Shown here: one piece after another, positions 1 to 37,579 of the stretch
Position numbering within the stretch: the first letter of the stretch is position 1
Layout: each line of letters opens with the position of its first letter
Origin: a virus
Taxonomy: Duplodnaviria > Heunggongvirae > Uroviricota > Caudoviricetes
IMG/VR virus record: IMGVR_UViG_2541047812_000004
Coordinates: 1-37,579 of that record
Length of the DNA: 37,579 bases
Strand: one strand, 5' to 3'
Program-made: the position numbers and the translations under genes
Notes under the pieces: model-generated
The model's database searches: none
Seen by the model: only the letters and a program-made list of their open reading frames with translations
What the model was told of the DNA's origin: nothing

Positions 1-1053
1 TTACGGGGTAATGCCAACCGCTGCCGCCACTTTGTCGCCACTTGGCAGCGTTGCCAGAGGATTGAAACGGAGCGCCGTTTCCAGATGATCCGGTGCCAGA
101 TGTGCGTAACGCATAGTCATTTTTATATCGTGGTGTCCGAGAATTTTTTGTAAGGCCAGAATGTTTCCACCCGACATCATGAAGTGCGCCGCAAACGTAT
201 GGCGCAGAACGTGTGTGAGTTGACCGCGAGGGAGCACGATAGACGTTTTTTCCATCACGGATAAAAATTGAAAATAGCAGTCTGTGAAGAAATTGAACCC
301 ATCAAGCGCCATGATCTCTTCGTAAAGCTCTTTACTGATAGGGATGCTTCTGTTTTTCTTCCCCTTCGTTCTCACAAAGGTGATTCGGTACTTGGTGACC
401 TGTGAGCGGGTAAGATTGATTGCTTCTCGCCAACGTGCGCCTGTACTTAGACATATTTTTACCACCAGTGCCAGAATTGGGTTCTGACGTTTGCAGTCAG
501 ACAGTAATTCGATGATCTGCTCATGTGTAAGCCATGCCATTTCCTTTTCTGCGATAGTGAATTTGCGCATCTTCTCTAATGGGTTTGGAAGTGTCCATTC
601 ACCCAGGCGGGAAAGTTCTCTGAAAACGCTGCTTAGATGGCTTTGCTCCAGGTTAACAGTAACTGGGCTTGCTCCTTTCTTCCATTTTTCACTGAAGTAG
701 ATTTCACCAGTAAGGCGTTTATCTCGATAGTGGGCAAACATTTTAGAGGTGAGATCGGTTGCAAGAGGATTGCCTAGAGCGTCAACCATCAGCAGCAATT
801 TGTCATAGACATGCTGTCCAGCAGTCAGAGATTTACCATGTAGTTTGAACCATAGCTCAACCACGTCTTTCAGGGTTCGACGATCCACTGATTCGCCCAG
901 CCAGGGCTTTGATTCGGTTTCTTCCATCGTGTGACGCTCAAAAGCCAGAGCTTCGCCTTTGGTGGCGAATTGTTTACGCACACGACGCCCACTTCGTCCG
1001 GCGGGGTAACATTCGCAAAGCCATTTCCCTGTGGTGAGTTTTCGTACTGCCAT
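1..1053 (-). CDS. int: Tyrosine integrase (P2 Int-like)
   Basis: Translation carries tyrosine-recombinase catalytic region (LSTGARWREA, HVLRHTFAAH, MTMRYAHL). Start placed at internal ATG 1053-1051 (MAVRKLTTGKW) rather than ORF-track start at 1209; stop at 1-3. Confidence 0.9.
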   Translation of the reverse strand: MAVRKLTTGKWLCECYPAGRSGRRVRKQFATKGEALAFERHTMEETESKPWLGESVDRRTLKDVVELWFKLHGKSLTAGQHVYDKLLLMVDALGNPLATDLTSKMFAHYRDKRLTGEIYFSEKWKKGASPVTVNLEQSHLSSVFRELSRLGEWTLPNPLEKMRKFTIAEKEMAWLTHEQIIELLSDCKRQNPILALVVKICLSTGARWREAINLTRSQVTKYRITFVRTKGKKNRSIPISKELYEEIMALDGFNFFTDCYFQFLSVMEKTSIVLPRGQLTHVLRHTFAAHFMMSGGNILALQKILGHHDIKMTMRYAHLAPDHLETALRFNPLATLPSGDKVAAAVGITP

Positions 1054-1241
1054 AAAAAATGCCCTCCAGTAGAGAGCATTTTTACTGTATATATAACCAG
1101 TGTCAATGTATGAAATCCTACGACCATACATCTCACTGAAGCCATAATGAAGTTGGCTATTCTTTTTGCTATGTGAGCATGTAACTTTTGCGGTTAACCT
1201 GCGGCTCATTTTTATTTTAGACGCAGATATAAAAACAAAAA

Positions 1242-1433
1242 TTATCGTGAGTTTTTAGTACAGATTTTTTTGGATTTACTAATAGTTCCATCATTGCAAA
1301 CGAATTTGCCATCTGAGGTACAGTGAGAAACACCTCCCTTTTTCCCTGAGCAGGGATAATTTCTAGCATAGGTAGTTAGTGGGTTTAATAACAAAGAACA
1401 TGACAAAACCACAAAAAATACCTTACCAAGCAT
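1242..1433 (-). CDS. Small secreted cysteine-rich peptide (63 aa), putative moron/lysogenic-conversion gene
   Basis: ATG at 1433 preceded by strong RBS GGGAGGA (complement of 1438-1444). N-terminal hydrophobic signal-like segment ([23 protein letters not shown]), then Lys-rich region with 4 Cys. AT-rich, 15 bp downstream of the repressor gene on the same strand. Confidence 0.55.
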
Positions 1434-1448
1434 AGTTTCCTCCCGGTA

Positions 1449-2105
1449 CTATTTAACATACTTGACTGTTAAACTTATAATTTTACCAATTATTTCAATG
1501 TCTTCTATCTTGCATTCGAAGACTCTGTTTCCACCCTCGACGAAGATTCTTCCACCGGGTAAACGAGTAATGTCACGGATCGTTATTTCGCCATCAATAC
1601 TTATTACCCATTTACCATCACGTATATCATCAAATTCTTTATCACAAATAAATTCAGAATTGTTATCTGTGATGACAAAAGGTTTTTTAAACGTAGAGGG
1701 TAGAAATCCCTTATCAAAAATATAAAAACCGTCTTTCTGCAATGCTCCATCAGACAATAAATATTTTTCTACTTCTATAGTATTTGTATTTGCTGATGCT
1801 TGCTTTGAACCATGCCCTGTTGTTAGCCAATTAAGCGAGGTGCCCGTTTCAAGGGCGCACTGGATTACCCAATCTGCTGGAAAAATATCACGCATATAGC
1901 GCGTTGCCATGGTGCTCTTAGAAACACCTAAATGATCACAGAGAGCCTGACGAGTACCGAACCCATATGCTTCAACTAAACGTTCTATGGCTTTCTTACC
2001 GCCGCTATTGAAATCCACAAGTCCTCCAAAGAAATCCAAAATTCGTTGACAGATTCCAAAAGCGATCTTAAAGTTGAACCAGAAGTGTTCTTTTGGAGCC
2101 TTCAC
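1449..2105 (-). CDS. CI-like immunity repressor (186 CI type, HTH N-terminal domain)
   Basis: HTH-like segment (QALCDHLGVSKSTMATRYMRD); divergent from cox/apl-cII operon. Start is GTG at 2105 (ORF track shows M); no alternative in-frame ATG upstream of the HTH. No Gly-Ser-Met S24 autocleavage motif seen. Confidence 0.7.
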   Translation of the reverse strand: MKAPKEHFWFNFKIAFGICQRILDFFGGLVDFNSGGKKAIERLVEAYGFGTRQALCDHLGVSKSTMATRYMRDIFPADWVIQCALETGTSLNWLTTGHGSKQASANTNTIEVEKYLLSDGALQKDGFYIFDKGFLPSTFKKPFVITDNNSEFICDKEFDDIRDGKWVISIDGEITIRDITRLPGGRIFVEGGNRVFECKIEDIEIIGKIISLTVKYVK

Positions 2106-2163
2106 TACTAATCACGACAAACAACGGCTCGCCACAAGCCATATCTAGAAGGAATGTTGCCTT

Positions 2164-2367
2164 ATGACACCTAACATTTCAATTACTCTGAATACACCAC
2201 ATGTCACAATCGAACGTTATAGCGAACTGACTGGCCTTTCTATTGATACGATTAACGACATGTTGGCTGATGGCCGACTACCTCGTCATCGTCTTCGTAA
2301 AGACAAAAAACGTGAAAAGGTAATGATTAACCTGGCTGCTCTGACTGTTGATGCTTTGTCTGCTTAA
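2164..2367 (+). CDS. Cox/Apl-like small DNA-binding regulator (excisionase/lytic-switch protein)
   Basis: 67-aa basic ORF, first gene of the rightward early operon divergent from the repressor; position equivalent to P2 cox / 186 apl. Confidence 0.6.
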
Positions 2368-2431
2368 TAGACGTCTATTTTCGCAATAAGACGCTGAGTT
2401 CGATTTTGCGATAAGTTCGGAGTTGAAAACC

Positions 2432-2941
2432 ATGTTTGATTACCAAGTTTCCAAACATCCACATTTTGATGAAGCCTGTCGTGCATTCGCACTGCGCCAC
2501 AATCTGGTGCAACTGGCAGAACGTGCGGGCATGAATGTGCAGATTCTGCGGAACAAGCTGAACCCAGCTCAACCTCATTTATTAACCGCACCAGAAATCT
2601 GGCTGCTTACCGATCTGACTGAAGATTCAACGTTGGTAGATGGTTTTCTGGCACAGATTCATTGTCTGCCATGTGTACCGATTAATGAGGTAGCAAAAGA
2701 GAAACTGCCACATTACGTCATGAGTGCAACCGCAGAGATCGGGCGTGTTGCTGCAGGTGCGGTATCTGGCGATGTAAAAACCAGTGCAGGTCGTCGTGAT
2801 GCTATCAGCAGCATTAACTCTGTAACACGACTGATGGCGCTGGCGGCTGTTTCATTGCAGGCCCGTTTACAGGCTAATCCTGCGATGGCGAGTGCAGTTG
2901 ATACCGTGACTGGCCTCGGTGCTTCATTCGGTTTGCTGTGA
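2432..2941 (+). CDS. cII: CII-like transcriptional activator (phage 186 CII family)
   Basis: Translation [23 protein letters not shown]... closely resembles recalled 186 CII. ATG at 2432 with GGAG about 10 nt upstream; the ORF-track start at 2423 is a TTG. Confidence 0.8.
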
Positions 2942-2948
2942 GGTGCTT

Positions 2949-3245
2949 ATGCTGACGAAAGAACCATCATTTGCATCGCTGCTGGTAAAACAAAGCCCGG
3001 CAATGCACTACGGTCACGGCTGGATCATGGGTGAGGATGGTAAACGCTGGCATCCGTGCCGTTCACAAGATGAATTGCTGTCTGAATTGACCACGGGGAA
3101 ACGGAGAAAGTCAAAATGTATGCAGCGGAAAGTGAAGTGGTTTATCAGTTTCGTTACAGAGGGGAGAGTTATTCAGTACCTGAAGATGATTTGCTCTGTT
3201 GTTATCCGTCGTTGTCGGGCGATGGCAGTTACTTTTTCACGCTAA
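2949..3245 (+). CDS. Hypothetical early protein (extent uncertain; 3' part overlaps next gene)
   Basis: ATG at 2949 with RBS GAGGTG 4 nt upstream, immediately after cII stop. The last ~130 nt overlap the 3116-3340 ORF in another frame, so the true C-terminus is doubtful. Confidence 0.4.
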   Translation: MLTKEPSFASLLVKQSPAMHYGHGWIMGEDGKRWHPCRSQDELLSELTTGKRRKSKCMQRKVKWFISFVTEGRVIQYLKMICSVVIRRCRAMAVTFSR

Positions 3246-3340
3246 AGGATGGGACGTTTTTACGGGGAGAGCAGGTTAAAGAGACGATACGAAAAAATGT
3301 ATCTCCTCTTGAACGTTACCGTAAGAACAAAGAACGATAG
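3116..3340 (+). CDS. Hypothetical early protein (74 aa)
   Basis: ATG at 3116 with GGAG RBS (3103-3106); compact co-directional operon. Confidence 0.55.
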   Translation: MYAAESEVVYQFRYRGESYSVPEDDLLCCYPSLSGDGSYFFTLKDGTFLRGEQVKETIRKNVSPLERYRKNKER

Positions 3341-3362
3341 TTGCGTTTTGGGGATATGAATT

Positions 3363-3704
3363 ATGGCAATTAATGGCGCTGCGGCAACTGTTCCATTAAG
3401 CCCCGGTGAACGCCTGAATGGACTTAATCACATTGCGGAGTTAAGGGCGAAAGTTTTTGGCCTGAATATTGAGTCAGAGCTTGAGCGGTTTATTAAAGAT
3501 ATGCGTGATCCACGGGATATCAATAGCGAACAAAATAAACGGGCACTGGCTGCCATATTCTTTATGGCAAAAATTCCAGCTGAACGTCATAGCATCAGCA
3601 TTAATGAGCTGACCACTGACGAAAAGCGGGAGTTGATTAAAGCAATGAATCATTTTCGTGCAGTGGTGAGCTTATTTCCCAGACGGCTAACCATGCCGAA
3701 TTAA
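3363..3704 (+). CDS. Hypothetical early protein (113 aa)
   Basis: ORF in co-directional early operon; no motif recognised. Confidence 0.55.
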   Translation: MAINGAAATVPLSPGERLNGLNHIAELRAKVFGLNIESELERFIKDMRDPRDINSEQNKRALAAIFFMAKIPAERHSISINELTTDEKRELIKAMNHFRAVVSLFPRRLTMPN

Positions 3705-3771
3705 CCAGCTAATGAAATTAATGGCGTAAACCCGCCGGGCATCCCTTTATCTAAATTCAGGAGAATTGATT

Positions 3772-4005
3772 ATGCGTAATATTGAAACCCTCACGACTAA
3801 AACCGGACCGGATGACGCAGGGCTTAATATTTTACTGACAGAGGCTCGTCTGGAAGAACGCCGGGCAAGGGCTGAAGCAATGGCTGCCCGCCTTGATAGG
3901 CTTGCGTGTCATATCACATCCCGCCAGCTAAACCACGTCGAAGCGGCAGAACTGCTGCGTGTGACCGCTGAAGCAATCCAGAACGAAGCGCAGGAGATCC
4001 ACTAA
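3772..4005 (+). CDS. Hypothetical early protein (77 aa)
   Basis: ATG at 3772 preceded by AGGAG (3759-3763); ORF-track start at 3766 is a TTG. Confidence 0.55.
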   Translation: MRNIETLTTKTGPDDAGLNILLTEARLEERRARAEAMAARLDRLACHITSRQLNHVEAAELLRVTAEAIQNEAQEIH

Positions 4006-4232
4006 TGGCTGATGCAATGGATCTCGTACAGCAGCGCGTTGAAGAAGAACGCCAGCGCCATATCCGTGCTGCCCGTGCCAAAACACCGGGCGTGTCTCGC
4101 GTGCTTTGCATTGAATGTGAAGCGCCAATTCCGCCAGCACGCCGCCGCGCCATTCCAGGAGTGCAGCTTTGCATTACCTGTCAGGAAATCGCAGAGCTGA
4201 AAGGCAAACATTACAACGGAGGTGCTGTATGA
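4005..4232 (+). CDS. TraR/DksA-family C4 zinc-finger protein
   Basis: Two CxxC pairs (CIECEAPIP...CITCQE) typical of TraR/DksA-type zinc finger; AGGAG RBS at 3992-3996. Confidence 0.7.
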
Positions 4233-4531
4233 CAGGGGCTGTGCGTATCCATCAATTAAAAATTGCACCTAAGTATTTCAACGCTGTGGTTGCAGGTCAA
4301 AAGACGGCTGAACTTCGTAAAGACGATCGTGGCTATAAAGTTGGTGATGTTCTTTCTCTTTGCGAATGGAAGCATGGCGTATTTACGGGTAGGGAATGGG
4401 CCGCGGTTATCTCTCATGTGCTTCCGGTTAATGACGTCATGGCAGTTTCAGAACAATGGGTGATGCTATCAATTCGCTCATTAACCCCATTAGAAGCTTT
4501 AGGATATGTTATTGCAGGAGGTGCTGTATGA
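4229..4531 (+). CDS. Hypothetical protein (possible ASCH-like fold)
   Basis: ATG at 4229 overlaps the upstream stop (ATGA); translationally coupled. Functional call is a weak recollection only. Confidence 0.5.
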
Positions 4532-5385
4532 GCACCATCCTGAAATGGGCGGGTAATAAAACCACCATTATGTCCGAACTGAAAAAATACCTTCCTGCTG
4601 GCACGCGACTGGTTGAACCTTTCGCGGGTTCTTGTGCTGTGATGATGGAGACGGATTACCCCAGCTATCTGGTTGCGGATATTAATCCTGATTTAATCAA
4701 CCTCTATAAAAAGGTTGCTGCTGATTGTGAGGCGTTTATATCTCGTGCCAGAGCTTTATTTGAGGAAGCAAACAGAGAGGTGGCTTATTACAACATAAGG
4801 CAGGAGTTTAATTACTCCACTGAAATTACTGATTTCATGAAAGCGGTATATTTTCTGTATCTCAATCGTCATGGTTACCGTGGGCTATGTCGCTATAACA
4901 AGAGCGGGTATTTCAACATTCCCTACGGTAATTATAAAAATCCGTATTTCCCTGAAAAAGAAATTCGCGCATTTGCAGAGAAAGCCCAGCGGGCAACGTT
5001 TATCTGCGCCAGCTTTGATGAAACGCTGGCGATGTTGAAGGCGGGGGATGTGGTGTATTGCGATCCGCCTTATGACGGTACGTTTTCCGGCTATCACACT
5101 GATGGCTTCACTGAAGATGACCAGTATCACCTGGCATCCGTTCTTGAACATCGATCATCTGAAGGTCATCCGGTCATTGTTTCTAACAGTGACACACCCC
5201 TGATCCGTTCGCTGTATCGCAATTTTACTCACCACTACATCAAGGCAAAACGCAGCATCGGCGTGGCAGCTGGTGAGAGTAAATCTGCAACAGAAATCAT
5301 CGCTGTTTCCGGGCCGCGCTGCTGGGTAGGATTTGATCCTTCGCGTGGCGTGGATTGTTCCGTCGTGTACGGAGTGCGTGCATGA
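4528..5385 (+). CDS. dam: DNA adenine methyltransferase (Dam-like, N6-adenine MTase)
   Basis: Motifs [16 protein letters not shown] and catalytic DPPY ([12 protein letters not shown]). ATG at 4528 overlaps upstream stop. Confidence 0.85.
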
Positions 5386-7796
5386 GCCATGCTGATATGA
5401 ACAACTGCAGCGGCTTTAACGAGGTCGCCGCAGCATTCTCATGGAACAGCCCGAAAAAGGCCATTAACCCTTATCTGGACCCGGCGGAAGTTGCGCCGGT
5501 TTCTGCGCTTTCAAACCTGATCACTCTGTACGCTGCCGATAACGAGCAGGAACAACTGCGCCGCGAGGCACTGAGTGATCAGGTCTGGGAGCGTTATTTC
5601 TTTAATGAATCCCGTGATCCTGTCCAACGCGAAATGGAGCAGGATAAGCTAATTAGCCGGGCAAAGCTGGCGCATGAGCAGCAGCGTTTTAATCCAGACA
5701 TGGCCATTCTGGCGGACGTCAACGCCCAGCCTTCCCATATCAGCAAGCCGCTGATGCAACGTATTAAATACTTCAGCAGCCTGGGCAGGCCAAAGGCTTA
5801 TTCCCGCTATTTGCGTGAGACGATTAAGCCATGCTTGGAACGACTGGAGCATGTACGCGACAGTCAGCTATCCACTTCTTTTCGCTTTATGGCAAGCCAT
5901 GAAGGGCTGGACGGCCTGCTGATCCTGCCTGAAATGAGTCAGGATCAGGTGAAACGCCTGTCCACCTTGGTAGCTGCGCATATGAGCATGTGCCTTGATA
6001 CAGCTTGTGGCGATTTGTATGCCACCGATGATGTTACGCCAGAAGAAATCCGCAAGACATGGGAAAAGGTGGCAGCGGAAACCCTGCGTCTGGATGTTAT
6101 CCCGCCTGCGTTTGAGCAACTCCGTCGGAAAAGAAACCGCCGTAAACCCGTGCCTTATGAACTCATTCCGGGTTCGCTGGCGCGTATGTTATGCGCCGAC
6201 TGGTGGTATCGGAAATTATGGAAGATGCGTTGCGAATGGCGGGAAGAGCAGTTGCGTGCTGTTTGCCTGGTCAGCAAAAAAGCATCTCCCTATGTCAGCT
6301 ATGAAGCCGTGATGCATAAACGTGAGCAGCGCCGTAAGTCGCTGGAGTTTTTCCGTTCTCATGAACTGGTGAACGAAGACGGCGACACGCTGGATATGGA
6401 AGACGTGGTAAACGCCAGCAGCAGCAACCCTGCGCATCGCCGCAATGAGATGATGGCCTGTGTTAAAGGTCTGGAGCTTATCGCGGAAATGCGCGGTGAC
6501 TGCGCCGTTTTCTACACCATCACCTGTCCGTCACGTTTCCATTCCACGCTAAATAACGGCAGGCCCAACCCGACCTGGACAAATGCGACGGTAAGACAAA
6601 GCAGTGATTATCTGGTCGGTATGTTTGCTGCATTTCGTAAGGCGATGCACAAAGCCGGATTACGCTGGTATGGCGTGCGGGTGGCTGAGCCGCATCATGA
6701 CGGTACAGTTCACTGGCACCTGTTGTGTTTTATGCGCAAAAAAGATCGCCGCGCCATTACTGCTTTGTTGCGTAAGTTTGCCATTCGTGAAGACCGCGAG
6801 GAGCTGGGTAATAACACGGAACCACGCTTTAAGTCTGAGCTGATAAACCCGCGCAAAGGTACGCCAACAAGCTACATCGCGAAATACATCAGTAAGAACA
6901 TTGACGGGCGTGGTCTGGCTGGCGAGATCAGCAAGGAAACGGGTAAATCCCTGCGTGATAACGCCGAATACGTTAATGCCTGGGCGTCTCTGCATCGTGT
7001 TCAGCAATTCCGCTTCTTTGGCATTCCGGGGCGTCAGGCTTACCGTGAACTGCGATTGCTGGCTGGTCAGGCGGCAAGGCAACAGGGGGACAAAAAAGCA
7101 GGTGCGCCGGTACTGGATAACCCGCGCCTTGATGCCATCCTGGCTGCCGCTGATGCTGGCTGTTTTGCCACCTACATCATGAAGCAGGGCGGCGTACTGG
7201 TTCCCCGCAAATATCACCTCATCAGAACCGCTTATGAAATCAACGAAGAGCCGACCGCCTATGGCGATCACGGTATTCGTATTTATGGCATCTGGTCACC
7301 CATTGCAGAGGGCAAGATCTGCACTCATGCGGTGAAGTGGAAAATGGTTCGTAAGGCCGTTGACATTCAGGAGGCGGCAGCCGACCAGGGCGCTTGCGCC
7401 CCTTGGACTCGTGGCAATAACTGTCCCCTTGCTGAAAATTTGAACCAACAGGAGAAAGATAAATCAGCTGATGGGGACACCAGAACGGACATTACCCGCA
7501 TGGATGACAAGGAGTTGCACGATTACCTGCACAGTATGAGCAAAAAAGAGCGCCGGGAACTGGCTGCAAGGTTACGCCTGGTGAAACCGAAACGGCGTAA
7601 AGACTACAAACAGCGAATTACAGATCATCAGCGACAGCAGCTCGTTTATGAGCTGAAGTCCAGAGGATTTGATGGCAGCGAGAAAGAGGTCGATTTACTC
7701 CTTCGCGGCGGCAGTATTCCGTCAGGAGCAGGCCTGCGTATCTTCTATCGGAACCAGCGTCTGCAGGAGGATGATAAATGGCGGAACCTGTATTAA
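5382..7796 (+). CDS. A: Replication initiation protein A (rolling-circle HUH endonuclease, P2 gpA-like)
   Basis: HUH-type motif ([10 protein letters not shown]) and active-site tyrosine region ([13 protein letters not shown]). ATG at 5382 overlaps dam stop (ATGA). Confidence 0.85.
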
Positions 7797-7890
7797 TTAC
7801 GCTGGTTAACAATTCGTGCTCTTAATAATACCAGGCATATCAGGCTGATGAGCGTAAAAAAACGTTTTACATCAGTAAGATTATTATATA

Positions 7891-7906
7891 CTGTAAATAT
7901 AAACAG
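7891..7906 (+). promoter_or_regulatory. LexA (SOS) box CTGT-N8-ACAG
   Basis: Sequence ctgtaaatataaacag matches the CTGT-N8-ACAG consensus with AT-rich spacer, 44 bp upstream of the ATG at 7950. Confidence 0.65.
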
Positions 7907-7949
7907 TGGTTATGTGTACAGTATTGCTTGTGGTGTCATAGGAGGAAAA

Positions 7950-8138
7950 ATGCAGGACTATTTTTTGGAGTCTTTGAAGCTCCAGCGCATTGATTTTTTT
8001 CTTAAGCTTGTAGCGGCTAGTGAGTGTAGTGATGAAGAGAAGGGGCTGGCCCTGCAGTGGGTTTCTGAACTGACAGATGAACTCATGGCAAAAATCAGAA
8101 CCCACGAATACAACCGCTCAATGGATGTCATCAGTTGA
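7950..8138 (+). CDS. Small SOS-regulated protein, possible Tum-type antirepressor module
   Basis: ATG at 7950 with GGAGG RBS (7941-7945); directly downstream of the LexA box. Antirepressor function is inferred from position only. Confidence 0.45.
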   Translation: MQDYFLESLKLQRIDFFLKLVAASECSDEEKGLALQWVSELTDELMAKIRTHEYNRSMDVIS

Positions 8139-8148
8139 GGTGACTTTT

Positions 8149-8382
8149 ATGCGCATTGAAATAATGATCGATAAAGAGCAGAAGATTAGCCAGTCTACCC
8201 TGGACGCCCTTGAATCCGAGCTTTACCGCAATCTGCGCCCCCTGTATCCCAAAACGGTAATTCGTATCCGTAAAGGTAGCTCTAACGGTGTGGAACTGAC
8301 CGGACTGCAACTGGATGAAGAAAGAAAACAAGTGATGAAAATTATGCAGAAGGTGTGGGAAGACGACAGCTGGCTGCATTAA
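8149..8382 (+). CDS. DinI-family protein
   Basis: MRIEIMIDKEQ...LDALESEL...KVWEDDSWLH resembles E. coli DinI (MRIEVTIAK...ALAGEL...ETWESADDWF). ATG at 8149 with GAGG RBS. Confidence 0.75.
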   Translation: MRIEIMIDKEQKISQSTLDALESELYRNLRPLYPKTVIRIRKGSSNGVELTGLQLDEERKQVMKIMQKVWEDDSWLH

Positions 8383-8517
8383 GAAACGTTGCTGGCGTCT
8401 GAACTTGTTTCTGGCGTCAGCAAGGTTGAACAACGAGCCCTTGCGAGGCGTTAGCTCTGTAGTGCATGTCTATGCCGCATGAGATCGCATGATCGTTTGA
8501 GGATCGTTTTTGCTAAG

Positions 8518-8542
8518 GCCCGCCAGAACTGGCGGGCTTTTG
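8518..8542 (+). terminator. Rho-independent terminator (GC hairpin plus T-tract)
   Basis: gcccgccag-aa-ctggcgggc followed by ttttg. Confidence 0.6.
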
Positions 8543-8684
8543 CGTAGATCATGCAGGTGCATGAAAACCACTACATAAAGCGGGCAGGCGTGGCGGGGAT
8601 ACGAGCGCGCGCAAGTGGCTGAGTGGGGGGAAGGCAAAACAAGCACCTGCAAGATGATGGCTGAATGGAAAAGTTTGTTGAAAA

Positions 8685-10763
8685 ATGCTAATTTTAGAAA
8701 CAACATATAAGTTTTTATCCACCTCGTTAAGGCTTTCTATGAGCAGTTTCTTTTATATCCAGCCTGATTTAAAAAATGATACAAATGCTGATTTTTTGAA
8801 CTCTGTTGAAGAGTATGCAAATACTCATCAAATGCAGATTTATGCAATAATGAATCCCTTAGGGGAAAATAAATATAAATATAATAGAGACGATGTTCTT
8901 ATTATATTAAGCCCAGGATACCAATTAGCGTTCGTTGCTTTTAGTGATGATGTTGATGGTATACAAAATTTTATAGAGGATTTTATAGAGGATTTAGGTT
9001 CCTTATCAGATAAATACAATTATAAAGATACAATTGGTAGGCCTCGAGCGTGGAAAGATAAACTTGTTACTGAGTGCTCATACGCTGATTTTAGTTTCGG
9101 TAATCTTGATAAGTTTTTTGATGAAATTAAAATTATTGATGGTGTTCTGGCTAAAAAGAGTGAGTTAATTATCTCTCTCTTAACAGGAAGTATCAATAAT
9201 ATTGATAAAGTTAAAGGCAATGTGCCAGATAATATACTTGACAAGGTTAAGCAAAAGATAATTTTGTTTGACGGAGATCAGACAAGGTTTGTATACCAAA
9301 AATTTGATAAGAAAAAAGTTGTTATTCAAGGATTATCAGGTACTGGTAAGACTGAACTATTGCTTCATAAGTTAAAGGAAATATATTTGGATAAGGAGAA
9401 TTTAAATAGTAAAATAATGTTTACGTGCCATAATAAAATATTGGCAGACAATATGAGAAAGAGAATTCCAGAGTTTTTCAACTTTATGAAGGTCGAGCAG
9501 CAGATTAGCTGGAATGAAAGACTTTGGTGTGTTAATGCATGGGGTTCTCAATATGACGGTAACTCTGGCGCATATAGATATATATGTGAATATTATGGAT
9601 TAAGTTTCTATCGTTTTAGCTATGTGATGACTTTCGATAAAGTATGTAGAATTGCGTTGGATGAACTAAAAAAGTTGCCAAGCAATGAATTTAAGCATTG
9701 CTTTGACTTTATGTTAATAGATGAAAGTCAGGATTTCCCATCAAGCTTCATTGAGCTTTGCGAGCTGGTAACTCGTGATACTATTTATGTTGCTGGTGAT
9801 ATATTTCAAAGTATATTTGATACTAATATCTCTAATGAGATACAGCCAGACTTTCTTCTAAGTAAATGCTACCGAACAGATCCAAGGACATTGATGTTTG
9901 CTCATGGTTTAGGTATGGGGCTATTTGAAGAAGAACCATTAACTTGGTTAATGAATAATGAATGGGAAGCCTGCGGTTATATAGTTGATGAATCGGTAAA
10001 AGGTAAGTTAAGATTAAAGAGAGAGCCACTAAGAAGATTTGAAGATGTAACGGATGCAAAAATACATAGTGTGGAATTAATTAATTCCACATATGAAACT
10101 GAAGAAGAGAATATTTTGGGTATACTCCGTAAAATTAAGGAGGAGAATCCTACTGTTTTGGCTGATGATATTGGTATCATCTTTATTGATCAGGCTAAGA
10201 CTATATTTAAAATCGCAGACAGACTTGAATTGAGCGTGCCTAGATTATTAGGATGGAAGGTTAATAAGGCATATGAAACAAAAGAAAAAATTAAAGACAC
10301 GTTATTCATAAGTAATAAAAACCATGTAAAAGGGTTGGAGTTTCCTTTTGTTATCTGTGTTACTCGTGATATTATCAAGAGCCATTCTTATCGAAATTCA
10401 CTATATATGATGTTAACTCGTTCCTTTATTAAGTCATATTTGCTTCTGGGAGATGGGAATAAAGACTTACAGAATGAGATAGAAAAGGGGTTAGATGCTA
10501 TTAATGAGCATGGTTATATGGATATTAACGTTCCACCGAGAGAAGTCATTTCAAAAATAAGAACAACAATCAAATATGATGAGAAAAATATATCTCATTA
10601 TGATTTGGTTACAAAGGTCTTCGATGACTTACAGATTGAGCCGATATTTCGTACATCCCTGTATAATACAGTAAAAACAATCATGCCTGATTCTTTTGAT
10701 GTCGATAAAATTACTACTCTTGTTCGGTTCAACTATGAAATAATGCTTCAGGAGTCGAAGTGA
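8685..10763 (+). CDS. SF1 (UvrD/Rep-like) helicase-family P-loop NTPase with unknown ~200-aa N-terminal domain; candidate defence protein
   Basis: Helicase motifs read from translation: I GLSGTGKT, II FMLIDESQDF, III VAGDIFQSIF, IV CYRTDPRTL, VI VKGLEFPFVIC. AT-rich. Alternative start ATG 8739 (MSSFFY..., RBS TAAGG) may be the true start. Confidence 0.75.
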   Translation: MLILETTYKFLSTSLRLSMSSFFYIQPDLKNDTNADFLNSVEEYANTHQMQIYAIMNPLGENKYKYNRDDVLIILSPGYQLAFVAFSDDVDGIQNFIEDFIEDLGSLSDKYNYKDTIGRPRAWKDKLVTECSYADFSFGNLDKFFDEIKIIDGVLAKKSELIISLLTGSINNIDKVKGNVPDNILDKVKQKIILFDGDQTRFVYQKFDKKKVVIQGLSGTGKTELLLHKLKEIYLDKENLNSKIMFTCHNKILADNMRKRIPEFFNFMKVEQQISWNERLWCVNAWGSQYDGNSGAYRYICEYYGLSFYRFSYVMTFDKVCRIALDELKKLPSNEFKHCFDFMLIDESQDFPSSFIELCELVTRDTIYVAGDIFQSIFDTNISNEIQPDFLLSKCYRTDPRTLMFAHGLGMGLFEEEPLTWLMNNEWEACGYIVDESVKGKLRLKREPLRRFEDVTDAKIHSVELINSTYETEEENILGILRKIKEENPTVLADDIGIIFIDQAKTIFKIADRLELSVPRLLGWKVNKAYETKEKIKDTLFISNKNHVKGLEFPFVICVTRDIIKSHSYRNSLYMMLTRSFIKSYLLLGDGNKDLQNEIEKGLDAINEHGYMDINVPPREVISKIRTTIKYDEKNISHYDLVTKVFDDLQIEPIFRTSLYNTVKTIMPDSFDVDKITTLVRFNYEIMLQESK

Positions 10764-11389
10764 ATAAAGAGTATTATTTTAGTCTGGAGCAGGCTCAGTG
10801 TGACTGGGCCTTTAAGCCAATACGAACAAAGAAAGATGTTATTGAAATATTGATGAGATTAATCAAACTAATTTCTGTTTATACAGAACCATGCGAACAG
10901 AATGTGGTTGGGAGAGTGAAACTTCATATATCAAAGATGAGTCGAGTTTTCTTCTTTAGTGAAAATAAATATTATTCTCTTGCATTTCCTTTTTTTCTTG
11001 ATGAAATTAATGGTCAGATTTTATTTAGTAGTCCAGAAATGGAGTGTATAGATAGTTTTGTAACATCAAAAGTCATTTCTTTTATTAATGACTCCTCTTA
11101 TTTGAATAGTTCTTCTTGGGCCTTTTTTGAACCATTGTTAAATATTGAAGAACATCAAGGTATTCCCGGGTTTTGGCCTTTTCTTAGAATGTTGTTAACT
11201 TATGAGGATGGTTATATTAGATATGATGTCGATGAAGAAAGGGCTAATGGAAATCGTCATCCATTATATCATTTCGACGTCTTTTATTCTAATCCGCCAA
11301 CGTTTAAAATTGGTTTGAATGCACATTATACAAATGATGAAATGATTGATTTTCTTGATAGGGAAACTGATTGTCGTTATTTGAAATGA
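10760..11389 (+). CDS. Hypothetical protein (209 aa), partner of the helicase-like gene
   Basis: GTG start at 10760 overlaps upstream stop (GTGA) with AGGAG 5 nt upstream; translational coupling. AT-rich; no recognisable motif. Confidence 0.6.
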   Translation: MNKEYYFSLEQAQCDWAFKPIRTKKDVIEILMRLIKLISVYTEPCEQNVVGRVKLHISKMSRVFFFSENKYYSLAFPFFLDEINGQILFSSPEMECIDSFVTSKVISFINDSSYLNSSSWAFFEPLLNIEEHQGIPGFWPFLRMLLTYEDGYIRYDVDEERANGNRHPLYHFDVFYSNPPTFKIGLNAHYTNDEMIDFLDRETDCRYLK

Positions 11390-11390
11390 T

Positions 11391-11422
11391 AAAATTTAGC
11401 TGGCATTAGCCAGCTAAATTTT
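11391..11422. terminator. Bidirectional hairpin terminator between convergent genes
   Basis: Perfect 14-bp inverted repeat aaaatttagctggc / gccagctaaatttt with 4-nt loop, exactly between the partner-gene stop (11389) and the Q stop (11426). Confidence 0.65.
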
Positions 11423-11425
11423 AAT

Positions 11426-12457
11426 TTACATCGTCAATGAGTAATTTTTGAATTGTATTACTGTATTGTCTAACCAATTATTTATTTCTTCGAGTATTTT
11501 TTGTAATGGAATAAGCTCATTACGCACAAATACATTCGCCGCCTTCTCCACATCCCCAAACCCTCCAACATTATTCGGCATAATCCCCATCATTTGCGGC
11601 GGCACGCGGTGCGCAGCCATCATGTCATCACGGCTCACGTTCTTGATATTCAGAAACTCATCCTTCGCCGCGACCTCTGACAACGGGATGATCTGAAGCC
11701 CGTCCTTTTTGCCGTTAGGCGAGTACATAAACAGGTTGCGGAAGTTGCCAGGGCCTTTGGCGCTTTTCATCGCATTGCGGAGGTTGTTCACATCCTCCTG
11801 GTTCTGCGCAGCGTCGGTCATGTACATGATGAAGCCAGCATGACTGCCGTTAATGTAATACTTTCGACGGAACAGCGTGGCGGACTCATTGAGCAGGGCG
11901 GACGGAATGGCAGAAAGATAGCCGGGCAGGCCGTAGATCTCCTGGTTAATGTCCGGTTCCATCAGATGAAAAATGCTGCCTTTCGTGAACTGATACGGCT
12001 GGGTTGTCATACCGTATTGCACAAACCAGTAGGTATCCAGGTCTAACCCGCGTCGGGTGTATTTTGCCAGAGCAGGCTCAAGGGCGATAACTTCACCGAA
12101 GCGGTTCGTGCGTTTCTCCAGGTAGGCGTTACCAAATACCAGATAGTCCTGCACAAAACGGGTAAATGCCTGCTGGCTGAGCAGCGGGTGGGGGATGTAG
12201 GTACTGGTCAGAATGTTGCATTTCACCGCAATTGGTGAACTGTGATGCACGGCGGCGCGGAAGGTGCGCGCCAGTCCGTCAAAGCTTACTGGCGGCTCAT
12301 ACCAGCGATCTGTCTGTACGCATTCCACATAGTCCAGTAGTTCGCGGCGGTCCAGAACAGGAACGGGATCACCGAAGCTGAATGCTTCGGCTGTAGTTTG
12401 ACTTTTATGCTGGATCTGGTTCGTCGACGCAGCGCGGTTCTTCTTACTCTTTCCCAT
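11426..12457 (-). CDS. Q: Portal protein (P2 gpQ-like)
   Basis: About 343 aa, convergent on the cargo; ATG at 12457 overlaps the P stop; size and order match P2 Q. Confidence 0.85.
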   Translation of the reverse strand: MGKSKKNRAASTNQIQHKSQTTAEAFSFGDPVPVLDRRELLDYVECVQTDRWYEPPVSFDGLARTFRAAVHHSSPIAVKCNILTSTYIPHPLLSQQAFTRFVQDYLVFGNAYLEKRTNRFGEVIALEPALAKYTRRGLDLDTYWFVQYGMTTQPYQFTKGSIFHLMEPDINQEIYGLPGYLSAIPSALLNESATLFRRKYYINGSHAGFIMYMTDAAQNQEDVNNLRNAMKSAKGPGNFRNLFMYSPNGKKDGLQIIPLSEVAAKDEFLNIKNVSRDDMMAAHRVPPQMMGIMPNNVGGFGDVEKAANVFVRNELIPLQKILEEINNWLDNTVIQFKNYSLTM

Positions 12458-14223
12458 CAAAAAATCTCCACAATATTACTGGTATTGGCGGACTCGCCCT
12501 GCAGTGGTTCGTTAAACAGTGCGTGCATTGTTGCCCAGGCCAGATCGGCGTGGCTGGCTTCTTCGCTGCGGCTGGCTTCATAGGTCGGGCGGTTGCCACT
12601 GGCGGTGGTGGAGCGACGGATTGCCATAAAGGACTGCGCTATGTCGGTGTGTCCGGCGTCAAACTCCAGACGGCGGTGGCTGATAATGTCGTAGGCCTTG
12701 AGTACCAGGGCGTTTTTAACGTTGGGGTTGTAGACAAACTCCCGGACGGCAGGAAAGAACGCTTTCACGTTCTCGTAAACTCCGTGACCGACACCTGTCG
12801 AGTCGATACCGATATAGGTCACGTTGTACTGTTCGGTCAGTTTTTTGATGGCGTCAGCCTGGGCGCGGAAGTCCATCCCGCGCCACTGGTAACGCTCAAG
12901 AATGCGAAACTTACCGCCTGGCACGGCTGGCGGTGCCACCACCACGCATCCGGCGCTGTCGCCGTTCTGCGTACCTTTTGCCGGGTCATAACCGATCCAC
13001 ACTTCGCGCCAGCCAAACGGGCGCAGGGCCAGAGCATGAAAGTCGGTCCAGACTTCCCAACTGTCCACCATGCACGCCTGCAGCTCGCTGAGCGGGAACA
13101 CGGACGCGAGATCGTCCACGAACTCACACATCAGCAGGTTCTGGTATTCGTCCGGGCTGTATTCCATGCGCAACTGGTCAAGGTCGAACAGGTTACAGCC
13201 GCCGCGCACCGCATCTTCCACGGTGACTATCTGGCGGTATTGCCCGTCTGCGCACAGCAGGCCGGGGGCCAGATTGCTGTGGGACAGGTCGATGTCCACC
13301 TTGTCAGCTTTGTTGCGTCCACGGTTGAACAGCGCACCGGACCAGAACGGATAAGCACTGTGGGTCAGGCTGGATGGCGTGGAAAAATAGGTTTGTCGCC
13401 ATTTCTTGTGAATAGCCATCCCGGAAGCCACTTTGCGCAGCTCCTGGAATTTCGGTATCCAGAAATATTCATCCAGATACAGGTTGCCGTGATAACTCTG
13501 GGCCGTGCGGGCATTGGTGCCGAGGAAGTAAAGCGTGGCTCCGTTAGGAAGCACCATCGGATCGCCTTTTAGCTCCACCTCGACTTCTTTGGCGAAGTCG
13601 ATGATGTATTGTTTAAAGACGTGGGCCTGAGCTTTACTGGCAGAAAGGAAAATCTGGTTACGTCCAGTAAGCAGGGCGTCAATCAGGGCTTCACGGGCAA
13701 AATAGAAGGTCGCGCCGATCTGGCGAGACTTCAGCAGGTTGCGGATGCGGTTGGTTTTTCCGGCTTCCCACCAGTGGCGCTGGTAGTTGAACATGGAGGA
13801 ATGGAAGATTTCTTCCAGCTTCTCAATCTGTTCATCGGTGAAGACATTCTTTTCCGGCTGACGGCGTGGGCCTTTGTTGCGGTTGGCGACGTTAGGGTTT
13901 AAGTCGGCTTCGTTGCCGCCATTGTTAAACTTGCCGATCCGCGCGTGGCGCTCTGACTGGCGCGCCAGCAGGTCAATCTCTTTGAAATCTTTCCCTTCTT
14001 TGTGCTCCTTCATAATGAGCTGGCAGTAGCGGGCGGCGGTGGTGAGCTGCATCTGATCCAGTGGCCCATAGTCACCCCACTTGTCGCGTTTCTTCCAGCT
14101 GTGAACAGTTGCAACTTTCTCGCCCAGCATTTCAGCAATGCGGGCTACGCGGTATCCCTGAAAGTACAGCAGCATGGCCTGCCGACGGGGATCGAGATCT
14201 GCGGGTGTCAGTGTGGTGTTCAT
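12457..14223 (-). CDS. P: Terminase large subunit (P2 gpP-like)
   Basis: 588 aa; ATG at 14223; position divergent from O as in P2. Confidence 0.85.
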   Translation of the reverse strand: MNTTLTPADLDPRRQAMLLYFQGYRVARIAEMLGEKVATVHSWKKRDKWGDYGPLDQMQLTTAARYCQLIMKEHKEGKDFKEIDLLARQSERHARIGKFNNGGNEADLNPNVANRNKGPRRQPEKNVFTDEQIEKLEEIFHSSMFNYQRHWWEAGKTNRIRNLLKSRQIGATFYFAREALIDALLTGRNQIFLSASKAQAHVFKQYIIDFAKEVEVELKGDPMVLPNGATLYFLGTNARTAQSYHGNLYLDEYFWIPKFQELRKVASGMAIHKKWRQTYFSTPSSLTHSAYPFWSGALFNRGRNKADKVDIDLSHSNLAPGLLCADGQYRQIVTVEDAVRGGCNLFDLDQLRMEYSPDEYQNLLMCEFVDDLASVFPLSELQACMVDSWEVWTDFHALALRPFGWREVWIGYDPAKGTQNGDSAGCVVVAPPAVPGGKFRILERYQWRGMDFRAQADAIKKLTEQYNVTYIGIDSTGVGHGVYENVKAFFPAVREFVYNPNVKNALVLKAYDIISHRRLEFDAGHTDIAQSFMAIRRSTTASGNRPTYEASRSEEASHADLAWATMHALFNEPLQGESANTSNIVEIF

Positions 14224-14269
14224 GGCACAAACCTACAGCCTTGAATGAAGGCTTTCCCCGCCTGCGGTT

Positions 14270-14287
14270 TGTGTGGTTGTCGGTACA
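14270..14287. promoter_or_regulatory. Ogr-type late promoter activator site (TGT-N12-ACA) in divergent P/O region
   Basis: tgtgtggttgtcggtaca = TGT-N12-ACA dyad between divergent P (start 14223) and O (start 14365). Confidence 0.6.
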
Positions 14288-14364
14288 AATACCGCGCATT
14301 GTTTCACTGCCCCCATCACCGCAACCATAAGGCTCCAGTAAGTTTTTCTAACGGAGCACGGCTC

Positions 14365-15198
14365 ATGACAGTGAAAGCAAAGCGTTTTCGCATCGGGGTG
14401 GAAGGTGCCACCACCGACGGACGCGAAATCCAGCGTGAATGGCTGGAACAGATGGCAGCCAGCTACAACCCGGCGGTGTATACCGCGCTGATTAACCTTG
14501 AGCACATCAAGTCTTATCTGCCGGACAGCACCTTTAACCGCTACGGCAAGGTGACGGCGCTGTTTGCTGAAGAAATCACGGAAGGTCCGCTGGCAGGCAA
14601 GATGGCGCTGTATGCCGACGTTGAGCCAACGGAGTCCCTGGTGGAGCTGGTGAAAAAAGGCCAGAAATTATTCACCTCTATGGAAGTCAGCCCGAAGTTC
14701 GCTGATACGGGCAAAGCCTACCTGGTTGGCCTGGCTGCCACTGATGATCCAGCCAGTCTGGGTACGGAAATGCTGACATTCAGCGCCAGTGCAGCCCAAA
14801 ACCCGCTGGCAAACCGCAAGCAGAATCCCGCTAATCTTTTTACCGCTGCAGAGGAAACGGTGATCGAACTGGAAGAAGTCCAGGATGACAAACCGTCCCT
14901 TTTTGCCCGCGTCACGGCGCTGTTCACCAAAAAAGAGCAGTCAGACGATACCCGGTTCTCTGATGTGCATAAGGCCGTGGAGCTGGTCGCCACTGAGCAG
15001 CAAAACCTGAGTGCGCGCACCGAAAAATCCCTGTCTGAACAGGAAGAACGCCTGTCTGAGCTGGAGACAGCCCTGCAGGCACAGCTGACCGCCTTTAACG
15101 AACTGGTGAATAAGCTGAGTCATGAAGACAGCCGCCAGGACTACCGCCAGCGTGCAACAGGCGGTAACGCCCCCGCTGACACTCTGACCAATTGCTGA
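14365..15198 (+). CDS. O: Capsid scaffolding protein (P2 gpO-like)
   Basis: ATG at 14365 (MTVKAKRFRIGVEGATTDGREI), RBS ACGGAG; upstream part of the track ORF rejected. Confidence 0.85.
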   Translation: MTVKAKRFRIGVEGATTDGREIQREWLEQMAASYNPAVYTALINLEHIKSYLPDSTFNRYGKVTALFAEEITEGPLAGKMALYADVEPTESLVELVKKGQKLFTSMEVSPKFADTGKAYLVGLAATDDPASLGTEMLTFSASAAQNPLANRKQNPANLFTAAEETVIELEEVQDDKPSLFARVTALFTKKEQSDDTRFSDVHKAVELVATEQQNLSARTEKSLSEQEERLSELETALQAQLTAFNELVNKLSHEDSRQDYRQRATGGNAPADTLTNC

Positions 15199-15214
15199 TG
15201 GAGCACAAAACCTG

Positions 15215-16273
15215 ATGAAGAAGAATACCCGCTTTGCTTTTAACGCTTACCTGCAGCAGCTGGCGCGTCTGAACGGTGTGGCAGTTGAAGAACTGTCCAG
15301 CAAGTTCACCGTGGAGCCGTCCGTGCAGCAGACACTGGAAGACCAGATCCAGCAGTCCGCCGCTTTCCTGACGCTGATTAACGTCACGCCAGTGACTGAG
15401 CAGTCCGGTCAGCTGCTGGGGCTGGGTGTTGGCAGCACCATTGCTGGAACCACTGATACCACCGCGAAAGAGCGTGAGCCTGTCGATCCGACGCTGATGG
15501 TCGATGTGGAATACAAATGCGAGCAGACCAACTTTGACACGGTGCTGACCTACGCGAAGCTGGATCTGTGGGCGAAGTTTCAGGATTTCCAGGTGCGCAT
15601 CCGTGACGCCATCGTGAAACGTCAGGCACTGGACCGCATCATGATCGGCTTTAACGGCGTGAAGCGTGCGAAAACCTCCAACCGTAGCGAAAACCCGCTG
15701 CTGCAGGATGTGAACAAAGGCTGGTTGCAGAAAATCCGTGAGGATGCACCGGATCACGTCATGGGCAGCACCACCACGGGCGGTGAAACCACACCGGGTG
15801 CGGTGAAAGTCGGGAAAGGTGGAGAATATGCCAACCTGGACGCCGTGGTGATGGATGCGGTCAATGAGCTTATCGACGTGGTCTACCAGGACGATGACGA
15901 TCTGGTGGTGATTTGCGGTCGTGAGCTGCTGTCTGACAAGTATTTCCCGCTGGTCAACAAAGAGCAGGAAAACAGTGAAAAACTGGCTGCCGATATGATC
16001 ATCAGTCAGAAACGCATGGGTGGCCTGCAGGCCGTGCGTGCGCCGTTCTTCCCGCCGAATGCGCTGCTGATCACCCGTCTGGATAACCTGTCCATCTACT
16101 GGCAGGAAGACACCCGCCGCCGTTCAGTTATCGACAACCCGAAACGTGACCGGATTGAAAACTTTGAATCCGTTAACGAAGCCTATGTGGTTGAGGACTA
16201 CCGCTGCGCCGCACTGGTGGAAAACATCCAGATTGGCGATTTCAGCGCCGCTGCAGCAGAAACCGGAGCGTAA
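15215..16273 (+). CDS. N: Major capsid protein (P2 gpN-like)
   Basis: Translation aligns along its length with recalled P2 gpN (KFTVEPSVQQTL..., VGKGGEYANLDA..., ENLSIYWQED...). Confidence 0.9.
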   Translation: MKKNTRFAFNAYLQQLARLNGVAVEELSSKFTVEPSVQQTLEDQIQQSAAFLTLINVTPVTEQSGQLLGLGVGSTIAGTTDTTAKEREPVDPTLMVDVEYKCEQTNFDTVLTYAKLDLWAKFQDFQVRIRDAIVKRQALDRIMIGFNGVKRAKTSNRSENPLLQDVNKGWLQKIREDAPDHVMGSTTTGGETTPGAVKVGKGGEYANLDAVVMDAVNELIDVVYQDDDDLVVICGRELLSDKYFPLVNKEQENSEKLAADMIISQKRMGGLQAVRAPFFPPNALLITRLDNLSIYWQEDTRRRSVIDNPKRDRIENFESVNEAYVVEDYRCAALVENIQIGDFSAAAAETGA

Positions 16274-16276
16274 CCC

Positions 16277-16927
16277 ATGAGCCTGAGTCCCGCACGGCAG
16301 CATCGCCTGCGCGTTCAGGCTGAACAGGCCGCCCGCGAGGGCGGCAGTGTTCGCCACGCGTCGGGCTATGACCTGATGCTGCTGCAACTGGCGGAAGACC
16401 GCCGCCGTCTCAAGGGCGTTCAGTCCACGGTCAAAAAAGCGGAAATCAAGGTGGAGCTGCTGCCGAAGTACGCCGCCTGGGCAGAGGGCGTCCTGGCTGC
16501 CGGAGGCACTCAACAGGATGACGTGCTGATGTACGTGATGCTGTGGCGCATTGATGCCGGAGATTATGCCGGGGCGCTGGAGATCGGGCGTCATGCCCTG
16601 CGTCATGGCTGGGTGATGCCGCTGGGTAACCGCAACATGCAGACCGTGCTGGCAGAGGAAATGGCAGACGCGGCGCAGAGCGCAATGCTTGCCGCCACCG
16701 GCTTCGATGTCGATCTGTTGCTGCAGACGCTGGAGCTGACAGACGGTCTGGATATGCCGGACCAGTCACGGGCGCGTCTGCATAAAGCGATTGGCGCTGT
16801 CCTGAGTGAAAGCAATCCGGCTTCCGCCCTTAATCATCTCAACCATGCGTTACAGCTCGATCCCCGCTGTGGCGTGAAAAAAGACAAACAGCAGCTGGAG
16901 CGCAGACTGCGCAATGACAGCCGCTGA
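16277..16927 (+). CDS. M: Terminase small subunit (P2 gpM-like)
   Basis: Resembles recalled P2 gpM (MYVMLWRIDAGDYAGALEI...); gene order. Confidence 0.85.
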   Translation: MSLSPARQHRLRVQAEQAAREGGSVRHASGYDLMLLQLAEDRRRLKGVQSTVKKAEIKVELLPKYAAWAEGVLAAGGTQQDDVLMYVMLWRIDAGDYAGALEIGRHALRHGWVMPLGNRNMQTVLAEEMADAAQSAMLAATGFDVDLLLQTLELTDGLDMPDQSRARLHKAIGAVLSESNPASALNHLNHALQLDPRCGVKKDKQQLERRLRNDSR

Positions 16928-17022
16928 CAGAACGTGCCCCCGCGCACGGGCGGCACGGGGTGGCGAAAGGCACTGCCACATCAAAACCCCGTCCACCGCC
17001 CTTTATTTCAGGAGAAAGCAGC

Positions 17023-17487
17023 ATGAAGTTTGTTGCGCCAGAACAGGCACCGGAACAGGCGGAAATCATCAGGAATACGCCGTTCTGGCCTGATGTGGAC
17101 CTGTCGGAGTTTCGCAGTGTCATGCGCACTGACGGCACGGTGACGCAGCCGCGTTTAAAGCAGGTTGCCCTGTCGGCAATTTCGGAGGTCAACGCAGAGC
17201 TGTATGAGTTTCGCAGACGCCAGCAGATGCTGGGATATGCCTCGCTGGCAGAGGTTCCGGCAGAACAGCTGGACGGGAAAAGTGAGCGCATTCAGCACTA
17301 TTTCAACGCGGTTTACTGTTGGGCACGCGCCATGCTCAACGAACGTTACCAGGACTATGACGCCACGGCATCCGGTGTGAAGCGGGGCGAGGAACTGGCG
17401 GAAGCCAGCGGTGATTTGTGGCGTGACGCCCGCTGGGCCATCAGCCGGGTGCAGGATGCGCCGCACTGCACAGTGGAGCTTATCTGA
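17023..17487 (+). CDS. L: Capsid completion protein (P2 gpL-like)
   Basis: ATG at 17023 with AGGAG RBS (17010-17014); order after M. Confidence 0.8.
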   Translation: MKFVAPEQAPEQAEIIRNTPFWPDVDLSEFRSVMRTDGTVTQPRLKQVALSAISEVNAELYEFRRRQQMLGYASLAEVPAEQLDGKSERIQHYFNAVYCWARAMLNERYQDYDATASGVKRGEELAEASGDLWRDARWAISRVQDAPHCTVELI

Positions 17488-17690
17488 TGAAAGTGCGTGC
17501 GCATCAGTATGACACGGTGGACGCGCTTTGCTGGCGTCATTACGGGCGCACGCAGGGTGTCACGGAGCAGGTACTGAAGGCAAATCCGGGGCTTGCCGAA
17601 TATGGCCCCTTTTTACCTCACGGGCTGCAGGTGGAGCTGCCGGACATTCCGACCACCACCACCGTGCAGACCGTCCAGCTATGGGACTGA
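17487..17690 (+). CDS. X: Tail protein X (P2 gpX-like)
   Basis: 67 aa, ATG overlaps L stop; size and position match P2 X. Confidence 0.8.
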   Translation: MKVRAHQYDTVDALCWRHYGRTQGVTEQVLKANPGLAEYGPFLPHGLQVELPDIPTTTTVQTVQLWD

Positions 17691-17693
17691 ATT

Positions 17694-17909
17694 ATGACGC
17701 TTGAGCGAATCAGCGCCTTTATCACGTATTGCATCGCCGTCGTGCTGGCCTGGCTGGGCGATTTGTCCATCAAGGATGCCTCAACGCTGGGCGGCCTGAT
17801 GATCGGTGTGCTGATGCTGGCTATCAACTGGTACTACAAACACAAAGCCTACCAGCTTCTGCGCGACGGGCAGATCTCGCGGGAGGACTATGAATCCATC
17901 AATCGTTAA
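17694..17909 (+). CDS. Putative pinholin (71 aa, two predicted TM segments)
   Basis: Two hydrophobic stretches (ISAFITYCIAVVLAWLG and LGGLMIGVLMLAINWYY) with charged C-terminus; immediately upstream of the endolysin. Confidence 0.65.
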   Translation: MTLERISAFITYCIAVVLAWLGDLSIKDASTLGGLMIGVLMLAINWYYKHKAYQLLRDGQISREDYESINR

Positions 17910-18405
17910 ACGCTGCCTTGTCGGGGCCGTGCTGGCTATTGCTGCCACGCTGCCGGGTTTTCAGCAGCTTCACACCTCCGTGGAGGGGCTGAAACTGATT
18001 GCCGATTACGAGGGCTGTCGTCTGCAGCCGTATCAGTGCAGCGCGGGTGTCTGGACCGACGGCATTGGTAATACATCGGGCGTCATTCCAGGCAAAACCA
18101 TTACGGAACGACAGGCAGCGGAAGGGCTGATCTCCAATGTGCTGCGTGTGGAGCGGGCACTGGAAAGGTGTGTGAAACAACAGCCGCCGCAAAAGGTGTA
18201 TGACGCGGTGGTGTCGTTTGCCTTCAACGTGGGAACGGGCAATGCCTGCAGTTCCACGCTGGTGAAATTGCTCAACCAGCGGCGCTGGGCGGATGCGTGC
18301 CGACAGTTGCCGCGCTGGGTTTATGTGAAAGGTGTGTTTAATCAGGGGCTGGATAACCGCCGTGCGCGGGAGATGGCCTGGTGCCTTAAAAGAGCTGGAC
18401 TATGA
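17890..18405 (+). CDS. SAR-type endolysin (T4-lysozyme-like muramidase with N-terminal signal-anchor-release segment)
   Basis: N-terminal weakly hydrophobic Gly/Ala-rich segment (CLVGAVLAIAATLPG) followed by catalytic E-x8-C/D-x5-T region (YEGCRLQPYQCSAGVWTDGIGNT). Confidence 0.75.
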   Translation: MNPSIVKRCLVGAVLAIAATLPGFQQLHTSVEGLKLIADYEGCRLQPYQCSAGVWTDGIGNTSGVIPGKTITERQAAEGLISNVLRVERALERCVKQQPPQKVYDAVVSFAFNVGTGNACSSTLVKLLNQRRWADACRQLPRWVYVKGVFNQGLDNRRAREMAWCLKRAGL

Positions 18406-18830
18406 CGCGTGCGCTGGCAGTAGTGGTGGCGCTGGCACTCGTTACGCTGGGCTGGCAGTCGTGGCGGCTTAACAGCGCCAGCCACACCATCGAAACGCAG
18501 CGCGCGGCGCTGAAAAGTAAAGCGCAAGAACTGACGAAGAAAAACAGCCAGCTGATCGGTCTGTCCATTCTGGTTGAAACCAACAACCGGGAGCAGGCGC
18601 GGCTCTACGCTGAAGCAGAACAGACCAGCGCACTGCTGAGACAACGACAACGCCGGATCGAGGAACTGAAACGTGAGAACGAGGATTTACGCCGCTGGGC
18701 TGATACTCCTTTGCCTGCTGACATTATCCGGCTGCGGGAACGTCCGGCACTCACCGGAGGTGCAGCTTACCGTCAGTGGTTGTCCGCGAGTGACGCCGTG
18801 TCGGCTGGAGCAGGCAGCGCCGCGCACTAA
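18402..18830 (+). CDS. lysB: Spanin inner-membrane subunit (LysB / Rz-like)
   Basis: N-terminal TM segment then coiled-coil-like charged region; position after the endolysin. Confidence 0.75.
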   Translation: MTRALAVVVALALVTLGWQSWRLNSASHTIETQRAALKSKAQELTKKNSQLIGLSILVETNNREQARLYAEAEQTSALLRQRQRRIEELKRENEDLRRWADTPLPADIIRLRERPALTGGAAYRQWLSASDAVSAGAGSAAH

Positions 18831-18963
18831 CGGTGATCTGAACGCATTGCTGGATGAAACGGAGGCCGCCTGGGCGGTCTGTGCAGACAAAGTGGACATG
18901 ATTATTGCGTGTCAGGAGCGAAACAGTGAACAAACCACAGTCCCTGCGCCACGCCCTCAATAA
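18673..18963 (+). CDS. lysC: Spanin outer-membrane lipoprotein subunit (LysC / Rz1-like)
   Basis: GTG start; lipobox LLTLSGC; begins inside lysB in another frame, as in P2 lysB/lysC. Confidence 0.7.
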   Translation: MRTRIYAAGLILLCLLTLSGCGNVRHSPEVQLTVSGCPRVTPCRLEQAAPRTNGDLNALLDETEAAWAVCADKVDMIIACQERNSEQTTVPAPRPQ

Positions 18964-19357
18964 AGCGGTGCCTTATGTCCGCAATAATCCGGACAAACTG
19001 CATCTGTTTGTGGATAACGGTTCGCTGGTTGCTACGGGGGCCAGCTCCATGTCATGGGAGTACCGTTACACCCTGAACGTGGTGATTGAGGATTTCAGCG
19101 GCGACCAGAATCTGCTGATGGCCCCGGTTTTGCTGTGGCTGCGGGATAACCAGCCCGATGCCATCAATAACCCAGCGTTACGGGAAAAGTTATTCACCTT
19201 TGAGGTGGATATTCTGCGCAATGATGTCTGTGATATCAGCCTGAACCTGCAACTGACGGAGCGTGTGCTGGTCAGCACTGACGGCAGTGTGTCGAGTGTT
19301 GAAGCTGTAGCGGAACCCGATGAACCTGAAGAAATGTGGACGGTAAAACGTGGCTGA
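18926..19357 (+). CDS. R: Tail completion protein (P2 gpR-like)
   Basis: Similar to recalled P2 gpR (FVDNGS..., YRYTLNVV..., PVLLWLRDNQPD). Start placed at GTG 18926 with AGGAG RBS; ORF-track start 18905 is a TTG. Confidence 0.75.
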   Translation: MNKPQSLRHALNKAVPYVRNNPDKLHLFVDNGSLVATGASSMSWEYRYTLNVVIEDFSGDQNLLMAPVLLWLRDNQPDAINNPALREKLFTFEVDILRNDVCDISLNLQLTERVLVSTDGSVSSVEAVAEPDEPEEMWTVKRG

Positions 19358-19796
19358 ACTGCAGAAGGTGGACGACTGGCTGAGTGCCTTGCTGGCGAAT
19401 CTGGAGCCAGCCGCAAGAAGCCGCATGATGCGCCAGCTGGCGCAGGAACTACGCCGGACACAGCAGCAGAATATCAGAATGCAGCGCAATCCAGATGGCA
19501 GCAGTTATGAACCGCGACGGGTAACAGCACGCAGCAAAAAAGGCCGCATCAAACGTCAGATGTTTACAAAGCTGCGCACCACAAAATACCTGAAAACTGC
19601 CGCCAGCGCCGACTCTGCCAGCGTGCAGTTTGAAGGCAAGGTACAGCGCATTGCCCGTGTTCACCATTACGGCCTGCGTGATCGCGTCAGTCGCAAAGGA
19701 CCGGAGGTCCGTTACGCAGAGCGTCGCCTGCTGGGTGTAAATGATGATTTATACTTTTTAACACGCCGCATTTTATTGCAATGGTTGGCGAGGTAG
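19350..19796 (+). CDS. S: Tail completion protein (P2 gpS-like)
   Basis: GTG start overlapping R stop; size about 148 aa as for P2 S. The last ~20 codons run into the AT-rich cargo boundary. Confidence 0.75.
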   Translation: MAELQKVDDWLSALLANLEPAARSRMMRQLAQELRRTQQQNIRMQRNPDGSSYEPRRVTARSKKGRIKRQMFTKLRTTKYLKTAASADSASVQFEGKVQRIARVHHYGLRDRVSRKGPEVRYAERRLLGVNDDLYFLTRRILLQWLAR

Positions 19797-19853
19797 AGTT
19801 GGTTGACTTTTTGTAGTTCCTACTCTAACCTCACCGATTGATTTTAGGTTATA

Positions 19854-21608
19854 TCAATCCCAAAATAAATTATTATTAATATTGCTCATATCGAAAGTGA
19901 AGTTCTTTTCTGTAATAGTTTCGTACCTTTGTTCATAGATTATTTTTACATATCTAAACCCCTGTGTTACAGAGCGAATTTTTCGGGGTTTTGATGCAAG
20001 CATAACAAGTATTTCAAATACTTTATCAAGATAGTTGTGGGTGTGTTCAACTAAAAGGGGGGTAAATTTACCACCTTTTCCAGAATGGACTATGTTATTT
20101 CTTGTTCTATAAATTCTTCTGAGTTGCCATTCTAATCTTAACTTATGGTTATCTAAAGTTGATTTAATTGACTCCGGGGATGAAACTATGTTTTTTATAT
20201 ACTCGAAACGATCTGAAAGCAATGTGTAATCACGAAATTTAGCGGATAAAGATTCCCTTACTGATTCGTATTCAGGAAGAATCATTATATTGGCTAGTTT
20301 GTGTTTCGCTTTTGCTCCAGGTATTCCTTTTAAATGTGAGTTTAGTATGTGTCTATTCCATAACAGCAGGTCTCGGGTAAGGTTGTCAATTAAGGAGTCT
20401 ATATATGTAATATTCAGGAATGGAATTATACTTGCAGTAATATGTTCTATTGTTGCTTGATCCTTGGATTTAGTGTCTGTCGGCACTAATGATTCAAGAG
20501 CTATCCATAGATTTAAAAGCTGATTTTCAACATTTTCACTTTTTAATGCCATTGAATGTAATTGAATACTTCTCAAGAACTTGGCAAATGAACTATTTTC
20601 TAGAGAAAACTCAGACATCAATGATTCAAGACGTTTCTTGGCCTTTTCATGCTTTAAGTCCTTGCATTTTTTCATGGGGTTAAGTCTTTCAGCCACTTTC
20701 AAAGAGTCTGTATCAGTTATAACGAAAGCTTCATTTGACCAAGTAGGTTTATCTTTATGATGATAAATATTTAAAAAGGATGATGCTAATTTAAGTAGGT
20801 TTTCAGCATTCTCTCTTGCTGAATAAGAATCAAAAGCTTCTATATTTGATACGCAAACTATCTTCTTTCGTTGCAGATTTCTAAAAAAAACATGTTGGGA
20901 AAATTCTTCTGGTGGTTCTTTCTCAACAGACAAAGAGAGTCTTTCGAAAGTTGGCTCTGCGCCTAAAAACACTGGTTCAACAATAAAATATATTTTGTAT
21001 TTCTTTTTTTCGAGTTTTATTAAATCAAAAAAAGAAGAGACATCAGTGTTATTTGATATTTTATTATTCCCATAATAAAAAAATTGCTGGGTTAAATTCT
21101 TAAGATTATGTTGGCTAAAGCCAATGTAGAGTAATAAACTGATATAATTTCTTGTTAGCTTGCGTATGATGCTTCTTTCCCAGTTAGGGGATGATAACTC
21201 TTGGGTGATAAGTTCTTCACTTTTTTCTTTATATAATTTGGGTGGTAATTGAATGACCAGCATTTCAATTATTGAGCTTCTCTCTTTAGGGCTTATGTTA
21301 GTATTTTTTAGTTTGTTGAGAAAAGCTTGGTAAGCATCGCCTAATAAATCTTGTGCTACTTTATCACATGACAAGTTATGTATTAATTCTGCGGTTAAAT
21401 GTTCAATATTTTTAGGCTGAATAATACCATCCTCAACATCTTTAATTGTATTTAAAGTTTCTACTCCAATTGTTGGGGTATTCATCACTGAGGGTTTGTA
21501 TGTGTCCAGTGTATAGTCAAATAGCATTTCATCCAGTAATTGCGCAAAATATACTAGTGCTTTACAAGTGTCTGGGCAATCCCATTTATACAAAGAACGA
21601 AATTTCAT
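19854..21608 (-). CDS. Large AT-rich cargo protein (584 aa) with C-terminal HEPN-like Rx4-6H motif; candidate abortive-infection/defence protein
   Basis: Uninterrupted 584-codon ORF, ATG at 21608, opposite strand to flanking S and V, in the P2 orf30 position. C-terminal segment RRIYRTRNNIVHSG fits the HEPN Rx4-6H signature. Confidence 0.7.
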   Translation of the reverse strand: MKFRSLYKWDCPDTCKALVYFAQLLDEMLFDYTLDTYKPSVMNTPTIGVETLNTIKDVEDGIIQPKNIEHLTAELIHNLSCDKVAQDLLGDAYQAFLNKLKNTNISPKERSSIIEMLVIQLPPKLYKEKSEELITQELSSPNWERSIIRKLTRNYISLLLYIGFSQHNLKNLTQQFFYYGNNKISNNTDVSSFFDLIKLEKKKYKIYFIVEPVFLGAEPTFERLSLSVEKEPPEEFSQHVFFRNLQRKKIVCVSNIEAFDSYSARENAENLLKLASSFLNIYHHKDKPTWSNEAFVITDTDSLKVAERLNPMKKCKDLKHEKAKKRLESLMSEFSLENSSFAKFLRSIQLHSMALKSENVENQLLNLWIALESLVPTDTKSKDQATIEHITASIIPFLNITYIDSLIDNLTRDLLLWNRHILNSHLKGIPGAKAKHKLANIMILPEYESVRESLSAKFRDYTLLSDRFEYIKNIVSSPESIKSTLDNHKLRLEWQLRRIYRTRNNIVHSGKGGKFTPLLVEHTHNYLDKVFEILVMLASKPRKIRSVTQGFRYVKIIYEQRYETITEKNFTFDMSNINNNLFWD

Positions 21609-21624
21609 TTTTGTTATTCCATAT

Positions 21625-21642
21625 TGTAAGACCGCTCATACA
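21625..21642. promoter_or_regulatory. Ogr-type late promoter activator site (TGT-N12-ACA) upstream of V
   Basis: tgtaagaccgctcataca = TGT-N12-ACA, about 47 bp upstream of the V ATG. Confidence 0.55.
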
Positions 21643-21688
21643 AATACATATGTTTTAAGATAAATGCAAGATGTTGAATCATTGCCCT

Positions 21689-22267
21689 ATGAACGCACAA
21701 CTAACCGAAATCATGCGCCTTATCACCAACCTGATCCGCACTGGGGTAGTCACCGAAGTGGACAGGGAAAACTGGCTTTGCCGGGTGAAAACGGGCGAGC
21801 TTGAAACCAACTGGATCAGCTGGCTGACGCTGCGTGCCGGGAATGCCCGCACATGGTGGCGACCATCGGAAGGTGAGCAGGTTGTGCTGCTGAGTCTGGG
21901 CGGCAATCTGGAAACCGCCTTTGCGCTGCCCGCTGTCTATTCGAATCAGTTCGCACCACCGTCTACGTCGGCGGACGCCTGCGTGACAGAACATCCTGAC
22001 GGCGCCTGGTTTGAATACGAACCCGCCACCGGGCGCTGGTATGTCAGGGGCATCAAATCAATGGTCATTGAGGCCGCTGACAACATCACCATGAAAACCA
22101 GTGAGTTTGTGCTGGAGGCTGACCGCACGCGTATTAACAGCGAAGTGGTGATCAATGGTGGCGTTACCCAGGGCGGCGGAGCGATGAGTTCTAACGGGAT
22201 CGTGGTTGATGCGCATCAGCATACTGGCGTTCTGAAAGGCGGCGACACAACCGGAGGCCCGGTATGA
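21689..22267 (+). CDS. V: Baseplate spike protein (P2 gpV-like)
   Basis: MNAQLTEIMRLITNLIRTGVVTEVD... parallels recalled P2 gpV N-terminus; start placed at ATG 21689. Confidence 0.85.
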   Translation: MNAQLTEIMRLITNLIRTGVVTEVDRENWLCRVKTGELETNWISWLTLRAGNARTWWRPSEGEQVVLLSLGGNLETAFALPAVYSNQFAPPSTSADACVTEHPDGAWFEYEPATGRWYVRGIKSMVIEAADNITMKTSEFVLEADRTRINSEVVINGGVTQGGGAMSSNGIVVDAHQHTGVLKGGDTTGGPV

Positions 22268-22623
22268 CGCTTTATAGCGGGATGAACAATACCAGCGGCA
22301 AAGCCATTACTGATATTGACCATCTGCGCCAGTCGGTGCGGGACATTCTGCTGACGCCGCAGGGTAGCCGCATTGCTCGCCGGGAATATGGTTCCCTGCT
22401 GTCGGCTTTAATAGATCAGCCACAAAATCCGGCGTTACGCCTGCAGGTCATGTCGGCTGTGTATGTGGCACTGAGTCGCTGGGAGCCACGGCTGACGCTG
22501 GATTCCATCACCATCAACAGCAATTTTGACGGTTCAATGGTGGTGGAGCTGACCGGGCGGCGGAATAACGGTGTGCCTGTGTCCCTTTCCGTATCAACAG
22601 GAGCAGAGAATGGCAGTGATTGA
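22264..22623 (+). CDS. W: Baseplate protein (P2 gpW-like)
   Basis: 119 aa, overlapping start/stop with V; gene order. Confidence 0.85.
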   Translation: MTLYSGMNNTSGKAITDIDHLRQSVRDILLTPQGSRIARREYGSLLSALIDQPQNPALRLQVMSAVYVALSRWEPRLTLDSITINSNFDGSMVVELTGRRNNGVPVSLSVSTGAENGSD

Positions 22624-23518
22624 CCTTTCGCAGTTGCCTGCGCCGCAGATTGTGGATGTGCCGAACTTTGAGACGCTGCTTGCCGAACGCAAGGCAGAAT
22701 TTGTGGCGCTTCATCCGAAAGATGAGCAGGAGGCTGTGATCCGCACGCTGGAACTGGAATCTGAACCCGTCACCAAATTGCTGCAGGAGAACGCTTACCG
22801 TGAGTTGCTTCTGCGCCAGCGCATTAACGAAGCCGCGCAGGCGGTGATGGTGGCTTACGCGATGGGCGGCGATCTGGACCAGCTCGCTGCCAACTACAAC
22901 GTGAAACGCCTGACGGTGACGACTGCTGATGATGACGCTGTGCCGCCCGTTGCAGCTGTGATGGAAAGCGATGAAGCGTTACGCCTGCGTGTGCCTGCAG
23001 CCTTTGAGGGGCTTTCAGTTGCGGGGCCAACTGCAGCTTATGAATTTCATGCCCGAAGCGCCGACGGTCGGGTGGCGGATGCCAGTGCAACCAGCCCGGC
23101 ACCTGCAGAGGTGGTGCTGACTGTCCTTAGCCGCGAAGGCGATGGAACAGCAGAAAAAGACCTGCTGGATGTGGTGGAGAAAGCCCTGAACAGTGAGAAC
23201 GTCCGCCCGGTGGCTGACCGTCTGACGGTTCGCAGTGCAGAAATCATCCCGTACCGCGTGGAAGCTACCATTTTTCTCTATCCGGGGCCGGAAGCAGAGC
23301 CGGTAATGGCAGCGGCAAAAGCCAGCCTGCAGAGGTACATTGCCAGTCAGACGCGGCTTGGTCGGGATATTCGCCGTAGCGCCATTTTTGCCGCGCTGCA
23401 TGTTGAGGGTGTTCAGCGTGTGGAACTGGCTTCCCCGCTGGCGGATGTGGTCCTGAACAAAACGCAGGCGGCATCATGTACGGAGTGGAGCGTGACCAAC
23501 GGGGGAACGGATGAATAG
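22610..23518 (+). CDS. J: Baseplate wedge protein (P2 gpJ-like)
   Basis: ATG at 22610 (MAVIDLSQLPAP...), 302 aa as in P2 J. Confidence 0.85.
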   Translation: MAVIDLSQLPAPQIVDVPNFETLLAERKAEFVALHPKDEQEAVIRTLELESEPVTKLLQENAYRELLLRQRINEAAQAVMVAYAMGGDLDQLAANYNVKRLTVTTADDDAVPPVAAVMESDEALRLRVPAAFEGLSVAGPTAAYEFHARSADGRVADASATSPAPAEVVLTVLSREGDGTAEKDLLDVVEKALNSENVRPVADRLTVRSAEIIPYRVEATIFLYPGPEAEPVMAAAKASLQRYIASQTRLGRDIRRSAIFAALHVEGVQRVELASPLADVVLNKTQAASCTEWSVTNGGTDE

Positions 23519-24116
23519 TCTGCTGCCACCGGGTTCAACACCACTGGAGCGCCGACTGGCACAAACCTGCAGCGGGATTTCTGATCTGCAGGTGCCGCTT
23601 CGTGACTTGTGGAATCCGGCAACCTGTCCGGTCAGTTTCCTGCCTTATCTCGCCTGGGCGTTCTCTGTGGATCGCTGGGACGAGGGCTGGACAGAAAGCG
23701 TCAAGCGCCAGGTGGTGAAGGATGCTTTTTATATTCATCAGCATAAAGGGACCACCAGTGCCGTGCGGCGGGTGGTGGAGCCGTTCGGCTTTCTGATCCG
23801 CATTATTGAGTGGTGGCAAACCGGAGAGGCACCGGGCACGTTTCGCCTGGATATCGGCGTGCAGGACCAGGGCATCACTGAAGATACCTATCTGGAACTT
23901 GAGCGACTGATAAGCGATGCCAAACCATGTAGCCGCCACATGATCGGCATGTCCATCAATCTGCAGACCAGCGGCCCGCATTGGGTGGGAGCCGCCAGCT
24001 ATCTTGGCGAAGAAATCACGATCTATCCGTATATCAACGAAACGATTATTTCCGGTGGCACCGCGCATGAAGGCGGGGCGGTCCATGTTATTGACACAAT
24101 GAGAGTGAATCCATGA
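23511..24116 (+). CDS. I: Baseplate protein (P2 gpI-like)
   Basis: Position between J and H; overlapping starts and stops. Confidence 0.8.
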   Translation: MNSLLPPGSTPLERRLAQTCSGISDLQVPLRDLWNPATCPVSFLPYLAWAFSVDRWDEGWTESVKRQVVKDAFYIHQHKGTTSAVRRVVEPFGFLIRIIEWWQTGEAPGTFRLDIGVQDQGITEDTYLELERLISDAKPCSRHMIGMSINLQTSGPHWVGAASYLGEEITIYPYINETIISGGTAHEGGAVHVIDTMRVNP

Positions 24117-25699
24117 GCACAAAATTTTATACCCTGCTAACGGATATTGGCGCGGCGAAACTTGCCAGCGCCGCCGCGCTCGGTGTGCCGCTAAAAATTA
24201 CCCATATGGCGGTGGGCGATGGCGGCGGAGTATTGCCAACGCCGGACGCCAAGCAGACGGCACTGGTAAATGAGAAACGCCGGGCTGCGCTGAATATGCT
24301 TTATATCGACCCGCAGAACAGTAGCCAGATTATTGCTGAACAGGTGATCCCTGAAAACGAGGGCGGTTGGTGGATACGTGAAGTGGGCCTGTTTGATGAG
24401 TCCGGGGCATTGATTGCCGTGGGAAACTGCCCGGAAAGCTATAAGCCGAAACTGGCTGAAGGCAGCGGGCGTACCCAGACCGTGCGCATGGTGCTGATTA
24501 CCAGCAGTACGGACAATATCATCCTGAAAATCGACCCTGCTGTAGTGCTGGCAACCCGTAAATACGTGGATGATAAAGTCCTGGAATTAAAGCTGTATGT
24601 GGATGACCAGATGAGAAACCACATTGCCGCACAAGATCCTCATACCCAGTATGCGCAGAAACATAATCCGACATTTACCGGAGAACCAAAAGCGCCGACG
24701 CCTGCAGCAGGAAATAACACCACTCGGATTGCGACCACAGAGTTTGTTCAGGCCGCTATTACTGCTCTGATTAACGGTGCGCCAGCCACGCTGGACACAC
24801 TGAAAGAAATTGCCGCAGCCATTAACAATGACCCGAAATTCAGTACCACTATTAATAATGCGCTGGCACTGAAAGCGCCGCTGTCGAGTCCGGCACTTAC
24901 TGGAACGCCAACAGCACCTACTGCGGCACAGTCGGTCAACAATACACAGATTGCCACTACGGCTTTTGTGAAATCGGCGATTGCAGGAATGGTGGGTTCT
25001 GCACCTGCGGCACTGGATACATTGAACGAACTGGCGGCGGCGCTGGGGAATGACCCGAACTTTGCCACGACAATGCTTAATGCACTGGCAGGTAAACAAC
25101 CGCTGGACAATACGCTGACTAATTTGAGTGGAAAGGATGTAGCTGGTCTTCTCACATACCTTGGTTTGGGAGAAGGCTCTGCATTACCGGTTGGGGTGCC
25201 TGTTCCGTGGCCTTCAGCCACTCCGCCAACAGGCTGGCTGAAATGCAATGGTGCGGCTTTTTCTGCTGAAGAATACCCGGAACTGGCAAAGGCTTACCCG
25301 ACCAATAAATTGCCTGATTTACGCGGTGAATTTATTCGTGGCTGGGATGATGGACGTGGAGTGGATGCGGGGCGAGCCTTGCTAAGTCTTCAGGATGACT
25401 CTTTTGAAGCTCACAGGCATGAGTCCTTTTTTTACGCGGGTATTTCACGCAATGAAACACCATTAAAAAATCTTCCAAGTTCAGACGAGATGCTGACTTT
25501 AAGTTCCACAACTAATGCCTTGTCCCCGGACAGTATTGATGCCACCAATTCGTTAATTGGTAATGATGATTACAACTGTCTGATTGAAGGAAATAAAAAT
25601 AACAAACGAACGGCAACGGGGTTGAGTACCAGTATTGTCGGTGCAGCAGAGACACGCCCACGTAATATTTCATTTAATTACATTGTGAGGGCTGCATGA
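24113..25699 (+). CDS. H: Tail fibre protein (P2 gpH-like), C-terminus inside an invertible segment
   Basis: Repeated fibre motifs (APATLDTLKEIAAAINNDP / APAALDTLNELAAALGNDP) and C-terminal LPDLRGEFIRGWDDGRGVD motif; the crossover site lies within the gene at 25149-25174. Confidence 0.85.
   Translation: MSTKFYTLLTDIGAAKLASAAALGVPLKITHMAVGDGGGVLPTPDAKQTALVNEKRRAALNMLYIDPQNSSQIIAEQVIPENEGGWWIREVGLFDESGALIAVGNCPESYKPKLAEGSGRTQTVRMVLITSSTDNIILKIDPAVVLATRKYVDDKVLELKLYVDDQMRNHIAAQDPHTQYAQKHNPTFTGEPKAPTPAAGNNTTRIATTEFVQAAITALINGAPATLDTLKEIAAAINNDPKFSTTINNALALKAPLSSPALTGTPTAPTAAQSVNNTQIATTAFVKSAIAGMVGSAPAALDTLNELAAALGNDPNFATTMLNALAGKQPLDNTLTNLSGKDVAGLLTYLGLGEGSALPVGVPVPWPSATPPTGWLKCNGAAFSAEEYPELAKAYPTNKLPDLRGEFIRGWDDGRGVDAGRALLSLQDDSFEAHRHESFFYAGISRNETPLKNLPSSDEMLTLSSTTNALSPDSIDATNSLIGNDDYNCLIEGNKNNKRTATGLSTSIVGAAETRPRNISFNYIVRAA
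25149..25174. repeat. hix/gix-like recombination site (left crossover site of invertible tail-fibre segment)
   Basis: ttctcacatacc-tt-ggtttgggagaa; 26-bp site with imperfect dyad symmetry; its right half is the exact reverse complement of the left half of the site at 26787-26812. Confidence 0.65.
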
Positions 25700-26304
25700 T
25701 GTATAACGCCATCTTAAATAATAAATTTATTGCCACAAAGGCAGGAGAGATTACCGTTTATAACTATGACAGTGAGACACGGGAGTATATTTCTGCATCA
25801 ATTGAATATCTTGCTGTGGGTGTCGGTATCCCCGCATATTCCTGTTTAGATGCTCCTGGCACACATAAGGATGGTTATGCAATCTGCCGTTCGGCAGATT
25901 TTAACTCATGGGAATATGTGCCAGACCATCGCGGTGAAGTTGTCTATAACACCGAAACGGGAGAATCAAAAGAAATCACAGCTCCGGGGGATTACCCTGA
26001 TAATACAACCACTATCGCCCCGTTAACGCTATACGATAAATGGGATGGTGAGAAATGGGTGACGGATACCGAGGCACAGCATAGCGCCGCAGTAGATGCA
26101 GCAGAAGCACAGCGCCAGTCGCTGATGGATACTGCAATGGCTTCCATCAATCTGATTCAACTGAAATTACAGGCCGGACGGAGTCTGACGCAGGCAGAAA
26201 CCAACCGACTTAACACGGTGCTGAATTACATTGACGCAGTGACGGCAACAGATACCAGCACCGCGCCTGATATTATTTGGCCTGTATTCCCTGAGACTGA
26301 TTAA
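25696..26304 (+). CDS. G: Tail fibre assembly protein (P2 gpG-like)
   Basis: Tfa-type N-terminus (MMYNAILNNKFI...) and C-terminal WPVFP; overlaps H stop. Confidence 0.8.
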   Translation: MMYNAILNNKFIATKAGEITVYNYDSETREYISASIEYLAVGVGIPAYSCLDAPGTHKDGYAICRSADFNSWEYVPDHRGEVVYNTETGESKEITAPGDYPDNTTTIAPLTLYDKWDGEKWVTDTEAQHSAAVDAAEAQRQSLMDTAMASINLIQLKLQAGRSLTQAETNRLNTVLNYIDAVTATDTSTAPDIIWPVFPETD

Positions 26305-26533
26305 CCTCAATTAGTATTGGTTCGCCTTTCTCATTAATTGTTAGCTCCATGCCCTGAGGAATTTCTGTAATAGTAAAAAACCAGTTGTCCTCCGGTAATT
26401 CAATAGCCCCGGTCACGTCATGAAGACCGGGGATTACTTCAGTCAAAGTAACTGGATTAAACAGGCGCACAATAAACCCTCCAGGAAAAAGCATTTGATG
26501 ATGGTCTGCCGTCGTACATCTGGCAGCGGGCAT
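26273..26533 (-). CDS. Possible alternative tail-fibre assembly gene (inverted cassette, may be truncated)
   Basis: Convergent with G, overlapping at the 3' ends, inside the invertible segment; only 86 aa and it overlaps the alternative fibre cassette, so integrity is doubtful. Confidence 0.35.
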   Translation of the reverse strand: MPAARCTTADHHQMLFPGGFIVRLFNPVTLTEVIPGLHDVTGAIELPEDNWFFTITEIPQGMELTINEKGEPILIEVNQSQGIQAK

Positions 26534-26786
26534 AAAAGCCGGTATTTGTTACCTGATCATCCACGATCATTGAAACGTGAACATTATTAGGTGTGCTCTC
26601 GTAATCCGTTCTTATTCTTTCCGCGATACTGATAAAACGTGAAAGTTTAGGCAGTGCAATTGGGTAAACAACTTTAGCCAGTCCATTATCATTAGATCCA
26701 CCGGTTCCAAATACTTCTATTGCACCATCTGACCAGCGTATCCATGCACCATTGGCATTAGCTCCTCGCTGAATGACATATCTGGC
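26457..26786 (-). other. Alternative tail-fibre C-terminal cassette (promoterless, fused to H only after inversion)
   Basis: Minus-strand frame reads through the right crossover site (FLNVGLGE...) and continues about 110 codons; it shares the LGLGE junction with H at the left site; no independent RBS or start expected. Confidence 0.55.
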
Positions 26787-26812
26787 TTCTCCCAAACCAA
26801 CGTTTAAGAAAA
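26787..26812. repeat. hix/gix-like recombination site (right crossover site)
   Basis: ttctcccaaacc-aa-cgtttaagaaaa; inverted relative to the site at 25149-25174 (shared 12-bp half-site ggtttgggagaa on opposite strands). Confidence 0.65.
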
Positions 26813-26867
26813 TGCAGCGATTACGACTAACTGGCATCATCCCCGATTTTTATTCAAGGAGATGATC

Positions 26868-27434
26868 ATGCTTATTGGTTATGTACGCGTGTCAACAAAT
26901 GACCAGAACACCGATTTGCAACGTAATGCACTGAATTGCGCGGGATGTGAGCGGATTTTTGAGGACAAAATCAGTGGCACTAAGTCCGACAGACCGGGGC
27001 TTAAAAAACTGCTTAGGACACTATCGGCAGGAGACACTCTGGTTGTCTGGAAGCTGGACAGGTTGGGGCGCAGTATGCGGCATCTTGTTACGCTGATAGA
27101 AGAGTTGCGCCAGCGTGGTGTGAATTTCCGAAGCCTGACTGACAGTATTGATACCAGCACCCCAATGGGCCGTTTCTTTTTTCATGTCATGGGGGCCTTG
27201 GCTGAAATGGAACGCGAACTGATAGTTGAACGTACCAGGGCAGGGCTGGCTGCAGCTCGTGTTAAAGGCAGAGTAGGTGGACGCCGTCCTAAGTTGACCA
27301 GCGAACAGTGGGCACAGATTGGGCGTTTACTCGAGGCCGGAGAATCAAGACAGCGTATTGCACTGATTTTTGATGTGGGCGTTTCTACCATTTATCGAAA
27401 ATTTCCGGCAAATAAGAGCAATGAATCTCCCTGA
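26868..27434 (+). CDS. Serine recombinase DNA invertase (Pin/Gin/Hin/Cin family)
   Basis: MLIGYVRVSTNDQNTDLQRNAL... with catalytic Ser in YVRVST is very similar to recalled e14 Pin; C-terminal HTH. Start at ATG 26868 with AAGGAG RBS. Confidence 0.9.
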   Translation: MLIGYVRVSTNDQNTDLQRNALNCAGCERIFEDKISGTKSDRPGLKKLLRTLSAGDTLVVWKLDRLGRSMRHLVTLIEELRQRGVNFRSLTDSIDTSTPMGRFFFHVMGALAEMERELIVERTRAGLAAARVKGRVGGRRPKLTSEQWAQIGRLLEAGESRQRIALIFDVGVSTIYRKFPANKSNESP

Positions 27435-27482
27435 ATCAGCTTTATTTTGATTATCCCTGAGAGCAGATAAATACCGTCATTT

Positions 27483-27500
27483 TGTGTGAATAACGGTACA
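27483..27500. promoter_or_regulatory. Ogr-type late promoter activator site (TGT-N12-ACA) upstream of FI
   Basis: tgtgtgaataacggtaca = TGT-N12-ACA, about 77 bp upstream of the FI ATG. Confidence 0.55.
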
Positions 27501-27576
27501 ACTGCGCTTAGCTGTTTGTCAGGCACAATCACTTCAACATAGGGCGAAGCCTAATCCAATCAGGAGGTTCGCCACT

Positions 27577-28749
27577 ATGGCTCAGGATTACCACCACGGG
27601 GTGCGCGTTGTTGAAGTCAACGAAGGCACCCGATCCATTACCACGGTGAGCACCGCCATCGTGGGTATGGTCTGCACGGGCGATGATGCCGATGCAAAAA
27701 TGTTTCCTCTTAATAAACCCGTGCTGATCACTGATGTGCTGACTGCCAGCGGTAAAGCGGGTGAGTCCGGTACGCTGGCCCGTTCGCTGGACGCCATCGC
27801 TGACCAGGCAAAACCCGTGACCGTTGTTGTGCGTGTGCCGCAGGGTGAAACGGAAGAAGAAACCACGACCAATATCATCGGAGCAGTGACCGCTGAAGGT
27901 AAAAAAACAGGCATGAAAGCCCTGTTATCTGCCCAGTCACAGCTCGGCGTTAAACCGCGCATTCTCGGCGTGCCAGGTCACGACACGAAGGCGGTAGCTA
28001 CTGAGTTGCTGAGCGTGGCGCAAAGCCTGCGTGGGTTTGCTTACCTGTCAGCGTATGGTTGCAAGACGGTGCAGGAAGCAATCACTTACCGTGAAAACTT
28101 CAGTCAGCGTGAAGGAATGCTGATCTGGCCCGACTTTACTGGCTGGGACACGGTGCTGAATGCCGAAGCAACGGCTTATGCCACCGCCCGTGCGCTCGGT
28201 CTGCGCGCCAAAATTGATGAGCAGACCGGATGGCACAAAAGCCTGTCCAACGTGGGCGTGAACGGTGTCACCGGAATTTCTGCTGATGTGTTCTGGGATC
28301 TGCAGGACCCGGCAACCGATGCAGGTCTGCTGAACCAGAACGACGTCACCACGCTTGTGCGCAAGGATGGTTTCCGCTTCTGGGGTTCCCGCTGTCTGAG
28401 CGATGATCCGCTTTTTGCTTTCGAAAACTACACCCGCACGGCGCAGGTGCTGACGGACACAATGGCAGAAGCGCACATGTGGGCGGTGGACAAACCGCTG
28501 AACCCGTCGCTGGCGCGCGACATTATCGAAGGTATCCGCGCCAAAATGCGCAGCCTGGTCAGTCAGGGCTATCTCATTGGTGGTGATTGCTGGCTGGACG
28601 AGTCGGTGAACGATAAAGACACGCTGAAAGCCGGGAAGCTCACCATCGACTACGACTACACGCCAGTGCCGCCACTTGAAAACCTGATGCTGCGTCAGCG
28701 CATCACCGATCAGTACCTGGTGAATTTCTCCAGCCAGGTCAGCGCGTAA
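27577..28749 (+). CDS. FI: Tail sheath protein (P2 gpFI-like)
   Basis: 390 aa; AGGAGG RBS; order FI-FII-E-T. Confidence 0.9.
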
Positions 28750-28758
28750 GGGGACAAT

Positions 28759-29274
28759 ATGGCTTTACCACGCAAATTAAAACACCTGAACCTGTTTAAC
28801 GACGGGAACAACTGGCAGGGGATCGTTGAGTCGCTGACGCTGCCGAAATTCACCCGCAAATATGAGAAGTATCGCGGCGGCGGTATGCCGGGGGCGGTGG
28901 ATGTGGATTTGGGACTGGATGACAGTGCACTGGATACAGAATTTTCCATTGGTGGTACTGAGCTGCTGCTGTTTAAGCAGATGGGCAAAGCCACGGTGGA
29001 TGGCATCCAGTTGCGCTTTACCGGCTCTATCCAGCGTGATGATACCGGGGAAGTGCAGGCCGTGGAGCTTGTGGTGCGTGGACGTCACAAAGAAGTGGAT
29101 TCCGGCGAGTGGAAGACGGGCGAAAGCAACACCACCAAAGTGACCAGTACCAACAGCTACGCGAAGCTGACTATCAATGGTGAGGTGCTCTATGAAGTGG
29201 ACCTTATCAACATGGTGGAAATTGTGGACGGTGTGGACCTGATGGAAGCGCACCGCAACGCCCTCGGCCTCTGA
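28759..29274 (+). CDS. FII: Tail tube protein (P2 gpFII-like)
   Basis: 171 aa following the sheath gene. Confidence 0.9.
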   Translation: MALPRKLKHLNLFNDGNNWQGIVESLTLPKFTRKYEKYRGGGMPGAVDVDLGLDDSALDTEFSIGGTELLLFKQMGKATVDGIQLRFTGSIQRDDTGEVQAVELVVRGRHKEVDSGEWKTGESNTTKVTSTNSYAKLTINGEVLYEVDLINMVEIVDGVDLMEAHRNALGL

Positions 29275-29328
29275 TGTATCTGAACGGCGCGGAATGCCGC
29301 GCCAGAACCTAATTTACAGGACAGCAAA

Positions 29329-29631
29329 ATGAGCGATAAGCAGACTGAAAAGACCATTCAACTGGATACCCCCATCATGCGTGGTAAAACTGAAATCACC
29401 GAAATTGTGCTGCGTAAACCGCAGTCCGGTGCGCTGCGCGGTACACGCCTGCAGGCCATTATGGATATGGATGTGAACGCGATGATGACCGTGATCCCCC
29501 GCATCTCCAGCCCGGCGCTGACTGCACAGGAAATTGCAGAGATGGACCCGGCAGATCTCACTGCCATGTCGGTTGAGGTTGTCACTTTTTTGTTGAAGAA
29601 GTCGGTGCTTGCCGGTTTACCGACAGCCTGA
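29329..29631 (+). CDS. E: Tail assembly chaperone E
   Basis: 100-aa ORF immediately upstream of the tape measure; contains slippery T6G near its 3' end. Confidence 0.85.
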   Translation: MSDKQTEKTIQLDTPIMRGKTEITEIVLRKPQSGALRGTRLQAIMDMDVNAMMTVIPRISSPALTAQEIAEMDPADLTAMSVEVVTFLLKKSVLAGLPTA

Positions 29632-29765
29632 CGGTTGACGATCTGGTGGCAGATATCGCCACCATTTTTCACTGGCCGCCATCCGTTACTGACGTTATGC
29701 CGCTGACCGAAGTGCTGGAATGGCGGTATAAAGCGATTCAGAGAAGCGGGGCCAACGATGAGTGA
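29329..29765 (+). CDS. E': E+E' fusion produced by programmed -1 ribosomal frameshift
   Basis: Slippery heptamer T-TTT-TTG at 29586-29592; the -1 frame stays open (FFVEEVGACRFTDSLTVDDLVADIATIFHWPP...) to TGA at 29763-29765, overlapping the T start. Confidence 0.7.
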
Positions 29766-32700
29766 TAATAACCTGCGCCTGCAGGTCATTCTTAATGCGG
29801 TTGACAAACTCACCCGCCCATTCCGTGCTGCACAGGCCAGTTCGAAAGAGCTGGCTGGCGCAATCAGAAACTCCCGTGACGCATTAAAGCAACTCAATCA
29901 GGCGGGTAACAGCCTGGAAAAATTTCGCAAGCTGCAGGCCGATAACAAAAAGTTAGGCGACAGGCTGAACTATGCCCGACAGAAGGCAAATTTGCTTAGT
30001 TCTGAGCTGGAAGCGATGGAACAACCATCACAACGGCACCTTGTGGCTTTAGGTCGGCAAACGCTGGCAGTCCAACGCCTGGAAGAACAACAAAAATATT
30101 TGCAGAAGCAAACGGCGCTTGTGCGTGCAGAACTGTACCGGGCGGGAATTTCTGCGAAAGATGATGCGGGAGCAACTGCCCGTTTAGCCCGTGAAACATC
30201 ACGTTATAACCAGGAACTTTCGAAACAAGAGGCGCGGCTGAAGCGACTGGGGGAAGCTCAGCGCAGGATGAATGCGGCGCGTGCCAGTTATGCCCGTTCG
30301 CTGGAGGTGCGTGATCGTATTGCAGGTGCCGGAGCCACCACCACGGCTGCAGGGCTGGCAATGGGCGCACCAGTGATGGCGGCAGTAAAAAGCTATACCA
30401 GCATGGAAGATGCCATGAAAGGTGTGGCAAAGCAGGTCAATGGTCTGCGTGACGATAATGGCAACCGCACCGCGCGTTTTTACGAAATGCAGGATGCCAT
30501 CAAGGCTGCCAGCGAACAGTTGCCGATGGAAAACGGTGCTGTGGACTTTGCCGCACTGGTTGAAGGTGGTGCGCGCATGAACGTCGCAAATCCTGACGAC
30601 AGCTGGGAAGACCAGAAACGTGACCTGCTGGCCTTCGCCAGCACGGCAGCAAAGGCGGCAACAGCCTTTGAGCTGCCAGCGGATGAACTGTCAGAAAGTC
30701 TGGGGAAAATCGCCCAGCTCTACAAAATCCCTACCCGCAATATTGAACAGCTCGGTGATGCGCTGAACTATCTGGATGATAACGCCATGTCGAAAGGGGC
30801 AGACATCATTGATGTCATGCAACGCCTGGGCGGTGTGGCTGATCGTCTGGATTATCGTAAAGCGGCGGCGCTGGGTTCCACCTTTCTGACACTGGGCGCT
30901 GCGCCAGAGGTTGCAGCCAGTGCAGCAAACGCGATGGTGCGTGAATTGTCCATTGCCACCATGCAAAGCAAGAGTTTCTTTGAAGGGATGAATCTGCTGA
31001 AACTCAATCCTGAAGTGATTGAAAAGCAGATGACGAAGGATGCGATGGGAACTATCCAGCGTGTGCTGGAGAAGGTGAACGCACTGCCGCAGGACAAGCG
31101 TCTGTCTGCCATGACCATGTTGTTTGGTAAAGAGTTTGGCGATGACGCGGCGAAACTGGCAAACAACCTGCCGGAACTACAGCGCCAGCTAAAACTGACA
31201 GCGGGCAATGATGCGCTCGGTTCCATGCAGAAAGAATCCGACATCAACAAGGACTCACTTTCTGCTCAGTGGTTGCTGGTTAAAACCGGAGCGCAGAATA
31301 CCTTCAGCAGCCTGGGCGAAACGCTGCGCCAGCCGCTGATGGATATTCTGTACACGGTGAAAAGCGTTACGGGAGCGTTGCGTCGCTGGGTGGAAGCTAA
31401 CCCGGAACTGACGGGCACACTGATGAAAGTAGCCGCTATTGTGGCTGCGGTTACCGTAGGCCTCGGCACCTTGGCTGTGGCGCTGGCTGCAGTGCTGGGG
31501 CCGCTGGCAGTCATCCGTCTGGGATTCTCTGTGCTGGGCATCAAAACGTTACCTTCCGTTACGGCAGCAGTAACACGAACCAGCAGCGCGTTGTCCTGGC
31601 TGGCTGGCGCTCCACTGGCAGTGCTGCGACGCGGGCTTGCTTCATCGGGTAACGCAGCGGGTTTACTTACTGCGCCGTTGTCGTCTTTGCGCCGTACGGC
31701 ATCACTGACGGGAAATGTCCTGAAAACTGTAGCAGGTGCGCCGGTTGTACTATTGCGGTCTGGATTATCCGCTTTACGTGCTGTTGCTGTGATGTTTATG
31801 AATCCTCTGGCGGTACTGCGCAGTGGACTGGCTGCCGCAGGCGCGGTGCTTCGTGTGCTTGCATCTGGTCCGCTGGCGATGCTGCGCGTTGCCCTGTATG
31901 CCATATCTGGTCTGTTAGGTGCTCTGCTCAGTCCGATAGGTCTTGTGGTTACTGCACTGGCGGGCGTGGCGCTGGTTGTCTGGAAATACTGGCAACCCAT
32001 CACCGCATTTCTCGGTGGCGTGGTGGAAGGGTTCAAAGCGGCGGCAGGTCCCGTCAGTGCTGCATTCGAACCACTTAAGCCTGTGTTTCAGTGGATTGGC
32101 GACAAAGTACAGGCGCTGTGGGGTTGGTTTACTGATCTGCTGACGCCCGTTAAGTCGACCTCTGCCGAACTGCAGAGTGCAGCGGCAATGGGGCGGCGAT
32201 TCGGGGAGGCACTGGCGGAAGGGCTGAATATGGTCATGCATCCGCTGGACTCCCTGAAATCCGGCGTTTCCTGGTTGCTGGAGAAACTCGGCATTGTCAG
32301 TAAAGAGGCCGCAAAGGCAAAACTACCGGAAAGCGTGACGCGTCAGCAACCTGCGACGGTGAATGCAGACGGTAAAGTGATGATGCCATCGGGTGATTTT
32401 CCGTCATGGGGATATGGCTTTGCGGGGATGTATGACAGCGGCGGCTATATCCCGCGCGGGCAGTTCGGCATTGTCGGTGAAAACGGGCCTGAAATTGTTA
32501 ACGGCCCGGCAAACGTGACCAGCCGGAGAAATACAGCTGCACTGGCTGCCGTTGTCGCCGGAATGATGGGTGTTGCTGCCGCGCCAGCAGAGCTTCCACC
32601 GTTGCATCCTTTGGCGCTTCCCGCGAAAGGCGGTGAAGCGATGGTGAGTTGTGCAGCTACTGTGCCGCCCATTTACCGGATTGAAGCACCGACGCAGATC

Positions 32701-32835
32701 ATCATCCAGACACAGCCAGGACAAAGTGCGCAGGATATTGCGCGGGAGGTGGCCCGCCAGCTTGATGAACGTGAACGCAGGCTGAAGGCAAAAGCCAGGA
32801 GTAACTACAGCGATCAGGGGGGATACGACGCATGA
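29758..32835 (+). CDS. T: Tail tape measure protein (P2 gpT-like)
   Basis: 1025 aa, Ala/Leu-rich with coiled-coil-like N-terminal region and internal repeats; follows E/E'. Confidence 0.9.
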   Translation: MSDNNLRLQVILNAVDKLTRPFRAAQASSKELAGAIRNSRDALKQLNQAGNSLEKFRKLQADNKKLGDRLNYARQKANLLSSELEAMEQPSQRHLVALGRQTLAVQRLEEQQKYLQKQTALVRAELYRAGISAKDDAGATARLARETSRYNQELSKQEARLKRLGEAQRRMNAARASYARSLEVRDRIAGAGATTTAAGLAMGAPVMAAVKSYTSMEDAMKGVAKQVNGLRDDNGNRTARFYEMQDAIKAASEQLPMENGAVDFAALVEGGARMNVANPDDSWEDQKRDLLAFASTAAKAATAFELPADELSESLGKIAQLYKIPTRNIEQLGDALNYLDDNAMSKGADIIDVMQRLGGVADRLDYRKAAALGSTFLTLGAAPEVAASAANAMVRELSIATMQSKSFFEGMNLLKLNPEVIEKQMTKDAMGTIQRVLEKVNALPQDKRLSAMTMLFGKEFGDDAAKLANNLPELQRQLKLTAGNDALGSMQKESDINKDSLSAQWLLVKTGAQNTFSSLGETLRQPLMDILYTVKSVTGALRRWVEANPELTGTLMKVAAIVAAVTVGLGTLAVALAAVLGPLAVIRLGFSVLGIKTLPSVTAAVTRTSSALSWLAGAPLAVLRRGLASSGNAAGLLTAPLSSLRRTASLTGNVLKTVAGAPVVLLRSGLSALRAVAVMFMNPLAVLRSGLAAAGAVLRVLASGPLAMLRVALYAISGLLGALLSPIGLVVTALAGVALVVWKYWQPITAFLGGVVEGFKAAAGPVSAAFEPLKPVFQWIGDKVQALWGWFTDLLTPVKSTSAELQSAAAMGRRFGEALAEGLNMVMHPLDSLKSGVSWLLEKLGIVSKEAAKAKLPESVTRQQPATVNADGKVMMPSGDFPSWGYGFAGMYDSGGYIPRGQFGIVGENGPEIVNGPANVTSRRNTAALAAVVAGMMGVAAAPAELPPLHPLALPAKGGEAMVSCAATVPPIYRIEAPTQIIIQTQPGQSAQDIAREVARQLDERERRLKAKARSNYSDQGGYDA

Positions 32836-33317
32836 TGATGGTGCTTGGATTGTACGTGTTTATGCTGCGCACCGTGCCGTATCAGGAACTGCAGTATCAG
32901 CGCAGCTGGCGACATGCGGCTAACAGCCGGGTAAATCGTCGTCCGTCCACGCAGTTTCTGGGACCGGATAACGACATGCTGACGCTTTCTGGTGTTCTTA
33001 TGCCGGAGATAACAGGCGGCAGGCTGTCGTTGCTGGCACTGGAGCTGATGGCAGAACAGGGGAAAGCATGGCCTCTGATTGAAGGCAGCGGCACGATTTA
33101 CGGCATGTATGTGATTGAGGGACTGAATCAGACTAAAACGGAGTTTTTCCGCGACGGTATGCCGCGCCGGATTGAGTTCACCCTGTCGCTCAAACGGGTG
33201 GATGAATCCCTGTCCGATATGTTCGGTGATCTCAGTGCGCAACTGAATAATCTGCAGGGAACGGCAACATCTGCCTTAAGCGATATCAGTAAAACGGTGG
33301 GAGGGCTTCTGTCGTGA
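32832..33317 (+). CDS. U: Tail protein (P2 gpU-like)
   Basis: 161 aa, ATG overlaps T stop; order T-U-D. Confidence 0.85.
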   Translation: MMMVLGLYVFMLRTVPYQELQYQRSWRHAANSRVNRRPSTQFLGPDNDMLTLSGVLMPEITGGRLSLLALELMAEQGKAWPLIEGSGTIYGMYVIEGLNQTKTEFFRDGMPRRIEFTLSLKRVDESLSDMFGDLSAQLNNLQGTATSALSDISKTVGGLLS

Positions 33318-34414
33318 ATTTCAGCTCTGAACTGCTTAACAAAGGCAACAAAACACCGGCATTCAGCATCAGTATTGAAGGCAGGGATATCACCACTGTG
33401 CTGGACAACCACCTGATGGGGCTGACGCTGACGGATAACCGGGGATTTGAAGCGGACCAGCTTGATCTGGAGCTTGACGACGCCGATGGAAAAATCGTGC
33501 TGCCGCGCCGTGGTGCGGTCATTACGCTGGCGCTGGGCTGGAAGGGGCAGCCGCTTTTCCCGAAAGGGGCATTCACGGTGGACGAGATTGAACACACTGG
33601 CGCACCGGACCGCCTGACTATCCGGGCGCGAAGTGCTGATTTTCGTGAAGCGCTGAATACCCGCCGTGAAAAATCGTGGCACAAGACCACGGTCGGGGAA
33701 GTGGTGAAGGAAATAGCTGCGCGTCACAAACTGAAGATGGCACTGGGTAAAGACCTGTCGGATAAACCCGTGGATCATATAGACCAGACTAATGAGAGTG
33801 ACGGCAGTTTTCTGATGCGGTTGGCGCGCCAGTACGGTGCTATTGCGTCGGTGAAAAATGGCAATCTGTTATTCATCCGACAGGGACAGGGCAAAAGCGC
33901 CACAGGTAAACCACTGCCAGTGATCACTATCACACGCAAGGACGGCGACAGTCACCGATTTACCCTGGCAGATCGCGGAGCCTACACGGGCGTAATTGCC
34001 AGCTGGTTGCATACCCGTGAACCCGCGAAGAAAGAAAGCACTACAGTGAAGCGTAAGCGCAGGACCAAGAAGCATAAGAAAGAGCCGGAAGCGAAGCAGG
34101 GCGATTACCTGGTGGGTACGGATGAAAACGTGCTGGTACTTAATCGCACTTATGCCAACCGTAGCAACGCCGAACGAGCGGCAAAAATGCAGTGGGAACG
34201 CCTGCAACGCGGTGTTGCGTCATTCTCGCTGCAACTGGCAGAAGGACGGGCAGATCTTTATACGGAAATGCCTGTGAAAGTCAGTGGCTTTAAACAGCCG
34301 ATAGATGATGCGGAATGGACCATTACGACTCTGACACATACCGTCAGCCCGGATAACGGTTTTACGACCAGTCTGGAGCTTGAAGTGAGGATTGATGATT
34401 TCGAAATGGAATGA
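33314..34414 (+). CDS. D: Tail protein (P2 gpD-like)
   Basis: 366 aa, GTG start overlapping U stop; order. Confidence 0.85.
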   Translation: MNFSSELLNKGNKTPAFSISIEGRDITTVLDNHLMGLTLTDNRGFEADQLDLELDDADGKIVLPRRGAVITLALGWKGQPLFPKGAFTVDEIEHTGAPDRLTIRARSADFREALNTRREKSWHKTTVGEVVKEIAARHKLKMALGKDLSDKPVDHIDQTNESDGSFLMRLARQYGAIASVKNGNLLFIRQGQGKSATGKPLPVITITRKDGDSHRFTLADRGAYTGVIASWLHTREPAKKESTTVKRKRRTKKHKKEPEAKQGDYLVGTDENVLVLNRTYANRSNAERAAKMQWERLQRGVASFSLQLAEGRADLYTEMPVKVSGFKQPIDDAEWTITTLTHTVSPDNGFTTSLELEVRIDDFEME

Positions 34415-34504
34415 TTCTTCGCAATGGAGAACTTTTAAGTTTGCAAAATGGAATAATGCGGTATCATTGTTGTGAATTTAGCAAAAATGGGGAGAACTCG
34501 AAAA

Positions 34505-34723
34505 ATGATGATTTGCCCACTGTGTGGAAGTGCCGCCCATACTCGCAGCAGTTTTCAGGTATCTTCATTGACCAAAGAGCGTTACAACCAGTGCCAGAAC
34601 ATTAACTGCAGCCATACTTTTGTTACCCATGAAACTTTTGTTCGTTCGATTGCAACGCCAAAAGAGTCAAATCCGGTTCAGCCGCATCCAATGAAATCAG
34701 GACAGGTGGCGCTCTCTCTTTGA
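34505..34723 (+). CDS. ogr: Late transcription activator, Ogr/Delta zinc-finger family
   Basis: CPLCGSAAH...CQNINCSHTF matches Ogr CxxC...CxxxxC zinc-finger pattern (recalled P2 Ogr: CPLCQHAAH...CQNVNCSATF). Start ATG 34505; ORF-track start at 34472 rejected. Confidence 0.85.
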   Translation: MMICPLCGSAAHTRSSFQVSSLTKERYNQCQNINCSHTFVTHETFVRSIATPKESNPVQPHPMKSGQVALSL

Positions 34724-34800
34724 CGCTGCCGCCATTTTGTCGCCATCATTAAAAAACAGTGCTTCTAACTTTATGATTTTAAAAGGCATAAATTTCAGGC

Positions 34801-34853
34801 AACAAAAAACCCATCAACCTTGAACCGAAATGGCGGGGTTGATGGGCTCCACA
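34801..34853 (-). terminator. Rho-independent terminator on minus strand (probable ybjL terminator, near prophage right junction)
   Basis: 10-bp inverted repeat cccatcaacc / ggttgatggg; on the minus strand the hairpin is followed by TTTTTTG (complement of caaaaaa at 34801-34807). Confidence 0.5.
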
Positions 34854-34959
34854 AAATGGGGACATCAAAGAAAAGCAGTGGCACTAATTAAGACTGATGC
34901 CCTGCGGAAAAGTTCTGCGGTTGTGCAAAAAAAATTTCATTTTCAGGGCAACTTCAGTT

Positions 34960-36645
34960 TTATCCTAATCCTGGCCATACCATGACGATGATTGTCCCTG
35001 CCAGCGTCAGCAGGACGTTGGCGATTGCATAGGTGCCCGCATAGCCCAGCGCCGGGATGTTACTGCGAGCTGTATCACTGATGATCTCCATTGCCGGCGC
35101 GCAGGTGCGTGCGCCCATCATTGCGCCGAACAACAGTGCGCGGTTCATTCGCAATACATAAGCACCGAACAAGAAACAGATAACCACTGGCACAAGACTG
35201 ACAATCAATCCGGCAATCAACATCTGACCGCCAATCGCGCCCAGGCCGTTATTAATACCGCTACCGGCGCTCAGACCAACGCCTGCCATAAACACCATTA
35301 AGCCGAACTCTTTCACCATGCTTAATGCACCCTGCGGAATGTAACCGAAGGTCGGGTGGTTAGCGCGCATAAAGCCCAGCATAATTCCGGCGAATAACAA
35401 CCCGGCAGCGTTCCCCATGCCGAAACTGAATGTGCTGAACTGGAAGGTGATCATCCCGATCATCAGCCCAATAACAAAGAAGGCGCAGAATGCCAGCAAG
35501 TCAGTGACCTGGCTGTGAATCGAGATAAAGCCGATGCGATCGGCGATGGTTTTTACGCGACGGGCATCGCCGCTGACTTGTAAAACGTCACCTTTGTTAA
35601 GCACGACGTTGTCATCTATCGGCATCTCAATCTGGCTACGAATGACGCGGTTAAGGAAGCAACCGTGATCGGTCAACTTCAGTTGTGCGAGACGTTTGCC
35701 AACGGCGTTATGGTTTTTAACGACCACTTCTTCAGTGACGATACGCATGTCGAGAAGGTCACGATCGAAAACTTCTTTGCCGTTACGGAAGCTGGGATCG
35801 AGTCGTGCGTGGGCGTCGGGATAGCCTACCAACGCTATTTCATCGCCCATTTGTAGCACAGCATCACCGTCTGGATTTGCCAGAATCCCGTTACGTCGAA
35901 TACGTTCAATGTAGCAGCCAGTTTGTCGATAAATACCCAGTTCACGCAGATTTTTGCCGTCGGTCCAGGCCACCAGCTCCGGGCCGACGCGGTAGGCGCG
36001 GATCACCGGTAAATAAACCTTACGGTTGGCATCAGTGTCCAGGCCACGTTCGCGGGCGATTTGCTGGGCGCTGGTCTGTAAGTCCTGATGCTGCAATTTC
36101 GGCAAGTAACGCGCACCAACAATCAAACTCACCAGACCGATTAAATAGGTTAAGGCATACCCGAGGCTCAGATTATCCAGTGCCAGTGAGAGCTGCCTGC
36201 TTTCCATGCCGGAATGACGCAGTGTATCGCCAGCACCGACCAGAACCGGTGTCGACGTCATAGAGCCAGCTAACATACCGGCCGTCAGGCCAATATCCCA
36301 GCCAAACAGCTTACCTAACCCTAAGGCGATCACCAGCGCACTGCCAACCATCACCAGTGCTAACATTAGGTAATTTTTCCCATCGCGAAAAAAAATGGAA
36401 AAAAAGTTCGGTCCGGCTTCGACCCCGACGCAGAAAATAAACAGCATAAAGCCAAGATTAAGCGCGTCGGTGTTAATGCTGAAATGTTGTTGGCCTAATA
36501 ACAGCGATACGACTAAAACGCCAATGGAATTACCCAGTTGGATCGAACCAAGTCGTAATTTCCCGAGACATAGCCCAAGCGCGAGGACCACAAATAATAA
36601 CAGAATGTAATTCCCATTTAACAATTCGGCGACGTTTATATTCAC
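34960..36645 (-). CDS. ybjL: Putative transporter YbjL (host gene)
   Basis: 561-aa polytopic membrane protein matching recalled E. coli YbjL in length and N-terminus ([18 protein letters not shown]...); GTG start. Confidence 0.85.
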
Positions 36646-36914
36646 GGAGGCTAACTTCTTGTTTACTAGTAAGCTGTTGAAAGAAATGGTAATTTACGAT
36701 AATGTTTTTTACCAGAATTCAGGGCGCAGATTCATTCAGCGCACCTAAACGATAGTAAAGTAACAATATATTTTACTAGTGTAATCACATTAGGTATCAA
36801 CGGCTATATGAATTGCGTTGGCCTATATTAGCATGGAATGCGAAGCGGCTTTATCTTACTGAACGCCACACTGGCGAAAAATGTGTTCGATAGACGCAGT
36901 GTCAGGAGGAACGA

Positions 36915-37292
36915 GTGAAACATAAACAACGTTGGGCGGGGGCAATCTGCTGTTTTGTCCTCTTCATTGTGGTGTGTCTTTTTCTGGCGACGCACATGAA
37001 AGGCGCTTTTCGGGCTGCCGGGCATCCTGAAATCGGTTTGCTATTTTTCATTCTTCCTGGTGCAGTTGCCAGCTTCTTTTCACATCGTAGAGAAGTCCTG
37101 AAACCTCTGTTTGGCGCAATGCTGGCGGCACCCTGTTCGATGCTCATTATGCGGCTGTTTTTTTCACCGACGCGCTCATTCTGGCAAGAGCTGGCATGGT
37201 TATTAAGTGCGGTGTTCTGGTGTGCGCTGGGGGCATTGTGTTTCTTATTTATCAGTAGTTTGTTTAAACCACAGCACAGAAAAAATCAATAA
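36915..37292 (+). CDS. ybjM: Inner membrane protein YbjM (host gene)
   Basis: 125-aa membrane protein; GTG start with AGGAGGA RBS; E. coli ybjL-ybjM-grxA synteny. Confidence 0.8.
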   Translation: MKHKQRWAGAICCFVLFIVVCLFLATHMKGAFRAAGHPEIGLLFFILPGAVASFFSHRREVLKPLFGAMLAAPCSMLIMRLFFSPTRSFWQELAWLLSAVFWCALGALCFLFISSLFKPQHRKNQ

Positions 37293-37321
37293 AGCCCTCA
37301 ACGCGAGGGCTTGTCAGACGA

Positions 37322-37579
37322 TCAGGCGTCCAGATTCTCTTTCGCCCATGCAGCAAAATCGGTATAGCCGCCGATATGTTGCTGATCGACAAAAATCTGC
37401 GGCACGGTTTCTACGGGTTTACCTGCCTTTTGTTGTAGATCTTCTTTAGTGATCCCTTCCGCACGAATATCTACATACTGATACTGGAAATCATCGCGTT
37501 CATTGCTCAATTTCTCAGCCAGATCTTTTGCACGCACACAGTAAGGGCAACCCGGACGACCAAAAATAACGGTTTGCAT
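37322..37579 (-). CDS. grxA: Glutaredoxin 1 (host gene)
   Basis: 85 aa with CPYC active site (MQTVIFGRPGCPYCVRAKDLAEKL...); start codon is the last three bases of the window. Confidence 0.9.
   Translation of the reverse strand: MQTVIFGRPGCPYCVRAKDLAEKLSNERDDFQYQYVDIRAEGITKEDLQQKAGKPVETVPQIFVDQQHIGGYTDFAAWAKENLDA

Follow-up and report, generated by a model that had tools for sequence, protein, structure and literature searches.

Evidence for a two-state Pin-family inversion switch that exchanges tail-fibre tips in an E. coli P2-like prophage

The fibre gene H of a P2-like prophage of E. coli lies beside two convergent gene cassettes and a serine recombinase gene, which raises the question of whether the prophage carries a working tail-fibre switch and whether its small second cassette is still functional. 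The window (the whole stretch of DNA that was analysed, 37,579 nucleotides, IMG/VR record IMGVR_UViG_2541047812_000004) contains an apparently complete prophage that spans from an integrase gene at its left end to ogr and adjoins the host gene ybjL. Sequence comparisons make it very probable that the locus is a two-state switch of the Pin family of serine invertases that swaps the tips of fibre H. It is evidently an ordinary, active inversion switch of a P2-like prophage. The first-pass annotation had proposed an invertible tail-fibre segment of the Pin/Gin type, with hix-like sites and a neighbouring serine invertase, and the hix/pix-like sites, the intact enzyme and flipped relatives bear this out. 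The window holds state A, the sole orientation seen there, and both orientations are known from near-identical relatives. The features of the locus are listed in Table 1.

Table 1. Features of the invertible tail-fibre locus, in window coordinates
Feature	Coordinates	Strand	Description
H constant part	24113..25161	+	N-terminal ~350 residues; Phage_tail_fib and shaft repeats; ends at the ...LGLGE junction motif
Left crossover site, pix/cix-like	25149..25174	+	26 bp, within H; central TT at 25161-25162
Invertible segment	25162..26799	.	1,638 bp, from one central dinucleotide to the other
Tip cassette A	25162..25699	+	last 175 residues of H; StfE-like, with a Collar domain; the cassette expressed in the window orientation
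Tail-fibre assembly gene of cassette A	25696..26304	+	202 aa; TfaE-like, Caudo_TAP
Small ORF of cassette B	26273..26470	-	65 aa; GTG start, GGAGG 7 nt upstream; same CDS in RefSeq
Tip cassette B	26457..26799	-	110 alternative C-terminal residues for H; divergent Gp53-like_C; silent in the window orientation
Right crossover site	26787..26812	+	26 bp; central AA at 26799-26800
Serine DNA invertase	26868..27434	+	188 aa; Ser9 present; resolvase catalytic domain and HTH_7
Inferred Fis-dependent recombinational enhancer	26886..26957	+	covers nt 19-90 of the invertase gene; position taken from alignment with the annotated P1 cin enhancer

The crossover sites are two inverted 26-bp sequences with imperfect dyad symmetry and identical central dinucleotides (TT on the respective strands). 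Their proposed coordinates proved exact, and the sites align as inverted repeats. The left site reads TTCTCACATACC-TT-GGTTTGGGAGAA, and the reverse complement of the right site reads TTTTCTTAAACG-TT-GGTTTGGGAGAA. An exact stretch shared between them had been noted and is present, but it is 14 bp long (TTGGTTTGGGAGAA) rather than 12 bp. The same two sites form the top inverted-repeat pair in the window (27 nt, 81% complementary, 1,610 nt apart). The palindromic invertase-site pattern TTCTCNNAAACCNNGGTTTNNGAGAA, searched with up to 3 mismatches, has two matches in 37.6 kb, both of them the crossover sites, with 0 expected from 100 shuffles, in a test that is not independent because the pattern was written after P1 cixL and the window sites had been seen. 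The core TTGGTTTGGGAGAAGG, common to both sites, has been published as the inverted repeat of e14's P segment, a segment inverted experimentally by PinE, PinQ and PinR (PMC12529663). The outer half of the left site, TTCTCACATACC, strays further from the consensus than does its e14 counterpart. In orientation-swapped relatives, the strand change falls within a few bases of 25161.

The invertase ORF is intact and retains the ...GYVRVSTNDQ... and KLDRLGRS motifs as well as the catalytic Ser9; an alternative start is available at an upstream ATG at 26862. The protein matches the Pfam families Resolvase (1.7e-52) and HTH_7 (5.8e-16), aligns end to end with the Gin structures 3UJ3/4M6F (8e-93), and is 84.8% identical to PinE, 77.4% to Cin and 73.9% to Gin. 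By these matches, it is a member of the Hin/Gin/Cin/Pin small serine recombinases. The 5' end of the gene aligns gap-free with pinE, gin and cin, and its first 150 nt are 70-73% identical to gin and cin. The P1 annotation puts the enhancer at cin nt 19-90, and G-N13-C 15-mers occur in the window gene at nt 22 and 71, the same offsets as in gin. Inversion probably requires Fis bound at this putative enhancer, by analogy with Gin, Cin, Hin and Pin. The invertase gene of one relative, strain JX21CE33, is frameshifted.

The H ORF (24113-25699) has a Pfam Phage_tail_fib match of 1.3e-63. Because the left site lies within H at the ...LGLGE codons, the constant part of 350 residues can be joined to one of two tips. 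The minus strand across the right site encodes ...FLNVGLGEARY..., compared with ...LTYLGLGEGSA... in H, so the frame match that had been pointed out at the two sites is real. Inversion in silico yields an open, in-frame H' of 463 aa that retains the constant part and replaces the 528-aa H. A tail protein of 463 aa, in which tip B is fused to full-length H, is annotated in flipped genomes, in agreement with the predicted exchange of about 175 C-terminal residues for about 110. The fibre gene of another relative, strain 806883-11-2019, is frameshifted; decay is thus seen in some relatives. Tip A matches Pfam Collar (4.8e-15), and the Tfa protein of the same cassette matches Caudo_TAP (2.4e-31). 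The window copy of tip B scores 18.4-18.9 bits (E 0.002-0.003) against Gp53-like_C (PF21882), which is under the 24.9-bit gathering threshold; the same model matches 15 of 17 members of the tip B family, with a best E of 4.2e-5. A structure model of tip B (pLDDT 59) is too poor for fold confirmation. Because the tips appear unrelated (Collar-type versus Gp53-like), the two states likely bind different receptors.

Genomes of relatives argue that the segment does invert. Among complete E. coli genomes, and at a coverage of at least 80%, the window orientation is matched in 40 and the in-silico flipped sequence in 26. The top matches of the flipped construct are in one piece, at 98.8-99.3% identity, in E. 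coli genomes. In the NCTC8623 record, the first and last 22.65 kb are the same prophage, 99.6-99.8% identical, and the sole difference between the copies is an inversion of 1,643 bp that corresponds to window positions 25161-26803. This duplicate is apparently an untrimmed assembly overlap that holds both orientations, though it might conceivably be a genuine tandem duplication. The module lies one way round in a 34,013-bp contig from one sample and the other way round in an equally long contig from a second sample. Short-read assemblies break into contigs of about 1.6 kb at this locus because of the switch; one such E. coli contig (L033; 1,640 bp, 98.1% identity) covers exactly window positions 25161-26800, from site to site. 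Contigs from Xenorhabdus, Hafnia, Intestinirhabdus and Pantoea that contain the small ORF also have both ends at inverted AAACCNNGGTTT cores. Both orientations occur among near-identical prophages, and apparently within single sequenced cultures; the window copy itself probably flips as well.

In the proposed mechanism, the invertase would bind the two 26-bp sites, cut each at its central dinucleotide (TT/AA; 25161/62 and 26799/800) and invert the 1,638 bp in between. The constant part of H would be transcribed from the late operon. In state A it would be followed by the 175-residue Collar, StfE-like tip and then the classical 202-aa Tfa, and in state B by the 110-residue Gp53-like tip and then a translationally coupled protein of 65 aa. 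Because the switch would join H to either tip, a lysogen population would make virions with two receptor-binding tips, perhaps as host-range bet-hedging of the sort seen with Mu G, P1 C and e14 P.

In a system of an already known kind, the 65-aa protein is the sole mildly new point. The alternative assembly ORF had been drawn as 86 aa (26273..26533, from an ATG at 26533), whereas RefSeq and the homologues, all of which begin at MRLFNP, support the shorter form from the GTG at 26470. The gene directly follows the fibre gene, as Tfa genes do. Its start overlaps the end of tip B by 14 nt, an overlap that is the same at all loci examined, and the GGAGG before it is likewise conserved. At their 3' ends, this gene and the convergent Tfa gene share 32 nt. 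A Pfam search for Caudo_TAP (PF02413) found no match in either the 65-aa or the 86-aa ORF. The C-terminal domain of that family (...W..YR..L.RVD...P.WP..P) is absent, and the protein stops at the boundary where gene_1 of Cronobacter phage JK004, an example of a similar N-domain plus a conserved C-terminal domain, continues into it. For these reasons, the protein is not filed under Caudo_TAP.

Profile searches suggest a different kinship. The same domain of about 55 residues is N-terminal in proteins of 105-180 aa whose C-terminal parts match Caudo_TAP, Phage_tail_APC or DUF4376, and the small-ORF family profile matches residues 1-58 of Caudo_TAP proteins (P0165, 8.5e-12; P0176, 1.7e-6; P0188, 1.8e-4). 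Tfa proteins have been described by a modular N-domain/C-domain model (PMC9608196). The 65-aa protein is, on this homology, a stand-alone counterpart of the domain that modular tail-fibre chaperones have at their N-terminus. The claim that inversion exchanges assembly genes therefore stands insofar as the second gene is homologous to a chaperone domain, but that gene is not a Caudo_TAP-type Tfa. A fold search of the small ORF against the PDB found nothing, with a structure model (pLDDT 71) too poor for fold confirmation, and neither sequence nor fold search revealed similarity to the solved Mu Tfa (PDB 5YVQ).

The switch might be frozen or half-dead, with cassette A alone working and cassette B a decaying remnant, such that inversion yields fibreless or inert particles. 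The second 'assembly' gene, with its lack of a Caudo_TAP match, is indeed far below normal Tfa length; it is without the C-terminal domain seen in its relative JK004 gene_1, and the overlapping 3' ends of the convergent genes are what a deletion might leave. However, the short form is the rule in its family, which is conserved at 57-65 aa in many Enterobacterales, comprises 118 clusters of 57-91 aa in at least 10 genera, with identity down to 59%, and whose members all stop just past one domain boundary. Values of dN/dS (about 0.1-0.3 for the small ORF and 0.15-0.4 for tip B) indicate that both are under purifying selection, and the 14-nt overlap and GGAGG are kept. Tip B and the small ORF are the only fibre module in the P2-like prophage of Erwinia sp. 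9145, and among complete E. coli genomes flipped copies are about as common as unflipped ones. A frozen switch is thus extremely unlikely, and the first-pass suggestion that the alternative orientation is partly decayed does not hold up: by these comparisons, cassette B is intact and functional. A further reading is that the segment also, or mainly, protects the host from other phages through an inversion-regulated tip protein. The precedent is e14 StfE2, a short leader plus a gp53-like domain that is made after inversion and lowers T2 adsorption (PMC12529663). In the window, the open frame of tip B continues to ATGs at 26840/26837, outside the segment, and the resulting 127-aa ORF (26457-26840), a 17-residue spacer leader plus tip B, is open in the present orientation. 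In the spacer beside the invertase gene, the two elements have equivalent ORF starts (leader MPFACYFFIFINVGLGE of e14 stfE, leader MMPVSRNRCIFLNVGLGE in the window), and host Pin enzymes, which use the same core site, could perhaps flip the segment in trans. However, a search upstream of the 127-aa ORF found no minus-strand promoter-like site, its ATG has no clear ribosome-binding site ahead of it, and the sequence of tip B is unlike the e14 StfP tip. It is as a fibre C-terminus that cassette B is conserved, being joined to full-length H in genomes with the flipped form, and a complete-looking prophage with its fibre gene intact in both states already accounts for the switch. Host protection is therefore a very unlikely role.

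The homology of the 65-aa protein, which corresponds to the fibre-binding N-terminal beta domain of modular Tfa proteins, suggests that it serves tip B as a minimal chaperone or cap. Tentatively, and with confidence that falls just short of even, it may be regarded as the founding example of widespread stand-alone, N-domain-only tail-fibre chaperones or caps. It is somewhat unlikely, but worth weighing, that the protein is instead no chaperone at all, being a structural distal cap or adhesin that is kept on the state-B virion and aids receptor binding. Mu Tfa is reported to stay attached to the mature fibre through the domain at its N-terminus and to take part in host recognition (PMC9608196), and the small ORF keeps just that domain. 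The small ORF is also better conserved than its tip; in a comparison with phage S164, it is 66% identical, versus 36% for the accompanying tip. If the 65-aa protein is an N-domain-only chaperone or cap, then the helical C-terminal domain of Tfa, which is thought to drive trimer initiation, would be dispensable where the tip is small and Gp53-like. In that case the fibre-binding N-domain would be a module that moves independently and that also occurs in fusions with Caudo_TAP, Phage_tail_APC or DUF4376 domains. Cassette B is in this respect a natural test of the need for the conserved C-terminal domain in Tfa chaperones.

These findings leave the general understanding of serine-invertase switches unchanged but bear on annotation. 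RefSeq labels both the silent tip (126-127 aa) and the 65-aa ORF 'hypothetical protein', yet they form the other half of a phase-variable tail fibre, and the fibre gene of such prophages is best handled as two alleles. Cassette B is a very compact receptor-binding module, consisting of 110 residues, a 65-aa helper and a conserved ...GLGE junction, and could be a handy swap-in unit for retargeting P2-type phages or tailocins.

The locus resembles several known systems in part. Its match to the N-terminal domain of short Tfa-like proteins relates the 65-aa protein to modular Tfa proteins such as Mu Tfa (PDB 5YVQ) and Pam3 gp25, from which it differs in having neither the C-terminal helical domain nor a Caudo_TAP match. 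DNA invertases at the same P2 hotspot have been noted (bioRxiv 10.1101/2024.10.15.618418), and for fibre segments of E. coli P2-like prophages, coexisting orientations in cultures were found by sequencing and PCR (Goldberg et al. 2014, PMC4272514). The segments of EPEC E2348/69 share the phage type with the window, and in both the invertase has the fibre genes on one side and the sheath gene on the other. One of the EPEC prophages has a three-site, four-state system, whereas the window system has two sites only.

The Mu G/Gin and P1 C/Cin systems have serine invertases 74-77% identical to that of the window, 26-bp dyad sites of the AAACCNNGGTTT type, and alternative fibre C-termini with alternative helper genes. 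The 5' end of the window invertase gene is also gap-free with the cin enhancer region. At 1.6 kb, however, the window segment is about half the size of those of Mu (3 kb) and P1 (4.2 kb), and its sites are not embedded in longer inverted repeats. Its cassettes are unequal in type and size, with one helper that is without the conserved Tfa C-terminal domain.

The first-pass annotation had suggested a comparison with the e14 P segment of E. coli K-12 (stfP-tfaP / tfaE-stfE-pinE), and this comparison holds. The two share a crossover core of 14-16 bp, a site in the fibre gene, two convergent cassettes of tip and helper, and an invertase immediately downstream. The right site agrees with the e14 site beside pinE at 25 of 26 positions, the invertase is 84.8% identical, and cassette A has 88% nucleotide identity to stfE in its tip and 87% to tfaE in its assembly gene. 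In contrast to e14, a defective lambdoid remnant, the window element is an apparently complete P2-like prophage, and its expressed cassette is the one that resembles stfE/tfaE. Where e14 has the StfP tip and a 137-aa TfaP, the window prophage has a shorter Gp53-like tip and a 65-aa, N-domain-only helper.

The window is an entire P2-like prophage. The integrase gene at its left end is followed by replication genes, portal and terminase genes, head, lysis and tail genes, genes V-W-J-I-H-G and the invertase gene. The sheath gene comes after the invertase gene, followed by the tube and tape-measure genes, D, ogr and host ybjL. The invertase gene and a second cassette lie after the fibre-assembly gene and ahead of the sheath gene, a location at which a DNA invertase is common in P2-like phages (preprint 10.1101/2024.10.15.618418).

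Features of the prophage and of its invertible fibre segment
Feature	Position	Strand	Remark
Integrase gene	1-1209		left end
Two-gene insert	8685-11389	+	between replication and portal genes
584-aa ORF	19854-21608	-	between tail-completion genes and baseplate gene V
Fibre gene H	24113-25699
Left site	25149-25174	+	TTCTCACATACC-TT-GGTTTGGGAGAA
Small ORF	26273-26470	-	65 aa
Tip B	26457-26799	-	110 residues
127-aa ORF	26457-26840	-	17-residue leader from spacer plus tip B
Right site	26787-26812		reverse complement reads TTTTCTTAAACG-TT-GGTTTGGGAGAA
Serine invertase gene	26868-27434	+	188 aa
Probable recombinational enhancer	26886-26957		spans the counterpart of the cin enhancer
Sheath gene FI	27577-28749		after invertase gene

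The 584-aa ORF has no Pfam match. It likely encodes anti-phage defence cargo, because it matches the PADLOC ApeA model (E 1.4e-13), and its slot is the orf30 position of P2. The two-gene insert occupies the old/tin position of P2. One of its genes encodes a 692-aa UvrD-like helicase (PADLOC 'Helicase', 2.9e-28; Pfam UvrD_C_2 and AAA_19), and the 209-aa partner protein has no hits; the pair is possibly a defence system. A related prophage in E. coli NCTC8623 carries a retron Ec67-type reverse transcriptase in place of the helicase pair, and a P2-like prophage of Erwinia sp. 9145 has a large AAA_15/SMC_N-like ORF upstream of gene V.

The segment is bounded by paired, inverted 26-bp sites of hix-like architecture, as the first-pass annotation had proposed. 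They align as inverted repeats and are the top-ranked inverted repeat in a search of the region (27 nt, 81% complementary). The exact half-site that they were said to share is indeed shared, but the common stretch is 14 bp, not 12 bp. The segment-internal half-sites are identical, both TTCTCCCAAACC. On the plus strand the central dinucleotides are TT (left) and AA (right), so the sites are inverted and their cores match. A palindromic invertase-site pattern allowing up to three mismatches matches only these two sites in 37.6 kb and nothing in 100 shuffles, and it is not independent as a test, having been composed after P1 cixL and the window sites were seen. The window sites have in common the core TTGGTTTGGGAGAAGG, which has been published as the inverted repeat of the e14 P segment (PMC12529663). 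The e14 site adjoining pinE differs from the window right site at 1 of 26 positions. Extra crossover sites were sought in the window and none was found, and a shufflon-like multi-state system was rejected.

The predicted serine invertase is borne out by its product, which has resolvase and HTH_7 domains (Pfam), retains the catalytic Ser9, and aligns end to end with Gin of PDB 3UJ3 and 4M6F (8e-93). Its identity is 84.8% with PinE, 77.4% with Cin and 73.9% with Gin. The 5' end of the gene can be aligned to pinE, gin and cin with no gap, and the first 150 nt are 70-73% identical to gin and cin. Because this aligned stretch spans the annotated P1 enhancer (cin nt 19-90), a probable recombinational enhancer can be placed within the invertase gene, and inversion may depend on it and on Fis.

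When 25162-26799 is inverted in silico, the 528-aa fibre is replaced by one of 463 aa with an open frame, and the frames across both sites read as expected from the earlier proposal that the two sites join alternative fibre ends. Several independent lines of evidence show that the segment flips in near-identical relatives. At coverage of at least 80%, the window orientation is found in 40 complete E. coli genomes and the flipped construct in 26, and the best matches to the latter are single pieces with 98.8-99.3% identity that span both predicted junctions. The first and last 22.65 kb of the NCTC8623 record (NZ_LR134234.1) are the same prophage, with 99.6-99.8% identity, and these end copies differ only by inversion of 1,643 bp, corresponding to window 25161-26803. 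Frameshifts abound in the start copy and, together with the near-identical ends, are characteristic of an untrimmed circular overlap. This record is labelled 'complete', and its 22.65-kb untrimmed overlap falls inside the prophage; because of the frameshift errors, the start copy contains many false RefSeq pseudogenes.

Assemblies provide further evidence. In an E. coli short-read set, one contig of 1,640 bp is exactly window 25161-26800, from 14-bp core to 14-bp core. Because an inverted repeat of only 14 bp does not by itself interrupt an assembly, we infer from the break exactly at the crossover points that reads of both orientations were present. Site-to-site contigs of related segments also occur in Xenorhabdus, Hafnia, Intestinirhabdus and Pantoea, and in equal-length contigs (34,013 bp) of two samples the module points in opposite directions. 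Coexisting orientations have been demonstrated experimentally in E. coli P2-like prophages (PMC4272514).

Of 2,928 collection blocks with the most frequent variant of the 65-aa protein encoded in the segment, 1,077 carry it exclusively on contigs shorter than 2 kb. Before any normalisation for the generally short contigs of this collection, the count is consistent with frequent assembly of the segment as an isolated contig. A Xenorhabdus khoisanae locus (JAQRFL010000019.1 38718-46897) has two cassettes, in the 'B' state, and lacks a neighbouring invertase gene, whose place is taken by a 266-aa Tad2-like/DUF7823 gene. The short site-to-site contigs suggest that the Xenorhabdus segment flips, perhaps by means of an invertase encoded elsewhere. 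Two E. coli relatives are decaying: in JX21CE33, whose segment is in the B state, the invertase is frameshifted, and in 806883-11-2019 both the fibre gene and cassette B are frameshifted.

Cassette A, which is expressed in the window, consists of a Collar-domain tip and a 202-aa Caudo_TAP protein, and it is 87-88% identical in DNA to stfE and tfaE of e14. Cassette B consists of tip B and the small ORF. Tip B has a weak Gp53-like_C signal: the model matches 15 of 17 members of the tip B family (best E 4.2e-5), and the window copy scores 18.4-18.9 bits, under the Pfam threshold. Searched against PDB sequences, a tip B profile matched only a lectin (weakly and in part) and an R2-pyocin (E = 0.8), and the structure model (pLDDT 59.3) was too poor for a fold search. 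A literature search with the RefSeq accessions of the two 'hypothetical' proteins returned no papers.

The small ORF starts at a GTG (26470), used in RefSeq and by all homologues, with GGAGG 7 nt upstream, and overlaps the tip B stop by 14 nt. The alternative assembly ORF had been taken as 86 aa; this longer form was rejected, as its extra 21 N-terminal residues are unconserved and fall within the tip gene, in a different frame. The Shine-Dalgarno sequence (26470-26490, minus strand, and in homologues) is encoded within the conserved ...FSWRVY... motif that ends tip B. In most loci the small ORF and the convergent Tfa gene share 20-32 nt at their 3' ends, so that no terminator would fit between them.

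The suggestion that the alternative orientation is partly decayed does not hold. The 118 clusters of the small-ORF family (57-91 aa) reach down to 59% identity, and a single cluster was seen on 997 contigs; the first ~54 residues are strongly conserved and the last 5-12 are variable. The 14-nt overlap recurs in Escherichia, Hafnia, Xenorhabdus and Erwinia loci. Pairwise comparisons, in which dS is close to saturation, give dN/dS values of ~0.1-0.3 (small ORF) and ~0.15-0.4 (tip). In the Erwinia sp. 9145 prophage (JQNE01000001.1 327015-335203), a 387-aa fibre with a B-type tip and the small ORF (62 aa) are followed directly by the sheath gene, and an invertase, a second cassette and a Caudo_TAP gene are all absent. 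Tip and 62-aa ORF are thus the only fibre module, and the cassette is self-sufficient there. The segment might conceivably serve host defence, on the model of e14 StfE2, which consists of a leader and a gp53-like tip and is reported to block adsorption of T2 (PMC12529663). We keep this reading because the 127-aa ORF, open in the window's orientation, has the same architecture. However, neither a promoter nor a clear ribosome-binding site was found for this ORF; a promoter and terminator scan of 24000-27700 stayed within shuffle expectation and showed no minus-strand promoter from which it could be transcribed. Moreover, the complete prophage context accounts for the switch without a defence role.

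In published structures, Tfa-type chaperones bind the fibre tip with a variable N-terminal beta domain and trimerise through a conserved helical C-terminal domain (PMC9608196). Searched against 1.84 billion representative proteins, the small-ORF profile matched the short family itself and residues 1 to ~58 of 105-180-aa proteins, whose C-terminal parts match Caudo_TAP (P0165, P0176, P0188), Phage_tail_APC (P0173, P0174) or DUF4376 (P0187). Cronobacter phage JK004 gene_1 (128 aa) has the same two-domain build and is preceded by a 119-aa tip-like ORF. Because the profile covers this part of the longer Tfa-like proteins, the 65-aa protein is assigned by homology to the fibre-binding N-domain alone. 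It may serve tip B as a minimal chaperone or as a cap that is retained. Its AlphaFold model is mediocre (pLDDT 70.8) and all-beta; a Foldseek search of the PDB with this model had no match with E under 0.88, and the family profile had only chance-level matches among PDB sequences. Neither search detected a similarity to the solved Mu Tfa.

By its mechanism and its family the segment is an invertible fibre segment of Pin type, and the membership features that sequence can test were found; its unrelated tips probably differ in receptor and may confer different host ranges. The sole point that we did not find described is the pairing of a compact tip with a conserved N-domain-only helper, and it is of moderate interest for tail-fibre study or engineering. 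The closest known system in sites, enzyme and one cassette is the e14 P segment, and the closest in setting are the reported invertible segments of P2-like prophages.

Follow-up and report, generated by a model that had tools for sequence, protein, structure and literature searches.

Fixed-ratio pairs of tail assembly chaperones, made by recoding from one start codon, are textbook biology. Phage P2 shifts into the -1 frame at a TTTTTTG heptamer, which yields the E protein (91 aa) and the longer E+E' product (142 aa), and for neither P2 nor three relatives from Burkholderia was a downstream hairpin found (Lynch et al. 2010, PMC3091744). The experimental demonstration of the P2 fusion is credited in that paper to Christie et al. 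2002 (cited in PMC3091744). The chaperone pair of phage lambda, G and GT, has been studied by Levin, Hendrix and Casjens (1993) and by Xu, Hendrix and Duda (2004, 2013, 2014), as cited in PMC5009743, where the G:GT ratio is reported as 30:1. In P2 and lambda the tape measure protein is bound by the short product and by the segment that the long product has in common with it; recruitment of the tube protein falls to the extension, and neither chaperone is part of the virion (PMC3091744, PMC5009743). For P2, the literature describes a fusion produced at a set minor frequency and an E' that tail assembly requires (PMC3091744, PMC5009743).

The window analyzed here, a DNA stretch of 37,579 nt, carries a P2-like (Peduoviridae) prophage of E. 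coli. Its tail genes are ordered FI-FII-E-(E')-T-U-D, and FII (tube) and T (tape measure) are separated by two ORFs that overlap each other, which is the P2-type layout (Table 1). The 521-nt E/E' region (29280-29800) is 100% identical to E. coli PA45B, whose tail genes are found at matching coordinates. Among named phages, Klebsiella phage 4LV2017 (Elveevirus) and Escherichia phage 500465-1 are the closest, both with 98% identity over the E/E' region. At an identity of at least 95%, this region is present in ~1000 of 5426 complete E. coli genomes (~18%).

Table 1 Coordinates of the E/E' locus, its putative recoding elements and the neighbouring tail genes in the window.
Feature	Position	Strand	Remarks
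Tail sheath gene	27577..28749		Neighbour
Gene FII, tail tube protein	28759..29274	+	PF04985, 8.8e-60; upstream neighbour defining synteny
Gene E, zero-frame tail assembly chaperone, 100 aa, 10.9 kDa	29329..29631	+	ATG 29329, TGA 29629-29631
SD-like motif GAGG	29575-29578	+	9 nt upstream of the heptamer; candidate stimulator
Slippery heptamer TTTTTTG	29586-29592	+	T TTT TTG in the E frame, X_XXY_YYZ phase
E' extension, -1 frame, 57 codons + TGA	29592..29765	+	Pfam and PHROG matches, coding signature
E+E' fusion CDS, join(29329..29592, 29592..29765), 145 aa, 16.1 kDa, pI 4.5	29329..29765	+	Predicted
39-aa 'GpE family phage tail protein' CDS (RefSeq/GenBank)	29646..29765	+	Starts at GTG 29646
Gene T, tail tape measure protein	29758..32835	+	PF10145; ATG overlaps the E' stop (ATGAGTGA)

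Several features of the prophage outside the E/E' locus were also recorded. The last prophage gene is ogr-like (34505..34723); ~80 nt past it lies the host sRNA gene RybB (34801-34879, minus strand; Rfam RF00110, 105 bits), followed by ybjL, ybjM and grxA, and the prophage thus adjoins rybB. A repeat search (seed 14) revealed no convincing direct repeats marking the att sites of the prophage. An A+T-rich ORF of 584 aa (19854-21608, minus strand) is located between the tail-completion and baseplate V genes, the position of orf30 in P2; it has no Pfam match, matches the PADLOC ApeA defence model (1.4e-13) and is likely an anti-phage cargo gene. Between the replication and portal genes, at the position of the P2 tin/old hotspot, region 8685-11389 (plus strand) encodes a 692-aa UvrD-like SF1 helicase (PADLOC 'Helicase' PDLC03002, 2.9e-28) beside a 209-aa ORF that matches no family, and the two are candidates for a two-gene defence cargo. 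Region 24113-27434 comprises a tail fibre gene (24113..25699), a tail fibre assembly gene (25696..26304), an inverted partial fibre ORF (26457..26840, minus strand) and a serine DNA invertase (26862..27434), and it looks like an invertible host-range switch of the Gin/Cin type. The PA45B counterparts of these genes are annotated as frameshifted or partial.

Gene E is read around the slip site as GTT GAG GTT GTC ACT TTT TTG TTG AAG, with the heptamer spanning the codons ACT TTT TTG, 15 codons from the E stop. The -1 frame is shut by a TGA at 29574-29576 and is open from 29577 to the TGA at 29763-29765; counted from 29586 it contains 59 sense codons, 57 of which lie past the heptamer. A shift that yields the fusion is confined to 29577-29628, and this interval holds exactly one in-phase slippery heptamer. 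These features agree with the initial annotation, which had placed the heptamer T-TTT-TTG near the 3' end of E, correctly in both sequence and phase, and had estimated a -1 frame of about 58 codons, within one codon of the counted length. It had also noted that the terminating TGA overlaps the start of T, and the ATG of T at 29758 indeed lies within the overlap.

The heptamer by itself is unremarkable in the window. TTTTTTG occurs 22 times on the two strands (13.2 expected), and ~35 kb of crude ORFs contain 46 in-phase XXXYYYZ heptamers with a median -1 read-through of ~7 codons. Because such heptamers are common, the case for recoding stands on homology and conservation. Judged by sequence comparison, what goes beyond chance is the heptamer combined with the homology of the -1 ORF to P2 E' and with the presence of this arrangement in 364 of 367 related loci.

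Both halves of the predicted fusion belong to recognized families. The E protein matches Pfam PF10109 (Phage_TAC_7, 'tail assembly chaperone proteins E, or 41 or 14'; 2.4e-18) and PHROG 103 ('tail'; 3.5e-42), exhibits 42% identity to P2 gpE by tblastn, and is named 'phage tail assembly protein' in RefSeq. The -1 ORF matches PF06528 (Phage_P2_GpE; 2.6e-18) as well as PHROG 1756 and 6416, and is 56% identical to P2 E'. On the predicted fusion, PF10109 occupies residues 9-88 and PF06528 residues 107-143, and PHROG 1756 covers residues 84-145, starting at the slip site itself. The predicted junction peptide includes VEVVTFLVEEVGACR. Searches with the fusion gave no match in NCBIfam, and none among PDB sequences, so that no solved structure is reachable by sequence.

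Conservation was assessed in three sets of relatives. The close set comprised 39 species-representative bacterial genomes together with close phages (41 loci), and all 41 loci have E' in the -1 frame and an in-phase TTTTTTG or TTTTTTA. The distant set consisted of 13 phages with 33-54% identity in E, from hosts that include Erwinia, Burkholderia, Ralstonia, Pseudomonas, Stenotrophomonas, Vibrio, Mannheimia, Acidovorax and others; in 13 of 13, E' is again in the -1 frame and a heptamer is present in phase. Addition of 320 IMG/VR loci gave a wide set of 367 loci having both halves; in 364 of them the overlap contains an XXXYYYZ heptamer in phase, and E' is read at -1 relative to E. The 364 conforming loci reduce to 255 distinct 60-nt contexts, in which the heptamer is TTTTTTG (184), TTTTTTA (30), TTTTTTC (17), TTTTTTT (11), CCCTTTC (6), AAATTTT (3) or one of four singletons. 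GGGAAAG and CCCGGGC are among the valid slippery substitutes found in relatives. The three exceptions comprise one contig with an indel and two whose T6 is replaced by T7 or T8; they are probably due to homopolymer-length errors or indels.

Three IMG/VR contigs (L236, L237 and L238; ~880-890) are near-identical, and what distinguishes them is solely the number of T residues at the slip site. A run of T6 gives the -1 arrangement, T7 places E and E' in one frame, and T8 gives a +1 arrangement. The differences are due either to sequencing error in the homopolymer or to genuine variation in the length of the slip site.

Past the E stop, E' carries a coding signature. The variable columns at -1 codon positions 1, 2 and 3 number 17, 6 and 31 (of 42 each), and the ratio of synonymous to nonsynonymous differences is 285:166 in the -1 frame versus 60:372 and 38:421 in the other frames. 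This ratio, together with the third-position bias, indicates that the -1 frame is the translated, protein-coding frame. Purifying selection is seen in the -1 frame only.

Anatomy, homology, conservation and the -1 coding signature, all observed directly, converge on one reading, and the locus is almost certainly a programmed -1 ribosomal frameshift site of the P2 E/E+E' type in a P2-like (Peduoviridae) E. coli prophage. Three other explanations were weighed against it.

It is very unlikely that E' is a separate small gene, initiated at GTG 29646 and expressed without frameshifting as a free 39-aa protein. This is how 29646..29765 is annotated in E. coli PA45B, in the plasmid-like phage p13P477T-2 and in Klebsiella phage 4LV2017; the annotated CDS is present across ~1000 E. 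coli genomes, and the PF06528 model covers the last 37 residues only. However, the 20 nt preceding GTG 29646 exhibit the weakest anti-SD pairing among the operon starts tested (-2.5 kcal/mol versus -4.0 to -11.0 kcal/mol), and the codon homologous to this GTG encodes Ala in RsoM1USA, Trp in VP585, and Ile in Mae-JY29 and the Mannheimia phage. A free-standing gene is also at variance with a -1 frame that in 364 of 367 loci is uninterrupted from the heptamer onward, and with a PHROG 1756 alignment that begins at the slip site. Between the heptamer and the GTG, 11 of 20 residues are identical to those of P2, including a VDDL that is located past the E stop, and for P2 itself the fusion has been shown by experiment (as cited in PMC3091744). 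The -1 frame has no start codon from 29577 to 29645. For the same reason, internal initiation driven by the SD-like motif in Table 1 was ruled out.

A ribosomal shift is likewise preferred to transcriptional slippage, by which RNA polymerase would slip on the T6 run so that a fraction of the mRNAs gains a U and carries E+E' as one continuous frame. The site is indeed a homopolymer of six T, and contigs L236 and L238 differ from their sister contig only by T7 or T8, which indicates that the run readily changes length or is misread in sequencing. In bacteria, runs of ~8-9 or more are those known to give efficient transcriptional slippage, and six U is shorter; the long, phase-independent homopolymer expected of such a mechanism is not what this run of six T provides. 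The non-homopolymeric heptamers of relatives (CCCTTTC, AAATTTT, GGGAAAG, CCCGGGC) fit tandem tRNA re-pairing rather than polymerase slippage, and the strict XXXYYYZ phase in 364 of 367 loci is needed for ribosomal but not for polymerase slippage. Polymerase slippage is therefore hardly credible as the source of the fusion.

Finally, a coincidental heptamer next to an unexpressed open -1 frame could be entertained because TTTTTTG is frequent in the window (22 copies) and other long -1 open stretches exist in the G+C-rich T gene, but its probability is negligible and the comparative sequence data already refute it: the -1 ORF is homologous to P2 E' (2.6e-18), purifying selection is restricted to the -1 frame, and the arrangement is kept across Enterobacterales, Burkholderia, Ralstonia, Pseudomonas, Vibrio, Mannheimia and other hosts.

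Under the preferred reading, that of a programmed -1 ribosomal frameshift, most ribosomes would reach the E stop at 29629-29631 and produce the 100-aa tail assembly chaperone. A minority would slip back by one base with tRNA-Phe on UUU 29587-29589 in the P site and tRNA-Leu on UUG 29590-29592 in the A site, and both tRNAs would re-pair on UUU UUU (29586-29591). Reading would then resume at GUU 29592 in the -1 frame and proceed to the UGA at 29763-29765, giving the 145-aa E+E' protein. Base pairing of 16S rRNA with the GAGG located 9 nt upstream may promote the slip. By analogy to lambda G/GT, T, the tape measure protein, would be coated by the E part common to both products, and FII, the tube protein, would be recruited by E'; a fixed slip frequency would set the ratio of E to E+E' needed for tail assembly. 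For the window we infer the synthesis of the fusion, the slip frequency and the chaperone roles of the two products from the described systems.

Downstream RNA structure was sought as a stimulator of the shift. Folds of the 105 nt and 55 nt past the heptamer in the window have z values of -1.18 and -0.36 and do not support a structure, and the corresponding 55-nt folds in 11 other phages range from z -1.65 to +1.68. An RNAalifold consensus of 20 sequences reached -5.3 kcal/mol with a covariation term of -0.49, which does not support a conserved structure. A 6-bp hairpin (29601-29606/29619-29624) begins 8 nt past the heptamer, and 83% of its cells are paired in close relatives; it was rejected as an element, as its covariation is no better than that of shuffles or slid controls.

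U_UUU_UUG is absent from the heptamers that were efficient in E. coli reporters (Sharma et al. 2014, PMC4066793), yet P2-type sites are reported to be 2-3 fold more efficient than the 30:1 ratio of lambda (Atkins et al. 2016, PMC5009743). The weakness of this heptamer and the lack of a supported downstream structure, set against the higher reported efficiency, led to a search for an upstream stimulator. Stimulatory SD-like motifs are spaced 6-17 nt upstream of the heptamer (Sharma et al. 2014, PMC4066793), and GAGG at 29575-29578 qualifies under the criteria of that study. An SD-like motif is present in 46 of 52 loci versus ~15% of arbitrary positions. Since the motif overlaps conserved (E/K/Q)-V codons, a synonymous-codon shuffle was chosen as the null, in which synonymous codons are shuffled within each E gene while the protein sequence and codon usage are held fixed. 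Against this null, the motif occurs in 57 of 87 clusters formed at 70% identity (34.6 expected, z 6.5) and in 29 of 50 clusters formed at 55% identity (17.9 expected, z 4.3), both z values still including whatever ancestry the clusters have in common. Control positions 15-120 nt upstream gave z values of -1.3 to +1.4, and the spacings of the motif peak at 6-10 nt.

In the first 13 distant phages, the motif was found at every TTTTTTG site and at 0 of 5 sites with TTTTTTT, TTTTTTC, AAATTTT or CCCTTTC. This correlation with heptamer type is weak in the 255 contexts, where the motif accompanies 70% of TTTTTTG, 97% of TTTTTTA, 59% of TTTTTTC and 45% of TTTTTTT heptamers, and only the overall enrichment is claimed. 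Enrichment at synonymous sites across the family supports the hypothesis that the SD-like motif is a frameshift stimulator, for which it is at present a candidate. More specifically, the P2-type site may not be bare: an SD-like element 6-10 nt upstream could pair with the 16S rRNA of the elongating ribosome and raise slippage on the weak U_UUU_UUG, a tentative proposal that we would place slightly below an even chance. If true, it would account for shifting 2-3 times more frequent than that of lambda in the absence of a downstream structure. No description of an SD-like element at P2-type sites was found in searchable papers. The family, with its variable heptamer, its 255 contexts and its lack of a supported downstream structure, is well suited as a natural experiment that would show cleanly if -1 frameshifting can be tuned by an upstream SD-like element on its own.

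The recoding site itself is of a known and ordinary kind, a textbook site that is usually annotated as two genes. The 39-aa 'GpE family' CDS is judged to be an annotation artefact that represents the 3' part of E'. Public annotation of E' is systematically wrong, with RefSeq/PGAP and several GenBank phage records giving a free-standing 39-aa CDS in place of the 145-aa joined product, and the mis-annotated locus is very common, occurring in ~18% of complete E. coli genomes.

Among other recoding sites, E. coli dnaX and IS911 share with the window an in-phase XXXYYYZ heptamer that follows an SD-like motif at a spacing of 6-17 nt. They also use a downstream hairpin or pseudoknot, whereas no such element is supported in the window. 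Lambda G/GT likewise consists of two overlapping ORFs between the major tail/tube gene and the tape measure gene, and in both cases the stop of the second ORF overlaps the start of the tape measure gene by 8 nt (ATGGCTGA at lambda T/H, positions 1543-1550 of locus L057, and ATGAGTGA at 29758-29765 in the window). The heptamers differ (G GGA AAG in lambda, T TTT TTG in the window), the lambda tail is non-contractile, unlike that of the window's phage, and a BLASTP comparison of the E protein with lambda gpG gave no alignment at an expectation value of 100 or below. The relation between E and lambda G is thus one of functional and positional analogy. Concerning the overlap in the window, the ribosomes that terminate at the E' stop are the frameshifted ones only, and initiation of the tape measure gene might consequently be partly coupled to the frameshift. 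The T start has a moderate SD sequence of its own (-7.0 kcal/mol).

The closest counterpart is P2, although the window prophage belongs to a different Peduoviridae lineage. The P2 record (NC_001895) gives E as 91 aa and E+E' as a joined CDS of 142 aa with a 'site of -1 translational frameshift', and joined -1 annotations are also found in the records of L-413C, KS5, PsP3 and Smp131. The SD-like element differs, being GAGG at distance 9 in the window and AGGTG/GGTGG at distances 7 and 6 in P2. The zero-frame tail of E past the slip site is 13 aa long in the window and 6 aa in P2; this longer tail accounts for an E protein of 100 rather than 91 aa, and the lengths of E+E' (145 versus 142 aa) are related to it as well. 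A downstream structure is supported in neither phage. The FII-E-(E')-T order is common to both, as is the 8-nt overlap of the E' stop with the T start (ATGAGTAA in P2, ATGAGTGA in the window). The P2 slip site reads GGT TTT TTG, so that heptamer, phase and homologous codon are all identical to those of the window, and the window fusion aligns with P2 E+E' at 48% identity without a gap at the junction (E value 5e-50). Layout, E homology, -1 E' homology, an in-phase heptamer and an E' with no start of its own are thus all found, as in P2. The initial annotation had likewise read the locus as a P2-type E/E' tail-chaperone frameshift, and homology, phase, gene order and conservation all agree with P2.
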